This document shows positions 1-64,000 of a stretch of 64,000 bases of DNA, in pieces. Numbering within the stretch: position 1 is the first letter of the stretch; the number at the start of each line of letters is the position of its first letter. The translations under genes were made by a program, and so were the position numbers. The DNA is from an uncultured Chloroflexia bacterium (GTDB taxonomy: Bacteria; Chloroflexota; Anaerolineae; CG2-30-64-16), in the NCBI GenBank assembly GCA_963810095.1, contig CAWEMM010000009.1:608001-672000 (forward strand). The letters run 5' to 3'. A model generated the notes under the pieces. The model saw only the letters and a program-made list of their open reading frames with translations, made no database searches and was not told where the DNA came from.

Positions 1-394
1 CATCCGCCGCCGGTTCTTCGATCGGTGTGAACTCTGAACCGATGTCGGGGCGCAGCCGCACGGCCTCGCGCAGGTAGATGTGGCGCACGTCGTAGATCGG
101 GCGCTCGGTATTCCAATGGATCAGCGTGCGGACCGTGCGGGGGAGGCCCTCGTCCGTCTCGATCTCCACTGCGCTGAGCAGCGGCACGTGATGCCAGCCG
201 AACTCGCGGGCCGCCCGCGCGGGAAATGCGGCCGTCAGATCAGGCGTGACCGTGAAGATCGCGCTCGCGACGTCCTCCGGGTTCACGCTGTTGGCAGTGA
301 CGATGGCGGCGAGTAGTTCCTGCGTGGCAGTGAGAATCGCCTCGACGGTGTTGGATTCCACGGTGGTGGCGCCGCGGATGCCTCGAACGGCCAT
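1..394 (-). CDS. aroH: AroH-type chorismate mutase (runs off window start)
   Basis: Manual translation, not in ORF track: MAVRGIRGATTVESNTVEAILTATQELL...SAIFTVTPDLTAAFPARAAREFGWHHVPLL...HWNT...HIYLREAVRLRPD, matching the AroH family pattern; SD AGGAGGAGG upstream. Confidence 0.93.
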   Translation of the reverse strand, partial: MAVRGIRGATTVESNTVEAILTATQELLAAIVTANSVNPEDVASAIFTVTPDLTAAFPARAAREFGWHHVPLLSAVEIETDEGLPRTVRTLIHWNTERPIYDVRHIYLREAVRLRPDIGSEFTPIEEPAAD

Positions 395-473
395 GATGAG
401 ACCTCCTCCTTCTTCGCTGCCTTGTTGGGCGGGTGCACGCAGCGCACACATGAGCCCAACAAGAGGATGAAAT

Positions 474-503
474 AAAAAAAGCGTGGAAGCTGGGCCTCCA
501 CGC
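474..503 (-). terminator. Intrinsic (attenuator) terminator upstream of aroH
   Basis: Minus strand GCGTGGAGG-CCCAG-CTTCCACGC followed by TTTTTTTATT, located between the leader peptide and aroH. Confidence 0.88.
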
Positions 504-530
504 TCGGCTATTCTTGGCTGGACTCTGGCG

Positions 531-632
531 TCATTGCTTCAGCGGCAAACCATCTCCAGCCGGCGGGGGGCAAAGCCGGGGCGGGCTGGAATAATAAAAG
601 AAGAAATAGCGGCTGATCAGCAGAAGACGCAT
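531..632 (-). CDS. Phe/Tyr-rich attenuator leader peptide (33 aa)
   Basis: Manual translation MRLLLISRYFFFYYSSPPRLCPPPAGDGLPLKQ*; six consecutive Tyr/Phe codons in a GC-rich genome, upstream of a terminator and chorismate mutase. Confidence 0.85.
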   Translation of the reverse strand: MRLLLISRYFFFYYSSPPRLCPPPAGDGLPLKQ

Positions 633-693
633 CGGGTTACAACCTCAGTGCGAGTGATGGGTCACGATCAGTACCCGTGACACAAGTGGCGGG

Positions 694-723
694 ATGATAG
701 CACGGCGTTCGCGCAATTGTCAA
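694..723 (-). promoter_or_regulatory. Sigma70-type promoter for leader-aroH
   Basis: TTGACA (723-718), N18, TATCAT (699-694) preceded by TGn (extended -10). Confidence 0.65.
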
Positions 724-851
724 ACCGTCAATACGCGAGGAAGGACAAGTGAACCAATGCTTCACAAATCCGGCACTTAGCGCGCCTTTGATTCTTTAGT
801 TTTTGTGGGTAGAATAAGCGGACCCTTTCAACATGAGCAAAGGAGCGCGTC

Positions 852-1397
852 ATGGCCGTAACTGAAGCGAAACAGAGGATCGTCAACCGAGTGTGGCAGT
901 CGATTGCCACGAGCGGAGTGTCCGTCAGCGCGATTCCGAAAGACCAACTGGATACGCTCGTCGACGCGATTGCCGACGGCGTTCTTGTCGCCATCGATCA
1001 CGAGTTTGAGGAAGCCGGGCTGCCGTCGAGGGGCCTGGCTGCCGAGACGGCGCCCACGCTGGGCGACGAGGAGAAGCTGCTGTGGGAGGGCCGGCCGTTC
1101 CTCTCGCTGGCCACGTACTACCGCATTACCAACCAGCGGGTTCGCGCGCAGTACGGCGTCATCGGCCGCGACTACGACGACATCGAGCTGATCCGCATCC
1201 AGGACCTCGACCGCACGCAGGGCTTGACCGAGCGGATGCTCGGCATCGGGGACATCCACATCATGAGCTCCGATCCGTCGCGCCCCACGATGGTGCTTAA
1301 CAACGTGGCCGACCCCGATCAGGTACACGAAATTTTGCGGAAGGCCATGCTCGAGGCACGTAAGAAGTATCGCTACAGCGTGCAGGAAGAGATGTAG
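852..1397 (+). CDS. Bacterial PH (bPH_2) domain protein
   Basis: EEKLLWEGRP...YRITNQRV...GVIGRDYDDIELIRIQDL...QGLTERMLGIGDI pattern; SD AAGGAG upstream. Confidence 0.8.
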   Translation: MAVTEAKQRIVNRVWQSIATSGVSVSAIPKDQLDTLVDAIADGVLVAIDHEFEEAGLPSRGLAAETAPTLGDEEKLLWEGRPFLSLATYYRITNQRVRAQYGVIGRDYDDIELIRIQDLDRTQGLTERMLGIGDIHIMSSDPSRPTMVLNNVADPDQVHEILRKAMLEARKKYRYSVQEEM

Positions 1398-1443
1398 GAT
1401 TATCCAGCGGGCTCGCGCTCGGGCGAACCGCTAACCCCCACAC

Positions 1444-1493
1444 ACTTCGGGGCTTGCCCTGCACTCAGGTCAGGGCAAACCCCGAAGTCTTTT
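1444..1493 (+). terminator. Long hairpin between convergent genes, likely terminator
   Basis: ACTTCGGGGcTTGCCCTG ... CAGGGCAAaCCCCGAAGT then CTTTT. Confidence 0.6.
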
Positions 1494-1810
1494 CACCGGC
1501 GGTGCGCCGCCATCTCGGGGGCGGCTTCCCCTCCATCCCCCGTGACCCGCACGCACTCGGGTACGCCGACGCATTCGACCGAGATGAGGGAATAACCCCA
1601 ATCCACCAGGCCGCAAAGCAGCCCGGTGAGAGCAGCCTGGTCGGCCACGATGCCGCGCAAGACACTCTTCGGATGTCCGTTCCCGTTGCGAACTTCCTCG
1701 ACGTTGATCCCATCGAAGTAGTCGGCCAGGTTGACCCCTAGCTGGCCCTGCACACAGATCCGATAATCGGCCGGCGCATCCAGCGTCAGCCGCGCATGGT
1801 CCAGATTCAT
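1493..1810 (-). CDS. Conserved hypothetical protein (YxIxVxGxL...DQAALxGLL type)
   Basis: ATG at 1810 with SD GGGGAGAAG; motif YRICVQGQL...LRGIVADQAALTGLL...LISV. Confidence 0.7.
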   Translation of the reverse strand: MNLDHARLTLDAPADYRICVQGQLGVNLADYFDGINVEEVRNGNGHPKSVLRGIVADQAALTGLLCGLVDWGYSLISVECVGVPECVRVTGDGGEAAPEMAAHRR

Positions 1811-1901
1811 CTTCTCCCCTTGCGTTGCGATTTTCACACTACATCAAACATCTACTCTACCCTATCGCAGCCTGCCAATACATGAGAACCGGCTAAGGGC
1901 A

Positions 1902-1930
1902 ATATTAAGCTTTGGTCGTGCCTGTGTCAA
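1902..1930 (-). promoter_or_regulatory. Sigma70-type promoter
   Basis: TTGACA (1930-1925), N17, TAATAT (1907-1902). Confidence 0.65.
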
Positions 1931-2008
1931 CGGAGCAATGGCGTAAAGACGAGAGCTATGCCGGATCAGACTGCTGTTGCATCCGGGAGTGAGCCGTAGG
2001 GTTCAGAC

Positions 2009-2052
2009 GGGCCCGAAACGGACCATCGGAGAGGCCAGTCCGTTTCGGGCCC
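2009..2052. terminator. Perfect 15-bp inverted repeat downstream of the SH3-PD40 gene
   Basis: GGGCCCGAAACGGAC-N14-GTCCGTTTCGGGCCC; no U-tract. Confidence 0.45.
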
Positions 2053-2067
2053 CAGGCGTGCGACCTC

Positions 2068-3231
2068 CTACGGCCGCCACGCCATCTTTTCGAAGAACCA
2101 GAGCGGTAGGACGTCTGCCGAGACCACTTTCGTGACGCCGCTTCCATCCGGCCGCATAGTGTAGATGCCCCACTTGCCATCGCGGTCCGAGCGGAAAGCG
2201 ATCAATTTGCCGTCGGGTGACCAGACGGGCAGGCCGTCACTTTGCGGCGTCGTGGTCAGCCGGGTATTGCCTGATCCATCCCGCTTGATCACGTAAATCT
2301 CGAAGTTGCCGTCCTCCTTCGAAATATAGGCGATCTGTTGGCCATCCGGCGACCAGGCCGGCTGCCCGTCGCCGCCGCCGGTTGTCAGTCGCCGCACTTC
2401 CCCGCTGTCGGGGTTGGTCAGCCAGATCCCGCACGCCCCCCCATTGCAGGCCCGGTAAGCAATCCAGTTGTCGATCGGGCTCCACGCCGGATATTCGCCC
2501 GTTCCCAGCTCGCGCAGGCCATTGCCGTCGGTGTTGATCAGCCAGATGCTGTCGCCGCCCATCAGCGTGAGCCGGTCGCCGCCGGGAGAGAACGAGGGAT
2601 AGGCGCCGCCCTCGATCACCAGCCGTTCGCCGGAGAAGTCGGGAGCGGAGATATACACGCCGGGTTTGTCGCCAACCGCGCCGGGCCAGGCAAAGTATAC
2701 CAACTGCTTGTTGTCGCGCGAGAAGGCCAGCTCCGTCCGCCAGTCGTTGAGCTTGCGGCTCTTGCCGGTCGCGAAGTTGTATTCCCACACCTCCCAGCGC
2801 TTGTCGGCCATGTTGGCAACCGAGTACAGGAGGATGCCCCGCGGTTTGCCGGCGGCCGTTCCGGCCGTTGCAGGCTTGGCTGCGGCGGCAGGCGCTGGCG
2901 GGATATCCTTCACCACCGCCACTTTCCCCAGCCCGCCCTTGATCGTGAGCAGCGACGCGCTGGCCCAGCCGTTCTTGCCACTGAAGCAGCAAAGCTGGAG
3001 CCAGGAACCGTTCTGATTCTTGCCCTTGACGTCGAAGGTCTCGCCCTTTTTGGCAGCGGCGATGACGGGGTAGGTGGATCCGGGGCCGCTCCGCACGTTG
3101 AGACTTGCGCCCTTGACAGTGGCGGTCGGTCCTGCTTGTGCGTTTGCGATGAGCACAGGGGTGAAGAGCAGGACCAGGACCAACGCGAGCCAGATAAGCA
3201 TACCGAGACGTGACTGACTCTTGGCAGACAT
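2068..3231 (-). CDS. Secreted SH3b plus TolB-like (PD40) beta-propeller protein
   Basis: Signal peptide; LNVRSGPGSTYPVI SH3 motif; repeated PxWSPDG motifs. Confidence 0.88.
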   Translation of the reverse strand: MSAKSQSRLGMLIWLALVLVLLFTPVLIANAQAGPTATVKGASLNVRSGPGSTYPVIAAAKKGETFDVKGKNQNGSWLQLCCFSGKNGWASASLLTIKGGLGKVAVVKDIPPAPAAAAKPATAGTAAGKPRGILLYSVANMADKRWEVWEYNFATGKSRKLNDWRTELAFSRDNKQLVYFAWPGAVGDKPGVYISAPDFSGERLVIEGGAYPSFSPGGDRLTLMGGDSIWLINTDGNGLRELGTGEYPAWSPIDNWIAYRACNGGACGIWLTNPDSGEVRRLTTGGGDGQPAWSPDGQQIAYISKEDGNFEIYVIKRDGSGNTRLTTTPQSDGLPVWSPDGKLIAFRSDRDGKWGIYTMRPDGSGVTKVVSADVLPLWFFEKMAWRP

Positions 3232-3458
3232 ACGGCACGCTCCTTCGCGTAGGATGACTCAGTTGTCACACTCCAGCGATGTACGCCGGGTGAATTCCGA
3301 CACAGGCAATTGTGACAAGTTCTTCAAGTGTTGGGACTGTCGTTGCACGGACCCTTTGCTCGCCTGCATTGAGGCCGGGGGAGCGTATCGAGGTCGGTTT
3401 CCGATCGTGTGGTAGAATGGCTGAATTGTCGCTTCCCTATTGTTCGAAGGAGGGCATC

Positions 3459-4301
3459 ATGACCCGCATCGTTGCGGACACCACTTGCGGCCTGCCGCCT
3501 GAGCTGTACGGGCGGCTCGGCATCCCTATGATTCCCCAGGTAATCAATTTCGGTGACGAGTCGTTTCGCGAGGGCGTGGACATGGACGCGGCTACATTCA
3601 TGGCCCGCCTGCGCACGGGGAAGGAGATGCCGAAAACCGCAGCGCCATACCCTGGTGATTTCATCGACGTCTTCCAGGAGTGTGTGCGAGAGGGGGAGAG
3701 CGTCGTCTGCGTGCACCCTACGGCCGATCTGAGCGGCACGGTTCGCTCGGCCGAGATCGCGAAGAACGATTTTCCCGGCGCCGATATCCGCATCATCGAC
3801 ACGCGGCTGGTGGCGGGCCCGCTTGGTTCACTGGTCCTCGAGGCCGACCGGCTGGCCAAGCAGGGGGCCAGCGCGGACGAGGTAGAAGCACGCGTTCGGG
3901 AGATGATGGTGCGGGGCAAGATTTACTTCATCGTGGACACGCTCGAGTTCCTGCGCCGGGGTGGCCGGATTGGCGGCGCGCAAGCTCTGCTGGGCTCGGT
4001 GCTGCAGATTAAGCCGATCCTGACGCTGGTCAACGGGCGTATCGACCAGTTCGAGCGCGAGCGCACGAAGAAGAAGGCCCTGGCCCGCCTCACCGAACTG
4101 GTGCTGCAAGAATCGGCGCGCGGCGCGGAGGCGCACATCAGCGTGAACCATGCCGACGCCCGTGACGACGCCGAGGAACTGGCGGCCGAGCTGAAGCGCC
4201 GGCTGGGCACCGACGACGTGCTCATCCTGGACATGCCACCGGCCATCGTCACCCATGCAGGACCCGGTTTATTGGCGGTCGGCTTCTTCGCACCCGCGTG
4301 A
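3459..4301 (+). CDS. DegV family fatty-acid-binding protein
   Basis: RIVADTTCGLP, PKTAAP, LSGT, IIDTR, VDTLEFLRRGGRI, IKPIL, THAGPG motifs; SD AAGGAGG. Confidence 0.93.
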   Translation: MTRIVADTTCGLPPELYGRLGIPMIPQVINFGDESFREGVDMDAATFMARLRTGKEMPKTAAPYPGDFIDVFQECVREGESVVCVHPTADLSGTVRSAEIAKNDFPGADIRIIDTRLVAGPLGSLVLEADRLAKQGASADEVEARVREMMVRGKIYFIVDTLEFLRRGGRIGGAQALLGSVLQIKPILTLVNGRIDQFERERTKKKALARLTELVLQESARGAEAHISVNHADARDDAEELAAELKRRLGTDDVLILDMPPAIVTHAGPGLLAVGFFAPA

Positions 4302-4309
4302 GGGCAGCC

Positions 4310-5431
4310 ATGACACTAAACATCGCCACGGTCGACACGTCGTCGCGGCGCGACGTCGATCGCTTCATCTTGCTGCCCTGGGCCATCTACCAGGGCACCC
4401 CCCAGTGGGTACCGCCGTTCGTCGACGACACCCGGTTGATGCTCAACCGCAAGAAATATCCCTTTTACCAACACTCCGACGCCGATTTCTTCGTGGCCCT
4501 GCGTGACGGCAAGCCGGTCGGACGCATCGCGGTGTTGGATAACCGTCATTACAACCAGCACTGGGGCAGCCACACCGCGTTCTTCTACCTCTTCGACGCC
4601 TTCGACGACGCCGGGGCCGCCGCCGCACTCTTCGCTCAAATCGAACAGTGGGCCAAGGGCCGCGGGCTCGACAAGATCGTCGGCGCGAAGGGCTTCCTGC
4701 AGGGCGACGGCATCGGGGTACTGGTCGAGGGGTTCGAGCATCACCCTGCGGTTGGCATCCCCTACAACCATGCCTACTATGGCAAGCTTATCGAGGCGGC
4801 CGGTTACCTGCCCCAGCGCGACTTCCTCTCCGCCTACCTGCCGGGCAAAACGGTTCTGCCAGAGCGGCTGCACCAGATTGCGGCGAAGATGATGGAGCGC
4901 CGCGGTTTTTCCATCCGCACCTTCGCCAACAAAAAAGAGCTGACGGCTTGGATTCCGCGCATCGTGCAGACTTACAACGACACCTTCGTCAACAACTGGG
5001 AATTTAACCCGGTGACCGAGGCCGAAGCGAAGGTCATCGGCGACCGGCTGCTGCAAATCGCAGACCCGAGGCTGATCAAGCTCGTTATGAAGGGCGACGA
5101 CATCGCCGGCTTCCTGTTCGGCTTCCCAGATATTTCGGATGGCATCCGCAAGGCCAACGGCCGCCTCTGGCCGCTCGGATGGATTCATCTCTTGCGCGAC
5201 ATGAAGCGGACGAAGTGGATCAATCTCAACGGCGCCGGCATCCTTGCGCCGTACCGGGGCCTGGGCGTCAACGCAATTCTGTACGTGGAGATGGAAAAGA
5301 CGATGCACAGCGGCGGCTTCGATCACGCCGACCTGGTCCAGATGGAAGAGCACGTGCTGACCGTGGAGGACACGAAGACGATGGGCGGCACGATCTACAA
5401 GAAGCACCGGATCTATGAAAAAACCATCTGA
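4310..5431 (+). CDS. YghO/bCerS-like GNAT-fold N-acyltransferase
   Basis: FILLPWAIY...WVPP...PFYQH...VGRIA...GVLVEGF...PYNHAYY...NNWEF...GFPD...NGRLWPLG...YRGLG pattern. Confidence 0.75.
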   Translation: MTLNIATVDTSSRRDVDRFILLPWAIYQGTPQWVPPFVDDTRLMLNRKKYPFYQHSDADFFVALRDGKPVGRIAVLDNRHYNQHWGSHTAFFYLFDAFDDAGAAAALFAQIEQWAKGRGLDKIVGAKGFLQGDGIGVLVEGFEHHPAVGIPYNHAYYGKLIEAAGYLPQRDFLSAYLPGKTVLPERLHQIAAKMMERRGFSIRTFANKKELTAWIPRIVQTYNDTFVNNWEFNPVTEAEAKVIGDRLLQIADPRLIKLVMKGDDIAGFLFGFPDISDGIRKANGRLWPLGWIHLLRDMKRTKWINLNGAGILAPYRGLGVNAILYVEMEKTMHSGGFDHADLVQMEEHVLTVEDTKTMGGTIYKKHRIYEKTI

Positions 5432-6659
5432 GCCAAGGCCCGCCGAGCAGGCCGGACCCAAGCGAGTGTTGATCCTGTCGGCCGATGCGGGCTTCGGGCA
5501 CAAAGCAGCCGCCAATGCGATTGCTGCCGCCTTTGCGTCCGGCTTCCCCGGCCGCGCCGAGGCCACGATCGTGAATCCGCTCGACCACGACAACGCGCCG
5601 GGCCTGCTCGTCTCCGCACAGGACGACTACGACCGGATGATCCAACAGGCGCCTGAGGTGTACCGGGTGGGCTACCAGGCGTCGGACGGTGCAATCCCTG
5701 CTGGAATCGCCGAGCAGGCGCTAGCGCTCATGATGTTCAGCGTGCTGCGCGACATCCTGAGCACCCACCGGCCCGACGTCGTGATCACCACCTATCCCCT
5801 GTACCAGGCCGCGCTCGCCACACTCGCCGCGGTCTCGCGCAAGAGCGCACCTTTCCTCACCGTGGTGACCGACCTCGCGACGGTGCATCGCCTGTGGTTC
5901 AATGAAAGCGCGCAGATGTGCCTGGTGCCAACTGAGGCCGTTGCCCGCAAGGCGCTCGAAAGCGGCCTGAGCGCCGAACGGGTGGAGATCACGGGCCTGC
6001 CGGTGAACCCACAACTGGGGCGACCGGTCGATAAGGCGGCGCTGAGGGCGAAGCTGGGTTGGCGCAGCGACCGGGTGGTCGGGTTGTTCACGGGCAGCAA
6101 GCGGGTGAAGAAGCTCGAGCCGGTCGTCCAGGTGTTGAACCATTCCGGGCTGCCGCTTGAACTGGCCATCGTCGCCGGCGGAGACGAAGCGCTCCGAGAG
6201 CGCCTCGCGTCCGTGGAGTGGCACCAGCCCGCGCACGTCTACGGGTACGTGGACAACATGGTCGAACTGATGCAGGCCGCCGACTTCATCGTCTGCAAAG
6301 CGGGCGGGCTCATCGTGTCGGAGGCGTTGGCCGCGGGCCTGCCGCTCCTGATCGTCGAGGCGCTGCCGGGCCAGGAAACCGGCAACGTCGAGCACGTGAT
6401 GCAGGGCGGCGCGGGCGTGTTGGTCAACGACCCGGCCGAAGCGCTCGTCCAGGTGTTTCACTGGCTGGACAACGAATGCGCCGCGCTGAAGGTCACGGCC
6501 CAGCACTCGCGGGCCATCGGGCGACCGGACGCGGCGATTCGGGTGGCGGAGCGGGCGCTGGAAATAGCGGCCCGCGAGCCTCGGCCGGTGGGTAGAGGCC
6601 TCTCGGCGCAGCTGCCGAGGTTACGCGAGCTGCTGGGGCTGACACCGGGCGAGGCATAA
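5415..6659 (+). CDS. MGDG synthase/UgtP-like glycosyltransferase (GT28)
   Basis: ILSADAGFGHKAAA, VVTD, TGLPV, GYVDNMVELMQAAD, KAGGL, PGQETGN motifs. Confidence 0.9.
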   Translation: MKKPSEPRPAEQAGPKRVLILSADAGFGHKAAANAIAAAFASGFPGRAEATIVNPLDHDNAPGLLVSAQDDYDRMIQQAPEVYRVGYQASDGAIPAGIAEQALALMMFSVLRDILSTHRPDVVITTYPLYQAALATLAAVSRKSAPFLTVVTDLATVHRLWFNESAQMCLVPTEAVARKALESGLSAERVEITGLPVNPQLGRPVDKAALRAKLGWRSDRVVGLFTGSKRVKKLEPVVQVLNHSGLPLELAIVAGGDEALRERLASVEWHQPAHVYGYVDNMVELMQAADFIVCKAGGLIVSEALAAGLPLLIVEALPGQETGNVEHVMQGGAGVLVNDPAEALVQVFHWLDNECAALKVTAQHSRAIGRPDAAIRVAERALEIAAREPRPVGRGLSAQLPRLRELLGLTPGEA

Positions 6660-6683
6660 GCGCAACGGGCGCCCCAGTGACGG

Positions 6684-7396
6684 CTACTCGGGGCGCCACT
6701 CTGCTTCCCGCGCCAGCGCGTCGAGCGCGGCGTTCTGCGCGGCAAGTTGCTTGCTGGGCCCCTCACCTTCGCCGTACACCGTGTCGCCAATGCTGACCTG
6801 GACGCGGAAGACTTTTGCGTGGTCGGGCCCCTCGGCAGAAACGGTCCGATAGCGGGGCGTGACGCCGAGGCCCGCCTGCGCCATCTCCTGCAACCGGCTC
6901 TTTGGGTCCTTGTCCTCGACCTCGGTCCGCGCGCCCCCATCTCCCCCTGCATCATCGGGATCACCCAATTCGAAACCGCGGTCAGGTCCTGGTCGAGGTA
7001 GAGCGCGCCGACGACGGCTTCGAAGGCGGCACAAAGGGTAGCCGGCCGCTGGCGGCCGCCCGTTTCCACCTCGCCGTGCCCCATCAGCAGCGACTGGCCG
7101 ATGCCCAGCTTGACGGCGAGCCGTGAGAGGGTTTCGCGGCGCACGAGCGCAGCGCGGAGGCCGGTCAGCTCCCCCTCCGAGGCGTTGGGGAAGGACTCGA
7201 AAAGAAAATCTGCCAGCAGGAAATCGAGCACTGCGTCGCCGAGGTACTCCAACCGTTCGTTATCTTCCCAGTCCACCTCGGCATGTTCGTTCAGATAGGA
7301 CCGGTGCGTGAGCGCCGTGCGCAGCAGTGCCCGGTCCTTGAAAGACACGCCGTTTCGCCCGGCAAATTCGTCCAGGATTTCGTCTACACCCTGCAT
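6684..7396 (-). CDS. rnc: Ribonuclease III (frameshift near 6935, probably a sequencing error)
   Basis: ALTHRS, NERLEYLGDAVL, FEAVVGALYLD in one frame; dsRBD DPKSRLQE...GPDHAKVF...GPSKQLAAQNAA in the next frame. Confidence 0.93.
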
Positions 7397-7514
7397 GCCC
7401 GTCTCCCTTGCTTTAGTTGACGGGCAAGTATAGCACGGCCGGCCTGGCTTGTCATTCGTGCGGCGAACAAATGACAAGTCACGCCGCCTGGCCCTTCCTG
7501 CCGGGGCCCCTTAT

Positions 7515-9263
7515 CTACTGACCCGCCTCGTCCGAGCTTTCCAGGAACTTCTGGATCTTCGCCTTCACGGTTGCCTTCTTCCCGGGATAGTCCTCGAAGG
7601 TCTGCTTGTGCCGGTTGAAAGCTTCCGAATAGATGTTGTCCATGAAGGTCTGGCGGTTGAAGAAGCTGTACCGCTCTTTCGGGTCCAGGAACAGGTTGAA
7701 CAGCCGCGGCGACGGATAGCTTTCGAGGGTGGTTGAGGCTTCGCCGTTGATCACGTCGAAGTCGTCGAAGGCCATGCCGGCAGACATGAACTTGTACTCT
7801 GCCACCCGTATCCCGCTAAAGGTGCTGCCCATCCACAGGTAGACGTACTTTCGATTTGACAGGCTGTCATCGGTCAGCAGGAATGAGGTCTGGTCGATGC
7901 TGTCCATGTACTGCTCTTTCGGCGGCCGGTACTGCACCCCCGCCAGGTCGAGCGAGGTGAGAAACAGGTCGGAGAGGTCGAACATGCCAATGCTCTGCTG
8001 GCCCGGTGTGATCATACCCTTCCAGTACGCAACCAGCGGCACCCGTACGCCGCCTTCCCACGTACAGCCGATGCCGCCCCGAAACGGCGTCCAGCCCGCA
8101 TCGGGCCAGGGTTCCATCATCGGGCCATTATCCGACGTGACGATGATCAGCGTGTTCTCCAGCTGACCGGTGTCTTCCAGCGTCTTGACGAGCCGCCCGA
8201 CCGCGTCGTCCAGTTCCACGAGGCAATCCTTGTACGGGTACTTGGCCAGCGATTTGCCCTTGTAGTCCGGATTGGGATAGTTCTTGACGTGGTTGCCGCG
8301 GGAACAGTGGTACAGGAACCAGGGCTGTTCGCCCTCGGCCATCTTCTTGATGAAGTCCTCAGAGTAGGTGGTAAACATGTCGTCGAGCTGGGCGCTCAAC
8401 TCGATGGTGACTTCTTCCACATTCTCCAGCGGCTTGCCTTTGACTGCGTGCACGACGTTAGGGTTGAACCCCACCGTCTTCACATACGCCTGCCGGTCCG
8501 GGCTGAGCGCAAACTCGGGTGCGAACGTTTCATCCTGCCAGTCCGTGTAAAGGCCCGACCAGCCGAGGAAGCCGTAGAAGTCGTCAAAGCCCACGTTGTG
8601 GGGTTGCGATTCGACGTTCTCGCCGCAGTGCCACTTGCCCACGGCCTGGGTGAAGTAGCCGTTTTCGCTGAGCACCCGGGCGACCGTGGTCTCGTCATCG
8701 AGGACGCCCGGCTCGCCGGCAAAGCTCGGCCGCAGCGCGCCCGTGCGCATGGGCAGCCGGCCCGTGAGCAGCGTGCAGCGTGTGGGAGTGCAGGAAGGCT
8801 GCGAATAGGCGTACATGAGCTGCAGGCCCTCGCGGCCCAAGCGGTCGATGTTGGGAGTTGGCGCGCCGGCCATCGCCCCGCCGCCATAGATACCCCAGTC
8901 GCCGTAGCCCACGTTGTCCATCAGAAAGATCAGGATATTCGGCTTCTTGCCCGTCTTCTTCTCCAGCGCGGCCAGCTTCTGCTTCGCGGCAGCCGCTTGG
9001 TCGTCGTGGGGGATGACCGGCTCCATGTTATCCGCCACCTTTACGGTCGTGGCGGCCAACGGGTCGGTGCTGCTGCCTGCCTGCAGCCGGCTCAGCACAT
9101 TCTCGTGGAGTTCTCGGGGGAACGGAACGCCAACGGGCCGGGCTGCTGACCTCGCGCTCGCGGCAGCGCCTGCGACCCCGGGGGTGAGGCCCGCACCTGC
9201 GCTCAGGGCCACTGCGCCCGCGCCACAGACTTTGGCGAACTCACGACGCGAAAGCTTCTTCAT
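7515..9263 (-). CDS. Tat-exported arylsulfatase (Cys-type)
   Basis: MKKLSRREF twin-arginine signal; KPNILIFLMD, SCTPTR (CxPxR), GKWH, SDNG, WEGGVRVP motifs; SD AGGAGG. Confidence 0.92.
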   Translation of the reverse strand: MKKLSRREFAKVCGAGAVALSAGAGLTPGVAGAAASARSAARPVGVPFPRELHENVLSRLQAGSSTDPLAATTVKVADNMEPVIPHDDQAAAAKQKLAALEKKTGKKPNILIFLMDNVGYGDWGIYGGGAMAGAPTPNIDRLGREGLQLMYAYSQPSCTPTRCTLLTGRLPMRTGALRPSFAGEPGVLDDETTVARVLSENGYFTQAVGKWHCGENVESQPHNVGFDDFYGFLGWSGLYTDWQDETFAPEFALSPDRQAYVKTVGFNPNVVHAVKGKPLENVEEVTIELSAQLDDMFTTYSEDFIKKMAEGEQPWFLYHCSRGNHVKNYPNPDYKGKSLAKYPYKDCLVELDDAVGRLVKTLEDTGQLENTLIIVTSDNGPMMEPWPDAGWTPFRGGIGCTWEGGVRVPLVAYWKGMITPGQQSIGMFDLSDLFLTSLDLAGVQYRPPKEQYMDSIDQTSFLLTDDSLSNRKYVYLWMGSTFSGIRVAEYKFMSAGMAFDDFDVINGEASTTLESYPSPRLFNLFLDPKERYSFFNRQTFMDNIYSEAFNRHKQTFEDYPGKKATVKAKIQKFLESSDEAGQ

Positions 9264-9480
9264 GGAGTCCTCCTGGGGGTGAATGGGACTGCTTCCGCCG
9301 AAGTCCTCAGGACGAGAAGGCTCCCGCCGGCTGATCTCGGCGCAGATCGACCTGTGGATTATAGCACAACGCTTCCAGGCCGTGTCGCCTAGATTGCGTG
9401 GCCCGCCCAGACTTCGCAGTCCCGCCCGCAGTTGGAGCTCGCTGCACCCGCGTGTATAATACGCCTGCAACCAACGGCAG

Positions 9481-9508
9481 CCCCAGCCTCACCCCGGCTG
9501 GGGTTTTT
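9481..9508 (+). terminator. Terminator-like hairpin in the ftsY leader
   Basis: CCCCAGCC-tcacccc-GGCTGGGG-TTTTT, 20 nt after TATAAT (9455-9460). Confidence 0.5.
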
Positions 9509-9546
9509 GTCGCACGCCATCAGGCGCAAAGACATGGAGCAAGGGC

Positions 9547-10497
9547 ATGGGTTTTGGCTTTTTTCGCAGGACGCCGCAGCAGCAGGCCGAGGACCAGGAG
9601 AAAATCCAGCAGAGCCTGGCCAAGACGCGGCAGGGCTTCTTTGGTCGGGTCAGCACGCTGTTCCAGGCCAACGAGATCACCGACGATACGTGGGACGAGC
9701 TCGAAGAAATCCTGATCCAGGCCGACCTGGGGATTAACACCGCGCTAGGCGTGGTCGAGCGGCTGCGGGCGCGGGTCGAGCGCAACCACCTGAAGCGCGT
9801 CGACGACGTCAAGGCGGCGCTGAAGGACGAGTTAGTCAACTTGCTCGACCACCCGCCGCTCACCAACATCGACGAGCCGCGCATGCTCACCGTCGTGCTC
9901 ATCGTCGGCGTCAACGGCTCGGGCAAGACCACGAGCATCGCGAAGCTGGCGAAGTACTACAAGGCCCGCGGCAAAAAGGTGGTGCTGGCCGCGGCCGACA
10001 CGTTCCGAGCGGCCGCCATCGACCAACTCAAGATTTGGGGCGAGCGCACCGGAGTCGACGTGATCGCGCAAGGGCCCGGCGCCGACCCCGGCGCGGTGGT
10101 CTACGACGCGATCCGGGCGAGCCAGGAAACGCGCTCGGCCGAGCTGCTCATTATCGATACCGCGGGCCGCCTGCACACGAAGTACAACCTGATGAAGGAA
10201 CTGGAAAAGGTGCATGCGGTCTGTGCGCGGCAGGTACACGAAGCGCCGCACGAAACCCTGTTAGTGCTCGACGCGACGACAGGGCAGAACGCGATCAGCC
10301 AGGCCAAGCATTTCAAGGAAGCAGTCGACATAACGGGCATCATCCTGACCAAGCTCGACGGCACGGCCAAAGGCGGGATCGTGTTTGCGATTCAGGAAGA
10401 GCTGGGCGTGCCGGTGCGCTTCATCGGCACCGGCGAAAAGGCCGACGACTTCGCGGAGTTCGACCCGCGGGCGTTCGTCGACGGAATTATGGGCTAA
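9547..10497 (+). CDS. ftsY: SRP receptor FtsY
   Basis: [44 protein letters not shown] motifs. Confidence 0.97.
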
Positions 10498-10503
10498 CCT
10501 TCT

Positions 10504-10571
10504 GTAGGGGCGAGGCATTGGGGAGGACATCTGGCCGCGGCCAGACGTCCTCCCCAATGCCTCGCCCCTAC
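10504..10571. repeat. GTAG-type REP-like palindrome
   Basis: GTAGGGGCGAGGCATTGGGGAGGAC...GTCCTCCCCAATGCCTCGCCCCTAC, a near-perfect 68-bp palindrome. Confidence 0.85.
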
Positions 10572-10590
10572 GACACGAAAGGATTTAGGC

Positions 10591-11698
10591 ATGGACGAAA
10601 TTCGCGGGCATCTTCAGTCCCTGGCTGACCAGGTCGACGGGATGCGGAGGCGTCTTTGACTTAGCGGGCAAGGCCGCTGAGATAGACCGGCTGGAACAGG
10701 AATCGGCCAGCCCCGAGATATGGAGCGACCCCAACCGCGCCAAGGTTGTGATGCGCGAACTGTCCGCGCTGCGTGAGCAGGTGGCCGTGTGGGACAAGAT
10801 GACGCGCGACGTGGAAGACGCGCAAGCCCTGCTCGAGCTAGCCGAAGAGGCGGGCGACGAAGAGACGGCCACCGAAGCGGCGGGGCACGCAGCCGAGCTT
10901 CAGAAGCGCTATGAGTCGCTCGAGTTCCAGCTCGCCATGGCCGGGCCTTACGATCGTAGCGGCGCCATCCTCTCAATCCATGCGGGCGCAGGTGGCACCG
11001 AGGCTCAAGACTGGGCCTCCATGCTGCAGCGCCTGTACCTGCGCTGGGCCGAGCGCCGCGGCTTCGACGCCGAGATCACCGACCAGCTCGAAGGCGAAGA
11101 AGCGGGCATCAAGACGGTCACCATCGAGGTCGTCGGTCCTTTTGCGTACGGCCATCTCAAGGCGGAGCGCGGGGTGCACCGTCTCGTCCGCATCAGCCCG
11201 TTTGATTCCTCGGCCCGGCGCCACACGTCCTTTGCCCTGGTCGAGGTGATGCCGATCATCGACGAGGACATCGACATCGAGATCAAGCCCGAAGACGTCA
11301 AGATGGACGTCTACCGTTCGGGCGGCGCCGGCGGCCAGCACATGCAGAAGAACTCGACCGCGGTCCGCCTCACACACATCCCCACCGGCACCGTCGTGAC
11401 CTGTCAGAATGAGCGCAGCCAGCTCCAAAACCGCGAGTCCGCGATGCGGGTACTGCGCGGCAAGCTCTACGACATGGAGCTGCAGAAGAAGGAAGAGGAA
11501 GCGGCCCGGATTCGCGGCAAGCATGTCGAAGCGGGTTGGGGCAATCAGATTCGTTCTTACGTGCTGCAGCCCTACCAGATGGTCAAGGACCTGCGCACCG
11601 AGGCCGAGACGGGCAACACGACCGCGGTGCTCGACGGTGAGATCGACCTGTTCATCGAGGCGTGGCTGAAGGACCAGGTGGGCGAAATAGCGGCGTAG
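10591..11698 (+). CDS. prfB: Peptide chain release factor 2 with programmed +1 frameshift
   Basis: ATG 10591 gives MDEIRGHLQSLADQVDGMRRRL then CTT TGA C at 10654-10660 with internal SD GGAGG 3 nt upstream; the +1 frame contains SPF and GGQ motifs. Confidence 0.96.
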
Positions 11699-11857
11699 GG
11701 GAAGTGGACGCGGAGGTGGGCGCGCCATCCACGGAACGAATGAATCCTGCTGCGGGCCCGAATGAACGAATCTCGCCGCTATTCGTTTTATGGCGGCCCG
11801 TGTCGATGCCGCGCCCTCCTTGACGACCCGCCTCGGATGGCTTACGCTACCGCTCAC

Positions 11858-12748
11858 ATGGAAACAGTTCCCCGCACCTTGCTCATCACCGGCGTTTCCG
11901 GTTATGTGGGGCAGGCGATCGCACCGCTGGCGGCATCCGCCGGTTACCGCGTCGTCGGCACGTGGTTCACTCACGAACCTCGCGCACTGCCGGACTGCGA
12001 CCTTCGCCGCGCCGCGGTCGATGAAATCCCTGCCCTCATCGCCGCGCTCCGGCCCGACGTGGTGCTCCACACCGCTGCCGCCTGGCGTACTGAGGCCGAA
12101 GCCCAGGCGGTCATCGTGGAAGGCACGCGGGGGATCGCCGGGGCCGCCGCGCTCGTCGGCGCGCGCCTGATCCACCTGTCAACCGATCTCGTCTTCGACG
12201 GCGAGCACCCGCCCTACGATGAGGGCAGCCTGCCCGCGCCCGTGAACTTCTACGGCGAGGCCAAAGCCGCAGCCGAGGGGATCGTCGCGGAGGTGTTCGG
12301 GCTGGGGCGTCCTTCGACTCCGCTGCACGCCGCTCAGGATGCCCCGACATCGCCCGGCGCCGTCATCGCGCGCACCTCGCTGGTCACCTGTTTCGACCCG
12401 CCCGATCCCCGCACCGAGCCCATTCTCGACGCGCTCAGGGGCCGGCGGCCTCCCGTCACGCTCTACACAGACGAGTACCGGTGTCCCGTGCGGGTGGAAG
12501 ACCTGGCGACGGCACTGGTGGAGCTGGGCGGCAACGACTTCACGGGCATCCTGCACATCGCAGGCCCCGAGCGCCTGAGCCGGTACGAGCTCGGGCTGCG
12601 CATCGCGCGCTTCTACGGTCTGACCCCCGCGCCCGGTATCGTTTCGGCCCTGGCCCGTGACAGTGCGTTGCCGCGTCCGCGCGACTGCACGCTGGATATT
12701 TCGCTTGCCCGCCGCTCGCTGCACACCTCGCTGCGGCCTCTTTCATAG
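11858..12748 (+). CDS. RmlD-like SDR oxidoreductase (dTDP-4-dehydrorhamnose reductase family)
   Basis: ITGVSGYVG, HLSTDLVFDG, YGEAK, PRPRD motifs. Confidence 0.85.
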   Translation: METVPRTLLITGVSGYVGQAIAPLAASAGYRVVGTWFTHEPRALPDCDLRRAAVDEIPALIAALRPDVVLHTAAAWRTEAEAQAVIVEGTRGIAGAAALVGARLIHLSTDLVFDGEHPPYDEGSLPAPVNFYGEAKAAAEGIVAEVFGLGRPSTPLHAAQDAPTSPGAVIARTSLVTCFDPPDPRTEPILDALRGRRPPVTLYTDEYRCPVRVEDLATALVELGGNDFTGILHIAGPERLSRYELGLRIARFYGLTPAPGIVSALARDSALPRPRDCTLDISLARRSLHTSLRPLS

Positions 12749-12792
12749 ACGTAAGCTTTCACTGATTCTACAGCTTGGTCGGTTTTTCGCAC

Positions 12793-12822
12793 TTGACCAA
12801 ACAGAAAAAGGGCGCGTATAAT
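12793..12822 (+). promoter_or_regulatory. Sigma70-type promoter of the zinc-ribbon gene
   Basis: TTGACC, N18, TATAAT. Confidence 0.7.
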
Positions 12823-13030
12823 GCCTGCCAGTTGGTCACGAACAGCATCATACACGGGGCTGCGAAAGATCGCCGGTTGGCCGGCCGCCAAGTGGCGTAC
12901 GAGAACTCACGGTATACAAGCTGGGTGACATCGCCGTGCTAAGGTCAAGCGTACAGGTCACTTTACCTGCGAGCAGAGGTCGGCACGCTTGACCCGCACT
13001 AGTTGGTTTCTCTCTCGGAGGATAGTTACC

Positions 13031-13438
13031 GTGAGTCAGTACGCTGACAAGACCATGACGTGCCGCGACTGCGGCAAGCAGTTCACCTTCACGGCGGGGG
13101 AGCAGGAGTTCTACGCCACGCGGGGCTTCAGCGAACCGGCGCGCTGCGGCGAGTGCCGCGCGGCACGCAAAGCCGGCCGCGATAGCGGCGGCTATGGGGC
13201 ATCGGATTACGGCAGCACCGGCGGGGGCCGCAGCAGCAGCTACAGCGATTCCGGCTATAGCCACTCCAGCAGCAGCTACGGCTCGGCGAGTCGTGGCGGC
13301 GCCAGCTCGGGCACGCGGCAGATGTTCACCGCCGTGTGCGCAGATTGCGGCACCACCACCGAGGTGCCCTTTGAGCCGCGCCAGGGCCGGCCCGTCTATT
13401 GTCGTGATTGCTTCGAGAGGCGTAACCCCAGGCGCTAA
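13031..13438 (+). CDS. Zinc-ribbon / CxxC-x17-CxxC domain protein
   Basis: DKTMTCRDCG...FTAGEQEFY...PARCGECR; Gly/Ser/Tyr linker; MFTAVCADCG...VPFEPRQGRPVYCRDCF; SD GGAGG before GTG. Confidence 0.9.
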   Translation: MSQYADKTMTCRDCGKQFTFTAGEQEFYATRGFSEPARCGECRAARKAGRDSGGYGASDYGSTGGGRSSSYSDSGYSHSSSSYGSASRGGASSGTRQMFTAVCADCGTTTEVPFEPRQGRPVYCRDCFERRNPRR

Positions 13439-13468
13439 GCCACCCTCTCGGTGACGTAACAGTTCGGC

Positions 13469-13504
13469 GGGCGGTCGTGCGATCCACGGCCGCCCCTTCT
13501 CTTT
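13469..13504 (+). terminator. Intrinsic terminator after the zinc-ribbon gene
   Basis: GGGCGGTCGTG-cgatc-CACGGCCGCCC then CTTCTCTTT. Confidence 0.6.
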
Positions 13505-13522
13505 AAGGCTGAACCCCGGTTA

Positions 13523-13594
13523 ACCACAAAGACTCGAAGGCACCAAGCGGCACGAAGACTTCGCTGATCCTTCGTGTCTTCGAGTCTTTGTGGT
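13523..13594. repeat. ACCACAAAGAC-family palindromic repeat
   Basis: ACCACAAAGACTCGAAG ... CTTCGAGTCTTTGTGGT (17-bp perfect arms); related copies at 28567, 60049 and 62100. Confidence 0.8.
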
Positions 13595-13661
13595 GAGTAT
13601 CCGAATCCGTCCGATGCACTCGATTCTTGCCGCAACGGGCTTTTCGGGGTATAAACGCTCG

Positions 13662-16600
13662 GTGCGATACCTCAAACAGCTGACCTTACAGGGCTACAAA
13701 ACTTTCGCCTCACGGACGGAGTTTCTTTTCGACGCCGGCGTGACCGCGATCGTGGGCCCCAACGGCAGTGGTAAGTCTAATGTGGCGGATGCTCTGCGCT
13801 GGGTGTTGGGCGAACAGAGCTTCTCGGCACTGCGCGGCAAGCGAACGGAGGACATGATCTTCTCCGGGTCCGAGCAGCGGCCGCGCATGGGCATGGCCCA
13901 GGTCTCGCTCATCCTCGACAACGCCTCTGGTTGGCTCCCCGTCGACTTTGCCGAAGTGGAAGTGTCCCGCCGGGCCTATCGCTCGGGCGAGAACGAGTAC
14001 TACGTCAACGGCAACCGTGTGCGCCTGCGCGACGTGCATGATCTGCTGGGCAGTTCGGGCCTCAGCGAGCGCACGTATACGGTCATCGGCCAGGGCCTTG
14101 TCGACCAGGCGCTGTCGCTGCGTCCCGAGGAGCGCCGGAAGCTGTTCGAGGAAGCCGCGGGCATCACCGTGCACCAGGCCAAGCGCGAGCAGGCCAGCCA
14201 GAAGCTGGCGGATGCCTCCAACAACCTCATGCGGGCTCGGGACATTATCAGCGAACTGACGCCCCGGCTGCGTTACCTCAAGGGCCAGGCTCGGCGGGCG
14301 CAGGAGTACCAGCAGCTCAAGGCGGACCTCGAATCGCAGCTGCGGACGTGGTACGGCTACCGCTGGCGGCAGGCGCTGCTGGCCCTGGCCGGCGCGCGCA
14401 ACCGGGCCGTGGATGCGGCGGCCGCGACGGAAGAGGAAACCGTAGAACTGAACGGCCTGCTCGAGCAGATCGCCGCCCGGCGCGACGAGCGCAACCGGCT
14501 GCGCGACCAGCTCGGCGACTGGCACCGGTCCTCGAGCGCGCTGCACCGCCAGGCGGAGATCGTGCAGCGCGAGCTGGCAGTGCGCAACGAGCAGGTGCGC
14601 CTCTGGCGCGAGCAGGCCGATGACCTCGGGCGCGAGCTGACATACCTCGCGGCCGCGCTCGAAGACGGCAAAGAGCGACTGCAGGCCGCCAAGGCGGAGC
14701 TGGGCCAGGCCCAGGCCGAGCACGCGACGCGCGCTCGCCGGGTGGAAGAGGCGCAGGCCGACCTCCAGCGCCGCGATCGCGAGCGCTCGGCCCAGGTCCG
14801 GGTGTTGGCGCAGGCCGAGGACGGGCTGCTGACGCTCCGCACCCAGCTCGCCGAGCGCCGCTCGCGCCTGGCTCAAATCGCGGACCGCCGGACAGAACTG
14901 ACCGGCGCGGACGCCGAGCAGGTCACCGCGGCGAAGGGTGCGTCGGGGCAGGTTGCCGAAATGGAGGCTCAGCTCAAGACGCTGGGCGCAAAGGCCGACG
15001 AGTTCAGCCGCGCACTGGCGGCGATCGAGCACGACCGGCAGGGCCGCGGGCAGGCGCTGGCCGTCGGCCAGGAGGCCGAGCGCAAAGCCCAGGAACAGCT
15101 CAACGCGGCCCAGCGGGCCGTCTCCCGCCTCGAGGACCAGCAGGACATGCTCGAACGCCTGCGCGACGAGGGTGCGGGGCTGGCGGGCGGCGTCCGGGCA
15201 GTCATGGCCGCGGCGCGCGAGGTCAGCAAACCAGGTTTCTCGAAGAAACCTGGTTTGTCGGGCGAGCAGAAACCTGGTTTATCCCCCCGCGATCACCTTG
15301 ACGGGATTCTCGGGCCCTTGGGCGAGTTGATCCAGGTGCCGCCCGAGTACGAGCGTGCGATGGAAGCCGCGCTGGGCGGCCGGGTGCAGGACGTCGTAGT
15401 GCGGGGCTGGGAAGACGCCGAGGCTGCGGTCGAGTTCCTGAAGCGGAACCAGGCCGGCCGCGCGACGTTCCTGCCCCTCGACACGCTGCGGCCCGGGCGC
15501 GCCGTGGACGTGCCCAAGGCGCCGGGCGTCATTGGCCTGGCAAGCGAGCTGGTCGGCTTTGCCCCGGAGGTTCGAGCGGCGGTCGACCTGGCGCTCAACC
15601 ACACGCTGGTCGTCCAGGACCTGCCCACTGCGCGCCGGCTCCTTAACCGGGGTGGCGGCGCCACGCTGGTGACGCTGGACGGCGAGATCGTCCGGTCCTC
15701 AGGCAGCGTGACGGGCGGTGCGGAAAGCCGGCAGCGCGACGGTGGCCTCTTGCAGCGGGCGCGACAGCTCCGCGAACTGCCCGAGCAAATTCAGCGCGGC
15801 GGCGAAGATCGTCGCGGGGCACGAAAAGCAGATCGCGGACCTACGCAAGGCGCAGGCCGAGGCGCGGGCCGCGTTGGACGCTCTGCGGGCGCGCCGCGAC
15901 GAGCTGAACGCCAGCCAGGCGCGCCTTAACGCCGAGCTCTCCAAGACACAGCTGGCCGCCGAGCGGGCGCGGCAGACCGTGAGCTGGCATGAGGAGCGGC
16001 GCAAGGGCCTGGAGCGCGAGGCCGGCGAGCTGGACCGGCGGGAGAGCGAGCTCAAGGCAGCGATTGCCGACCTGGCTGCCCAGGTGGAGAAGCGCGAAGG
16101 CGTGGTCGACGCGGAGCGCCGCCGGCTCAACGAGCTGTCCGCGGAAGACTACATGGCCGAGGTCGCGCGGCTGCGGGCCGAGGCGGCGGTCAGTGCCGGC
16201 CAACTGCGCAGCCTCGAGGGCCGGGTGCAGGAGCTCCAGCGCGGCCAGGCCGGCCGCGAGCAGGAGATCGCCAGCAAGACTGCCCGCCGTGCGTCTCTGG
16301 GCGGGCAGCAGGCCGAGGCCGCGCAAGCCATCGAAGCACAGAGCGGTGCGGCCGAGGGCCTGGCCGGCGAGATCTCCGAACTTGCGGCGTGCATCGACCC
16401 CGCCGAAGCGCGGCTCGCCGAGCTGGAGAAGAGCAGCCGGGAGACCGAGCAGCAAGAGCGCAGCCTGCGCGAGCAACTGCGGCTGGCCCAGGCCCGCCTC
16501 AACCAGGCCGACCTGTCGGCTCAGCGGGCCCAGGACGAGCTGGCCCACCTCCGCGGCGAGATCGAAAAAGACCTGGGCTTGGTGGAATTGACCCAGTTTG

Positions 16601-17389
16601 CAGACGATCCGGGCGAGTCGCAAGAGGCGCTGGCCGAAGATTTGCTCGACACGCAGCCGCCCCTGCCGCTCAACGGCATGGTGACCCGGTTACCCGTCGT
16701 CGTGGAGCTTCCGGAAGGGCTCGATGCCGACGTCCGTAACCTGCGCGGCCAGGTGGCGCGGCTCGGGCCCGTCAACCTCGACGCGCTGGCCGAGTACCAG
16801 GAAGTCGAGTCCCGCTACAACTTCCTCACGACGCAGTCGGCAGACCTGGAACATGCGGTGGCCACGCTGCAGGAGGTGATCGCCGAACTCGACCGGGTGA
16901 TGGAGCGCGAGTTCGTCGCCACCTTCAAGGCGGTCGCCGCCCGGTTCAAGGATGAGTTCGTCGCCCTCTTCGGGGGCGGCTCGGCCAAGCTACTGATGGC
17001 CGATCCCGAAAACCCGAACAGCACCGGCATCGAGATCATCGCCCGCCCCCGGCAAGCGCGAACAGGGCCTGGCCCTCCTGTCGGGCGGCGAGCGTGCGCT
17101 GACCGCCGCCGCACTGATCTTCAGCATCCTGAAGACCCGGCCAACGCCGTTCTGCGTGCTCGACGAGGTCGACGCGGCGCTGGACGAGGCGAACGTGAGC
17201 CGCTTCCGCGACGCGATCAAGACGCTCGGTAAGGAAACCCAGTTTATCCTCGTAACCCATAACCGCGGCACTATTGAAGCGGCCGATACCATCTACGGCA
17301 TTTCGATGGGCGCCGACCACACGTCGACCACGCTCTCCCTCAAGCTGGATGGCAAGGAACTGGTGACGGCGACGGCGGTCGAAGCGTGA
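13662..17389 (+). CDS. smc: Chromosome segregation protein SMC (frameshifts near 15795 and 17050, probably sequencing errors)
   Basis: [14 protein letters not shown] Walker A, coiled coils, hinge [18 protein letters not shown] signature, LDEVDAALD Walker B and VTH across three frames. Confidence 0.95.
15227..15280. repeat. AGAAACCTGGTTT palindromic repeat cluster inside smc
   Basis: CAAACCAGGTTTCT-CGA-AGAAACCTGGTTTG plus a third copy at 15268-15280; translated as [19 protein letters not shown]. Confidence 0.75.
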
Positions 17390-18351
17390 GTAGTCGGTCC
17401 GCGGACGCGGTGTCGGCCGGCACAGAAGCCGCCCGCGCTGCTCGCACCCGCCGGCCCCCCCGCCCCGTCCTCTACCTGTTGGGCCTCGGCACCGTTGTCT
17501 TCTGGGGCGCTAGCTTTCCGATCACCAAGGCCGCGCTCGACTATACCGGCCCCAGCGCGATCGCCTTCCTCCGCTGGACCGTCTCAGCGCTCTTCCTCGC
17601 GGGCTGGCTGGCTTTGGCGGGGCGGCGGGATGCGTCTGTCAGCCTTTCTGCCGCAGGCCGCATGCTTGCCGTACGCTGGCGGACCGTCGTGTGGGTCAGC
17701 CTGACGGGCATCACGCTGTTTTACCTGCTCGAAAACCTCGCGCTGCACTACACGACCGCGACCAATGCCGGCGTCCTCTCGAATCTTACCTCGGTGTTTA
17801 TGGTGATCATCGGCGCGGTGCTTCTGCACGAGCGGCTGGGCGGGCTCGAGTGGCTGGCGCTCGGGGCCGCGTTCGCCGGCTCGGCCCTCGTGAGTCAGGG
17901 CGCCGGTCACTTGACCGTCGGCGGGACCGGCCTGCTCGGCGACGGGATGATGGTGGTCGCAGGCTTCTTCGGCGCGGTGTTCAGCATCGGCGGGAAGGGG
18001 CTGTCTGAGCGCTACCCTCCGGTGGTGGTGACCACGGTGGTGGCGGCTGTTGGCGCACTCTTCTTGTTGCCCGTCGCGCTGCTTGAGGGCCTGACTTTCA
18101 GCCTGCCGCCGCAAGGTTGGGGGATGATCGTGCTGCTGGGACTGGGCTCGGGCGCGCTGGCTAACCTCTTCTGGATGAGCCTGCTGGCCCACACCGCTGC
18201 CTCAAGGGCCGCAGTCGTCCTGTTCCTCGTTCCGCTGGTCTCGGCCGGCCTGTCTATCGTTCTGCTGGGCGAGCCGGTCACGCCGCTGCTGCTGGTGGGG
18301 ACCGCGCTGGTGCTCGCGGGCGTGATGGTCGTGCAGCGCCGCAGCGCATGA
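17386..18351 (+). CDS. DMT/EamA family transporter
   Basis: About 10 hydrophobic segments; [28 protein letters not shown] motifs. Confidence 0.9.
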
Positions 18352-18475
18352 GCTGCGCGCCCTCTTAACGAAAGACACATGGCCGGGGCGCTCAGCGGCC
18401 TGCACGGGCGGCCGCCCGTCGTTTCGTTGCCCCGCTTACTTCCTCCCGCGTCCGCGATCCACTATACTGTCGGGC

Positions 18476-18868
18476 ATGACCCAGATGCAAGACCCCAACG
18501 AGATCTGGCGCGCGTCGCTGACGGAGGCCGAGCGCACCGAGAAGCAGCCGCCGACGATCCTCCGGGCGGAAGCCTGGCCCTACCCGGAACTCGACCGGTT
18601 GTGGGTGCGGGTCGAACTCGCGCCGTTCGCCGCCTTTCCGAACCTCGAGTTCATCCTGACGGATGCCACGGGCGAGGTGGTGAGCACGATGTTCATGGTC
18701 GAAGTACGCGAGCCGTACCAATCGCTCACGCTCCATCTCCGCCGCCCGCCGCAGCCCGGTCAGCCGTATCGCCTGGCAATCGAGCTCACGCGCGACGAGC
18801 AGGTGCTGGATACGCGCGAGCTGGACTTTGATCTTGTCTTCCGTGACCCGAAAGGAGCCCAGAAGTGA
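18476..18868 (+). CDS. Hypothetical protein (probably leaderless)
   Basis: 130-aa ORF overlapping the next gene (GTGA); TATACT 7 nt before ATG. Confidence 0.7.
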   Translation: MTQMQDPNEIWRASLTEAERTEKQPPTILRAEAWPYPELDRLWVRVELAPFAAFPNLEFILTDATGEVVSTMFMVEVREPYQSLTLHLRRPPQPGQPYRLAIELTRDEQVLDTRELDFDLVFRDPKGAQK

Positions 18869-19299
18869 CCCCCTCGAATACGCCCGCACTCGTCAATCCC
18901 ACTGACCGCGAAATCCGCCACATCCTCCAGACTGCGAAGACGGTCGCGGTCGTCGGCCTGTCAGACAAGCCGGATCGGGATAGCTACAAGGTGGCGAAAT
19001 ACCTGCAGGAGCACGGGTACCGGATCATCCCGGTCAACCCGATGGTGGACGAGGTGCTGGGCGAGAAAAGCTACGCGTCCGTGACGGACATCCCCGGGCA
19101 GGTCGACGCCGTAGACGTGTTTCGCAAGCCAGAGGCGGTGATGCCGGTCGTCCAGGAAGCCATCGACGCGGGTGCAGCCACGCTCTGGCTGCAGCTCGGG
19201 GTGGTGAACCAGGAAGCCGCGGAGAAGGCCGAGGCCGCCGGGCTGCAGGTCGTCATGGACCGCTGCATGAAGATCGAGCACGGCCGATTGCTGGGGTAG
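18865..19299 (+). CDS. CoA-binding protein (YccU-like)
   Basis: AVVGLSDKPDRDSY, IIPVNP, VDVFR, LWLQLG, VMDRCMKIEH motifs. Confidence 0.92.
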   Translation: MTPSNTPALVNPTDREIRHILQTAKTVAVVGLSDKPDRDSYKVAKYLQEHGYRIIPVNPMVDEVLGEKSYASVTDIPGQVDAVDVFRKPEAVMPVVQEAIDAGAATLWLQLGVVNQEAAEKAEAAGLQVVMDRCMKIEHGRLLG

Positions 19300-19390
19300 G
19301 GGCGCGGTCCGTGGGGTAGGGGCGCCACCCGCCGGGTAGGGGCTAGGCACTTGGAGCGGACGAACGCCGCTCCAAGTGCCTAGCCCCTAC
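19296..19390. repeat. GTAG-type REP-like cluster
   Basis: GTAGGGGC at 19296, 19316 and 19336 (20-bp period); palindrome GTAGGGGCTAGGCACTTGGAGCGG...CCGCTCCAAGTGCCTAGCCCCTAC at 19336-19390. Confidence 0.85.
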
Positions 19391-19836
19391 GTGTTCGTAT
19401 CGATGTTCTGCGATTCCAGCAGCTTACGATACGCGGCCAAGCCCGTCTCGCCGGTCACGAGCGCCGCGGCTGCGGAGGCCCAGTCCTGCGCCGCCATCTC
19501 CACGACCCAGCCCTCGCCGTACGGGTCCCTTTCCGCGATGGCCGGATCGTCGGCCAGAAGCGGGTTTGAGCGCAGCACCGTGCCCGTGAACGGCGCGGGG
19601 AGCGGTCCGATGAACTTCAGGCTTTCGATCATCGCCACGCTCTTCCCCTTTTCAACCACCTTGCCGATGACGCTGGCCTTGACGCTGATGGCGACGAGCG
19701 AGTGACGGAGAAGTTGGTAGGCCACCGGTGTCAGGCCCACCCGGTTCACACCGTCAACGGGCGCGGCCACCCACACGTGCTTCTCCACGAGGTAGTACAG
19801 GTCGTCTGGCAGTTCGAACCCTCGAATGTGCGCCAT
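19387..19836 (-). CDS. Glycine cleavage H-like lipoyl-carrier protein
   Basis: LPDDLYY..KHVWV, RVGLT, IESLK (lipoyl Lys), APFTGTV, DPYGEGWV motifs. Confidence 0.85.
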   Translation of the reverse strand: MAHIRGFELPDDLYYLVEKHVWVAAPVDGVNRVGLTPVAYQLLRHSLVAISVKASVIGKVVEKGKSVAMIESLKFIGPLPAPFTGTVLRSNPLLADDPAIAERDPYGEGWVVEMAAQDWASAAAALVTGETGLAAYRKLLESQNIDTNT

Positions 19837-19919
19837 TCTTGACTCCATAAAGAAACCCGGGTCGGCGTGCCTGTCGCTGGGCCGAAACCGGGTTTCGTGA
19901 GCGGCAAAAGCAGGGCCCG

Positions 19920-21176
19920 CTACGGGAGGATCACCACCGGCATCCCGATCCAGGCCATGTCGTACAGCATCTTGGCGTTCACGTTGTCCAGCATCACGCA
20001 GCCGAACGTGATCGGCTTGCCGACGTTGCCGCTCCAGATCTGGACCCCCGTCTTTGCATCCCACGGCAGGCCGTGGATGCCGTTCTCGCTCGCGCCCGCC
20101 CAGTAGATGCCCAGCCAGAACGGCATCCAAATGTTCCAGGTGGAGCCATACGCCTTAGGCAGCTTGGACTGGATTTTGTACGACCCGGGCACACTCGGTG
20201 CGCCGCGGCGTCCCGTCGAGCAAATCCAGCGTGCGATGACCGTCTCACCATTGTAGAGCCAACAGCGCTGCTGGGTGATGCTGGCGACGAACTTCGTGGG
20301 GCGGACTTTCGGGGTCGCCGCCGTGCTGCTGGTGGCGGTTCCGTCCTTGGCCGGGATGATCAGCCGCACACCCACGCCGATAAGGTCGGCGCTGCCGAGC
20401 CCGTTAGCCGACACGAGCGCTTCGACCGACACACCGTACTTCTGGGCGATCTTCGAGAGCGTGTCGCCGGCCTGCACCACGTGAATCTTCGGGTTGACTA
20501 CCGCCGGCGCGGGCTCTGCCGTCGGTTTGGCAGCGGGCGCCTGCGCCGGCTGCGGCGTCGCCGTTGGCTGCGGTGCGTCCGTCGCGCCCGCATGCGGCGT
20601 GGAAGGCAGGGGCACGGCCGGGCGCTGCTGAGTGGCGGCGGCAGTCGGCGCAGTTGGCGCCTGGCCCGCTGACCCGCTCCCGTCCAGCGCGGGCACGATC
20701 AACTTCTGTCCCACCCAGATCAGGTCGGCGTTGGCGATCCCGTTGGCCTGCAGCAGCGCGGCGACGCTTACGCCGAACTGCCGCGCAATGCTGGCGAGCG
20801 TATCGCCCAATTGGATCGTATACGTGCGCGTCTGGCCGCTGGCCCCGGGCACTCGGGTGGGCGCCCCCATGCGGGTAGGGGTCGCCGTGCGGGCGGGCGC
20901 CGCGACGCCGGGGATGGTCAATGTCTGCCCCGGGTAGATGGTGTCGGCGTTTGCGAGGCCGTTGGCGCGCACGATCGCGCTGGCCGAGACCCCGAAGCGG
21001 GCTGCGATATCTACCAGGCGGTCGCCGGGCTTCACGACGTAAGGAATGCCGTCACTGGCCGGCTCGGCGCGCACTCCAGCGGGCTGCCCCGCCAGGATCA
21101 GCACAAAGATCAGCAGCAGCAGGGCGCCGGCCCTGAGGAGCGGGCGGCCCTGCCGGGCCAGCGAATCGGCAGCCAT
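19920..21176 (-). CDS. 3xLysM plus L,D-transpeptidase (YkuD) secreted protein
   Basis: Three YxVxxGDxLxxIAxxFGV repeats; C-terminal STG...GIHG...TFGCV catalytic region; signal peptide. Confidence 0.9.
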   Translation of the reverse strand: MAADSLARQGRPLLRAGALLLLIFVLILAGQPAGVRAEPASDGIPYVVKPGDRLVDIAARFGVSASAIVRANGLANADTIYPGQTLTIPGVAAPARTATPTRMGAPTRVPGASGQTRTYTIQLGDTLASIARQFGVSVAALLQANGIANADLIWVGQKLIVPALDGSGSAGQAPTAPTAAATQQRPAVPLPSTPHAGATDAPQPTATPQPAQAPAAKPTAEPAPAVVNPKIHVVQAGDTLSKIAQKYGVSVEALVSANGLGSADLIGVGVRLIIPAKDGTATSSTAATPKVRPTKFVASITQQRCWLYNGETVIARWICSTGRRGAPSVPGSYKIQSKLPKAYGSTWNIWMPFWLGIYWAGASENGIHGLPWDAKTGVQIWSGNVGKPITFGCVMLDNVNAKMLYDMAWIGMPVVILP

Positions 21177-21281
21177 GGTGTTCCTCACATCACGAAATGG
21201 TTTCACAATGACGATACATGCCCTGAGAACAGGATACCCGAATTCGCCGCCGCTGTCAAGAATGCAAGTGCTATTTAGTTG

Positions 21282-22423
21282 TCAAAGTGTGATCGTATTC
21301 GCCCCCGCCGCTGCCCGGGTGGGATATAGCGCGGGCTGCAGCCCGGTCTCGGCCTCATAGGCTTTGGCGACGGCCGGGATTGCGGACTCGACTGCCCGGC
21401 CTCCATGAGCGCGACGCAGCAGCCGCCGAAGCCTGCGCCTGTCAGACGCGCGCCGTAGCAGCCGGGTTGGCTGCGCAGCAGTTCGGCCATCACGTTGAGC
21501 TCCCGGCTGCTGACCTCGTACAGGTCGCGCAGGCTGAAGTGCGAGGCGTTCATCAGCTGGCCGGCGAAGGGCAGGTCGCCGGCCCGGAAGGCTTCCACCG
21601 CTTGGAGCACCCGCTTGTTTTCTTCGATGACGTGGGTCGCGCGGCGCCGGACCACGTCCGGCACTTCCACGTCCGCAAGCATGTCCGTTGTGGCGTCACG
21701 CAGCGCGGATACGCCCATGGCCAGCGCGGCCTGCTCGCACTGCGAGCGGCGCTCGTTGTAAGCAGAGGAGGCGAGCGACCGCCGGACGCTCGTGTCCGCG
21801 ATCAGGATGCCCGCACTGGCGGGGACGGGCACGGGTTGGTACTCTAGCGAACGGATGTCGATGAGGAGGAGGTGGCCCGCCTGGCCCAACGCGGAGGCCA
21901 GTTGGTCCATCAGGCCGGTCTTGGCGCCCACGAACATGTGCTCGGCGGCCTGGCCCACCCGGGCGGCCTCGTCGGGCGGCACGGCAAAGCCGCCTGCCGC
22001 GGCGAAAGCCTGGACCGACGCCATTTCAAGCGCGGCCGACGAGGATAAGCCAGACCCGATGGGAACGGTGCCGTGCACCAACATGTCCGCGCCGGCCAGC
22101 GGGTAGCCGCGCTCCTTGAGCCCGTACGCGACGCCCCGGACATAGTTGCTCCACGGCTGTTCGGCCGACGTCGCGATCTGGTGCAGACTGAACACGCTTT
22201 CACGGTCGAGATCGAAGGCCCTGAGATGAACCTGGCCGTCCTCGCGCGGGGCCACGATGATGTGCGTCTCGCGTTCGATGGCAGCGGGGAGCACGAACCC
22301 GTCGTTGTAGTCCGTGTGCTCGCCGATCATATTGACGCGACCCGGCGCGCGCGCGACAAACACTGGCCGGCGGCCGAAACGCCGCTCAAACTCGTCCAGC
22401 AAGTGATCCAGTTCCACAGGCAC
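21282..22423 (-). CDS. galK: Galactokinase (C-terminal frameshift near 21395, probably a sequencing error)
   Basis: APGRVNMIGEHTDYNDG, PIGSGLSSSA, GLMDQ, YNERR, GARLTGAGFGGC motifs. Confidence 0.95.
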
Positions 22424-22675
22424 CTCTTTGACGCTCGAGTCTCTACGCCGGACAGGGCGCCAACTGACCCCCCTCCCGCCGGCGCGAGTATACCATAATC
22501 GAAGATGTCGGCAAGCGCCAAACGCGCTTGTGACGAACAGCGCAATAGTCGGCGGCCTGCCTGGGATGCCCGGCGCGTTGTTCGTTACCTTTGGTTACGT
22601 AGAGCGTCATGGACAGTAGGCGCGGAGGCCTCTTTTCGCGTTGCCCGGCTTCGTCAAGCTCCGAGGAGAGAACCC

Positions 22676-24397
22676 ATGAAGCAGCGAGTCGCTGGCGAAT
22701 CACCATCGAACTCAAACAACGTGAAGCAGTTCGCACTCGGCGCTCTCCTGTTCGCTGCCTTTGTGGCCGCGCTCGTGCTGGCTGGCGGCGGCGTCAGTGC
22801 AGGCGCGGCGCCCCAGGCGGCGGGAATGACACCTGCGCTTGCTCCGATGGCGACGAACACCCCGACCCCGACACCCTGCACCTGTGCGATGGATCAGTAT
22901 GAGCCGGACAACGACGAAGACAGCGCGACCCTGCTGCCCGTGGGTTCATCGCAGGCGCACACCTTCCATCTTGCCGGTGACTTTGACTGGTTCCGCTTCG
23001 ATCACCTCAGGATCGGCACCGGCTACCAGGCGTCGACATTTGACCTCACCGGCGAAGCGGACACGTATGTCATCCTTTACGATCAGATTGGCACGATCGT
23101 CGCCCGGAGCGACGACATCGACGGCGCCCGGTGTCTTAGCGAGCAACAGTACTGCGCCTCGTCGGTCCACTGGAAGGCGCAGTCGACGGGCCCTTACTTC
23201 CTGTTTGTGCGCACCCTGCAGTACACGCCGTGCATGTGTCCGGGATACAGCATCCGCCTGGAAGGGTTCGGCAGCTACTTGCCCGCCATCGTGCGGCAGC
23301 CGACGCTGACGCCGACGCCCACCCCAACCGCGACCGACACGGCCACGCCGACCCCAACCGCGACTTTCACCGACACGCCGACGCCCACGCTGACGCCTAC
23401 CACGACGCCCACGCCGTCGAGCACGCCGACCCATACGCCGGGACCATCTCCAACGCCGACCCAGACGTCTACACCGCCGGGGATGGACTACCCACAGGCC
23501 GTCGCCGTGAACTCGCTCGCCCAGCGGATCTATGTGGCGAGCCGCGATAACGATCGGGTGTATCTGCTGAATGGGGCGACCCTGGAGGTGATCGGGGGCG
23601 CAGTTGTGGGCCGCCAGCCGTGGGGCATCGCCTACTATGCCCCGCTCAACAAGGTCTACGTCGCGAGCTGGAGCGCAGGGACGGTGACCGTGCTCGACGG
23701 GACGACGCTTGGAGTGCTGCGCACCATCTCCGTGGGCCCGAACCCTACGTGGGTCAAGGTGGCGGGCGACCGCATCAAGCTGGTCGCATACGGCAGCAAC
23801 AGCCTCGTGACGATCGATCCGGCTTCCGACACGGTCGTGCAGAGTCTGCGGCTGTCTCGGACTAATGGCGCCTGGTCGCTGGCGTATAACGCGGCGCTCG
23901 GCCTCACATACGTGAGCAGCCGGGATTCGAAGACAATTACCGTGGTCGACTCCATGGGCGCCGAGCGGACGGTGATCCTGGCGGGTTATGGCGCGGGCTG
24001 CGAGCCGTACCAGCTCGAGTTCAACCCCGGCCTGGGCCGGCTTTACAACATCTGCAATGTCAGCAACCAGCGCAATGACGTGGTCGTCGTGTATCAGGCG
24101 AACGGCGTCGGGCTCACTGCCTCGGCCGAGATCACGGTGGGCGCCGGGGGACTGGATGTGCCAGGGGGACAGGATGGCCGGGGAGGCCTGGTCGTCAATC
24201 CTGACACCGCAAGCGTGTTTGTCAGCAACGCCTACGACAACACGGTTAGCATCATCGACGGCGCGACCAACCGCGTCATTTTTACGGCACCGGTCGGCGC
24301 CAGCCCGTTCGATATGGGGATCGATGTGGCGACAAAGCGCGTCTACACGGCGAACCGGCTAAGCGACGACGTATCGCTGGTGTTGGACCCGAAATAG
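22676..24397 (+). CDS. Secreted protein with PPC-like domain, Pro/Thr linker and YVTN/YncE beta-propeller
   Basis: Signal/TM segment; DQYEPDN...GDFDW...DTYVILYD; (TP)n linker; YVAS/YVSS/FVSN/YTAN blades; SD GGAG. Confidence 0.82.
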   Translation: MKQRVAGESPSNSNNVKQFALGALLFAAFVAALVLAGGGVSAGAAPQAAGMTPALAPMATNTPTPTPCTCAMDQYEPDNDEDSATLLPVGSSQAHTFHLAGDFDWFRFDHLRIGTGYQASTFDLTGEADTYVILYDQIGTIVARSDDIDGARCLSEQQYCASSVHWKAQSTGPYFLFVRTLQYTPCMCPGYSIRLEGFGSYLPAIVRQPTLTPTPTPTATDTATPTPTATFTDTPTPTLTPTTTPTPSSTPTHTPGPSPTPTQTSTPPGMDYPQAVAVNSLAQRIYVASRDNDRVYLLNGATLEVIGGAVVGRQPWGIAYYAPLNKVYVASWSAGTVTVLDGTTLGVLRTISVGPNPTWVKVAGDRIKLVAYGSNSLVTIDPASDTVVQSLRLSRTNGAWSLAYNAALGLTYVSSRDSKTITVVDSMGAERTVILAGYGAGCEPYQLEFNPGLGRLYNICNVSNQRNDVVVVYQANGVGLTASAEITVGAGGLDVPGGQDGRGGLVVNPDTASVFVSNAYDNTVSIIDGATNRVIFTAPVGASPFDMGIDVATKRVYTANRLSDDVSLVLDPK

Positions 24398-24409
24398 GCC
24401 GCTTGTCCG

Positions 24410-24691
24410 CTACTTGAAGCGCCGCGCCAGTTCGGCCTCCACGTCGCTCCAGGTACGGTCGCGGGCGGCCAGCAGTACCAGGCAGTGGTACACCAGGTCG
24501 GCCATCTCGTAGACGAGCCGGTCATCGCCTTCAGCCAGCGCGGCGATGGCCGTCTCGACCCCTTCCTCGCCGACTTTCTGGGCCATACGCGGCAGTCCGG
24601 CCGCGAACAGGCTGGCCGTGTAGGAGGCCGCGCTCGGGTTCGCCTTGCGGTCCGCGATGGTCGCGCTCAGCGCGTCGATGACGTCGCTCAT
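24410..24691 (-). CDS. hisE: Phosphoribosyl-ATP pyrophosphatase
   Basis: SYTASL...KVGEEGVE...EMADLVYHCLVLL...ELARR. Confidence 0.93.
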   Translation of the reverse strand: MSDVIDALSATIADRKANPSAASYTASLFAAGLPRMAQKVGEEGVETAIAALAEGDDRLVYEMADLVYHCLVLLAARDRTWSDVEAELARRFK

Positions 24692-27600
24692 CTGTGTTCC
24701 CCTTCGTCTGTTGCCGTTGGCAGGCGCCGTCGAAGCGTCTGGCTCCGCTCGATCAACCTGCGATAGTGGCTCCCGGCCAGGCGGTCCTCCCCGCGCTTCA
24801 GCACTTCGGCGGCCGCGATGATCTCCCCGCGATCCAGGTACAGCTCGGTGAGCCACAGGTCGATCTGTGCCTGAAGGAACCGTGCGGCCAGCGGTGCGGC
24901 CAACTCCGCCGCTTCGTCCAGCAGAATGAGTGCCGCATCCAAGTCACCCCGCCCGCGGGCGGCCTGGCTCAGGGTGGCCCGGCACTTTGCCATGTGGGCG
25001 ACGTTGTTGTGCAGCCGGGCCTCGGCCAGGCTGGCAGCAATCCATTCCTCGGCTGCGTCCCAGTTGGCGTCGGCCAGCTCGATTTCGCCCCGCGTGCTCA
25101 GCAGATACTGGCGCGGCAGGTTGAGCCCGTACTGATCTGCGACACGCAAGGCCTCCTCAATGAAGCCTCGCGCCGCCGCGGTGTCACCTGTCAGCATCGT
25201 GTGGTAGGCCAGGTTGTTCGAGCGCGAGGACCTCCTGGTTAGGCTCCCCCACGCGGCGCGCCAGCCCGGCCACCTCCAGGTACATGACCAAGGCGGCGGC
25301 AAGATCGCCGCGTTCGGCGCGGGCGTTGCCCAGCTCGAACCGTGCCACCATCGCAACGTCGCGCACCCCGTGCGCCTCGGCCAGTCTGACCGCTTCCAGC
25401 AGCTCGGTCTCGCCTTCCTCCAGCGCGCTGCCTCCCACGCTCAGCCGCCCCGCGCCGAGTAGAAAATGAGCGTTGGCATGCGCCCCGGGGTCTGCGTCAG
25501 GATCGAGATATTGCAGACTCCGGTTCGCCCAGCGCTCGACCTCGTCGGACCATCCCGCGGGCAGATATGTGTACCCCATGCCGATGCAAGCGCACGTGGC
25601 TGTTGCCGCGTCGTCCGCCTGCTCCGCGGCCGTCAGCGCCTTTCCGTAAGCCTCGCGCGACTCTGCCAGGGCGCCGGCGCGGTAAAGCGAATCGGCCAGT
25701 GCGAGCAGCCGGCGCGGAGACGGGGCGAGTTCCAGCGCCCGCCGCCGGAAGCTCACGGCCTCGGCCTGCGCGGCGAGCGTAGCGGCGTGTTCGGCCGCGA
25801 GATCGGCCAGGTTGGCCGCCTTGGCGGGTTCGCCCGCCTGGGCATAGTGCTCCGCAATCATGCCCGCAAACGGTGCGACCGCCTCCGCATGCCTGGTCTC
25901 CAGTGCCTGCGCCGCTCGGCGATGAATGACTTTGCGCCGCACCGCGCTCAAGCGCTGCCGCACGACGCTCGAAAGGAGCGGGTGGTTGAAAACGAACTTT
26001 TCGCCGCGCTCGCCGAGCAGCCGCGCACCAAGCAACTTGTCCAGCGCGTCGAGCACTGCGTCCTCGTTCAGTCCTGTGGTCTCGACGAGCAGCGACAGGT
26101 CGAACTCGGGCTCGAGCACGCCGGCCGCTTGGAGGACCGCACGGCTGTCCTCGTCGAGCCGTTCCACACGCGCAGCTACCAGGTCGGCCAAAGCGGATGG
26201 GATGGATCCAAGGGCGACCGCGTCCGAGCTGCGGCTGAGCTCGAGCAGGAAGTAGGGATTGCCCGCGCTCTGTGCCTGCAGCTGGTGTGCTGCCGACGCG
26301 TCGACTTCGAGCTGCGCAATGAGCGCCGCGGTCTCTTGCGGGTCGAGGCGCGCCAGCGCGATACGGCGCAGCACACCTTCACGGCCCCATGCCGCGGCCT
26401 GGTGGACGAGGGCCGGGGGCGCTTCTTCGGGGCGAAACGCCAGGACGAGCAGCAAAGGCTGCCCGCCCATCCGGTGAACCAGGTAGGGGAGCCAGTCGAG
26501 CGTCGCACGGTCGGCCCAGTGAACGTCGTCGACGAACACCACCAGGGGGTGCGCGTCGAGCGCGAGCAGGACCTGGACAAAGGCCTCGTAGACGCGGCGG
26601 CGCTCCTCTTCGGGCGGCAAGGCGGCGGGCTGCGGCAGGTCGGGCGCACCCGTGCGCACCTGTGGCAGCAGCCGGGACACCTCGGCAAGCCAGGCGGCCG
26701 GCAAAGCCGACGGCGGATGCAGGAGTTCCTGGGTGCAGGGGTGGCTGCCGAACAGCTCGACCAGCGGCGTGAACGGGAGGCTGCTGGCCGCCTCGACGCA
26801 CCGGGCTTCGAGCGCCGTGCATGCCAGCGGGATATGCGCCAGCCACTCGCGCCACAAGCGTGACTTGCCGATGCCCAGCTCGCCGGTGAGCAGGACCACT
26901 CGCGCCCGGCCTTGCGCCGCGAGCGCCAGTTCCTCGTCCAGCGCGGCACGTTCGCGCTCACGGCCGACGAACGCAGGCTCGGGCCGGACTGACTCGGCGG
27001 CTAGAACAGGCCTGCGCGCCCGCGTCGCCGTCGGGGCCGGCCGGGCGGCAACCAGTCTCTCCCGCAGGGCCTGCGTCTCGGCCGAGGGCTCCACGCCCAG
27101 TTCACGCTCAAGTCCCAGTTTCAGGGCTTCGTACTGGCGCAGCGCGTCGCTCCGCTCGCCCAGCTTGAAGAGCGACTCGATGAGAGCCCGGTTGAGCCCC
27201 TCGTGTAGGGGGTCATGCGCCAGGGCGCGCCGGGCGAGATCGGCGACCTCGCGCCACGACCCAGCCCGGCCGAGTTCCGCCAGCGCATCGCTCATGCGGG
27301 ACAGGAAGGCTTCAGACACCCGCTCACCGCGGTGATCAGCCACAACTCGAAATCGGGGGCGTCGGGCACGGCCAGCCCGTCGAGAAACGGCCCGCCGTAC
27401 AGCTCGAGCAGGTCACGGGGGTCGGGGGCAGTGTCTGACAACAGGGCGCGGACATCAACGGCAAGGACGTCGCCCAGCACGAGGCGGTCGCTGCCGGTCA
27501 CGCTTTCAGGGCTAAGGTCCTTGCGAATGGCCCACAGCGTGTTGCGAAGGTTCTTCGCACGCGGCCTCCTCCGTGCTCTCGCCCCAGAGCAGGCCGAGAA

Positions 27601-27733
27601 CGCGCTCCCTCGGCTGGGGGTCGCCGGCCAGCGCAAGGTAGCCCAGCAGCGCCGCCGCTTTGGCAGGGAGGTCAATCTGAACGCCGTCGCGCTCCGCGTA
27701 TGGGCGGCCGAGCAGGTGAAGAAGGGTAGTCAC
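24688..27733 (-). CDS. SARP-type wHTH/BTAD plus AAA ATPase plus TPR regulator (three apparent frameshifts near 27560, 27330 and 25220)
   Basis: LLGRP...ALLGYLAL...LLW; YGGPFLDG...FELW; DPLHE...ELGVEPS; FVGRERE; GELGIGKSRL; DDVHWAD; GNPYFL; TPR-like C-terminus, across frames. Confidence 0.85.
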
Positions 27734-27763
27734 GAGCGAGAATTATAACTGATAGGTGGGAGA

Positions 27764-27908
27764 TTGGAACGCGGAGGGATTGGAACGCGGAGGCGGTTGG
27801 AACGCGAAGGCGCGAAGGTGACTGAAGGGCGCGAAGCGCGAAGGGCACGAAGCACGAAGGGCGCGAAGCGCGAAGGGTGCGAAGCACGAAGACGCGAAGG
27901 GCGCGAAG
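27764..27908. repeat. Degenerate ~16-bp tandem repeat array (GCRCGAAG units)
   Basis: TTGGAACGCGRAGG x3 (27764, 27780, 27797), then GGGYRCGAAGCRCGAA x4 (27827-27890). Confidence 0.85.
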
Positions 27909-27909
27909 G

Positions 27910-28551
27910 TCACCCGAGAGGGGTCAGCGCATGCAGGACGCCACCGACGAAAGCTATCTCGTCCTCGTTCACCGTGTGCGCCATGTTGGGGTAGAGCCGC
28001 AGCGTGACGTCTGCATCGAGCGCGCGAAAGACGTCCGCGGCCGCTGCGACTCGGTGTTTGGCGATGTGCGGATCGACGTCGCTGCAGCCTAGAAAGACGG
28101 GCGTTTGTGCCATCGACCCTGGATAATCGCGCGGTGTGCCGTCCGGGCCGATCAAGCCGCCGCTCAATCCGAAGACCCCGCCGTACCGCTGTGCGTGCCG
28201 TGCCGCGTACTCCAATGCAAGGCAGGCCCCCTGCGAGAAACCCAGCAGGAAGATGCGCTCCGCAGGGATGCCCGCCTCCAACGCCGCCTGCACCATTTCG
28301 CCCGCCCGCTCCAGCGCAGAAGAAAGCCAGGGCTCATTTTGCTCCAGGGGGGTCGTGAATGGGTATGGATACCAGGTGTTGTTGGCGGCCTGGGGTGCCA
28401 GGTAGGCGATGCCCGTGGTCTGAAAGACCTGCGCCAGTGAGAGGATATCGCGGGCGGTCGCGCCACGCCCGTGCAGCATGATCATCGCAGCGCTTGCGCC
28501 GGCAAGCGGCTCCCCGTAAGTCAGCACCGGTCCGTCTTGATGCAGCGCCAT
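27910..28551 (-). CDS. Phospholipase/carboxylesterase alpha/beta hydrolase
   Basis: LHGRG, LAPQA, GFSQG nucleophile elbow, DPH, AH catalytic residues. Confidence 0.92.
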   Translation of the reverse strand: MALHQDGPVLTYGEPLAGASAAMIMLHGRGATARDILSLAQVFQTTGIAYLAPQAANNTWYPYPFTTPLEQNEPWLSSALERAGEMVQAALEAGIPAERIFLLGFSQGACLALEYAARHAQRYGGVFGLSGGLIGPDGTPRDYPGSMAQTPVFLGCSDVDPHIAKHRVAAAADVFRALDADVTLRLYPNMAHTVNEDEIAFVGGVLHALTPLG

Positions 28552-28566
28552 TCACGCCCTCCTCAT

Positions 28567-28638
28567 AACAAAAAGGCACAACGACACAAGTCTCCTGCGG
28601 GGCTCGCCCCGGTCCTTGTGTCATTGTGCCCTTGTGGT
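28567..28638. repeat. ACCACAAAGAC-family palindromic repeat (degenerate)
   Basis: AAGGCACAACGACACAAG ... CTTGTGTCATTGTGCCCTTGTGGT. Confidence 0.6.
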
Positions 28639-28650
28639 CCAAAACGTCAG

Positions 28651-29202
28651 TTATGCAGCCGTCAATTCGAGCGCCGGCTCGGCAACCTTCACCAACTCCA
28701 TCTCGACGTTGATCTTGACCTGTTCGCCCACCAGCAAGCCGCCGGTCTCGAGCGCCACGTTCCAGTTCAAGCCGAAGTCCTTGCGGTTGAGCGTCCCCTT
28801 AGCGGTCAGGCCCCAAACCTCGCTGCCCCACGGATTCTTGAACTGTCCTTCGCTCGTCACGTCGAAGGTGAATTCCTTGGTCACGCCCTTGATCGTCAGA
28901 TCGCCGGTCACCTTGTACTCGTCGCCGCCCACCTTCGTGATACGCTTGCTCACAAACGTCATCCGGGGATAATTGGCCGCATCGAAGAAATCGGCCGAGC
29001 GGAGGTGGTTGTCGCGATTCGCATCGCGTGTTTCAACGCTCGCGAGGTCCACCCAGCCCTCAACCTGCGAGTTGAGCAGGTTGTTGGGGTCGACCGTGAT
29101 CGTGCCGTCAAACTGGGTAAAGGTACCGCGTACCGTCGTAATCATCATGTGCTTCACGCCGAATTCCAGGTTCGTGTGTGAGGTGTCAATCTTCCAAGCC
29201 AT
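28651..29202 (-). CDS. YceI family protein
   Basis: WKIDTSH, VKHM, RDNHLRSADFF, GDLTIKGVTK, NPWG, RKDFGLNWN motifs. Confidence 0.95.
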   Translation of the reverse strand: MAWKIDTSHTNLEFGVKHMMITTVRGTFTQFDGTITVDPNNLLNSQVEGWVDLASVETRDANRDNHLRSADFFDAANYPRMTFVSKRITKVGGDEYKVTGDLTIKGVTKEFTFDVTSEGQFKNPWGSEVWGLTAKGTLNRKDFGLNWNVALETGGLLVGEQVKINVEMELVKVAEPALELTAA

Positions 29203-29410
29203 CGTAGATCTCCTTCGTGTTTGAGTTCAGTTTTCGTTTGCTCATTACGTGAAGATCATAACCCCCCCTCGTCCTGAGCCGCGTCCCTGTGTGCGTCCTT
29301 GCGCTGTCTCAATTGGCGACTATAGAAAGAAACTGTTGGGACGCGGCGGTAATTGCGAAAGTAACGCACTTCATATATCCTAGCGCCAGCGCATCTTTCG
29401 GGAGAGCATC

Positions 29411-29887
29411 ATGCCGACCGGCAGCAGGCCGCACGCGGGCCGCCGAAACGCATTTACCTGCGACATGATCAGCCTGCCGTCGGCGCATCTCGCCGACCTA
29501 GGGGAATTGCTCGATTTCGTCGCAGCCTTCTGCGCGGGAGCCAACATCCGGGGGCAGGACGAATTCGACCTGCGGCTGGCGGTTGAGGAAGTGTCCGCGA
29601 ACGTCATGATGCATGGCTACGAGGAGCGGGCGCCGGGTCCCCTGGAGGTTTCCTTTTGTGCCGACGACGAGCAGGTGGCCGTCACCATTTCGGATCGCGC
29701 CGACCCCTTCAATCCCGAACTCGCGCCGCCACCTGACCTGGCCGCCCCCGCTGAAGAGCGCCAGATCGGCGGGCTGGGCTGGCACTTGGTTCGCCTGATC
29801 GTCGACGAGGTCAACTACCGCTACGATCCGACTTACGGCAACACCGTCACACTGGTCAAGCGGCTGACCCTCCCCGACCCTTCTTGA
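29411..29887 (+). CDS. RsbW-like anti-sigma/HATPase_c_2 protein
   Basis: LAVEEVSANVMMHGY, ISD...PFNP, IGGLGWHLV..IVDEV.Y, GN...LVK motifs; start uncertain. Confidence 0.88.
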   Translation: MPTGSRPHAGRRNAFTCDMISLPSAHLADLGELLDFVAAFCAGANIRGQDEFDLRLAVEEVSANVMMHGYEERAPGPLEVSFCADDEQVAVTISDRADPFNPELAPPPDLAAPAEERQIGGLGWHLVRLIVDEVNYRYDPTYGNTVTLVKRLTLPDPS

Positions 29888-30011
29888 GCGGCCGGTCGTA
29901 ATCTGCGAGACACGCGTCTCCGGCAAGTTTCTAACGTCATGATGATTGGCCCGCATCGTAAATCCTTGCGCATGCCGCCGCGACCTGCGCCTGGCGCCCT
30001 GAGGCAATTCG

Positions 30012-31673
30012 ATGGAACTGAAAGACTACATCCGGCCCCTCCGTAAGTGGTGGTGGCTGATCGTTGCAGCGACGCTCGTCGCGATCGTGTCGAGCTACAT
30101 GGCAACGCGACAGCAGGGAGCCATCTACCGCACGCGCACCACGCTGATGGTTGGCACGGCCATCGAGAACCCGAATCCCAACGGGAATGAGTTCTGGCTG
30201 ACGCAGCAACTTGCCAACACTTACGCCGATATCGTCAAGCGGGACAACATCCGGGCGGCCGTCATGCAGCGGCTGGGGCTCACCTGGCTGCCCGACTACA
30301 CTGCTAGGGTCGTGCCCAACACCCAGTTGATCGAGCTTGCCGTGACAGACGTCGACCCGCTGCGCGCACAACAGGTGGCGCAGGGCTTGGCCGGCGAGCT
30401 CATCGGCATCAGCCCGACGGGCCCAGGAGGTGAGGACCAGCAGCGCCAAGCCTTCATCAGCCAGCAACTGAACGATCTCGAGACCAAGATCGAGCAGACC
30501 CAGTCCGAGATCGACAAGAAGCAGGCCGAGTTGGCCAACATGTTCAGCGCGCGCCAGATCGCCGACACGCAAACGCAGATCACGGGGCTGCAGAACAAGA
30601 AGGCAACGCTGCAGTCAAACTATGCGTCTCTGCTCAGCAATACCCAGCGCGGCGCGCTGAACAGCATCAATATCATCGAGCCGGCCGTGCTGCCGACCGT
30701 GCCCGTTGGACCCAACAAGGGCGCGACCATCATGCTCGCGGCCGCGATCGGGTTCTTGCTGGCGCTTGGCGCGGCCTATTTGCTCGAGTACCTCGACGAT
30801 ACGATGAAGAACCCGGATGAGGTGCAGAAGTCGCTCGGCGTGACGACCCTGGGCGCGGTTCCGCGCATCGAGGGCGCCGCACCCGGCTCGGAGCTGGCGA
30901 TCCTTTCGAACAGCCAGTCGGCCGCGACGGAGGCCTACCGCGTGCTGCGTACGAACCTGCAGTTTGCCGAGGTCGGTCACCCGTTGCGCACCTTGATGGT
31001 GACGAGCCCGGCGCCGGGCGAAGGCAAGACGCTCACGATTTCGAACCTCGGCGCCGTGCTGGCCCAGGCCGGCCGGCGTGTCATCCTCGTCGATGCCGAT
31101 CTGCACAAGCCCCGCCTGCACCGTGTCTTCGGCCTGCGGAACAACATCGGACTCACCACCGCGCTGCTTGAAGAGCACCCCGACCTCGTGGGCCTTATCC
31201 AGGAAGGCCCCGTGCCGAACCTGTCGGTGTTGACCTCCGGTCCGCTGCCGCCCAACCCGGCCGAGCTGCTGGGCGCGAGCCGCATGCGTGAGCTGATTGC
31301 GCAGCTATTGGAGCTGGCCGATATCGTCCTGGTCGACACGCCCCCCGCAGTCGCCCTGGCAGATGCGGCGATCATGAGCACCCAAATGGACGGCGTCCTG
31401 CTCGTGCTCGACGCCGGCCACACTCGCCGGGAGGTGGCACGCCGCGCGCTGGAAGCGCTGCGACGGGTGAACGCCCGCATCATCGGCACGGTCCTCAACC
31501 GTGTTTCCCTCCGGGGCGAGGGCTATTACTACTATTACTACTACCACTACGGCGACTATGGCCTCGAGAACAACGGCCACGGCCCGAACGGTTCGGGGAA
31601 CGGCAAGCGTCGCGGGAGGCCCCGACGCCGGCCTGCCGGTGCGCCGGTCGCGCCCACGGGCAACAGCAACTAA
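30012..31673 (+). CDS. Polysaccharide biosynthesis tyrosine autokinase (Wzz plus CpsD/CapB fusion)
   Basis: Wzz N-terminal TM, coiled coil, second TM; EAYRVLRTNL, PGEGKT, LVDADL, DTPP; C-terminal Tyr cluster GYYYYYYYHYGDY. Confidence 0.93.
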   Translation: MELKDYIRPLRKWWWLIVAATLVAIVSSYMATRQQGAIYRTRTTLMVGTAIENPNPNGNEFWLTQQLANTYADIVKRDNIRAAVMQRLGLTWLPDYTARVVPNTQLIELAVTDVDPLRAQQVAQGLAGELIGISPTGPGGEDQQRQAFISQQLNDLETKIEQTQSEIDKKQAELANMFSARQIADTQTQITGLQNKKATLQSNYASLLSNTQRGALNSINIIEPAVLPTVPVGPNKGATIMLAAAIGFLLALGAAYLLEYLDDTMKNPDEVQKSLGVTTLGAVPRIEGAAPGSELAILSNSQSAATEAYRVLRTNLQFAEVGHPLRTLMVTSPAPGEGKTLTISNLGAVLAQAGRRVILVDADLHKPRLHRVFGLRNNIGLTTALLEEHPDLVGLIQEGPVPNLSVLTSGPLPPNPAELLGASRMRELIAQLLELADIVLVDTPPAVALADAAIMSTQMDGVLLVLDAGHTRREVARRALEALRRVNARIIGTVLNRVSLRGEGYYYYYYYHYGDYGLENNGHGPNGSGNGKRRGRPRRRPAGAPVAPTGNSN

Positions 31674-31679
31674 CGCCGC

Positions 31680-32805
31680 ATGACCGGCTTCGCACCCTTC
31701 GCGATTCGGCCAGACCTTGCACTGCCCGATGCCTGGGTTACATGGCTGGCAGCGGTGTTGGGGAGCGAAGGAGGTGACTTGCCGCCGGCACCTCCCTTCT
31801 CTGGTGTGGCGCAGCCTCTCGCCAGGCACGGCCTGCTGCCCCTGCTTTACGACCGGTTGCGCGGCGGTGCAGCATGGGCCGGCCTGCCGCTCGATCTTCG
31901 GGACGCCCTTACTTCCGCGTTCCAGACCGGCGCCGCTCGCACCTTCCTGCTTGAAACCGAGCTCGCCGCGCTGCGCAACCGCGGCCGGGGGCCTGACGCT
32001 GCTCAAAGGGGCCGCGGTCGGGCATACGGTCTACCCCAACCCCGCGCTGCGACCGGTGAGCGACCTCGACTTGCTCACCCCCCGTGAGCAGGTTGGGCGT
32101 GTGCAGTCCCGGCTCGAAGCGATCGGGTATCGGGGGGTGGGGCTCACCGCACACCGTCGCTTGGGCGGCCTGGCACGCCGGTACCGCGCCGAGCTCCCAC
32201 TGGTCGGCTATGTGCCCGGCCTGGGTCACCTCCTCGTCGAGCTGCATTGGTCGCTGGCCGAGATCCCCTACTACATCGACCTGGTCACTCCGGCTGCCCT
32301 GGCCGAGGACGCTAAGCCGCTTCACGCCCTTCCGGGTTGCTCTGCCCCCCGACCCAGCGTGCTGCTCGCTTATGCGGCCGGTCACCTGGCCTTGCATCAC
32401 AGCCGCGACCTCCGTTTGATCTGGCTCGTGGACCTCGACTACCTGGTTCGCAGCGGCCGGGTCGATTGGGACGACCTGTTGCGGATCGCCGAGGCGTGGA
32501 AGCTCGGGCTGGCCCTGCACGCGGGTCTGGCGGCGGTCGCCGGCTGGCTGAGGACGCCTGTCGATCCCGCGATCATGGCCGAGCTCGGGCGGCTGGCGCA
32601 AGATCCGGTGGGGGTGCGGCTGTGGGGTCTGGGCGACGAAGCGCCGGACCGGGCGTGGCGGCGCGCGGCCGCGTCGTTGTCGACCCTGCCGCCGGCGAGT
32701 GCGCTTCGCTACGCGGGGTGGCTGGCGCTGCGGGGAGCGTTGCGTCCCATCGAGCACGCTGCGTCCGCTGGCGCACCGCCCGCAGGCCAGGCGCGTCCGC
32801 AATGA
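31680..32805 (+). CDS. Nucleotidyltransferase family protein (NTP_transf_5 type; frameshift near 31978)
   Basis: RHGLLPLLY N-terminus; LLKGAAV...YPNPALRPVSDLDLL, VELHW, HLALH, LIWLVDL, VDW motifs. Confidence 0.85.
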
Positions 32806-33269
32806 AGCAGGAGACGGTGAGTCCGCCACACGATCTGCGAGCGGAGACATGGCTGCCCTTGCTTCACGACGCGCTGGCCGAACACGGCCGCTTCACATTC
32901 CCCCTGCGAGGCGCCAGTATGCGGCCGGCCCTGCCCGCGCAGTGCGATATCGACATCGTTCCGCTGCCGGCCGCACCGCGTTTAGGCCAGCTGATCGTGT
33001 TTGCCTCGGGCGACGCACTCGTTGCCCACCGGCTTGTGCGGCGCTCCGGGCGCTTCTGGGTTGCCCAGGGCGACAACCGGCGCGGGCCCGACCGCCCGCT
33101 GCAGCCCGAGCAAGTGCTGGGCGCCGTTGCAGCCGCAAGGGTGGGCGGACGTACCGTGTGGCCGCACCGGGCCGAGCGCCCGTGGGCCATGCTGATGGTG
33201 GCGCGCTACCATCTCCTGCGCGCTGTGCGGTGGGCCGGACGGCAAGTCCGGCGCTGGATGCCGCGATGA
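32802..33269 (+). CDS. S24/S26 family peptidase
   Basis: RGASMRP (Ser), VAHRLV, QGDN, VLG motifs; ATGA overlap with the upstream gene. Confidence 0.82.
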   Translation: MKQETVSPPHDLRAETWLPLLHDALAEHGRFTFPLRGASMRPALPAQCDIDIVPLPAAPRLGQLIVFASGDALVAHRLVRRSGRFWVAQGDNRRGPDRPLQPEQVLGAVAAARVGGRTVWPHRAERPWAMLMVARYHLLRAVRWAGRQVRRWMPR

Positions 33270-34100
33270 GTGGATCTGTGGTTGTCGTGGACGTGGCCGG
33301 CGTCATCATGCGCGCCGAGGTGCCCGAGCACCACTGGGCAGAGGAGCTCGAGCAGCGGTACGCCGCGTTCATCACCACCGACCCGCCCCAATGGCAGGTC
33401 GCCGTTCGCCACGCGCCCGAAGAAGCCTTCCTGATGCCCGGCTGGGCCCGCCATGAGGGCGGCGTGACCGCCTTTCACATCCAGCAGTATCGCGGGGAAA
33501 TTGACCTTGCGGCCCGCACTGCCTGGGTGACTGCGCCTTCGTTCGAGCGCGTGGCTTCTGCTGTCGAACGAACACTTACCTTCATCCTCATGCAAGTGCT
33601 GCCAGCGCGAGCGGGACAGCCTTCTACTCCATGCCTGCGGCGTCGAGCTGGACGGCCGCGGGTACGTCTTTTTCGGTCCTTCCGGCGCGGGGAAAACCAC
33701 CGTGGCTCGCCTCGCGGCGGGCCACGGCGAGGTGTTGTGTGACGAGAACGTCGTGCTGCGCCTGGAGACTCGCGGCATCTACCTCCTGAGCACGCCGTTT
33801 TGGGGCGCCAGCACGCCGCCGCAGTTGATCCGACGCGTCGATCGGGCCGTGCCTCTGGCCGGGCTGTTCCGACTCGTACACGCCCCGGATTTCTCACTCA
33901 ACCGGCTCACGCCCGGTCGGGCGGTCGCCGCGCTGCTCGACACGGAGAAGGTTGCCACCGAGCGCCGCGAGAGCGCCCTGGCGTGGCTCGACGTGGCCGC
34001 ACGGCTGGTCGAACGCATCCCCGTCTATAGCCTCGGTTTCCCGCCTACTCAGGAACTGTGGTCATTTCTTCTGCGTCACGAGGGTGGATCAATCGCCTGA
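33266..34100 (+). CDS. HPr-kinase-like P-loop protein (ScmC-like; frameshift near 33610)
   Basis: LLHACGV...FFGPSGAGKTT...LCDE...STPFWG...IPVYSLGF; ATGA overlap with the peptidase gene. Confidence 0.8.
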
Positions 34101-34226
34101 TTCGGCTCGGCTGAACGCTGGTATAATTCGGCCAAGGCCTTGCTTCAGCAGGACGTATGCCCGGTGCTTCCGCCTGGCCCGGCGAAGGCGTGTGCGCCTG
34201 CTCTGCTCGTAAGGAGGAGACCTCCC

Positions 34227-37200
34227 ATGTCCCGCAATCGCTCTGCATCAATGCGCACCCTCGGTCTGGCGGCGCTGGTGATGGCCGTCCTGGCGACTGC
34301 TGCCATCGCCTGCGCAGCCCGCCCTGACCCGTCCAGCCCCGCACAGGGGGATTCGTCGGAGGTGACCATGCGTCGAAGCCGCCTCGCGCTGACGCCCCAG
34401 CCAACGCCGGGGTTGCGGTACCGGTTGTCCGAAGGCCGCGAGCAGGCGGGACCCGCCGAAGTGCTGACCCCCGCAACGGCCGAGCCCCTGGCGGCCGCAG
34501 ACACCCAAAAGCTGCTTGACCGCCTGCCCCCACTGACCGGCGAGGCCGGGGACGTGATGGAGCTTAACCTGCCGAAGGACACGCTCCCTGCCCCGCGGCC
34601 CGGCAAGACGATCAAGGAGCCTTTTCCTCCCGTACCCGCGCCCATCTCTGCGCCCCAGGTGACGACAGGGCCCCTCGAGGTGCTCCGCTACGCGCCCGAG
34701 GGTGACGTGCCGGTGGCCCCCAACCTGAGCATCACCTTCAACCAGCCGATGGTTGCGCTCACCAGCATCGGCGATCTCGCCAAGCAGAACGTGCCGGTAA
34801 AGCTCTCGCCCCAACCCGACGGCCAGTGGCGCTGGGTGGGCACGAAGACGCTCTTCTTTGAGCCGGCCGCGAAAACCGGGTTTGCCGCGGGCCGTCTGCC
34901 GGCCGCCACAAAGTACACGGTCGAGATTCCCGCTGGAACCACGTCCGCGACCGGCGGCAAGCTGGCAAAAGCAGTGAGCTTCAGCTTCACCACCCCGGCT
35001 CCAGCGATCGAGGTCGCCTACCCGAAAGACGGCCCAACCCGCCGCGATACGCCGTTCTTCGTCTCCTTCAACCAGCGCATCGACCCCGCCGCCGTGCTCA
35101 AGACCATCGTGGTGCGGGCGGGCGGCCGAACCTTCCCGCTCCAGCTGCTGCCGGCCGATGACCTGCCCGCGGACGAGGCCCTTAGGTCGCTGGCTGCAAA
35201 CGCACAGTCTGGCCGCTGGCTGGCCTTCAAGACGACCGAACCGCTGCCCGCTGACGCGGCGGTGGAGGTGGTGGTGGGCCCAGGGGTCCCCTCGGCCGAA
35301 GGCCCGCTGACCAGCCCGAAGGCGGAAGCCTTCAGCTTTCGCACGTACGGACCGCTCACCGTAGTGCGGAGCCAGTGCGGTTGGGGCGGCGAGTGCACGC
35401 CGTTCCTGCCCTGGCAGATCGAGTTTTCGAACCCGCTCGACCGGAACAGCATCACCGAGGCATCGGTGAAAATCGAGCCCGCGCTGCCGAATCTCACCGT
35501 CGAAGTGTTCGGCAACACCATGCAGATTCGCGGGGCCAGCCAGGGCCGCACGACGTACCGCGTCACGCTCGACGCGGGGATCGGCGACATTTTCGGCCAG
35601 GTCCTCGGCAGCCCGGTGACCGTCACGTTTGCGGTCGGGTCGGCACAGCCCTCCATGGGGATGCAGGGCGGGAACTTCGTCGTGCTCGATCCGCTCGGCA
35701 AGCCTGCGCTGTCGGTCTACACCATCAATTACAACCGGCTGGCCGTGCGTGCGTACGCCGTCAAGCCGGAAGACTGGCCCGCATTCAAGACGTACATGCA
35801 GGAGCGCTACCGGACCGACAACCCGCCCGCGGTGCCGGGCCAGTTGGTATACCAGAAGGCTGTCCCCATCGAGTCCGTCGCCGACAAGCTTGTGGAGACG
35901 GCAGTCGATCTGGACGCGGCCTTCAAACAGGCCCAGGGCCATCTCGTGGTCCTCATCAAGCCCGAGCGGACGGGCTTGTCCGCGCTGCTGCCCGGCCGCA
36001 GCCGGCCGGAAGAGAACGTGGTCTGGGTGCAGAAAACCCAGATCGGGCTGGACGCGTTCGTGGACGCGGGCCAGGCGCTCGCCTGGACGACCTCGCTGAA
36101 GGACGGCTCGCCGCTGGCGAACGTCGAACTATCCCTGTGGCCGGGCAGCGCGACGGCGCGCAGCAACGACGCGGGCATGGCGACGCTGGCACTGCCCGCC
36201 GGCGCGCCCGCCCAGCTCCTGTTGGCGAAGGCCAACGGCGAGACGGCCATGCTCCCCTCCGATGCGTATTTCTGGGGCGGCGGCGGGTGGCAGCAGCGGC
36301 CGCTCGTCGACCAGCTCCGCTGGTACGTCTTTGACGACCGCAAGATGTACAGGCCCGGCGAAGAGGTGCATATCAAGGGCTGGTTGCGGCGCTGGGGCGC
36401 AGGCCCCCGCGGCGACATTAGCATGCTGCAAGGCGCGGAGGCGGTCACCTATCGCCTGCAGGACAGCCGCGGTAACGAGATCGTAACCGGCCGGGCCGGC
36501 GTGAACGCCAGCGGCGGCTTTGACTTCGTCCTCAAGCTGTCGGACACGATGAACCTGGGTCCCGCCTATTTGCAGTTCGACGCCGTGGCGAGCGGCAACT
36601 ACGACAACCGGTCGTATGGGCATCAGATCGACGTACAGGAGTTCCGCCGGCCCGAGTTCGAGGTTAAGCTGAATCCCGGGGAAGGGCCCTACTTCGTTGC
36701 CGACAGCGCAACCGTCGAAGCAAGCGCCGCCTACTATGCCGGCGGCCCCTTGCCCAACGCGCCGGTCAACTGGACGGTCACGTCGAGCTCCGGCTCCTAC
36801 AGCCCGCCCGGCTGGGACGACTTCACCTTCGGCCGCTGGGTCCCCTGGTGGCATCTGTGGTGGTCGGGCCCCGAAAAGCCGCAGATCGAAACCGGCAAGA
36901 CTTTCACGGGCACGACCGATGCGGGCGGTCTCCACGTCCTGCGCATCGACTTCGACTCCGTCGTTCCGGCCGAGCCCTCGTCGCTACGTGTCGAAGCGTC
37001 GGTGGAGGATGTCAACCGCCAGGCCTGGACCGCGAGCGCGAACCTATTGGTCCATCCCGCATCGCTGTACGTCGGGCTGCGAACGGAACGCCTCTTTGTG
37101 GAGAAAGACCAGCCGCTGCCGGTCGACATCATTGTGACCGACCTGGACGGGCAACCCGTAGCCGGCGCCGAGGTGAAGCTGACCGCCGCCCGGCTGCAGT

Positions 37201-40200
37201 GGAAATGGAACGGCTCGAGCTACGAGGAGACCGGGGTCGACCCGCAGCCCTGCACGGTCAAGTCCGAGACGAAACCGGTGCGCTGCACGTTCGAGACGCC
37301 CCAGGGCGGCACGTACCGGATCACGGCCGTCGTCACTGACGACAAAGGCCGGCCCAACCAGACAGAGCTGACCCGCTGGGTCTCGGGCGGCGACGTGGTG
37401 CCGTCACGCGACGTACAGCAGGAAGAGGTCACCCTCGTTCCAGACAAGAAAACATACCGTGCGGGCGAGACGGCCGAAATCCTGGTCCAGGCGCCGTTCT
37501 ACCCGGCCGAGGGCCTGCTCACGCTGCGGCGCTCGGGGCTGGTGAAGAGCGAGCGCTTCACGCTGGATGGGCCGTCCACCACCTTGCGCGTTCCCATCGA
37601 AGAAGGGTACGTGCCGAACGTGTTCGTGCAGGTGGACCTGGTTGGCGCATCTGCCAGGGCGGGCGATGCCGCCGTGGATACGCAGGGACAGCCGCAGACC
37701 AACCTGCCGAAGCGGCCCGCGTATGCGCGCGGCGAACTCGACCTCAGCGTGCCGCCGCTCGCCCGCACGCTGACCGTGGAAGCGAAGCCCCAGGCCGACA
37801 AACTGGAGCCGGGCGGGACCACGCAGCTCGACCTGATCGTGCGAGACGCGGCCGGCAAGCCCGTCCCCAATGCGGAGTTGGCCGTCGCCGTCGTCGACGA
37901 AGCGATCCTGGCCCTGACCGGGTACGACCTCCCTGATCCGCTCACGAGCTTCTACGACGAGCGCTCGACCGAGATGATGGACAGCCATAACCGCGGCTAC
38001 ATCGTCCTCGCGAACCCAATGGCGCTGGACACGGGCGCGCAGGCCGCGAATGACGCGGCGACGGGCGCGGGGGCGCCGGTCATGGCCGCGGTGCCCGCAC
38101 CTGCCGCCGCGGAAGCCCCGCGAGCGATGGCGACCCAGACGGTCGAGAAGGCGGTCATGCAGGAGGGGGGGCAGGCGAACACACCGATCGCCGTCCGCAC
38201 GGACTTCAACCCGCTGGCCAACTGGTCTCCGGCGGTGCCCACGGACGGCCAGGGCCGGGCTACGATCACGATCAAGGTGCCCGATAACCTGACGCGATAC
38301 CGGGTGATGGTGGTCGCGGTGGCGGGCGCAAAGCAGTTTGGCAAGGGAGCCTCTGCGGTCACGGCCCGGCTGCCCCTGATGGTGCGGCCGTCCGCGCCGC
38401 GTTTCCTCAACTTCGGCGACAAGTTCGAGCTGCCGGTGGTCGTGCAGAACCAGACGGACGCGCCGATGACCGTCGACGTGGCGCTGCAAACCGCGAACCT
38501 GGAGCTAACGGAGGGAACCGGCCGCCGGGTAACGGTCCCCGCGAATGACCGTGTCGAGGTGCGCTTCCCCGCGACAACCGTCGCATCCGGGACGGCGCGC
38601 TTCCAGGTGGCTGCGGCCTCAGGTAAGTGGGCCGACGCCGCAAACATCAGCCTGCCGGTTTACACGCCGGCGACGACAGAAGCCTTCGCCGTGTACGGGG
38701 TGGTGGATGAAGGGAGCGTAGCCCAGCCCGTCATCGCGCCGACGGGCGTCTATACGCAGTTTGGCGGGCTCGAAATCCAGACTTCGTCGACCGCGCTGCA
38801 GGCGCTAACCGACGCGTTCCTGTACCTGGTCGCCTATCCGTTCGAGTGCTCCGAGCAGCTTGCGTCACGCATTCTCTCGGTGGCGGCGCTGCGCGACGTC
38901 CTGACCGCGTTCCAGGCGGAAGGCCTGCCGGCCGCTCCCGAGATCGAGGCGTCGATGAAGCGCGATATCGAGCGGCTTGACGGTATGCAGAACGATGACG
39001 GCGGCTTCCCTGTGTGGAAGCGCGGCGACGAGTCGTGGCCCTATTACAGCATCCATGCCACCCACGCCTTGCAGCGGGCGAAGATGAAGGGCTATGCGGT
39101 GCCAGGGGAAATGCTCGACAGCGCGCGCAGCTACCTGGTCGACATCGAGTCGAAATACCCCTACTGGTATGGCCCTTCGGTGCGCAATACCCTCAGCGCC
39201 TACGCGCTCTACGTGCGCAACCTCATGGGCGATAAGGACGCGGCCAAGGCGCGCAAGTTGATCGCCGAAAGCGGCCTCGACACCGGTTCGCCAACCGCGC
39301 TCACGCCGGAAGCCGTGGGCTGGCTGCTGAGCGTGCTGACTGACGATCCCGGCTCGAAGGAGCAGGTGGCCCAGATCCGGCGCTACCTCGACAACCGGGT
39401 GACCGAGACGGCCGGCGCGGCGCACTTCGTCTCTTCCTATTCCGACCAGGACTACGTCGTGCTCGGCTCGAACCGCCGGGGCGACGGCGTGATCCTGGAT
39501 GCATTGATCGGGGACCAAGCCGCAGAGCGACTTGATCCCCAAGCTGGTCGCGGGGTTGCTGGGCGGGCGGAAAGACGGGCGCTGGTCGAACACGCAGGAG
39601 AACGTCTTCATCCTGCTCGCGCTCGACCGCTACTTCAATACCTACGAGGCTACGACGCCCGACTTCGTGGCCCGTGCATGGCTGGGCGACCAGTACCTGG
39701 GCGAATCGACGTTCCACGGCCGCACGACCGACTACAAGCAGATCACGGCGCCTATGGCGTTCCTGGCGCAGGCGGCCCCGACGACCGAGAACGTGATCCT
39801 CGGCAAGGATGGGCCGGGCCGGCTGTACTACCGGCTGGGGCTGCGCTACGCGCCGAAGGATCTGAATCTGCCCGCTTACGACGCCGGTTTCACCGTCGAG
39901 CGCAAGTATGAGGGCGTGGACGATCCGGCGGACGTCCGGCGTGAGGCGGATGGGACCTGGGTCATCAAACCGGGCGCGCGTGTGAGGGTGACCCTGACGA
40001 TGGTTGCGCCCGCCATTCGACATCACGTTGCGCTGAGCGATCCGCTGCCCGCGGGGCTCGAGCCGCTCAATCCCGCGCTCGCGACCACCGGCAGCCTGCC
40101 GGCTGAGGCCAACACCACGCCGGCCAAGGGGTACTTCTGGTGGTGGGGCCCCTGGTACGAGCACCAGAACCTGCGCGATCAGCGGGCCGAGGCGTTCACG

Positions 40201-40350
40201 TCGACGTTGTGGGGCGGGGTGTACGAGTACACCTACTTCGCCAGGGCAACCACGCCGGGTCGATTCGTAGTCCCGCCGGCAAAGGCCGAGGAGATGTACG
40301 CACCGGAGACCTTCGGCCGCAGCGCGGGCGACGTGGTCGTGGTCCAATAA
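34227..40350 (+). CDS. Bacterial alpha-2-macroglobulin family lipoprotein (frameshift near 39520)
   Basis: Lipobox AIAC; FNQPMV Ig domains; DRKMYRPGE, EFRRPEF, AVVDEAIL, RTDF, PDNLTRYR, PRFL; thioester YPFECSEQ; NTQEN, DPLPAGLE, AEEMYAPE. Confidence 0.93.
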
Positions 40351-40426
40351 GTCGGATCCGAATGTGCGCTGGGGCCGGTCTCTGACCGTGCCCCGGCTGG
40401 CTCGGTCAGATAGCAAATGGAATGCA

Positions 40427-40462
40427 AGAGGCCAGGTTCCTCGCCCGAACCTGGCCTCTCTT
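40427..40462. terminator. Hairpin between convergent genes
   Basis: AGAGGCCAGGTTC-N7-GAACCTGGCCTCT-CTT; a second hairpin TCTGACCG...CGGTCAGA at 40381-40410. Confidence 0.55.
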
Positions 40463-40475
40463 CTGCGTTTGAGCC

Positions 40476-42917
40476 CTACTTGACACGCGCGTATTCTGCC
40501 CGCCAGTACAGGTACTGGTCGGTGCCGTACTCGATCGAGCAGGTGGCGCCCTCGCACGTAGCGCGGAACTCCACGGGCTGCAGCGGTCTTACGGGCCAGT
40601 GCACGCCGCTCTCGTTGCCCAGGTCGAGCACGGTCTGGGGCACGGCGAGCGTGACGGTCGGTTGGCTCCAGCCCGGCGTGCCGGAAAACAGCGAGACCAC
40701 GCCCTCGATGGTGACCACATACCCCGGCTGGTCACCCGGTTCGTTGGGCAGCACGTCGTTCTGGCGCACGGCCTGGCTGACTGCGCCCTGGCCGATGGTC
40801 TCGTTCGCCGCCAGCCCGGGATCGCCGGAAGTCAGTGTCACGTCCTTGAAAATCACGTTCCCGCTGCGGTCCGTGATCTCGAGGGTGTAGAACTGCGTCG
40901 ACGCACCCGGGCACGTCTGCGGCTGCGTGCCCACGCCGTCGACTCCCCGGCCGTCGAGGAAGACCGACTGGACGTCCTGCACCCGCCAGTGCAGGGTGGT
41001 GCACCCGCCCGAAGGCAGAGCATACTGCTCCGCGTAGAAGGCGGCGCTGCTCGGGCCGCCGGTCGGCGAGGGTGTCGCGGCCGTAACCACGATGGTCAAG
41101 CGCTTGGGGACGGTCTGACCCGCCTTGGTCAGGACCGACAACTCGAAGTTGGTCGTCTGGGTCAGGCAGAAGCGCCGCGATGAAACGCCCTCCACCGGCA
41201 GGCCGTTCAGTCGCACCTCCTGCACCTCCGTCGCGCTCCAGCTGAGCAGGACACACTCATTGGGCGCAATCTGCATTTTGTCGGCCGTGAAGACGATGCC
41301 CCCCGCGCCCGCAGGAACGACCTGGATCGTTGCGGTGTAGTCCTGCGTTCCGGCGCTGCTTGTGACGCTCAGCGTGTACGTGGTCGTCTGCGTCGGGCAC
41401 ACCTGGCGCGTCTCGGACCCCGTCGCCCCGGCGCCCTGGAACCGCACGGAAATGACGTTCTGGACATCCCACGACACGTTCGTGCATTCGCCGGCTGCCA
41501 CCGAGTATTTCTCCGCCTTCAGGACGGCAGCCGAGTCCCAGCGTGTCGGGGTTGGTGTCAGCAATCCGCCGACGGTGGGCGTGACGGTGGGCGTGGCGGT
41601 CACGCGGGCCTGCGGGCGCGGGGTCGGCCGCCGGGTGGGCGCGACAGGCGGAGGAATCTCGGGACCGGGCGTGGTGATCGCCACCAACTGCGGCGTTACG
41701 GTTGAGCCGGGCGGCGGGGTGTATGTGGGCCGCAAGGCAAGCTGCACGCTCAGCTCGTTGCTGATGGGCGCCCAGGCGCCTTCATGCTCGACCTCGAGAA
41801 CCACCTTGTAGTCGCCCACCCCGCCCTGATCTACGATCGGCTGGAGCGCGAGCGTCGGGCCGCGAGCCTCGGGTGTCTGGAAGGTCAGGCCGTTCAGGCT
41901 GATTTTCCAGCGCAAGCGCACCCGGTCTTCCTGCAGCACGAGCGGGCGCACCACTTCCATATTCTGGATGCGGATTGGCAGGATCTGCGTGTACTCGACG
42001 CCCGAACTAATTCTGCGCGTCGGCGCGGCGGCATCGTCTACGGTCATGACGACATAGAAGCGCGTATTGACGCCGGGATCGATGTCGAGCAAGCCCGGCA
42101 CGAGGTCGAACACGTGCGAGAACTGGATGAGGCCCTGGCTCTGCGCCGGATCTGGTTTGAAGTAGAGCGTCATCTCGTCGACGGTCTTGTCCAGGCTCGG
42201 ATCGCCCGCCACGAGACCCGCGCCGCCCGAGGAGTCCTGCTTGAGTGTGAGCCGGGCAGGCACCAGGCCGTCGGAGAGGGCCGGAATGGCCGAGTAGCGG
42301 TACTGGCCGACGACGGTGAGCGGGATTGACTGCTGCGCCGGCGGCGTCTCGGGCTTTACGAGTGCGAGGCTGGCGTCGGCCAGGCGCCACCGCCCCAGCA
42401 GCGCGTAAGTGCCGGGCTGGGCCACGCCGAACTCGACGTCGCCTGTGCCTCCGCGGGTGGTCACCCGCTCCCACAGCCGCCCGTTCCACTGATACGGCGC
42501 GACCTCGTACTGGTCGGACGTGACCCCGGGCGGGAGCGGCAGCCGCACCGATGCGACGCCGGTAAGCTCAGAACCATCGATCTGGAGCTCGTAGGCCTGG
42601 CCGATCATGCTCGAAGGCACCGGGACGGCAGGCGGGCTCGCCGCGGTCCTGAAGGTAACCGTCGCGTCCGCTGCCAGGCTGCCGGCCGGCACGGTGGCTT
42701 CGGCGCCGTCGCGTAGCGAGATCGTACCGCCTTTGCCCTTGTCCACCTGGACAACGGCCTCGTCGGGCTCGAGCTGCTCCGCGCCAAACGGCGGCACCAC
42801 GACTGAGACGGGCGTTGGCGTCGCGGTTCGTGCGGCGCCCCGGCACCCCGACAACATCATCAAAGCCGTCGCGGCCAGCGCGACAAGCTTTAGCAGGTTC
42901 AGTTTGTGTCCAATCAT
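40476..42917 (-). CDS. Large lipoprotein with Pro/Thr linker and three Cys-paired beta-sandwich repeats
   Basis: Lipobox LSGC; GGTISL...VPAGSL (ZU5-like) N-domain; three C..[LV].W....V..V...G....G.....C...T..[YF].L repeats. Confidence 0.75.
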   Translation of the reverse strand: MIGHKLNLLKLVALAATALMMLSGCRGAARTATPTPVSVVVPPFGAEQLEPDEAVVQVDKGKGGTISLRDGAEATVPAGSLAADATVTFRTAASPPAVPVPSSMIGQAYELQIDGSELTGVASVRLPLPPGVTSDQYEVAPYQWNGRLWERVTTRGGTGDVEFGVAQPGTYALLGRWRLADASLALVKPETPPAQQSIPLTVVGQYRYSAIPALSDGLVPARLTLKQDSSGGAGLVAGDPSLDKTVDEMTLYFKPDPAQSQGLIQFSHVFDLVPGLLDIDPGVNTRFYVVMTVDDAAAPTRRISSGVEYTQILPIRIQNMEVVRPLVLQEDRVRLRWKISLNGLTFQTPEARGPTLALQPIVDQGGVGDYKVVLEVEHEGAWAPISNELSVQLALRPTYTPPPGSTVTPQLVAITTPGPEIPPPVAPTRRPTPRPQARVTATPTVTPTVGGLLTPTPTRWDSAAVLKAEKYSVAAGECTNVSWDVQNVISVRFQGAGATGSETRQVCPTQTTTYTLSVTSSAGTQDYTATIQVVPAGAGGIVFTADKMQIAPNECVLLSWSATEVQEVRLNGLPVEGVSSRRFCLTQTTNFELSVLTKAGQTVPKRLTIVVTAATPSPTGGPSSAAFYAEQYALPSGGCTTLHWRVQDVQSVFLDGRGVDGVGTQPQTCPGASTQFYTLEITDRSGNVIFKDVTLTSGDPGLAANETIGQGAVSQAVRQNDVLPNEPGDQPGYVVTIEGVVSLFSGTPGWSQPTVTLAVPQTVLDLGNESGVHWPVRPLQPVEFRATCEGATCSIEYGTDQYLYWRAEYARVK

Positions 42918-43300
42918 GCTCGACCCAAAAGAATGCCAATCGTAAGGATTGCTGCGACGGCGCCTGCCGCGGCAGCGTCGGACCAGCGCCTGTGGACCAG
43001 GCTGTCCACGAGAATGTATAGCACGTTGACCATCGGCAACAAGGCCAGTGCCAGGAGGCCAACGCTCATTGCGCCGACCGGCGTCAGGACTGTCCGGCTG
43101 AAGAGCGAATTGAGCGGAACGACGCTTTGCCCCAGCAGCGACCCGCCGGCGTTGCCGCGTACCACGAAAGCCACGAGCCCGGTTAGCATCAGCGCGGCCG
43201 CGGGGATGGCCACAACCCGGGCGATCCGCTGCACGTTCCGCGCGATACGCTGGTTGTGATCTTCGGTCCCTGTCCGGGCTGCGATCACGTCGTCGAGCAC
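42914..43300 (-). CDS. DUF1634-like membrane protein
   Basis: Three TM segments; GLLALALLPMVNV motif; follows a TauE gene, as is typical. Confidence 0.7.
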   Translation of the reverse strand: MLDDVIAARTGTEDHNQRIARNVQRIARVVAIPAAALMLTGLVAFVVRGNAGGSLLGQSVVPLNSLFSRTVLTPVGAMSVGLLALALLPMVNVLYILVDSLVHRRWSDAAAAGAVAAILTIGILLGRA

Positions 43301-43302
43301 TA

Positions 43303-44097
43303 TCAGCCTCCGGTGATGCCCTTCCAGGTCATCTGTACCGCGATCAGGATGAGCAGCACGATCAAGGCCCGGCGGAGCACGTCGACCCGGAGCCGGCCGG
43401 CCGTCTGGGCGCCAAGCATCGCGCCCACAAACACGCCCAGGGCGGTGGGCACGGCGACGAGCGGATCGATGTCGCCCCTACTGTAATACAACGTTGCACT
43501 GGCTGCTGCAGTAATGCCTACCATGAAGTTGCTCGTCGCCGTCGCAACGCCCAGCGGAACGTCCATCACCGAGTACATGACCGGGACCTTGATGAAGCCC
43601 CCGCCGATCCCGCTCAAGCCGGACAGCGCCCCGGCCAGCGCGGAGAAACTCAGCCCGACCCCCCAACGCTTCGGCTTGTAGTCGGTCCTGAACAGCGCTT
43701 CGATCTGGGGCTCGTCAGCCGGCCCCGCCTTGCGCCGGGTCTTGATCAGCGTGTAGATAGCGCTGGCCAGGACAACCGCTGCAAATACAAAAGCCAGCGC
43801 CTGCTGCGGCATCCTGCCTGCGGCGAATCCCCCGAGCAGGGCGCCGGTCGTTGTGGCGATTTCGAGCCGGATGGCAAGGCCCGCGTCCGCGCCGCGCCCC
43901 GGCCGCGAAACGCTTGCCACGCCGGCGGAAGTCGCAATCACCCCGATCAGGCTGACGCCGACCGCCGTCCGCACCGGCAGGTCAAAAATGAGGGTGAGCG
44001 CCGGAACGAGGAAGATGCCCCCACCCAGCCCTAGCAACGCGCCGAGCACGCCGGCTGCTAAGCCGACGCCAAACAGGCCCAACCACACCAACTCCAT
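43303..44097 (-). CDS. Sulfite exporter TauE/SafE family protein
   Basis: GLGGGIFLVP, GIGGGFIKVP, ATATSNFM motifs. Confidence 0.92.
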   Translation of the reverse strand: MELVWLGLFGVGLAAGVLGALLGLGGGIFLVPALTLIFDLPVRTAVGVSLIGVIATSAGVASVSRPGRGADAGLAIRLEIATTTGALLGGFAAGRMPQQALAFVFAAVVLASAIYTLIKTRRKAGPADEPQIEALFRTDYKPKRWGVGLSFSALAGALSGLSGIGGGFIKVPVMYSVMDVPLGVATATSNFMVGITAAASATLYYSRGDIDPLVAVPTALGVFVGAMLGAQTAGRLRVDVLRRALIVLLILIAVQMTWKGITGG

Positions 44098-44104
44098 TGT
44101 TGCA

Positions 44105-45175
44105 TCATCCCAGACTCAAGAAACGACGCCACTCCGATACTTCCAGTTTCAATCCTTCGTATCGCGCCTGCAGTGCCTCATAGAGCCGGGCATTCTCGAT
44201 CGCAACGGCAACCAGGCCGGCGACAGACTGCAGGAACTTCACCCCGACCTGCGTAAAGCGACGAGGCTGGCTGGAATAGACCCGCATGACCCCGACCGGC
44301 TGGTCCTTCACCCGCAACGGCACGACGAGCACCGACCGGATGCCCTCCGCCGCAGCCTCGCCTGGGTACTGGAACCCCTCCTCGCCCGCCACATCGTAGA
44401 GGGTGACCGTCTCGCCACCAAGCGCGCGCTGGTCGATGCGGCTGCGTTCCAGGCTGACCGCGCCCTTCGCCAGGTACTCGGCGCTCAAGCCGTGCGACGC
44501 CACCATCTCGAGCTTTTGGCGCTTCTTGTCCAGCAGGCGGACCGAGGCGGCCTTCAGGTTCATTTCCATCACGGCTGACTCGAGCACCTGTTTGAGCAAG
44601 GGCTGCAGTTCCAACGTCGACGTGAGGGCCGCTGCGATCCGGAATAGCGCCGAATGGAGCTGGGCGTTTTCAATGGCAAGGGCGGCCAGGTCTGCGGCCG
44701 CGTGGAGCACGGTAATTGCGGTATCCGAAAACCCGCAGTCCGCAGTGCAGTAGACATCCAGGGAGCCGAACACTCGCTCACGCACTGCCAGCGGGATGGC
44801 CATGAACCCCCCCAGCTGCTCCATGTGCAGCTGCTCGTCGCTCAACTGGTGGCCCGCCCGGGCAGGCTCGCCCGCGCCTGCCGCAGCCAGGTTCTCGACG
44901 TGGACGCTCTGCCCACGGAGCACCTGCTCATGCACGCTGCCCTGAACAATCGCCGTGCGGACGTTCTTGAGGAATTCCTCGCTGACGCCGACGCTCGCGG
45001 CAACCTGCAGCTGGTCCGCGTCCGCGTTGAGCAGCCGGATGACCACCGCGCGTACGTCGAGCGACTGCTGGATCGCACCCAAGACGGCCTGCAGCGTGGT
45101 CTCGAGCTCCAGGCTGCTGTTGACGGCATGTGCAATGCCGTATACGAGTTGCATCAGGCCCAAGTCTTCGGCCAT
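44105..45175 (-). CDS. Tandem GAF domain protein with no output domain
   Basis: Two repeats of S[ST]LEL..L...IRLL...VPL...G...VY...LAIENA; short C-terminal helix. Confidence 0.9.
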   Translation of the reverse strand: MAEDLGLMQLVYGIAHAVNSSLELETTLQAVLGAIQQSLDVRAVVIRLLNADADQLQVAASVGVSEEFLKNVRTAIVQGSVHEQVLRGQSVHVENLAAAGAGEPARAGHQLSDEQLHMEQLGGFMAIPLAVRERVFGSLDVYCTADCGFSDTAITVLHAAADLAALAIENAQLHSALFRIAAALTSTLELQPLLKQVLESAVMEMNLKAASVRLLDKKRQKLEMVASHGLSAEYLAKGAVSLERSRIDQRALGGETVTLYDVAGEEGFQYPGEAAAEGIRSVLVVPLRVKDQPVGVMRVYSSQPRRFTQVGVKFLQSVAGLVAVAIENARLYEALQARYEGLKLEVSEWRRFLSLG

Positions 45176-45192
45176 GCTTCGCTCCTCCGCAA

Positions 45193-45221
45193 AGTCTAGC
45201 GCCGCACAGAACTGTTGTCAA
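45193..45221 (-). promoter_or_regulatory. Sigma70-type promoter for the GAF-TauE operon
   Basis: TTGACA (45221-45216), N17, TAGACT (45198-45193). Confidence 0.65.
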
Positions 45222-45438
45222 TTATCACTCCAAATCCCCACTTTTCATAATCATAATCCAACGGCTGGTGTACAGGCTTTGTACAAGTTGCGCTAAGGTT
45301 AGGAAGAAAGGCCACTGTCGCCGCACCCCGCCTCTGCTATATTTTAGACATCAGATCATGCGAAAAAGTGCGGGGAGCCCGGCAACCTGTGGGGTGACTC
45401 CGGCGTTAAGTAGAGTAGGATCGACAAGGAGGCCGAGA

Positions 45439-46569
45439 ATGGGTTGGTCTTGGCGGATTGCCAGGGTGCGTGGGATCGACGTGAAGATCCATGCCACCTT
45501 CATATTCGCGCTCATCTGGGGCGCGGTCATCTGGGGCGGCGGCAGCCCATCCGGTTGGGCGTACGGGGTCTTTCTGACCCTCGTCCTCTTTGCGATCGTG
45601 TTGGCACACGAGTTCGGGCATGCCATCGCCGCGCAGCGTTACGGCATCCAGGTGCAGGACATCGTGCTGCTGCCAATCGGTGGGGTGGCGCGGCTCAATC
45701 GCATGCCCGACAAGCCCTCGCAGGAGCTCGCCGTGGCGCTGGCGGGTCCGGCGGTCAACCTGGTGATGGCGGTTGCGCTGGCCCCGTTCCTGTTGCTCGG
45801 ATTGTGGGCGCAGGCGCGTGCCGGCCTGGGCATCGGTTTGCCCCCGATTGCGGAGCCCGGTCTTCTGAACCTGGCCGCCTTCCTGATCATTATCAACGTC
45901 TCGCTGCTCGTCTTCAATATGATCCCCGCCTTCCCAATGGACGGCGGCCGGGTGCTGCGCGCACTGCTTGCCTTGAAACTGCCGTACAGCCGTGCGACCG
46001 CAATCGCGGCAAACGTCGGCCGGCTGTTCGCCATCGCCTTCGGTGTGTTCGGCATCCTGACCGGGAACATCGGCCTCGCGCTGGTGGCGGTCTTTGTCTT
46101 CTTCGGGGCCGGGGCCGAGCTGAGCGAAGTCTCGCAACGCGAAAGCCTGCAAGGCTTGACCGTCGGCGAAGTGGTCGACAACCAGGCGCCGGTGTTCTCC
46201 GCCAGCCTCCCGGCTTTCACAGCTTTCGAGCGACTGGTGCGTTCGCCGTACTCGGCGGTGGCCGTGGTCGACGACGCGGGGCACTTCACTGGTGTGGTCA
46301 CCCGGCACGGGATGCAAGCCCGCTGGGCTGCCGGGCTGCGCGGCACGGTGGAGTCCTTCGTCGAGATGGCGCGACCCGTACAGGTCGAGTGCGATGCGCC
46401 CCTGGTCGCCGCTCGGGAACGTATGGCGGAGGCACGGACCCCGGTCGCAGCCGTCTACTGCGGCAGCTCGTTCGAAGGTCTGCTCGACTTCGAGACGATC
46501 AGCCGGATCATCGCCCTGCGCCAGACGGGCTGGCGCGGCAGCCGGGGACCCGTGACTTCGCAAGGGTAA
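45439..46569 (+). CDS. Site-2 protease (M50) with CBS-like C-terminus
   Basis: HEFGH, AGPAVN, NMIPAFPMDGGR motifs; SD AAGGAGG. Confidence 0.93.
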   Translation: MGWSWRIARVRGIDVKIHATFIFALIWGAVIWGGGSPSGWAYGVFLTLVLFAIVLAHEFGHAIAAQRYGIQVQDIVLLPIGGVARLNRMPDKPSQELAVALAGPAVNLVMAVALAPFLLLGLWAQARAGLGIGLPPIAEPGLLNLAAFLIIINVSLLVFNMIPAFPMDGGRVLRALLALKLPYSRATAIAANVGRLFAIAFGVFGILTGNIGLALVAVFVFFGAGAELSEVSQRESLQGLTVGEVVDNQAPVFSASLPAFTAFERLVRSPYSAVAVVDDAGHFTGVVTRHGMQARWAAGLRGTVESFVEMARPVQVECDAPLVAARERMAEARTPVAAVYCGSSFEGLLDFETISRIIALRQTGWRGSRGPVTSQG

Positions 46570-46640
46570 ACAATGAGCGCCGGGGACCGTTTGCCGGTGC
46601 CCTTTCTTCAGACATAGTGCGCCCAACAAAACCCGGTGGC

Positions 46641-46676
46641 GTAAGGGCGAGGCATCCAGGGATGCCTCGCCCTTAC
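46641..46676. repeat. GTAG-type REP-like palindrome (variant GTAA)
   Basis: GTAAGGGCGAGGCATCC-AG-GGATGCCTCGCCCTTAC; arms nearly identical to the 10504 copy. Confidence 0.8.
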
Positions 46677-46690
46677 CGTGTGGTCTGCCC

Positions 46691-47479
46691 TTATGGCAGG
46701 GTCACAAACCCTGACAGAAACTCCCGTGCGGAGCCCGTATCCATGCGATACGCCTTATCGGTCGCCCGGCACCAATAGTCGCCGGTGACGGTGATGGCGG
46801 CCACGACATTCGTGTTGCCAATGAAGTGTGGACCGCCGGAGTCGCCATAGCATGTGCCGCCGCTCCCCGTCGACGGATTCATCGACAAGTTCAGCCAGTA
46901 AGGCTCGAGCGCCAGGAACGACTGCTCGGTGTAATAGCGGTCGTAGCTGTCCCAGATGATGGCGTGCGGCCCGCTCGTCTTGTCGTCCCGCCGCACGCCG
47001 TATCCGACCGCGACGAAACGGGTGTCCTTCAGCGTTTTATCTGCCTTCATCTGGTCGAGCTGGCCCGCCGTCGGGAGGGCTGCGGGTGTGATGCCTGTCG
47101 GGGCCTGGTCGAGCACGACGACTGCCACGTCGTGCGTGTCTGATGCAGGGCCGGGGTACGCGGGATTGAGGTAGCCCGTGCCGCTGTAGACCGTAGGATG
47201 GTCGCTCCAGACGGAATCAAAGGTGACGGCCACATCCTCAGGAGTCAGGTTAACCTCGGCCAGCCAGTCCATGCAGTGGCTGGCCGTGAGGAACACTTTC
47301 GGGGCGATCAGCGTGCCGGAACACACTTCGGCCCAGCCGCCGTTAATGGGTATCAGCAGCGCGCCCACGTTGGGGTGCAAGTTGCCGTCGGGTTGGCCGA
47401 ACGTGATGGCGCCTGCGGGCAGCGCCGCCACCAGCATGACCGCCAGGGCGATCAGCAGAATGTAAGAACGTCGCTTCAT
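46691..47479 (-). CDS. Secreted trypsin-like serine protease (S1)
   Basis: Signal peptide; CSGTLI, TASHC, DVAV, CYGDSGGP motifs. Confidence 0.93.
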   Translation of the reverse strand: MKRRSYILLIALAVMLVAALPAGAITFGQPDGNLHPNVGALLIPINGGWAEVCSGTLIAPKVFLTASHCMDWLAEVNLTPEDVAVTFDSVWSDHPTVYSGTGYLNPAYPGPASDTHDVAVVVLDQAPTGITPAALPTAGQLDQMKADKTLKDTRFVAVGYGVRRDDKTSGPHAIIWDSYDRYYTEQSFLALEPYWLNLSMNPSTGSGGTCYGDSGGPHFIGNTNVVAAITVTGDYWCRATDKAYRMDTGSAREFLSGFVTLP

Positions 47480-47671
47480 CGTACACCTCGGTGTTCGGGA
47501 ATTAGGGCTGAAGAATGGCCCGGGGGCATGATAGGCCGTGGTAAGAAGTTTTGTCAAGCGTCCAGAAATTCCCAAGCCCCGAGTTGTCGGTCGACGCTAA
47601 GCATGACTTGTCGGCCCGTCGCGCCGTGTGCTACACTTGCGCCGGCCTTCCGCACGATTCGAAAGGATGCC

Positions 47672-48892
47672 ATGTCACCCGTACTGCAGCTTCTGCTCCA
47701 ACTCAGCATCCTGATTGCCGTCGCCAAGCTGGCCGGCTTGCTCAGCACAAAGCTCGGCCAGCCTGCGGTGCTGGGCGAGATCCTCGCCGGGCTGCTCCTC
47801 GGTCCGTCATTCATCAATCTGCAAGCGCTCCCCGTATTCACCTCGTCCCACCTCCCCGAGACAATCACCGAACTGGCCGAAATCGGCGTCATCCTGCTGA
47901 TGTTTCTGGCCGGGCTGGAAGTAGACCTCGCGCAGATGCGCCGGTCGGGCGGGGTTGTGGTCCTTGCCGGGCTCCTGGGGGTCGCCGTGCCGTGGCTCAT
48001 GGGCGTGGGTGTTGCCCTCCCATTCGGCTACCCCACGATCGAGGCGCTGGGTATTGGCCTGCTGCTGACCGCGACCAGTGTCAGCATCTCCGCGCAGACG
48101 CTGCTGGAGCTCGGCGTGCTGCGCAGCCGGGTGGGGATTGCCTTGCTCGGCGCGGCCGTGGTGGATGATGTCGTCGTCATCTTGCTGGTATCGATATTTC
48201 TGGCCTTGGCGGGCGGCGCGGCCGGCGGCATCGAAGACGTCGGTCTGCTCCTGCTTCGCGTCGTCCTCTTCCTCGCGGTTTTCGGCATCCTGGGCTGGTT
48301 CCTCGTGCCGCGCCTGCTCGATCTCGCGGACCGCCTGCCCATCAGCCAGGGGCTCGTCGCGACGGCCGTGGTCCTGGCGCTCTTCTTTGCCTGGTCGGCC
48401 GAAGTGATCGGTGGGGTCGCGATGATCACCGGCAGCTTCCTCGCCGGCGTGTTTGCCGGGCGTTCGCACACGCATCACCGGATCCTCGAAGGCGTGAGCG
48501 TTCTGACGTATGGGTTCTTCGTGCCCATCTTCTTCGTCAATATCGGCCTGCACGCCAACATCTTCGAGCTTTCGGGCGGCTTGATCTGGTTCACCGTCGT
48601 GTTAACCCTCGTTGCCATCATTTCCAAGGTGTTGGGCAGCGGTCTGGGTGCCCGGTTGGGCGGGTTTAATAACGGCGAATCGCTCCGGATGGGCGTGGGA
48701 ATGATCTCGCGCGGCGAGGTCGGCCTCATCGTCGCCCAACTGCTGGTGGCCCAGCAGGTCGTGCCGCAGGAAACGCTCACGGTCGCCGTCGTTATGGTCC
48801 TGGTCACCACGCTCGTCACACCGCCGCTGTTGCGGGCCGCATTCGCAGGTCGAAACGGGTCAGCGCCCGCCGATGCCGGCGCTACTTCTTGA
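47672..48892 (+). CDS. Cation:proton antiporter (CPA2)
   Basis: QPAVLGEILAG, AGLEVD, ATSV, AVVDD, PIFF, MISRGEVG motifs. Confidence 0.92.
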   Translation: MSPVLQLLLQLSILIAVAKLAGLLSTKLGQPAVLGEILAGLLLGPSFINLQALPVFTSSHLPETITELAEIGVILLMFLAGLEVDLAQMRRSGGVVVLAGLLGVAVPWLMGVGVALPFGYPTIEALGIGLLLTATSVSISAQTLLELGVLRSRVGIALLGAAVVDDVVVILLVSIFLALAGGAAGGIEDVGLLLLRVVLFLAVFGILGWFLVPRLLDLADRLPISQGLVATAVVLALFFAWSAEVIGGVAMITGSFLAGVFAGRSHTHHRILEGVSVLTYGFFVPIFFVNIGLHANIFELSGGLIWFTVVLTLVAIISKVLGSGLGARLGGFNNGESLRMGVGMISRGEVGLIVAQLLVAQQVVPQETLTVAVVMVLVTTLVTPPLLRAAFAGRNGSAPADAGATS

Positions 48893-48903
48893 GGAGGCAC
48901 GCC

Positions 48904-49266
48904 ATGCCCACGATGGTCATTTTGATCCTGGAGAACGTCGACCGCCTGGAAGACGTGCTGACCGCCTGGTGGGAGGCCGGCGCGCCCGGTATTACTATCC
49001 TCGAGAGCAGCGGCGCGGCGCGTTACCTGGCAAAGCAGGGCGTGCGTGACGACCTGCCCATTTTTCCGAGCCTGAGCACCCTGCTGGGACACCAGGAAAT
49101 CCATCATCGCACGCTGTTCGCCGTGGTCCCCGACGGCTTCGCAATCGACAAGCTGTTCGACCTGACCGAAGCCGTGCTGGGCCCGCTGGAGCAGCCGCAC
49201 ACCGGCATCATGTTCGCCGTGCCGGTCCTCCAGGCCCGCGGGCTCATCCGGCGCAAGGCTGCCTGA
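48904..49266 (+). CDS. PII-like family protein
   Basis: GAPGITILESSG...TLFAVV...PHTGIMFAVPV pattern; SD GAGGAGG. Confidence 0.72.
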   Translation: MPTMVILILENVDRLEDVLTAWWEAGAPGITILESSGAARYLAKQGVRDDLPIFPSLSTLLGHQEIHHRTLFAVVPDGFAIDKLFDLTEAVLGPLEQPHTGIMFAVPVLQARGLIRRKAA

Positions 49267-50129
49267 TGCCCCGGTTGGCGCTGCTGTCCGACGTCCATGC
49301 CAACTTGCCCGCGCTGGAAGCCGTGGTGCGCGACATTGACGACCAGGCTCCCGACGCCGTGTATGTGCTCGGCGACCTGGTCAACGGCTGCGCCTGGCCG
49401 GGCGAGACACTGGACCTCCTGGCCGGTCGCGGCTGGCCGATGCTGACCGGCAACCACGACGATGCCGTGGTCCAGCTCGACACGTCGCGGATGGAGCCGC
49501 GCTATGCCGACCGGGAGTACTACGCCACCCTCTGGTGGACGCGCGCACGCCTCGCCGCCCGGCACCTTGCGCTGCTCCGGGGGCTGCCGCAAGCACTGAG
49601 CCTTGCGCCCGATCTCGGGCCGCCGGTGCGCCTGGTGCACGGGGTGCCCGGCAACTTCTTCGCGGGTTTCCGGCCCGATTCGCCGCAGGATTGGGTGCTG
49701 CAACACTTGGAAGGCATCGCAGAAACGACGGTCGCCGGCGGCCACACGCACCATCCCATGGTTCGGCACGTCGGGCCGTGGCAGCTTGTCAATTGCGGTT
49801 CCGCCGGCGCGCCCTACGACGGCGATCCCCGGGTGAGCTACGTGCTGATGGACGCGACCCTGCACGGCTGGGACGTCACCCTTCGCCGCCTCGACTACGA
49901 TCGAGGCCCCGTGGAACGTGGCTATCACGCGACGGGGCTTGACGTCGACGGCGGCGTACTCGGCCAGATGGTTCACCGGACAGTCATGACGGGGCAGCCG
50001 TGGGTGTCCGACTTCAACTGGTGGGTGCGCCAGCAGCCGCCCGCGGTGCAGGCGGACCCGCAGGCGGCCTTGACCTTCTACGACGCGCACTTCGGGCCGG
50101 GGCGCTGGGCGTTCCCGCTGCCCCGATGA
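49266..50129 (+). CDS. Metallophosphoesterase family protein
   Basis: SDVHAN, GDLV, GNHD, VHG, GHTH, NCGS motifs. Confidence 0.92.
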   Translation: MPRLALLSDVHANLPALEAVVRDIDDQAPDAVYVLGDLVNGCAWPGETLDLLAGRGWPMLTGNHDDAVVQLDTSRMEPRYADREYYATLWWTRARLAARHLALLRGLPQALSLAPDLGPPVRLVHGVPGNFFAGFRPDSPQDWVLQHLEGIAETTVAGGHTHHPMVRHVGPWQLVNCGSAGAPYDGDPRVSYVLMDATLHGWDVTLRRLDYDRGPVERGYHATGLDVDGGVLGQMVHRTVMTGQPWVSDFNWWVRQQPPAVQADPQAALTFYDAHFGPGRWAFPLPR

Positions 50130-50183
50130 GCGCCGGGTCCGTGGCCGTGCAGGGCACAACTCGTGATATGATGGGACGCAGAG

Positions 50184-50600
50184 GTGAGTCGAATGGCGTT
50201 CTTTGAGGGTTTGATCGAAACCGAAGACGGGGCGCCCGTGTCGGTGGCGACGGTGGGCCAAACTGACTACTATGTGATCGACGACGCCGGCTTCAAGCGG
50301 CACGTCGAAGCCGACGAGGTCGATCGAGTCGTGTTGGCTCAATTCCTCGGGCAGATGCAGGAGCACCGCGACGAGGCGTCGCAGGCGATGATGAAGATGA
50401 TGGGCAGCGAGGACCTGTTCACGAAGGCCGCAGTCGACTCCACGCTCAAGAATGTGAGCGTCGACCAGATGCTCGGCCAGCGGCTGCCGTCCGAGGCTCG
50501 GCAGTGGCTTGGCATGCTCGGGCTTCGTGTCGTCATCGATTATCACGGCGAGGTTGTGCGGGTCGAAATGCCGGCCGCGCCAGAATCGGAAGATGAGTAA
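50184..50600 (+). CDS. Conserved hypothetical protein
   Basis: 138-aa ORF with GC-typical codons (YVIDDAGFKRHV...WLGMLGLRVVIDYHGEV). Confidence 0.7.
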   Translation: MSRMAFFEGLIETEDGAPVSVATVGQTDYYVIDDAGFKRHVEADEVDRVVLAQFLGQMQEHRDEASQAMMKMMGSEDLFTKAAVDSTLKNVSVDQMLGQRLPSEARQWLGMLGLRVVIDYHGEVVRVEMPAAPESEDE

Positions 50601-50823
50601 GCCCGACGCCGGCCCGCCCAGGTTCTGGCGCAGTCGGGGTTTCCTGTCGTCGGCCGGGAAGGAGTTGGGCTGCGGGGTGCTGACGGTGCTCGCGTTCACC
50701 GCGCCGCTGTGGGCCTTCACCGTGGCGACCCGTGGCCCGCGCTACGCGTTCGGTGTGCTGGCGGCCGCGGTGCTGGTGCTGGCGTTGGTGACGCTTGCGT
50801 CGCGGGCGCTGCGCAAGCGATGA
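50593..50823 (+). CDS. Small membrane protein
   Basis: 76-aa ORF with two hydrophobic segments, overlapping the upstream stop. Confidence 0.5.
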   Translation: MSKPDAGPPRFWRSRGFLSSAGKELGCGVLTVLAFTAPLWAFTVATRGPRYAFGVLAAAVLVLALVTLASRALRKR

Positions 50824-50937
50824 CGGGCCGGCAGGCTCGGGCGTCTGCCCGCTACGTGGACAGCCTCGCTACCGGGTGTGGGAAACCCAAGATCGAGGCG
50901 GCTCGCGTTCTGGTGTTGGCTGCGTCGCCTCATTTGC

Positions 50938-50965
50938 TTGACACGTTCGATTGCTGTGCTATACT
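50938..50965 (+). promoter_or_regulatory. Promoter of the FMN riboswitch transcript
   Basis: TTGACA, N16, TATACT with TGn extended -10. Confidence 0.7.
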
Positions 50966-50982
50966 TCACATCGTAAACGCAT

Positions 50983-51177
50983 AACACCTTCGGGGCAGGG
51001 TGCGGGCGTCATTCTAGCCACGGCTCGAATGACGATATCCCAATTCCCGATCGGCGGTAAGGTCAACGCCTGCATGGCAGGCGCCCGAGCCCGCGAGCGG
51101 GCGTCACTACGGTGACGCCTTGGCATGATCCGGTGAGAAGCCGGGGCCGACGGTATAGTCCGGATGGAAGAGGGTGA
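50983..51177 (+). ncRNA. FMN riboswitch (RFN element)
   Basis: CTTCGGGGCAGGGTG...AATTCCCGATCGGCGGT...AGCCCGCGAGC...GATCCGGTGAGAAGCCGGGGCCGACGGTATAGTCCGGATGGAAGAG matches the RFN consensus. Confidence 0.95.
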
Positions 51178-51235
51178 GCGTGAAGGCGTCTTCGGGATGT
51201 ATTCCCGCGGTCGCGTTCCTGCTCGCGCTGTTTCG

Positions 51236-51267
51236 GCCCCGAGGCTCATGCCACGGGGCTTTTTGTT
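51236..51267 (+). terminator. Riboswitch expression-platform terminator
   Basis: GCCCCGaGGC-tcat-GCCaCGGGGC-TTTTTGTT before the first ORF. Confidence 0.8.
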
Positions 51268-51303
51268 ATGGCGATTCAGACAACTACTCGACAGGGAGCG
51301 CGG

Positions 51304-52122
51304 ATGACGCTCGACGAATTCCGGCGGCTGCCTTCGCGGGCGCGCAGCGCCGCGGCGAGCAAACGCCTGGCACGGATCGACCTTCTGCTGATACCGGTCG
51401 CCCTGGCCATTTTCCTGGGGGGCTGGCAGCTGCTCGTCACCTGGCGCCAGTATCCGGCCTTCATCCTGCCGCGGCCGGCCCTCGTCTGGAGCCGGTTCCT
51501 CACCTTGATGGCCGACGGTACGCTCGCCATGCACACGGCCACGACCGTGCTCGAGATTTTTGGCGGTCTGGTGCTGGGCGTGAGCGCGGCGTTCGTGATC
51601 GGGTACTTCCTCGCGAAGTCGCCCGCCCTCGAGCGGATCCTCTCGCCCTACGTCGTTGCATCGCAGGCCGTGCCGATCGTGGCGATCGCGCCGCTGCTGA
51701 TCATCTGGTTCGGGTTCGGCTGGTCGTCCAAGGTCATCGTGTGTGCACTGACCGTCTTCTTCCCCGCGCTCGTGAACACCATCGTCGGCATCCGCTCGGT
51801 CGAGCCGGACTTACGGGCCCTGATGCGTTCGCTGCAGGCCAGCCGCTGGCAGACCTTCGCAAAACTGGAATTTCCCGCCGCGCTGCCGATTCTGTTCGCC
51901 GGGCTGAAGGTTGCGGTCACCCTTGCCGTGATTGGGGCCGTGGTGGGTGAGTTCGTCGGCGCGGACCGCGGGCTCGGCTTCCTGGTCAACCTGGCGCGCG
52001 GCACGCTCGATACGCCGATGTTGTTTGTCGCGCTATTCACCCTGGTCATCATCGCACTGCTGCTTTACTTTGCCGTCGCCGCGCTCGAGTACTTTGTGCT
52101 GGCGTGGAAGCGGGCGGTCTAG
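51304..52122 (+). CDS. ribX: ABC permease (SsuC/TauC family), riboflavin transporter RibX-like
   Basis: ILPRP, QAVPIVAIAP, FFP, KLEFPAALP, GAVVGEF motifs; first gene under the FMN riboswitch. Confidence 0.82.
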   Translation: MTLDEFRRLPSRARSAAASKRLARIDLLLIPVALAIFLGGWQLLVTWRQYPAFILPRPALVWSRFLTLMADGTLAMHTATTVLEIFGGLVLGVSAAFVIGYFLAKSPALERILSPYVVASQAVPIVAIAPLLIIWFGFGWSSKVIVCALTVFFPALVNTIVGIRSVEPDLRALMRSLQASRWQTFAKLEFPAALPILFAGLKVAVTLAVIGAVVGEFVGADRGLGFLVNLARGTLDTPMLFVALFTLVIIALLLYFAVAALEYFVLAWKRAV

Positions 52123-52130
52123 GAGTGATC

Positions 52131-53226
52131 ATGAAGAAACGCCGTCATCGTCTTCATCGTCGTGCTGCTCCTCGCGGGGTGCAGCGGCTCAGGCGCCCCC
52201 GTGCCGTCCACCCGGGCCGGCGAAACCGCCGGCGCGGGCGCCGTAACAGGCGAGAGCCCGCTCGCAACCCCCGCCCTCGCCGGCGCTGCCGCTGAGAGCC
52301 CGCTGGCCGCCCCCGTCAAATCGCCGGCGAAAGTCACGCTGGCCATGGGCTACATTCCCAGCGTGCAGTTTGCGCCGTTCTACGTGGCGCAGGAGAAGGG
52401 GTACTTCAAGGACGTGGGGCTCGAAGTCGAGCCGCGCTACGGCATGGAGAAGCGACCTCCTGAAGCTCGTCGGCACGAACGAACTCCAGTACATGATCGG
52501 CAGCGGCGAGGAGGTCATCCTCGGGCGCAGCCAGGGGCTGCCGGTGCGTTACGTCTTTCGCTGGTATCGCAAGTTCCCTGCCGTCCTCTTCGCCAAGGCC
52601 GGCAGCGGCATCAAGGAGCCCAAGGACCTGGCCGGGAAGAAGGTCGGCGTGCCCGGCCTGTACGGCGCGAACTACGTCGGGTGGGAGGCGCTGGTCTACG
52701 CTGCGAAGCTGGACCCGAAGCAGGTTTCGCTGCAGAGCATCGGCTTCACGCAGGCAACCGCCGTCAGCCAGGGGCTCGTCGATGCGGCGATGGACTACGT
52801 CGTGAACGGCCCGGTCCAGCTGCGCCTGGAGGGACAGGATGTGGTCGAGATCCCGGTTTCAGATTACATCGACCTCCCGTCGAACGGGATCATCACGAAC
52901 GACCAGACGATCAAGGACAACCCGGAGCAGGTGCAGGCCCTGGTTCTCGCACTGATGCGTGGTTTGCGGGATACGCTTGCAGGACCCCGACGCGGCGTTC
53001 CAGGCCAGCCTGCGGGCCGTGCCCACGGCCGGGCGGCGACCAGGAGAAGGTGAGCCGCGCGATCTTCGACGAGTCGCTGAAGCTGTGGCAGGCACTGAAG
53101 AGCGAGCTGGGCCTCTCCGACCCGTGCGGCCTGGGCAAGGCCGCGGCCTTCATGAAGGACATGGGTCTGATCCAGACGCCGGTCGAGCCGGCGGATCTGT
53201 ACACGAACGACTTCGTGGCGCGCTGA
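52131..53226 (+). CDS. ribY: NMT1/THI5-like substrate-binding lipoprotein, RibY-like (frameshifts near 52140, 52450 and 52980)
   Basis: LLAGC lipobox; [40 protein letters not shown] across frames; FMN riboswitch context. Confidence 0.78.
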
Positions 53227-53231
53227 TCCGA

Positions 53232-53990
53232 ATGCCTCCCATTCTGCAGGCGCTTAACCTGCGCATGACCTTCTACGACGCCAACCGGGCCGACATGCTG
53301 GCGCTGGACGACCTGTCGCTGGCGGTGGAGGAGGGCGAATTCCTCGCCATCGTCGGACCGTCGGGCTGCGGCAAGAGCACGCTGCTGCGCCTGCTGGCCG
53401 GGCTGCTGCGGCCTATCTCAGGCCAAGTGCGGTTCCGCGGCGCCCGATGACCGAGCCGAGCCGCGACATCGGCTACGTGTTTCAGCGCGCCAACCTGATG
53501 CCCTGGCGAACCGTGGCAGCCAATATCGCGCTCCCTCTCGAAGTCGCGCGACACCCCGCAGGTGCAGGCAGCCCAGCAGACCGAGGAGCTGATCGCGCTG
53601 GTTGGCCTGGACGGCTTTGCCAACGCCTATCCAGCGCAGCTTTCCGGGGGCATGCAGCAGCGGGTCGCGCTGGCCCGCGCGCTGATCCACGAGCCGACGG
53701 TCCTGCTGCTCGACGAGCCGTTTGGCTCGCTCGACGCGCTGACGCGCGACCGGATGAACGCCGAACTGCTGCGCCTCTGGAACCTGCACCGGCGGACCGT
53801 GGTCATGGTCACCCACAGCATCAGCGAGGCCGTCCTCCTGTCGGACCGCATCCTCGTGCTGACGCCCCGGCCGGGCCGGCTGCGCGCCGAGTTCGGCGTG
53901 CCGCTGCCGCGCCCGCGCAGTTCCGTGCTCACGGGCGATCCGGCCTTTGTCGAGCTGACGCGGGCCGTCCGGGCAGAAATCGTCGACTGA
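53232..53990 (+). CDS. ABC ATP-binding subunit (frameshifts near 53445 and 53550)
   Basis: [30 protein letters not shown] motifs. Confidence 0.9.
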
Positions 53991-54128
53991 AGGCGGCCGG
54001 GCACCCGGCACGCCGGGCTCCCTCTGCCGCCAGGGCGTTCCGCAAAAGCCTGTTGCAAATCTCCCTTGCCCGTGCTAACATGGCCGCGGCTGAAGGCCAC
54101 ATCTCCCTGCAAGGCGGCGCCAATCGTC

Positions 54129-55628
54129 ATGGATGATCCCCGTTCCCTGAAGGTCCTCTACCTGGCTGCCGAGTGCGTGCCGTTTGCCAAAACCGGCGGC
54201 CTGGCCGATGTGGCCGGAGCGCTGCCAAAGGCGGTGCGCGGGCTGGGGCACGACATCCGCATCATGATGCCGCGCTATGGCCGGGTGGAGGTCGACAAAT
54301 TCGGGCTCAAGCCGCGCCTCGACCGCGTCAGCGTGCCGATGGACGAGCGCACGGAGCCGGCCAAGGTGTACGAGGCTTCGATCGGGACGGGGCCGGGTGA
54401 GACGCCCGTGCTGTTCGTCGACAGTGAGCGCTACTTTGACCGCCAGGGCATTTACATGTACCCCGACGACGCCGAGCGCTTTATCTTCTTCTCCCGGGCC
54501 GCGCTGGAAACCTGCCGGGCGCTGGATTGGCAGCCCGACGTCATTCATTGTAACGAGTGGCACACCGCGCTCATTCCGAACTGGCTCAAGACCGTCTACC
54601 AGGCCGACCCGTTCTACCGGGACATCGCCACGCTCTACACGGCGCACAACCTGGAGTATCAAGGCATCTTCGGCTATCGCATCCTCGAGATTGCGGGCCT
54701 TGCCGAGACGGGCTTCATCGCCCATCCCGACGTCGCCCCGGATCTCAACTACGTGGTCGACCTGATGGCGCGAGGGATCCTCTTCGCCGACATTATAAAC
54801 ACGGTCAGCGAGACGTACGCGCACGAAATCCTGACGCCCGAGTACGGCCACCGGCTCGATCCGGTGCTGCGCGACCGCCGGGACCGGCTTTACGGCATCC
54901 TCAACGGGATCGACACGGAGTTGTATGATCCTGCGACAGACGCGAACATCGCGGCGCGCTTCGACGCGGGCAACCTGGAGCCGCGGGCGCAGAACAAGGC
55001 GGCGCTCCAGGCGGAGCTGAAACTGCCCGTACGGCCCGACATTCCGCTCATCGGCATCGTCTCGCGGCTCATCGACCAGAAGGGCTTCGACCTCATCGCG
55101 GCCGTCGCCGACCCGCTGTTGCAGAACGTGCCCTGTCAGCTCGTCGTCATGGGCACCGGCGAGATGCGCCACCACGACATGCTCAACGCCCTCGCGGCCC
55201 GCTACCCGAGCCAGGTCGCCGTCCAACTGACGTTCAACCGTCCGCTCGAGCAGCGCATCTACGCGGGCAGCGACATCTTCCTGATGCCCTCCCGCTTCGA
55301 GCCGTGCGGGCTCAATCAGATGGTGGCGATGCGGTACGGCGCGGTGCCGGTCGTCCATGCGACGGGCGGGCTGGCAGACACGGTGCACGATTTCGACGCC
55401 CTTACGGAAGATGGCAACGGGTTCAGCTTCGAGCGCTACGACGCGATGGCCCTTTTCGCGGCCCTGGTGCGGGCGACCGAGACGTTCCGGCATGACGACG
55501 TCTGGCGGCAGCTCATGCGCCGCTGCATGGCCGCCGATTTCTCGTGGCGTCGCTCGGCGCAGAAGTATGTGGACCTGTATTATCGCGGCCTGGCAACCCG
55601 CCGCCGCGCCAACCAGTCGCTCGTCTAG
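54129..55628 (+). CDS. glgA: Glycogen synthase
   Basis: KTGGLADV, HCNEWH, HNLEYQG, NGID, SRLIDQKG, PSRFEPCGL, TGGLADTV motifs. Confidence 0.95.
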   Translation: MDDPRSLKVLYLAAECVPFAKTGGLADVAGALPKAVRGLGHDIRIMMPRYGRVEVDKFGLKPRLDRVSVPMDERTEPAKVYEASIGTGPGETPVLFVDSERYFDRQGIYMYPDDAERFIFFSRAALETCRALDWQPDVIHCNEWHTALIPNWLKTVYQADPFYRDIATLYTAHNLEYQGIFGYRILEIAGLAETGFIAHPDVAPDLNYVVDLMARGILFADIINTVSETYAHEILTPEYGHRLDPVLRDRRDRLYGILNGIDTELYDPATDANIAARFDAGNLEPRAQNKAALQAELKLPVRPDIPLIGIVSRLIDQKGFDLIAAVADPLLQNVPCQLVVMGTGEMRHHDMLNALAARYPSQVAVQLTFNRPLEQRIYAGSDIFLMPSRFEPCGLNQMVAMRYGAVPVVHATGGLADTVHDFDALTEDGNGFSFERYDAMALFAALVRATETFRHDDVWRQLMRRCMAADFSWRRSAQKYVDLYYRGLATRRRANQSLV

Positions 55629-55687
55629 CGGCTGCGAGCCCTGCCAGGCTCCTACAACCTGCCAGGGGCGATTTGAACAGAGGCGCT

Positions 55688-56961
55688 TTGCGTACAGAAC
55701 TGCTCTATTACCGCGATGCATACCGCCGCACGTTCGACGCGGCCGTCACAGCTCGTCAAATCATCGCTGGCAAGCCCGCGGTGGCGCTCGACCGCACCGC
55801 GTTCTACCCCACGGGCGGCGGGCAGCCGAACGACCTGGGCGTGCTCCGGCTTGCCCGGCGGCGAGGCAATCAAGGTGCTTGATGTGCTGGCGGACGGCGA
55901 CCAGGTGTGGCACTGCCTGGCCGCCGACCTCGCGGGCGACCTGGTTCATGGCGAAATCGACTGGGACCGGCGCTTCGACCACATGCAGCAGCACACCGGG
56001 CAGCATGTGCTTTCGCAGGCATTCGTCCAGGAGTGTGACGCGGAGACCGTTGCCTTTCACCTCGGCGAGAAGGCCAGCACGATCGACCTCAACCGGGCAG
56101 ATCTGGATGCGCCGGGAAGCGGGGGTGCGCTGGCGCGGGCCGAAGCGGCTGCCAACGCGGTTGTCGACGCCGCGCTGCCGGTGACTGCCTCGTTCGTCTC
56201 GCCCGGCGAGCTGGCCGCGCTGCCGCTTCGCAAGCCGCCGAAAGTGACCGAGAACATCCGCATTGTCCAGGTCGCCGGCTTTGACTGGTCTGCCTGCGGC
56301 GGCACCCATGTGGCTTACACCAGCCACATCCAGACGATCAAGATCGTCGGGACGGAGCGGCGGGGATCTGAGCTGCGGGTCTCGTTCCTCTGCGGCCGGC
56401 GGGCCCGGGCAGACTATGCCCGGCTCAAAGCGCTGGCGCAGGGACTCGTCGCCCGCTACACCGCCGCCGAAGACGATATGCTGGACCTGCTCGACCGGCG
56501 GGCGGCCGAGGCCGACGCGCTTCGCAAGGACCTGGCCGATCTCGAGAAGCAGTGGTCCGAGTCGACCGCCGCCGCGCTCTACGGCGAAGCGGAACTCATG
56601 CGCCTCGAGCCGCGCCCGGCCTTGGGCGATGTGGCCAGGCCACCGGACCTGCATTTCGTTGGCGCGGTCCTCGACGTGCACCGTGGAGCGCGCCAAGAAG
56701 GTGGCGCAGGCGTTGCGCGCACGTCCGCACGTCGTGGCCTGCATCGCCGTGCGGGGCGAGCGTCCGCAGATCCTGGCCACACGTTCCGACGACGTCTCCG
56801 TCGACGCAGGCGCTCTGCTGCGGGCCGCGGTGGCGGCCGGCGGCGGACGGGGCGGCGGCCGCCCCGACTGGGCGCAAGGGGGCGTGCCGTCAGAAGAAGC
56901 ACTGAACGCGGCGCTCGAGGCCGCACGGGCGGCGCTTGTCGCCGCAATTGAGGGGGGCTGA
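55688..56961 (+). CDS. Alanyl-tRNA editing protein (AlaX with DHHA1; frameshifts near 55850 and 56680)
   Basis: LDRTAFYPTGGGQP, MQQHTGQH, CGGTH, GGRGGG..AQGG across frames. Confidence 0.88.
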
Positions 56962-56984
56962 GGTTCAGCCCAGAGGTTCACCTT

Positions 56985-57893
56985 ATGCGAGAGATCTCTC
57001 CCGGCATCTTCGTCGAGACCGACCAGCGCGGAGCGAACTACAGCGCCATCCTTACGGACGATGGGTTTATCGTGATTGACACCCCGATCGTGCCCAAGCA
57101 AGCCGTCGCGTTCCACGACGAGCTTAAGCGCATTGCGGGGGGCAAGCCCTTCCTGTATATCATCAACACCGATCACCATCGCGGGCACATTGTCGGGAAT
57201 CAGTACTTCGCACCCACGCCCGTAGTCAGCCACGATATTGCGTGGAAGCACATGAAGGGCTACGGCGAAAACTTCAAGCAGCGGGTTATTGACTCGTTCA
57301 AGAAGGAGCCCGAGATCCAAGCCCAGTTTGGCGGGTTGAACGATATTCACATCGTCGTCCCAAAGATCACTTTCTCGCACCGGCTCGACATCGTGAGGGG
57401 CGGCCGAGACCTGCGCGTGATCCGCATCGGCGGGCACACGGCTGCCACGTCTGCCATCTGGATGCCTAACGAGAAGATTCTCTTCGTGGGCGACGCCGTA
57501 TGGGTGGGGCAGCACCCGTATATGGCGCAGGGCAACTCAAAGGAGTGGCTCGACGGTCTGACCTATATCCGCAAGCTCAGGTCAGATCAGATCGTACCCG
57601 GCCGCGGTCCCGTCACGGGGCGCGAGGGCACCGAGCGCATGTCAGAGTACATCCGTTACATGCGCGCTCGCATCCGGACGTTTCACCGGCAGGGCCGGAC
57701 GAAGCAAGAGACGGTGCAGACGGTGCTGCGCGAGGTGGTGGGGTGGTTCCCGATCGCACCCGCGCTGAAGTCGAAGACGGAATCGCAGATCAAGCAAGGC
57801 ATTGGCCGGATCTGGAACGAGATGGAGAAGGCCGCCAAGGCGAAGGACAAGCCCGAGCCCGAGCCGGAGCCGGAAGAAATCGGAGACGAGTAA
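56985..57893 (+). CDS. MBL-fold metallo-hydrolase
   Basis: VIDT, NTDHHRGH (atypical HxHxDH), GGHT, FVGD, VPGRG motifs. Confidence 0.85.
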   Translation: MREISPGIFVETDQRGANYSAILTDDGFIVIDTPIVPKQAVAFHDELKRIAGGKPFLYIINTDHHRGHIVGNQYFAPTPVVSHDIAWKHMKGYGENFKQRVIDSFKKEPEIQAQFGGLNDIHIVVPKITFSHRLDIVRGGRDLRVIRIGGHTAATSAIWMPNEKILFVGDAVWVGQHPYMAQGNSKEWLDGLTYIRKLRSDQIVPGRGPVTGREGTERMSEYIRYMRARIRTFHRQGRTKQETVQTVLREVVGWFPIAPALKSKTESQIKQGIGRIWNEMEKAAKAKDKPEPEPEPEEIGDE

Positions 57894-57899
57894 CCTCCC

Positions 57900-58888
57900 A
57901 TGGCTCAAATGGTGCAGCGCGGCCAGGTCACCCCGGCCGACGAACTCCGCGGCCTGTTGGATTCGGCCGAGATACGCGTCGCGAACGTGCGGTGGAGCGG
58001 CGAGGGCGCCCTGGCTCTGCTAGGCGAACTGGACCGCATCGCCGAACTGTGGCCGGACGCTTGAGGAGCAGGGCATGGACCTGCGGCCCGAGGCGGGCCG
58101 GTGGAACACGCTCCAGGCCTCAGTCTTGCAAAAAGCAAGCGGCCTCCTCGGCGAGTTGCAGAAGTGCGGCGGCATCGAGCGCGCTGCGCCGGCGGGAGCA
58201 CCCCGAAGGCACGGACGCGCCGTGGTGGCATCTGGACCGGTACGTGGCAGAGGCGCGCAAAAGGCAGCTCAGGCGAACCCTCACCATTGCGGGCGGGGTG
58301 ATCGCCGTAGGCCTGGTGGTATGGTTTCTGTACCTGAAACTCTTCCCGGTCGATCCGAAGGTGGCGGAATCGTACCGCCGGATCAACAAGGGCGAGCAGC
58401 TCGTCCAGCAGAGCAGCGACTGGGGTGGGGCCCTTGCCGAGTTCCGGGCTGCCAGCGCTCTGACACCGGAGGACTACGACGTGTGGCTCCGGGTGGGCGT
58501 GGCAGAGGAGCAGGTTGGCAACGCCGAGGCCGCGCAGGACGCGTGGCAGCGAGCGCGCGGCCTGCTGCCCTCCGAGCTCGAGTTCCTTAAGGGCCGCGCG
58601 GCTGCCTACCTTCTCTTCAGCCTGGTCGACGCGGCGGACCGCGACGTTCAAGCCGCGTTGAAGATCAAGAACGACGACGCGCAGACGTGGTACCAGGCCG
58701 CATCCGTGTTCGAGGCAAGAAACCAGGTGAACGAAGCCGTCGACGCGCTGGACAAGGCCAGCACCTACGCCCAGGAGACCCATCAGGACGAACTGACGGC
58801 CCTGGCCCGCTACCGCATGGGCATGCTGATGCAGCGGGCCGCAATTCCGCAGATGACCGCGACCCCCGGGGCGACTCCCACCCCATAA
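57900..58888 (+). CDS. Membrane-anchored TPR protein (frameshifts near 58060 and 58195)
   Basis: N-terminal helical region, PWWHLD, single TM segment, TPR-like repeats. Confidence 0.65.
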
Positions 58889-58974
58889 TAGCCACACCGG
58901 TTCGCACCGCCGGTCCGCGTCGCGCTCATGGCGCGGGCTGCGCCGCGTCAGGCGCGCACCTTTGGCAGGGCCGG

Positions 58975-59904
58975 TCAGGCGGCCGAGGACGGAGCGAGTG
59001 CCCGCATGAGTGCGGGCGCGACGTCGGCCAGGGTGCGGAGCGATTCGGCGACGCGCTGCCGGGCGGCCGGTTCGCCCACGATCAGCGCCGGCACCGGGTT
59101 CATGGTGTGCCCGCGGGTGCTCAGGTCCTCCATGTTGCCGTGATCTGACGTCAGCAGGATGAGCCCCTCCTTGTCGTCCCACTCGGCCAGCAAGCCCCCC
59201 AGCATCTCGTCGACGCTCTTCAGCAGCCCGACCGCGGCCTCCATGTCCTGCCCGTGCCCCGCGTAGTCGCTCAGCCAGTATTCGAAGAACGAGAAGTCGT
59301 ACTGGAATGCGAGCTGCGCCATCCGCTGGCCCGCCTGCCGCTCCGTCAGAAGCGGCGTGTCGGTGAGTCCAAGCCGCTCGTGCCAGCCCTGTCCGGTGAA
59401 GTCGGCGGCCAGCGCCTGGCCGGCCACCAGGTCGTCAACCGTTGGCAGCGCAAGTCCCGCGCTCACAACCCCCTGCGGAATTGACGAATAGACGCGCCGC
59501 CGTGACGCGATGGCCGCGAAGTAGGACGGCGGGTACGCGTTGAGAAACGCCGCCGTCTTCCCCTGCCGTCGCACGGCGCGAAAGATGTTGCCGTTGTTGA
59601 GAAAGTTGACGATCGGCTGGCTGGGCCAGGGGCCGTAGTGGCCGCCGATCAACGCGGGCACATTCAGCCCCGTCAGCAGCGCGGCCTGCCCGCTGCCCGA
59701 CTGAGGCATGCCGGGGACGCCCATGCAGGCATCCAGGCCAACCACCGTCGCCCGTTGCGTGACGAGCGGGGTCACCCCGGCCAGTAGCCGGTGGCCTTCG
59801 AGCAGCCGTGCCAGGTTGGGCAGGGTGGCTCGTGCAAACGGGTTGGTGGCAGGATCGTCCGGACCGAGGCCGACGCCGTCGAGAAACAAGAAGAGGATGT
59901 GCAT
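58975..59904 (-). CDS. Alkaline-phosphatase superfamily metalloenzyme (phosphoglycerate mutase/phosphopentomutase-like)
   Basis: FLDGVG, PQSGSGQ, DYAGH, TSDHGNMED, HTMNPVP motifs. Confidence 0.85.
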   Translation of the reverse strand: MHILFLFLDGVGLGPDDPATNPFARATLPNLARLLEGHRLLAGVTPLVTQRATVVGLDACMGVPGMPQSGSGQAALLTGLNVPALIGGHYGPWPSQPIVNFLNNGNIFRAVRRQGKTAAFLNAYPPSYFAAIASRRRVYSSIPQGVVSAGLALPTVDDLVAGQALAADFTGQGWHERLGLTDTPLLTERQAGQRMAQLAFQYDFSFFEYWLSDYAGHGQDMEAAVGLLKSVDEMLGGLLAEWDDKEGLILLTSDHGNMEDLSTRGHTMNPVPALIVGEPAARQRVAESLRTLADVAPALMRALAPSSAA

Positions 59905-60048
59905 CAAAACACTCTGGTGTGAAGGGTCCGCGGCTGGCGCGACCGCCGCAGTCTACTCCTCGAACGCCCGGCGCACAAGAAGAGGGGTTACTTTTGCCGC
60001 GGGCGTGCGGGGGTAACATGGGGTGAGATGTGGACGGGAGACGGTGAT

Positions 60049-60132
60049 TCACCACAAAGACACCAAGGCACAAAGACGCACGAACGATTCTGAAGTTGAG
60101 TGAAGCTGCGTGTCTTCGTGTCTTTGTGGTGA
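60049..60132. repeat. ACCACAAAGAC-family palindromic repeat
   Basis: TCACCACAAAGACAC ... GTGTCTTTGTGGTGA (15-bp perfect arms). Confidence 0.8.
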
Positions 60133-60168
60133 GTGCCTGGGTCTGCGGTCAATGTACCGGGGGGAGAG

Positions 60169-61584
60169 ATGACGGAAGCGTATCGTATTGAGAAGGACTC
60201 GATGGGGGAGATCAAAGTCCCCGCGAATGCGCTGTGGGGCGCACAGACGCAGCGGGCGGTCGACAATTTCAAGATCAGCGGGCGGCCGCCCTATCCCGCC
60301 TTCGTGTGGGCCTTCGCGCTCGTCAAGCGCGCGGCTGCCGAAGTGAACCGGGACCTGGGCTTGCTGGACGCGAGGGTGGCGGGCGCCATCGTGCAGGCGG
60401 CGCAGGAGGTGCTCGACGGGCAGCACGCGGACCAGTTCGTGGTCGACCCGTTCCAAGCCGGCGCGGGCACCAGCCACCACATGAACGTCAACGAGGTCCT
60501 CGCGAACCGGGCGAGCCAGATCCTCGGCTTTGCCCTGGACGACCCGAACAAGCCGGTAAAGGCGAACGATCACGTCAACATGGCGCAAAGCACCAACGAC
60601 ACCGTCCCGGCGGTCATTCGCCTCGGCGCGCTGTGGCGGCTCGACGAACTACTCGCGGCGGTCGACAACCTGGCGGACGCGCTTTCGGAAAAGGGGCACG
60701 CATTCGACGACGTGGTCAAGTCGGGCCGCACGCACCTCCAGGATGCCGTGCCCGTGCGGCTGGGGCAGGAGTTTGGGGCATACGCCCAGGCCGTGCGCTA
60801 CGACCGCGAGCGCATCGCAGCCGCGGGCGACCGCCTGCGCCGGGTCGGCATCGGCGGCACTGCCGCCGGCACGGGGCTCAACGCGCACCCCGAGTACCAC
60901 GCCCGGATGGTGAAGCGGCTGAGCGAGCTGACCGGCTGGCCGCTGAGGTCAAGCGGCAATCTCTTCGAGCCCGTTCAGAACATGGCCGATGCGGCCGACT
61001 TCTCCGGCACGCTGCGGACGCTGGCAATCACGCTGACGCGCGTCGCGAACGACTTGCGCCTGTTGGCATCTGGCCCAAGCTCGGGCTTTGACGAAATCCG
61101 CTTCGCGCCCGCACAGCCCGGCAGCAGCATCATGCCGGGGAAAGTCAACCCGGTGTTCGCCGAGATGCTCAACATGACCTGCTTCCACGTCATGGGCTGC
61201 GACCTGACCGTGATGCTGGCCGCCCAGGCCGGGCAGCTCGAGGTGAACGTGATGATGCCCATCCTGGCCCACAACCTGTTCGAGGCGATGCACGTGTTCA
61301 TTCCGGCCATCCGTCTTTTCACGGATCAGGGGGTGAAGCGGATCGAGGCGAACCGGCAGAAGGCGGCAGGTACGGTAGCGAGGAATGCCATCCTGGCGAC
61401 CGCACTCAACCCGGTGATCGGCTACATGAAGGCGGCAGAGATTGCCAAGAAGGCCGCCGAGAGCGACCGCTCCATTCGCGACGTGGTGGTTGAGGAGGGT
61501 ATACTGACACCGGAAAAGGCCGACGCACTGCTGGACGCTCGGGCGATGACCGAGGGCGGCATTATGGCGCAAAGCGAAGGGTGA
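60169..61584 (+). CDS. Aspartate ammonia-lyase / class II fumarate hydratase family enzyme
   Basis: GAQTQRA, QAGAGTS, QSTND, GRTHLQDAVP, GSSIMPGKVNP motifs; cannot separate aspA from fumC by eye. Confidence 0.9.
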   Translation: MTEAYRIEKDSMGEIKVPANALWGAQTQRAVDNFKISGRPPYPAFVWAFALVKRAAAEVNRDLGLLDARVAGAIVQAAQEVLDGQHADQFVVDPFQAGAGTSHHMNVNEVLANRASQILGFALDDPNKPVKANDHVNMAQSTNDTVPAVIRLGALWRLDELLAAVDNLADALSEKGHAFDDVVKSGRTHLQDAVPVRLGQEFGAYAQAVRYDRERIAAAGDRLRRVGIGGTAAGTGLNAHPEYHARMVKRLSELTGWPLRSSGNLFEPVQNMADAADFSGTLRTLAITLTRVANDLRLLASGPSSGFDEIRFAPAQPGSSIMPGKVNPVFAEMLNMTCFHVMGCDLTVMLAAQAGQLEVNVMMPILAHNLFEAMHVFIPAIRLFTDQGVKRIEANRQKAAGTVARNAILATALNPVIGYMKAAEIAKKAAESDRSIRDVVVEEGILTPEKADALLDARAMTEGGIMAQSEG

Positions 61585-61585
61585 T

Positions 61586-62092
61586 ATGGATTCGCAGCTC
61601 CTGTTTCTGTTGGCGCTGATCGCCATGCTCGTGGGGCTCGCCGGCACCGTGCTGCCTGCGCTCCCCGGCATCGCGCTCGTCTGGATCGCGGCCTTGGTGT
61701 ACGGCCTCCTGGACCGGTTCACCACCCTGCCGGTGGCCGCGTTTGTCGTGATCACGGTCCTGGCTGCCATCGGGCTGGCCGCCGACTTCTTCCTCACGCA
61801 GGCCGCGACGAAGGTCACCGGCGCCTCGTGGCAGGCGACCGCGGCCGGCGTGGTCGGTGGGATTGTCGGCATGATCGTCGGCTTCTTCGCCGGCGGCATT
61901 GGGATCGGTCCGGGCGGCATCATCGGCGCGCTGATCGGCGTGGTCGGCGTGGAATACCTGCATCGCAAAGACCTGCGCGCGGCGATGAAGGCGGGCGGTG
62001 GCTGGCTGGCCGGCTGCCTGGCCTCACGCGCCATGCAGTTCATCATTGCCCTGCTCATGGTGGTCATCTTCGTCTGGCAAACCAGCACGTAA
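61586..62092 (+). CDS. DUF456 family membrane protein
   Basis: GTVLPALPG, GAS, Gly-rich TM segments, GVEY. Confidence 0.82.
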   Translation: MDSQLLFLLALIAMLVGLAGTVLPALPGIALVWIAALVYGLLDRFTTLPVAAFVVITVLAAIGLAADFFLTQAATKVTGASWQATAAGVVGGIVGMIVGFFAGGIGIGPGGIIGALIGVVGVEYLHRKDLRAAMKAGGGWLAGCLASRAMQFIIALLMVVIFVWQTST

Positions 62093-62099
62093 GGGGCGT

Positions 62100-62173
62100 T
62101 CACCACGAAGGTGCCCAGACACAAAGCTGGGAGCAGGCTTCGCGAGCCTTGGTGTCCTCGTGTCTTTGTGGTT
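62100..62173. repeat. ACCACAAAGAC-family palindromic repeat (degenerate)
   Basis: TCACCACGAAG...GACACAAAG ... CTTGGTGTCCTCGTGTCTTTGTGGTT. Confidence 0.7.
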
Positions 62174-62199
62174 CGCGTCTTGTCTCACCTGGAGGACCG

Positions 62200-62754
62200 T
62201 TGAAGGTATTGGTGGGTTCGCGTAACCCGGTAAAAGCCGGGGCGGTGCAGGATGTGTTTGGCCAGTACTTCCCCGGCGTCGAGGTGGACGCGATGGAGGT
62301 GGCTTCGGGCGTGCCCGCCCAGCCGGTTGGCGACGACACCTTCGCCGGCGCGCAGAACCGGGCGCTCGCGCTGGTGGCGCTGAACCGGGCGCAAGGGCTG
62401 GGGGCCAGCTACTGCGCGGGGCTGGAGGGCGGCATTGCCCGCCTGGCTGGACGCTGGTACACGTTCGGCGTCGTCTGCATTGCCGACGCCGGGGGTCAGT
62501 GCGGCATGGGCGTCTCGCCCATGTTCGAGCTTGCACCGGCCCTTTACGAACCATTGCTCGCAGGCGAAGAACTCGGCCATGTGGTCGACCGCCTGAGCGG
62601 CGACCACAACTCCAAGCAGAAGGGCGGCGCCATCGCCTATCTCACCCAGGGGCGCGTTGGCCGGCGAGAACTGTACGCGCAAGGGGTCATCATGGCACTC
62701 GTGCCGTTCCTTAACCCGCCGATGTATTTCCCGGTGCCTTCGACGTCTGCGTAA
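62200..62754 (+). CDS. yjjX: Inosine/xanthosine triphosphatase
   Basis: VGSRNPVK, SGVPAQP, GAQNRA, GLEGG, GEELG, KQKGGAI, LT motifs; SD GGAGG before TTG. Confidence 0.9.
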   Translation: MKVLVGSRNPVKAGAVQDVFGQYFPGVEVDAMEVASGVPAQPVGDDTFAGAQNRALALVALNRAQGLGASYCAGLEGGIARLAGRWYTFGVVCIADAGGQCGMGVSPMFELAPALYEPLLAGEELGHVVDRLSGDHNSKQKGGAIAYLTQGRVGRRELYAQGVIMALVPFLNPPMYFPVPSTSA

Positions 62755-62760
62755 TCCAGG

Positions 62761-63621
62761 TCAGCCGGCCAGCGTGCGGAGCGCCAGCCAGTCGTCCCCG
62801 TGCTCGGGCACACTCACGTCGTTTGTGATCAGGCCGGCGCCGACCAATTCCTCCACGGCTTTCCCCGTCTCCACCTTTCCCCACCCGAACAGCGTGACGA
62901 CTTGCTTTGCCGGCGCTGCACCCACCGATCTCAAATACAGCTCCACGAGCCTCTCGCGCGCCTGTGACTGCCGGATGGGCCGGGCCTGGTCTGCGAGCCC
63001 GGGGTTCCACCGGTGGACGCATTCGTAGACGAACGCATACTTCCACCGCCCCACCTCGGCGACGCCCACGGGCTGCACCTTGAAGTCGGCCTGCAGGAAC
63101 TCGATCGCCCTGTTGAAGGGTGAATCGCTGGCCTTCGTCGTCATACGCGCCTGCCGGCGCAGCTCCTGCGTGTCGAGCGGGCCCTTCTCCAGCAGCACTT
63201 CGAACACGGTCTTGGCGTCGAAGGTCATCTGCCCGGCTTTGTACTGGTCGAGATAGTCCTGCTCGGGTTCGCCATAGTTCTCGCTCAGCGCGTAGAAGTA
63301 CGGCAGCACTCCGAGCGCGATCATCGTCGCTTTCTTGCGCAGCACCTTGGCGTAGTGCCACTTCCGCGCGGGCAGCAGTTCGTCCTTCCACCCCCACGTC
63401 ACGTGGCCGGGATCGTCGTGCGCGTCGGGCACGGGGCGGTCGCCTGCCACCGCGCCCCAAAGCGAGGGCATGGTGACGTCCTTGATCGGCCAGAAGTAGA
63501 CGAAACCGCGCTCCTCGATGTAAGCTACTGCTTGTTCCTTGTTCCGCACCTTGAGCCCGGATTTGAGGCGGAAGGTGTCTTGCCGGTATTCGAGGATGCG
63601 CTCAAAGGCGATGTTGGTCAT
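62761..63621 (-). CDS. AlkZ/YcaQ-related winged-helix protein
   Basis: ERGF...PSLW...TWGWKDEL...YAK...KAT pattern; ATG 63621 preceded by TATAAT. Confidence 0.65.
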   Translation of the reverse strand: MTNIAFERILEYRQDTFRLKSGLKVRNKEQAVAYIEERGFVYFWPIKDVTMPSLWGAVAGDRPVPDAHDDPGHVTWGWKDELLPARKWHYAKVLRKKATMIALGVLPYFYALSENYGEPEQDYLDQYKAGQMTFDAKTVFEVLLEKGPLDTQELRRQARMTTKASDSPFNRAIEFLQADFKVQPVGVAEVGRWKYAFVYECVHRWNPGLADQARPIRQSQARERLVELYLRSVGAAPAKQVVTLFGWGKVETGKAVEELVGAGLITNDVSVPEHGDDWLALRTLAG

Positions 63622-63742
63622 GGCGACGATTATAACGAGGTAAGCCTGGTTTCCGCCAGAAACGCGCTTTGTGGTTGGAACAAAAGCTGCTGTGGGCCTG
63701 TCTTTGTGTTTCAGTTCACGTTCGGGGCAAAGGAGCTCTCTG

Positions 63743-64000
63743 ATGATCACGCAGCAAAAACGCGCGCTCCGCGGCTTGCTGAACGGCGCCGGCGGATGGC
63801 TGCGCGACTGGTCTCTGCCGCGCCAGATGGCCGGCCAGGACGCCTTCAGCACGGCCGCCGAGAGCGCATGGTCGCGAACGTTCCGCCCCCGCATCGAGGA
63901 CGCGGACCGGGTGGGCACCAGCATTTGCCCGTACTGTGCGGTCGGCTGCGCTCAGCTGGCGTACGTCAAGGGGAACGACATCATCCATATCGAGGGTGAT
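63743..64000 (+). CDS. Formate dehydrogenase alpha subunit N-terminus (molybdopterin oxidoreductase, truncated by window end)
   Basis: Manual translation ...RPRIEDADRVGTSICPYCAVGCAQLAYVKGNDIIHIEGD with a 4Fe-4S CPYCAVGC motif; SD AAGGAG. Confidence 0.85.
   Translation, partial: MITQQKRALRGLLNGAGGWLRDWSLPRQMAGQDAFSTAAESAWSRTFRPRIEDADRVGTSICPYCAVGCAQLAYVKGNDIIHIEGD

Follow-up and report, generated by a model that had tools for sequence, protein, structure and literature searches.

Control of amino-acid operons by a translated leader peptide is a textbook mechanism in Proteobacteria and is also known in Actinobacteria. In the trpL/pheL scheme, the leader RNA comprises four segments that can pair in the alternatives 1:2, 2:3, and 3:4. 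In the Chloroflexota, a mostly uncultured phylum for which, to our knowledge, almost no gene regulation has been described, leader-peptide attenuation is hardly documented. Two described systems come closest to the locus considered here: pheL of Escherichia coli, a leader with Phe codons ahead of the gene for chorismate mutase-prephenate dehydratase (as outlined in PMC11802643 and PMC3082878), and the aroR leader of Corynebacterium glutamicum, located upstream of aroF (Neshat et al., 2014, as summarized in PMC11802643 and PMC7356990).

The Anaerolineae element described here is encoded on the minus strand near the start of the window (the whole stretch of 64,000 nucleotides that was analyzed). 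Like E. coli pheL-pheA (represented in Rfam as Phe_leader), it has a promoter-proximal small ORF with codons for the end products and a terminator before a chorismate mutase-prephenate dehydratase gene, and it follows the pheL/trpL paradigm of four segments with 1:2, 2:3, and 3:4 alternatives. It differs from pheL, which has Phe codons only, in its mixture of Phe and Tyr codons, in a leader that is about twice as long in the Anaerolineae (28–41 codons) with a stop past region 2, and, in most Anaerolineae lineages, in the placement of the regulatory codons in the loop that joins region 1 to region 2 instead of inside region 1. Sequence or structure homology to pheL was also absent from an Rfam search (cmscan of window positions 1–3000, E up to 10), which returned six chance-level matches, none of them to a T-box or to a leader family (Phe_leader, His, Leu, Thr, Trp, and leu-phe). 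According to the summaries cited above, the element has in common with aroR a mixed Phe/Tyr leader peptide, an aromatic-pathway operon, and control by ribosome stalling; aroR, however, has only Phe-Tyr-Phe, precedes a DAHP synthase gene in an actinobacterial host, and reportedly answers to Phe but not to Tyr (PMC11802643). The Anaerolineae element has 5–10 F/Y (Phe or Tyr) codons on a conserved scaffold, which is reused for other amino acids; the resemblance drawn here between the two is one of function.

We regard the element as a real and uncatalogued case of classical attenuation, in a group where attenuation has not been catalogued. That it is a ribosome-mediated transcription attenuator as such is highly probable; for the full reading, in which a classical attenuator senses both Phe and Tyr, we put the probability at roughly 0.6. 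The literature searched (subscription journals being outside its coverage) gave no description of attenuation in Chloroflexi or Anaerolinea, in agreement with a preliminary description of this DNA, which knew of no such report for the phylum.

Anatomy of the leader and of the regulated operon

Promoter, Shine-Dalgarno sequence, leader ORF, a run of Phe and Tyr (F/Y) codons, terminator, and gene follow one another in a divergent intergenic region (Table 1). The preliminary description had claimed a promoter TTGACA-N18-TATCAT, a 33-residue ORF with the run YFFFYY, a GC hairpin with a T7 tract, and two copies of TCCAGCC around a single GGCTGGA, and each of these is present. The promoter (723–694) has an 18-nt spacer and 11 of 12 consensus positions in addition to the TG extension, and is one of four promoter-like sites in 3 kb, where 0.5 would be expected. 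Transcription would start near position 687. In relatives, TTGACA and extended -10 boxes occupy the equivalent position. The leader ATG, 60 nt past the -10 box, opens the 33-residue peptide MRLLLISRYFFFYYSSPPRLCPPPAGDGLPLKQ. Four of the six codons in its F/Y run are the rarer synonyms in this genome, in whose long ORFs TTT accounts for 19% of Phe codons and TAT for 25% of Tyr codons; across 43 leaders of the same kind these shares rise to 72% and 67%, so that rare codons are enriched in the run.

Table 1. Features of the leader and the start of the regulated gene (window coordinates; all on the minus strand)
Feature	Position	Basis or remark
-35 hexamer, TTGACA	718..723 (-)	promoter scan of 3 kb
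Extended -10, TG (702-701) and TATCAT (699-694)	694..702 (-)	promoter scan
Shine-Dalgarno-like GAGG	643..646 (-)	10 nt 5' of the leader ATG
Leader ORF, 33 codons and TGA stop (533-531)	531..632 (-)	ORF translation
Regulatory codons 9-14, TAT TTC TTC TTT TAT TAT (YFFFYY)	591..608 (-)	six consecutive F/Y codons
Region 1 (putative anti-antiterminator strand), first TCCAGCC copy (590-584) and the following CGCCCCGGC	575..590 (-)	folds of 506-600 and of the full-length leader
Region 2, C-rich 5' antiterminator strand (578-557), overlapping GGCTGGA (561-555)	555..578 (-)	duplex folding and covariation
Second TCCAGCC copy, 3' strand of the hairpin nested in the antiterminator; pairs with GGCTGGA	516..522 (-)	folding
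Region 3, 3' antiterminator strand: 4-nt flank, terminator 5' arm (505-494), and loop (493-491)	491..509 (-)	
Region 4, terminator 3' arm (490-479) and T7 tract (480-474)	474..490 (-)	hairpin search and folding
Spacer hairpin, 10 bp (463-454 with 430-421), 23-nt loop	421..463 (-)	read from the sequence; not conserved
Fusion gene, Shine-Dalgarno GGAGGAGG (about 410-402), ATG 394-392, first 131 codons	2..410 (-)	domain search

The terminator stem (505–479) has 12 pairs, seven of them G-C, and a 3-nt loop. In isolation, the hairpin has a folding energy of -20.9 kcal/mol (z = -5.4), which none of 200 shuffles equaled. No other gene in the divergent intergenic region needs a terminator. Further copies of the terminator motif were absent from the genome of the window, which contains only this site and one unrelated palindrome. 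When the 6.1-Mb genome was scanned for small ORFs with a terminator and at least five F/Y codons in seven, the leader ORF was the one match. Chance is not a credible explanation for this arrangement.

The gene downstream, previously taken to be aroH, does start at ATG 394 with an AroH-type chorismate mutase domain, but it is not aroH alone: it continues past the start of the window and encodes a fusion protein of 414 aa with CM_1 (AroH-type chorismate mutase, 2e-43), PDT (prephenate dehydratase, 2.3e-64), and ACT (1.7e-6) domains. The chorismate mutase domain of E. coli PheA, in contrast, is of the AroQ type. The operon led by this fusion also encodes DAHP synthase, prephenate dehydrogenase, and EPSP synthase; the Phe and Tyr branches are both represented, along with the pathway common to them. 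A mixed Phe/Tyr signal makes more sense for an operon of this breadth.

Competing pairings in the leader RNA

In the proposed mechanism, transcription would begin at the promoter, and a ribosome would translate the 33-codon leader while RNA polymerase advances. With Phe-tRNA and Tyr-tRNA plentiful, the ribosome would pass the six F/Y codons toward the stop; region 2 would be covered, or recaptured by region 1, and the terminator with its T7 tract would form and end transcription ahead of the operon. With either charged tRNA scarce, the ribosome would stall within the run and mask region 1, and the free region 2 could pair with region 3 as soon as the terminator 5' arm and loop emerge. The GGCTGGA:TCCAGCC hairpin would then nest inside the region 2:3 helix, the terminator would be blocked, and the polymerase would enter the genes for the chorismate mutase-prephenate dehydratase, DAHP synthase, prephenate dehydrogenase, and EPSP synthase. 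The analysis demonstrates the anatomy and its conservation, the covariation of the antiterminator, and the agreement of leader codons with regulated genes in sister elements; we infer the stalling, the kinetics, and the sensing of both amino acids rather than one. The locus itself has a promoter-near ORF, end-product codons, an intrinsic terminator, and a predicted antiterminator that shares a strand with it, as expected of an attenuator.

Competition with the terminator comes from region 2, a C-rich strand immediately 5' of GGCTGGA, and the wiring first suggested, in which GGCTGGA and the second TCCAGCC copy form the antiterminator, has to be amended. The hairpin of these two motifs was considered as a sufficient antiterminator and rejected, as it spares the terminator stem and both form together in a fold of 470–575. 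Of the mutually exclusive pairings suggested for the repeats, the one between GGCTGGA and the first copy does appear in folds of 506–600 and of the full-length leader, whereas that with the second copy coexists with the terminator.

In the window, the antiterminator duplex (578–557 with 509–491) has a predicted energy of -23.0 kcal/mol, and the leader stop codon sits in the loop of the GGCTGGA:TCCAGCC hairpin. A hairpin nested within the antiterminator is predicted in 42 of 43 loci, and compensated variants of it are readable in loci L026 and L012. The duplex is predicted in all 43 loci (-14.9 to -40.2 kcal/mol) and starts 10–27 nt past the last F/Y codon. Among 35 distinct arms, strands paired with their own partners averaged -24.4 kcal/mol versus -20.2 kcal/mol with foreign ones, a difference for which 0 of 20,000 permutations was as good. 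In a MAFFT alignment of the 43 sequences, 74.5% of cells are paired, compared with 30–61% after sliding of the partner. Two-sided changes occur at eight pairs (27 cells), and none of 500 shuffles attained the observed covariation score. An earlier alignment of 29 sequences had 73% of cells paired, with the score reached in one of 500 shuffles; covariation there is only moderate because subgroups differ in register.

Folding with the ribosome footprint masked is a check that the preliminary description had put forward. When a ribosome is placed at the final F/Y codon and the 3' arm has yet to be transcribed, all 29 of 29 loci pair the terminator 5' arm with upstream sequence; the terminator fold is nevertheless the equilibrium minimum in 33 of 43 stalled transcripts, and in 41 of 43 ribosome-free ones. 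As the terminator fold wins at equilibrium even when the ribosome is stalled, the antiterminator would have to act kinetically. Compared with 100 shuffles of the same leader, the antiterminator beats 95 in 25 of 35 representatives and does not in the other 10, and in the genus of the window a shuffled C-rich leader was as good in 30, 29, and 52 of 100 cases (L003, L006, and L007). For the window's own sequence the figure is 30 of 100, and it is in this genus that the duplex is weakest. Because the duplex is no better than shuffles within its own genus, the switch at the window locus rests on homology.

Region 1 is predicted to pair with region 2, and a ribosome halted at the final Tyr codons could reach it. 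The 1:2 duplex is also stronger with its own than with foreign partners (means of -23.5 vs. -20.0 kcal/mol; 0 of 20,000 permutations as good), and that of the window is equaled by 18 of 100 shuffles. By a crude footprint measure, region 1 is mostly within the stalled ribosome in only 20 of 43 loci. In most other lineages it lies just 5' of the F/Y run, and the window has a weak 5' copy of it, CAGCCG, at 615–610. At a stop codon 24 nt past region 2, as in the window leader, a ribosome ending translation would sit over the nested hairpin and leave region 2 itself uncovered. Loci L020 and L022 translate the same 17 nt of region 2 differently, the former into ...DAPRRL... and the latter into ...CPAPAG..., and this use of two frames points to selection at the level of the RNA.

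Conservation and sister leaders with other codons

The comparison of aroH orthologues that had been proposed as a check returned a leader ORF with an F/Y run and a terminator 5' of the gene in 29 of 29 family loci with upstream sequence; the family sample comprised 30 loci, of which L019 was left out as its contig begins inside the gene. Among 17 further loci of the class, 13 have at least five F/Y codons in seven, L036 and L037 score four and have a terminator, and L046 is ambiguous; L051, a second paralogue, is without the element. In titled records, at least five F/Y codons in seven occur in 23 of 26 Chloroflexota loci, many of them genomes already in the family and class samples, versus none of 37 aroH loci that belong to other phyla or carry no phylum label, in which the best run of seven codons within 450 nt upstream had at most four. 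Of 151 genomes sampled from the class, 96 contain the element according to a model built from the family loci (R1), with no fewer than 110 matching places in all; among the 112 high-quality genomes, 72 contain it. The model also matched 12 genomes of other Chloroflexota classes, in which leaders with F/Y runs precede aroH or DAHP synthase.

All 43 loci analyzed possess a homologous leader ORF, 28–41 codons long, with the F/Y run always in frame with start and stop. The start codon, chosen automatically, is ATG in 37 of the 43, and in a set of 29 sequences pairing of the terminator stem amounts to 91%. The earlier proposal of a ribosome-stalling attenuator with mixed Phe/Tyr codons before an AroH-class gene is thus backed by strong comparative evidence.

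Model R1 also recovered sister attenuators in the Anaerolineae, which have the terminator arm and region-2 pairing in common with the window element (full-length matches, E of 1e-7 to 1e-13 in the copies examined) and differ from it in their leader codons and regulated genes. A Tyr-only leader precedes a B3_4-TyrRS fusion (L148), Y-rich leaders precede genes for Liv-type ABC transporters (L137, L138, L142, and L143), a leader with TTTT (four Thr residues) precedes aspartokinase and asd (L145), and one with HIHSHSHHH precedes hisD (L146). This match between codon and gene fits codon sensing. The genome of the window also has a leader with His codons and a terminator before hisZ-like/hisG. W-rich small ORFs from the genome scan, one of them in the window (about 43,988) inside a coding region, were set aside as noise.

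The same data bear on whether the ribosome is involved at all. Alternative RNA structures are by themselves no proof of its role, and an RNA-binding protein, an uncharged tRNA acting as in a T-box, or a small ligand might work the switch, with the ORF being incidental. An SD-like 4-mer precedes the automatically chosen start in just 25 of 43 leaders, and region 2 and the terminator arm have unusually high sequence conservation, as the site of a protein or ligand might. We nonetheless consider such a switch highly improbable, given the in-frame F/Y run of all 43 leaders, its enrichment in rare codons, the Rfam result for T-boxes and other families described above, and the sister elements, in which the codon type changes with the regulated gene; an invariant protein or ligand gives no account of such changes.

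Alternatively, the leader could be a self-contained small gene or small RNA, promoted and terminated independently of an aromatic operon that is transcribed separately. Promoter, ORF, and terminator are complete by themselves, terminator and gene lie 85 nt apart with a further hairpin in the spacer (whose length and sequence vary widely among relatives), and a 176-nt contig, from a run labeled as RNA but probably DNA, is limited to 470–631. The promoter scan, however, found no promoter-like site between the terminator and the fusion gene. Among relatives the peptide is not conserved outside the F/Y run, region 2 is read in two frames, and the element is always on the same strand upstream of aromatic or other amino-acid genes. 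Matches in 13 RNA runs amount to small shares only, as Logan contigs of relatives; contigs of four runs cover 470–635 and 300–408, although contigs cannot reveal transcript starts or ends. Two contigs from one metatranscriptome run of relatives, with a different spacer, bridge the terminator to the aroH start, which weakly suggests a common transcript. We judge an independent unit to be highly improbable, and the least probable of the alternatives.

Amino acids proposed to be sensed, and significance

For an attenuator of this kind, the main alternative to dual sensing is that the leader effectively senses one amino acid, most likely Phe, and that the other codons are filler or serve fine-tuning. 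The one tested mixed leader in the literature searched is aroR of C. glutamicum, with its Phe-Tyr-Phe codons; in the account given in PMC11802643, limitation of Phe increased the transcription of aroF, and the availability of Tyr was without effect. The first gene of the operon encodes a Phe-branch enzyme, and two related leaders (L040 and L048) have Tyr codons only, which indicates that the Phe/Tyr mixture is not obligatory. Set against this, 38 of 43 leaders retain at least two Phe and at least two Tyr codons, and the operon also contains the prephenate dehydrogenase of the Tyr branch and DAHP synthase. Furthermore, the Tyr-only runs of sister copies before TyrRS suggest that codon identity tracks the regulated function. 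Sensing of a single amino acid seems unlikely to us, if a serious competitor, and we favor an attenuator that responds to both Phe and Tyr. Very probably, the element turns up the aromatic amino-acid operon when Phe/Tyr run short.

A broader reading, which we offer tentatively and would not back at even odds, is that one ancestral scaffold has been recoded many times in the Chloroflexota, with the mixed F/Y run as a true OR gate. In this scaffold, region 1 would mimic the 5' arm of the terminator and region 2 its 3' arm, and the nested hairpin would hold the stop codon. Sensors of Phe and Tyr, of Tyr alone, of Thr, or of His could then arise by exchange of nothing but the codons in the loop that joins region 1 to region 2; they would stand ahead of genes for amino-acid ABC transporters and a tRNA synthetase as well as of biosynthetic operons. 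The OR gate would integrate two amino-acid signals on a branch-point operon; we know of no tested attenuator for which such integration has been shown.

The mechanism in itself is unsurprising. The element provides aromatic amino-acid synthesis with a regulatory signal that extends across the class and can be put to the test, and constitutes an uncatalogued RNA family that Rfam and genome annotation could add. Together with its sister leaders, it forms a natural series in which one RNA scaffold carries different sensing codons, suited to the questions of how attenuator specificity evolves and whether mixed-codon leaders truly integrate two signals.

The leader and its operon

The element lies on the minus strand, in an intergenic region of 457 bp between divergent genes, and its parts, every detail of which (promoter, small ORF, run of Phe and Tyr codons, terminator, repeated TCCAGCC and GGCTGGA) was correct in the preliminary description, are listed in the table. 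The TTGACA/TATCAT promoter matches 11 of 12 consensus positions and is one of four promoter-like sites in 3 kb (0.5 expected). The terminator hairpin has a folding energy of -20.9 kcal/mol, equalled by none of 200 shuffles, and is followed by an 85-nt spacer and then GGAGGAGG ahead of the ATG. We consider the element a real, class-wide transcription attenuator of the classical leader-peptide type, heading an aromatic operon, and put the probability of this reading, as to the mechanism as such, at roughly 0.85 to 0.9.

Coordinates of the element and of related leaders (Lnnn, fetched loci; Gnnn:Cnn, genome and contig, G000 being the window's own genome, where the window spans G000:C9:608001-672000; R1, covariance model of the element)
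Feature	Position	Strand	Source or remark
bPH_2-domain gene	852-1397	+	flanks the intergenic region on one side
-35, TTGACA	723-718	-	promoter scan
-10, TATCAT with TG extension, 18-nt spacer to -35	699-694	-	promoter scan
GAGG	646-643	-	read from sequence
Leader ORF, MRLLLISRYFFFYYSSPPRLCPPPAGDGLPLKQ, 33 codons, ATG at 632, stop 533-531	632-531	-	translation
Phe/Tyr codon run (YFFFYY)	608-591	-	
TCCAGCC, two copies	590-584 and 522-516	-	read from sequence
GGCTGGA	561-555	-	read from sequence
Terminator hairpin, 12 pairs, 3-nt loop	505-479	-	terminator scan and folding
T7 tract of terminator	480-474	-	terminator scan
Regulated gene, ATG 394, continuing leftwards past the window start	from 394	-	other flank
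His-codon leader	G000:C12, about 632,160-632,340; L132, 3040-3180	-	TTGACA/TAGACT promoter, hairpin and T6
Y-rich leaders, Liv-type ABC transporter genes	L137/L143/L144 and L138/L142 (G092, G046)		R1
Tyr-only leader, B3_4-TyrRS fusion	L148 (G099:C32)		R1
Leader with TTTT, aspartokinase and aspartate-semialdehyde dehydrogenase (asd)	L145 (G162:C81)		R1
Leader with HIHSHSHHH, histidinol dehydrogenase (hisD)	L146 (G080:C211)		R1

Two further structures were observed nearby. A hairpin of 10 bp with a 23-nt loop (421-463, minus strand) lies between the terminator and the Shine-Dalgarno sequence of the gene. Relatives do not conserve it, and their terminator-to-start spacers differ widely in length and sequence. 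A near-perfect long inverted repeat (1444-1488, plus strand), noticed via chance Rfam matches, directly follows the stop of the bPH_2 gene and is possibly its terminator, despite the weak T tract after it.

The regulated gene, previously termed aroH, does carry a type I chorismate mutase domain (CM_1, 2e-43), but it is not a plain aroH: it encodes a 414-aa fusion of this domain with prephenate dehydratase (2.3e-64) and ACT domains. Next on the same strand come genes for a DAHP synthase that has a ferredoxin-like domain, for prephenate dehydrogenase, and for EPSP synthase. The operon thus serves the entry to the pathway, one shared step, the branch point, and both routes, to Phe and to Tyr; given this span, a mixed Phe/Tyr signal is sensible. 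The EPSP synthase gene is split into two overlapping ORFs just outside the window (5714-7085 of L002, a locus of the same contig, G000:C9), with profile positions 2-215 in one and 216-417 in the other; this frameshift is either genuine or due to faulty assembly. The fusion of AroH to prephenate dehydratase and ACT characterizes the window's family (frames of 277-548 aa, one full-length match excepted); aroH is free-standing (131-223 aa) in the majority of the class's other families, where the same leader is retained.

Proposed wiring of the switch

In the preliminary description, GGCTGGA was to alternate between the two TCCAGCC copies. Both pairings form in folds, but the second leaves the terminator untouched: it folds side by side with it, and was rejected as the competing structure. 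A different strand was found when the ribosome was placed on the last Phe/Tyr codon and only the RNA made before the terminator 3′ arm was folded. In this stalled state all 29 of 29 family loci are predicted to pair the terminator 5′ arm with RNA of the leader ORF. At equilibrium the terminator fold prevails in 33 of 43 transcripts carrying a stalled ribosome; the antiterminator would therefore have to win by kinetics, like those of textbook attenuators.

The antiterminator joins a C-rich strand (region 2) to the terminator 5′ arm and loop (region 3). In two-strand calculations this duplex occurs in 43 of 43 loci (-14.9 to -40.2 kcal/mol), starting 10-27 nt past the first base of the last Phe/Tyr codon, which in the model is at or just past the edge of the stalled ribosome. 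In the window it is predicted between 578-557 and 509-491 (-23.0 kcal/mol), with the hairpin of GGCTGGA and the second TCCAGCC nested inside; predictions for 42 of the 43 loci include such a nested hairpin.

The helix covaries, the variable terminator loop being mirrored by its complement upstream. Because related sequences inflate pairing and covariation tests, we take the following as support and not as probabilities: own partners pair at -24.4 kcal/mol vs -20.2 for foreign ones (35 distinct arms; 0 of 20,000 permutations as good); in a 43-sequence MAFFT alignment, 74.5% of antiterminator cells pair, compared with 30-61% after the partner is shifted by 1-3 columns; and 8 of the 13 pairs show two-sided changes (27 cells), with a covariation score reached by 0 of 500 shuffles. 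One 17-nt stretch of region 2 is read in two frames (...DAPRRL... in locus L020, ...CPAPAG... in L022), and region 2 is under selection at the RNA level. In the window's genus region 2 encodes Pro-Pro-Pro (557-569, minus strand; leader codons 22-24), a motif that needs EF-P; since this RNA is translated as APAPAG or DAPRR in other genera, the motif probably just follows from the C-rich strand.

In most lineages, the segment just 5′ of the Phe/Tyr run (region 1, the candidate anti-antiterminator) resembles the terminator 5′ arm and is predicted to pair with region 2, so that the regulatory codons lie in the loop of the resulting hairpin; own partners average -23.5 kcal/mol vs -20.0 for foreign ones (0 of 20,000 permutations did as well). 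Within the window's genus the better candidate is the first TCCAGCC with its 3′ extension (590-575), directly past the last Tyr codon, which pairs with 578-555 in computed folds; a weak 5′ copy, CAGCCG (615-610), is also present. A ribosome stalled on the run would cover region 1 or sit between regions 1 and 2. In the window the leader stop codon lies 24 nt beyond region 2, and a ribosome terminating there would open the nested hairpin and leave region 2 uncovered.

The antiterminator duplex outdoes 95 of 100 shuffles in 25 of 35 representatives. In the window's genus, it does not stand out from shuffled versions of this C-rich leader, which equal it in 30, 29, and 52 of 100 cases for three loci (L003, L006, and L007); the window's own duplex of regions 1 and 2 was equalled by 18 of 100. 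The wiring proposed for the window rests on homology to lineages in which it is clear.

An SD-like motif precedes 25 of 43 automatically chosen start codons. In runs labelled RNA, contigs of relatives span the leader-terminator block and the aroH start; two, from one metatranscriptome run, bridge them, which says little. A 176-nt contig of a relative (run X1, labelled RNA-Seq, probably DNA) comprises just the leader ORF-terminator block (window 470-631) with 6-8 extra letters at either end, although contigs cannot show transcript ends.

Distribution and precedents

An AroH domain was matched in 46 of 61 related genomes. Thirty family loci were fetched, and one (L019), which starts inside the gene, was dropped. 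The conservation anticipated upstream of aroH orthologues was found in all 29 remaining loci, each with a small ORF bearing a Phe/Tyr run (e.g., FYFYY, YYYFYF, FSFSFYFYY) and then a terminator with a nearly invariant stem sequence. Other families of the class contributed 17 more loci: 13 have at least five Phe/Tyr codons in seven, two score 4 with a terminator, L046 is ambiguous, and L051, a second aroH paralogue, shows nothing of the kind. Titled public records assign the clade to Anaerolineae, a class of Chloroflexota.

A cross-phylum scan covered 63 of 80 retrieved loci, with phylum labels taken from titled public records; 2 loci without upstream sequence and 15 further records (Desulfosporosinus, Gemmatimonadaceae, Bacillota, Syntrophomonadaceae/Syntrophothermus) were left out. 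At least five Phe/Tyr codons in seven occurred in 23 of 26 Chloroflexota-labelled loci, a count not independent of the earlier ones since many of these are the same genomes, and in 0 of 37 other-phylum or unlabelled loci (maximum 4). The R1 model, built from 43 elements, found the element in 96 of the 151 genomes sampled from the class (72 of 112 of high quality) and in 12 genomes assigned to the phylum's other classes, where the matches opened carry Phe/Tyr leaders ahead of aroH or DAHP synthase.

No Rfam family matched, even at E up to 10, and our search of the literature on attenuation and leader peptides in Chloroflexi or Anaerolinea, which lay outside subscription journals, gave no description among the papers listed; earlier computational surveys may exist. 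One paper on classical attenuation names Chloroflexi only as one of the groups for which too few genomes were at hand. Two systems come nearest: the pheL-pheA attenuator of Escherichia coli and, ahead of aroF in Corynebacterium glutamicum, the aroR leader (Phe-Tyr-Phe), which according to reviews responds to Phe and not to Tyr (PMC11802643; see also PMC7356990). The element is uncatalogued, and its corrected diagram differs in wiring from the scheme first drawn.

Probable codon sensing and re-use of the scaffold

The 43 leaders favor codons that are rare in long ORFs of the window's genome: TTT makes up 72% of Phe codons (vs 19%) and TAT 67% of Tyr codons (vs 25%), and four of the six codons in the window's run are rare ones. 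At least two Phe and at least two Tyr codons occur in 38 of 43 leaders. Rare-codon preference, the retained mix of both kinds, and the codon type in extra copies of the element favor a signal read by the ribosome; that both Phe and Tyr are sensed seems somewhat probable.

Some genomes have two or three R1 matches, and 18 matches from such genomes were opened. Copies ahead of DAHP synthase alone, or of prephenate dehydratase and DAHP synthase, have Phe/Tyr leaders, and those ahead of Liv-type ABC transporter genes include a run of six Tyr codons; for L133 and L147, Pfam named no downstream gene. Across these copies the scaffold is shared, and the type of codon goes with the function that is regulated.

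Within the genome of the window, the sole small ORF with at least five Phe/Tyr codons in seven and then a terminator is the leader described here. A second attenuator-like leader, with the His-codon ORF MTFIHHHSHWGGRTA, precedes an HisRS-like (hisZ-type) gene and hisG; with its own promoter and terminator, it indicates that the organism uses the mechanism elsewhere too. Of the leads from this analysis, the most interesting is that the scaffold has been re-used with other amino acids.

Follow-up and report, generated by a model that had tools for sequence, protein, structure and literature searches.

Within a 64,000-nucleotide stretch of DNA from the genome of an uncultured Anaerolineae bacterium (the window, by which we mean this whole stretch), three closely packed genes for a DegV protein, an acyltransferase and a glycosyltransferase raise the question of which lipid, if any, their products make together. 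According to the original prediction, acyl supply, N-acylation and glycosylation could yield a glycosylceramide-like or other N-acyl glycolipid. The open reading frames and their translations give the order DegV, tandem-GNAT acyltransferase and MGD1/UgtP-like GT28 glycosyltransferase, all on the + strand:

3446..3454, + strand: Shine-Dalgarno-like sequence GAAGGAGGG, 4 nt 5' of the DegV ATG at 3459, read directly from the DNA
3459..4301, + strand: DegV/FakB-type fatty-acid-binding protein (P0001, 280 aa), assigned by Pfam DegV
4310..5431, + strand: tandem-GNAT acyltransferase (P0002, 373 aa), YghO/bCerS-like, clade I (Q344/H366 type), assigned by BLASTP, AF2 model, Foldseek, trees and signature residues
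5415..6659, + strand: GT28 lipid glycosyltransferase (P0003, 414 aa), MGD1/UgtP-like, accessory at the locus, assigned by Pfam and PDB matches

The DegV gene ends with the stop codon TGA at 4299-4301 and is separated by 8 nt from the acyltransferase ATG at 4310, which is preceded by GAGGG, while the start codon of the glycosyltransferase gene (ATG 5415) lies within the acyltransferase gene (stop 5429-5431), giving a 17-nt overlap. The tight coupling that had been noted is thus borne out by the reading frames and the DNA. No terminator-like sites were found on the + strand between the three genes, and a weak promoter-like match (9 of 12) is internal, at 4752-4780. Housekeeping genes, RNase III and FtsY, surround the locus, and their order is likewise kept in relatives.

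The acyltransferase and the two clades of its family

P0002 aligns over its full length (residues 12-373) with E. coli YghO at 28% identity (BLASTP, E 9e-42) and is 31% identical to the genome's own Spt-linked paralog (E 1e-63), which itself shares 37% identity with YghO (E 7e-80). Pfam reports Acetyltransf_1 alone (residues 52-123, 1.3e-08), and the AF2 model is that of a tandem GNAT (pLDDT 93, pTM 0.90). The top Foldseek matches of this model are tandem GNATs (E 2e-13 to 1e-07, TM 0.4-0.6, 8-14% identity), the matches including 2wpw, 5kf1, 7q3a and 1ozp as well as FemX, Eis and N-myristoyltransferase; neither the sequence search nor the fold search found a solved structure of the YghO/bCerS family, and a search of the ESM Atlas returned generic 'GNAT family' clusters only. 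The motifs WVPP, VGRIA, EGF..P...YN..YY and NGRL.P.G, from which a resemblance to the GNAT-fold family including bCerS had been proposed, are all present in the translation, and the resemblance itself is supported by the YghO homology and the tandem-GNAT model. Judged by homology and predicted fold, P0002 is a member of the YghO/bCerS-like tandem-GNAT family in the broad sense. We take YghO and bCerS to belong together, and the link between P0002 and bCerS rests on this assumption, on the gene context of yghO and on the Spt-linked relatives. In non-K-12 E. coli, yghO adjoins a sphingolipid cluster of spt, ACP, acyl-AMP-ligase and epimerase genes; in strain R12 it lies beside genes for a fatty acyl-AMP ligase, an NAD epimerase and an ACP, spt, and paralogs of lptG/lptF, a neighbourhood that matches the Caulobacter sphingolipid region as far as it is outlined in 10.1101/2024.02.16.580706. 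In a relative of 1041 aa, the family domain is fused with AMP-binding and PP-binding domains, an arrangement indicative of carrier-bound thioester donors. The representatives included a single AOS-GNAT fusion and a single GNAT/AMP-binding/PP-binding fusion; the search for fused forms yielded ten longer family proteins, all of them doubled family units, and no fusions to DegV or glycosyltransferase domains.

The family divides into two clades. In a FastTree phylogeny of 171 rows, clade I comprises 69 (support 99, stem 0.86) and clade II 101 rows, and an IQ-TREE analysis of 78 rows supports either side of this split with an SH-aLRT of 100. P0002 resides in clade I with every DegV-linked member, and clade II unites YghO with Spt/CerR-linked proteins from many phyla. 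Phylogenetic placement had been proposed as a check of the original prediction, which was to be refuted if P0002 fell outside the bCerS/YghO clade; in the trees it lies outside the clade that unites YghO with the proteins linked to Spt/CerR. When 176 rows were tallied by identity, 73 fell to clade I, 34 of them DegV-linked and 2 Spt-linked, and 103 to clade II, with 63 Spt-linked and none DegV-linked. Near the best 80 loci of relatives of the genome's clade II paralog, from many phyla, an Spt-like gene occurs within 3 kb in 47, and a DegV or GT28 match in none; the Spt clusters of Myxococcaceae carry two tandem copies of the family. Across the 176 aligned rows, both clades share the same residue, conserved to at least 85%, at 38 positions; P0002 has all of these residues, among them W33 V34 P35, H55, Y156 Y157, Y222 N223, P234, E239, Y363 K364, R367 and Y369. 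G71, G141, N153, G284 and P288 are also conserved in the family, and its shared motifs are W-V-P-P, Y-Y, Y-N and Y-K-x-x-R-x-Y-E. Five further positions are conserved in both clades with a different residue in each (clade I/II: A90/G, F226/W, S276/N, Q344/W, H366/Y). In place of the clade II signature residues G90, W226, G231, N276, W344 and Y366 (P0002 numbering), P0002 carries A, F, E, S, Q and H, and among the 60 best full-length representatives at 50% identity, about 50 show the Q344/H366 signature. Such clade-specific residues could serve as a simple discriminator between clades I and II and as targets for mutagenesis. On the basis of these alignments and trees, clade I is a separate paralogous clade, widespread in the Anaerolineae genomes sampled.

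The DegV partner and the glycosyltransferase

P0001 consists of a DegV domain over its full length (PF02645, residues 2-277, 280 bits, 2.1e-83), and its best solved relatives are DegV 2dt8 (9e-48) and FakB proteins, in agreement with the predicted identity of the first gene. Among the NCBIfam models it passes TIGR00762 (295 bits, cut-off 99.7) and fails the FakB1 equivalog (159.8 bits, cut-off 350). It is one of seven DegV genes in the 6.1-Mb genome and shares just 30-36% identity with the others; with the DegVs located beside clade I genes in other families it shares 49-55%. By these identities, P0001 is a dedicated DegV paralog from an orthologous group of its own that travels with the clade I acyltransferase. 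FakA and PlsX are each encoded once in the genome, and the sole Dak2/FakA match, on contig C14, adjoins another DegV, not P0001.

In all 27 orthologous loci (at least 64% identity to P0002), DegV is located directly upstream of the acyltransferase gene. An MGD1-like glycosyltransferase gene is present in 17 and missing in 10 of them, and in most of the 17 it overlaps or abuts the acyltransferase gene; no Spt or CerR-like match was found nearby in any of the 27. Of the predicted three-gene synteny, the DegV pair is therefore retained throughout, but the glycosyltransferase only in part. The conserved functional unit is the pair of DegV and P0002. Among more distant clade I genes of other families, an adjacent DegV is present in 3 of 13 loci, and a fourth has one about 1 kb off on the opposite strand; in the phylum sample, 3 of 29 loci have an adjacent DegV, with the gene order reversed. 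The remaining 9 of 13 class-level loci and 26 of 29 phylum-sample loci, the latter viewed with flanks of just 1.5 kb, have no adjacent DegV. GT28 genes were absent beside the clade I genes outside the window's family (0/13 and 0/29 loci). The flanks of the 29 distant loci (53 ORFs scanned) hold genes such as those for peptidase M29 and histidine kinases, and no recurrent third partner gene emerged in the four DegV-linked loci of other families. Upstream of the clade I-DegV pair of two genomes (G258, G043) lies an MFS transporter that was considered as part of an LplT/Aas-like salvage system; it fits generic anion/sugar-acid MFS models, not a lysophospholipid transporter, which lends such a system no support. 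In the literature searched for DegV together with N-acyltransferase/GNAT or ceramide, covered partly by title or the start of the abstract, we found no description of a DegV-bCerS-like pair.

The predicted GT28 enzyme of the MGDG/UgtP type is confirmed for P0003 by its Pfam domains (MGDG_synth PF06925, 1.2e-26; Glyco_tran_28_C PF04101, 3e-08) and by its PDB match to Arabidopsis MGD1 (4wyi, residues 14-385, 1e-48); a processive DAG beta-glucosyltransferase is matched at 1.3e-28, and the NCBIfam model PRK13609 (diglucosyl-diacylglycerol synthase) fails at 166.5 bits (cut-off 500). The other MGDG_synth gene of the genome is only 29% identical to P0003, and all five relatives examined that lack the glycosyltransferase at the locus hold just a 33-36% identical paralog. 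By its distribution, the MGD1-like glycosyltransferase is a lineage-specific addition to the locus.

Spt and the ceramide-type cluster of the genome

The window contains no class I/II aminotransferase match; the sole one on its contig lies at C9:283675-284337, the window itself spanning C9:608001-672000. The reported lack of a serine palmitoyltransferase is thus correct within the window but does not extend to the genome: a genome search for spt and cerR, as had been suggested, found a candidate spt and a CerR-like gene on another contig (C6), where the genome's clade II paralog forms part of an SDR/bCerS-like/CerR-like/Spt cluster that is kept in 13 of 20 loci compared. Since a candidate spt lies elsewhere, its absence from the window is no argument for a novel amine acceptor, and this part of the original prediction is unsupported. 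The description of the lineage as one not known for sphingolipids is not supported either: Chloroflexota (Anaerolineae) had already been proposed as producers in 2024, ceramides and glycosyl-ceramides of the Black Sea being correlated with Anaerolineae in the results outlined there (PMC11334938).

With Spt orthologs called at 52% identity or more, 14 of the 29 clade I-bearing genomes sampled have one and 15 have none, in line with an occurrence independent of Spt; the 15 include two closed genomes, about 99% complete, with clade I-DegV pairs (G258, G043). Within one genus, Spt is found in G298 and not in G055, G157 or G274, and a clade I ortholog in all four. In the window's GTDB family, 32 of 36 genomes possess Spt, so that the closest orthologs offer no demonstration of independence from Spt. 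In the 'Spt-less' genomes, the alpha-oxoamine synthases reach about 400-425 bits with Spt, BioF and Kbl models alike, none exceeding a cut-off, and these genomes may encode an unrecognised base-forming enzyme. In two genomes of one genus (G076, G148), a clade I paralog is located about 1.3 kb from Spt, and in 12 sampled class-level genomes with Spt, which is usually SDR-adjacent, the family members found belong to clade I alone; some clade I enzymes may thus be ceramide synthases. A UgtP/MGDG-like glycosyltransferase, 34% identical to P0003, lies between bCerS-like and CerR-like genes beside Spt in another genome (G007), which leaves the acceptor of P0003 uncertain.

Proposed function and relation to known systems

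As the standard ceramide gene set is located elsewhere in the genome, the DegV-P0002 pair probably makes or remodels an acylated lipid distinct from standard ceramide. We favor, with a probability of roughly 0.45, the reading that P0002 is a DegV-coupled fatty-acyl transferase rather than a de novo ceramide synthase, acting in a module for lipid remodelling or salvage. The dedicated DegV would bind a particular free fatty acid, which would be activated to an acyl-ACP thioester by the single FakA and PlsX or, alternatively, by an acyl-CoA ligase. P0002 would then move the acyl chain, most likely onto the amino group of a lipid-like acceptor, although O-acylation is conceivable as well; an amide-linked product is possible. 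Candidates for this acceptor, which does not have to come from the cell's own Spt, are long-chain bases, either scavenged or endogenous, lyso- and amino-lipids, and amino-sugar head groups. Where present, the MGD1-like glycosyltransferase would most likely form glycosyl-diacylglycerol; alternatively, it may glycosylate the acylated product. It might further be speculated, tentatively, that clade I and its dedicated DegV constitute an unrecognised lipid N-acylation route, widespread in Anaerolineae, that places scavenged or special fatty acids onto a non-sphingoid or imported amine and yields an amide-linked glycolipid where the MGD1-like glycosyltransferase has been added.

An explanation close to the original prediction is that P0002 is a second ceramide synthase isozyme, which would N-acylate a sphingoid base or 3-ketosphinganine from the Spt cluster on contig C6 with acids supplied by DegV, the GT28 enzyme then forming glycosylceramide. 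The family that P0002 shares with YghO and with enzymes linked to Spt is consistent with such a role, as are the Spt genes of this genome and of most of its family, the clade I paralogs 1.3 kb from Spt, the 12 Spt genomes with clade I members alone, the glycosyltransferase within the Spt cluster of G007 and the correlation indicated for the Black Sea (PMC11334938). Multiple isozymes do occur, because the Myxococcaceae clusters hold two tandem copies. We nevertheless consider this explanation unlikely: Spt and CerR-like genes are absent from the neighbourhood of all 27 orthologous loci, a dedicated clade II enzyme already resides in the Spt cluster of the genome, 15 of 29 clade I genomes, among them closed genomes with DegV-clade I pairs, lack an Spt ortholog, and the five conserved positions differ (A90/G, F226/W, S276/N, Q344/W, H366/Y). 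The glycosyltransferase is, moreover, missing in 10 of 27 loci, and GT28 enzymes of the MGD1/UgtP type are known, by the names of the PDB matches, for diacylglycerol acceptors.

The 17-nt overlap, and the overlap or abutment in most of the 17 loci with a glycosyltransferase, would also agree with P0002 acylating the head group of its neighbor's glycolipid, for instance an amino sugar (N-acylation) or a hexose (O-acylation) on glycosyl-diacylglycerol, and the top fold matches include tandem GNATs that act on amino sugars (glucosamine N-acetyltransferases, mycothiol synthase). These matches are, however, generic for tandem GNATs (TM 0.55-0.60, 10-13% identity), the pair occurs without the glycosyltransferase in 10 of 27 loci, with only the 33-36% identical paralog in five of five such genomes, and no GT28 gene is found beside clade I genes outside the window's family (0/13 and 0/29), which makes an acylated glycolipid of this kind improbable. 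Equally improbable is that the genes are mere neighbors without a common pathway, P0002 being a generic GNAT on a non-lipid substrate, DegV an ordinary FakB and P0003 an ordinary MGDG/MGlcDG synthase. The sole Pfam hit to the generic Acetyltransf_1, the position amid housekeeping genes of conserved order and the unrelated genes (peptidase M29, histidine kinase) beside most of the distant clade I members would fit such a situation. Yet the DegV adjacency recurs across several families and classes in both gene orders, the DegVs involved fall into an orthologous group of their own, chance adjacency would be rare with seven DegV genes in 6.1 Mb, and relatives of the family are tied to the lipid genes Spt, fatty acyl-AMP ligase and ACP.

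Surveys of bacterial sphingolipids call ceramide producers by homology to bCerS, a threshold of, for example, E 1e-30 or below being applied in the scheme outlined in PMC11334938. A large clade I that is tied to a dedicated DegV instead of Spt means that too many ceramide synthases would be called in Chloroflexota by homology alone. Should the product of the pair be a distinct acyl or amide lipid, it would be a biomarker candidate for Anaerolineae and the pair a first case of a DegV feeding a GNAT acyltransferase; if the N-acylation route is true, it would represent a new class of membrane lipids in a bacterial group that ranks among the most abundant of sediment and wastewater.

Compared with known systems, P0002 shares two GNAT domains per chain with the solved tandem GNATs, i.e. 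clavulanate CBG (2wpw), Clostridium glucosamine N-acetyltransferase (5kf1), MAB_4324 (7q3a) and mycothiol synthase MshD (1ozp), but only 8-14% identity. P0001 resembles the FakA/FakB fatty acid kinase system in being a full-length DegV with FakB among its solved relatives, in a genome that encodes FakA and PlsX; it differs in that it is not adjacent to FakA, scores under the FakB1 cut-off and belongs to a group tied to the clade I acyltransferase. P0003 aligns to both plant MGDG synthase (MGD1) and a processive DAG beta-glucosyltransferase, the activity of UgtP, and has the MGDG_synth and GT28 C-terminal domains, but stays far under the cut-off for diglucosyl-DAG synthase and has a relative inside the G007 Spt cluster. 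With bCerS of Caulobacter (CCNA_01212 = CC_1154) and E. coli YghO, finally, P0002 has in common the family, a length of about 375-390 aa and the tandem-GNAT fold, whereas it is set apart by its separate clade, five differing conserved positions and a pairing with DegV in place of any linkage to Spt or CerR-like genes.

Gene order at the locus and the acyltransferase family

The three genes of the locus are co-directional, with an 8-nt gap followed by a 17-nt overlap, and this part of the original prediction was confirmed by the ORFs, their translations and the DNA itself. The features are as follows:

3459-4301, + strand: DegV protein (P0001), from ORF calling and translation; DegV in Pfam (2.1e-83) and also in NCBIfam
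4310-5431, + strand: acyltransferase of 373 aa (P0002), from ORF calling and translation; in Pfam the generic Acetyltransf_1 alone (residues 52-123)
5415-6659, + strand: GT28 glycosyltransferase (GT) of 414 aa (P0003); MGDG_synth and GT28 C-terminal domain (Pfam/NCBIfam)

The sequence GAAGGAGGG stands four bases upstream of the DegV start codon (ATG at 3459). The gap separates the DegV stop codon (4299-4301), which is spanned by GAGGG, from the ATG at 4310, and the GT starts (ATG at 5415) inside the 3' end of the acyltransferase gene; a site scan of the DNA returned no terminator-like site on the plus strand between the three genes. Among solved structures, the GT is closest to Arabidopsis MGD1 (1e-48) and P0001 to a Thermus-type DegV, with FakB proteins next.

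P0002 is homologous over its full length to E. coli YghO (28% identity, E 9e-42), a protein which itself matches no Pfam and no NCBIfam model and which is presumably filed by InterPro as 'BcerS-like', that is, like the bacterial ceramide synthase bCerS. According to its AlphaFold2 model (alignment of 55 sequences; pLDDT 93, pTM 0.90), P0002 is a tandem GNAT protein. The best Foldseek matches of this model, at TM 0.4-0.6 and 8-14% identity, were the clavulanate tandem GNAT, a glucosamine N-acetyltransferase, MAB_4324, MshD, FemX and Eis, and neither sequence search nor Foldseek fold search retrieved a solved structure of the YghO/bCerS-like family.

DNA of yghO is present in 4549 of 5426 complete E. 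coli genomes. In strain K-12, IS5 abuts the gene, and the fatty acyl-AMP ligase/epimerase/ACP/spt genes and the lptG/lptF paralogs are missing there. In strain R12 (locus L107, NZ_CP107153.1 2008177-2027277), yghO is divergent from an operon of sphingolipid type, whose genes carry the annotations fatty acyl-AMP ligase, NAD-dependent epimerase/dehydratase, acyl carrier protein and serine palmitoyltransferase (Spt); paralogs of lptG and lptF come next. Compared by published gene content, this neighbourhood matches the Caulobacter sphingolipid region, for which an acyl-ACP synthetase, AcpR, Spt, the dehydrogenase CC_1164 and the N-acyltransferase CC_1154 are described, as are second copies of LptC, LptF and LptG (10.1101/2024.02.16.580706). 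Fused relatives of the family among metagenome representatives (P0187, P0228, P0126-P0135) have three architectures: a GNAT unit with AMP-binding and PP-binding domains (1041 aa), an oxoamine synthase with a GNAT unit (648 aa), and two family units each in ten proteins of ~775-797 aa. Two adjacent copies of the gene occur in Spt clusters of Myxococcaceae (L114, L123, L124).

Two clades and a separate sphingolipid-type cluster

Family members were gathered from a 300-genome sample of the phylum, 60 relatives, the best 80 loci from named genomes related to the Spt-linked paralog described below, and E. coli; the genome samples are GTDB species, mostly of one phylum, with unpublished genomes counted in the overall tallies only, and neighbours within 3 kb were labelled by tblastn with proteins of the window's genome and of E. 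coli as queries. In unrooted trees from quick searches the family separates into two clades. With FastTree (171 rows), clade I (69 rows, support 99, stem 0.86) holds P0002, every DegV-linked row and no Spt-linked row, and clade II (101 rows) holds no DegV-linked row; its members include YghO, the paralog on contig C6, cultured Myxococcus and Corallococcus, and representatives of Gemmatimonadota, Eisenbacteria, Zixibacteria, Bacteroidota, Acidobacteriota, Nitrospirota and Planctomycetota. IQ-TREE (LG+G4, 78 rows) gave an SH-aLRT of 100 on either side of the split. Thus, of the predicted placement with bCerS and YghO, membership in the family of YghO holds, but P0002 lies outside the clade of YghO and the Spt-linked enzymes in both trees. 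An identity-based tally of 176 rows, with six sequences added after the tree, assigned 73 rows to clade I (34 with a DegV link, which in 18 is joined by a GT28 link; 2 Spt-linked; 37 with none of these) and 103 to clade II (63 Spt-linked, none DegV-linked).

Both clades have 38 conserved positions in common, and five further positions are conserved in each with a different residue (I/II: A90/G, F226/W, S276/N, Q344/W and H366/Y). A search of 1.84 billion representatives yielded 6033 family members at E <=0.001, 835 of them at <=1e-30. Of the best 150 representatives, 121 are near full length, and a six-position score assigned 38 of these to clade I and 55 to clade II and left 28 unclear; Q344 and H366 are present in nearly all of the top 60, and among ten clade I representatives the clusters carrying an organism name (3/10) are Anaerolineae or Anaerolineales.

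The window's genome encodes two paralogs of P0002. One of them (C6:1383790-1384923), which shares 31% identity with P0002 and 37% with YghO (E 7e-80), lies in the following feature:

G000:C6:1381544-1385768 (L017:7542-11768), - strand: candidate sphingolipid cluster of four co-directional genes, encoding an SDR, a clade II bCerS-like protein, a CerR-like NAD epimerase (HpnA-like, 314 bits) and an Spt-like alpha-oxoamine synthase

For the synthase, serine palmitoyltransferase (NF047600) is the top-scoring NCBIfam model. One frameshift near L017:8360 splits the gene in this assembly, its halves scoring 344.6 and 149.5 bits (cut-off 640); an intact relative scores 534 bits, versus ~380 on the BioF or Kbl models. 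The cluster is kept in 13 of 20 fetched paralog loci, which are all the loci that reach 63% identity to the paralog, and there the two Spt halves are in one frame. Among the best 80 named-genome loci, Spt lies within 3 kb in 47 and a CerR-like gene in 45, and tblastn found DegV or GT28 near none. The earlier statement that serine palmitoyltransferase is lacking is hence correct for the window but not for the genome. Nor is the lineage without known sphingolipids, as had been assumed: Ding et al. (2024) report Spt-like proteins in 218 Chloroflexota MAGs and link ceramides, glycosyl-ceramides and lysine-ceramides to Anaerolineae (PMC11334938), a link repeated in PMC12619533.

Genes of the window, too, appear in pieces. 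The minus-strand RNase III gene occupies two frames (catalytic domain in ORF 6458-7477, dsRNA-binding domain in ORF 6684-7034), apparently through a frameshift near 7035-7060 that reflects either an indel of the assembly or a genuine break in the gene. Taken with the frameshift in the Spt gene, this suggests that the assembly contains indel errors. Two more ORFs, one SMC-like (13590-15929, 779 aa) and one for an ABC-transporter ATPase (53562-53990, 142 aa, partial ABC_tran match), are short and look truncated, perhaps by further frameshifts. The CTTTGAC at 10654-10660, upstream of the release factor 2 ORF (10748-11698; PCRF and RF-1 domains), is consistent with the programmed +1 frameshift that is usual in prfB.

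Conservation of DegV and the glycosyltransferase as neighbours

In 27 fetched orthologous loci, all from the window's GTDB family and with a protein at least 64% identical to P0002, DegV is directly upstream of the acyltransferase without exception. The GT follows the acyltransferase gene in 17 of them, with an insertion of ~2.6 kb separating the two in three cases; in the remaining 10, the RNase III and FtsY genes come directly after the acyltransferase gene. The proposed synteny was therefore borne out for the pair, but only partly for the third gene. Five genomes lacking the GT at the locus (65-99% complete) were checked, and all have only a GT paralog at 33-36% identity. Among 13 loci of other families (44-55% identity), DegV is adjacent in three and ~1 kb away on the opposite strand in a fourth, and among 29 phylum-sample loci, with flanks of only 1.5 kb, it is adjacent in three, there downstream of the acyltransferase; the GT adjoins the clade I gene in none of the 13 and, within those flanks, in none of the 29.

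DegV proteins adjoining clade I genes in distant genomes are 49-55% identical to P0001, versus 30-36% for the other six DegV proteins of its own genome, and by this comparison P0001 is a dedicated ortholog travelling with the acyltransferase. Where the two are not adjacent, an unlinked P0001 ortholog (47-50% identity) was found in three of five genomes checked. The flanks of 29 distant clade I loci and of four DegV-linked loci of other families showed no recurrent third gene. In two closed genomes, G258 and G043 (loci L022 and L025), an MFS transporter, the clade I acyltransferase and DegV are consecutive on one strand; an identity of this transporter as LplT was rejected, its matches being to generic anion or sugar-acid transporter models instead. 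Of the seven DegV genes in the window's genome, one (C9:410313-411150) is interrupted by a frameshift; others adjoin plsX (C6:1635594-1637539) and the single fakA (C14:225847-228434).

Possible function and relation to known systems

In the phylum sample, matches to a relative's intact Spt fall into two groups, at 52-78% versus at most 46% identity. Clade I genes occur in 29 of the sampled genomes; 14 of these have an upper-group match and 15 have none, the latter including G258 and G043, which are single-contig, ~99% complete and carry the clade I-DegV pair. Within one genus, Spt occurs in G298 and is absent from G055, G157 and G274, and the four share two other oxoamine synthases as well as nearly identical clade I orthologs. 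Several findings count against full independence from Spt. The lower-group synthases of genomes without an upper-group match score about equally on the Spt, BioF and Kbl models (~400-425 bits, none above cut-off); in G076 and G148, a clade I paralog on a long branch is situated 1.3 kb from Spt; no clade II member was found in 12 sampled Spt-bearing genomes, where Spt usually has only an SDR beside it; and Spt is present in 32 of the 36 genomes of the window's own family. The four remaining genomes are two incomplete and two fragmented ones; one of the fragmented genomes, G325, reaches 99% completeness and carries the pair of DegV and P0002. At loci L189-L202, from class-level relatives (families f2 and f4), Spt usually adjoins an SDR only, and the queries used found no clade II bCerS-like or CerR-like gene; together with the paralog of G076 and G148, this hints at a different ceramide route in these lineages, with the SDR acting first and clade I as the acylase.

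With the family, fold and clade of P0002, the conserved DegV pairing, the variable GT and the separate Spt cluster established, we tentatively favour, at a probability of roughly 0.45, that DegV-fed P0002 acylates an amine-bearing acceptor which does not necessarily come from the cell's own Spt. DegV would bind a particular fatty acid, which might be converted to a thioester via FakA and PlsX, each present in one copy in the genome, or via a ligase; P0002 would then move the acyl chain onto the acceptor. A carrier-bound acyl donor would fit the GNAT/AMP-binding/PP-binding fusion.

It is less probable that P0002 is a second ceramide synthase isozyme from whose product the GT makes glycosylceramide. 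This idea gains from G007, a genome of another class of the phylum, in which Spt, a clade II bCerS-like protein, a GT28 and a CerR-like epimerase are encoded consecutively (locus L207, G007:C9:3698-19991, at 7001-11400); the GT, 34% identical to P0003 and UgtP/MGDG-synthase-like (PRK13609, 178 bits), thus lies between the clade II and CerR-like genes, beside Spt. This row is a candidate glycosylceramide cluster judging from gene content, and it is the sole GT found in an Spt cluster among ~100 Spt-bearing loci examined. That P0002 acylates the head group of the glycolipid made by the GT would tie it to the variable member of the locus and seems improbable. That the three genes are unrelated neighbours is likewise improbable.

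Within the limits of the literature searches, no description of a DegV-bCerS-like gene pair was found. The closest known systems include MGD1/UgtP. The FakA/FakB system has the DegV fold in common with P0001, which, however, adjoins an acyltransferase rather than FakA. YghO, and probably bCerS with it, belongs to the same family as P0002 but differs from it in clade and gene context.
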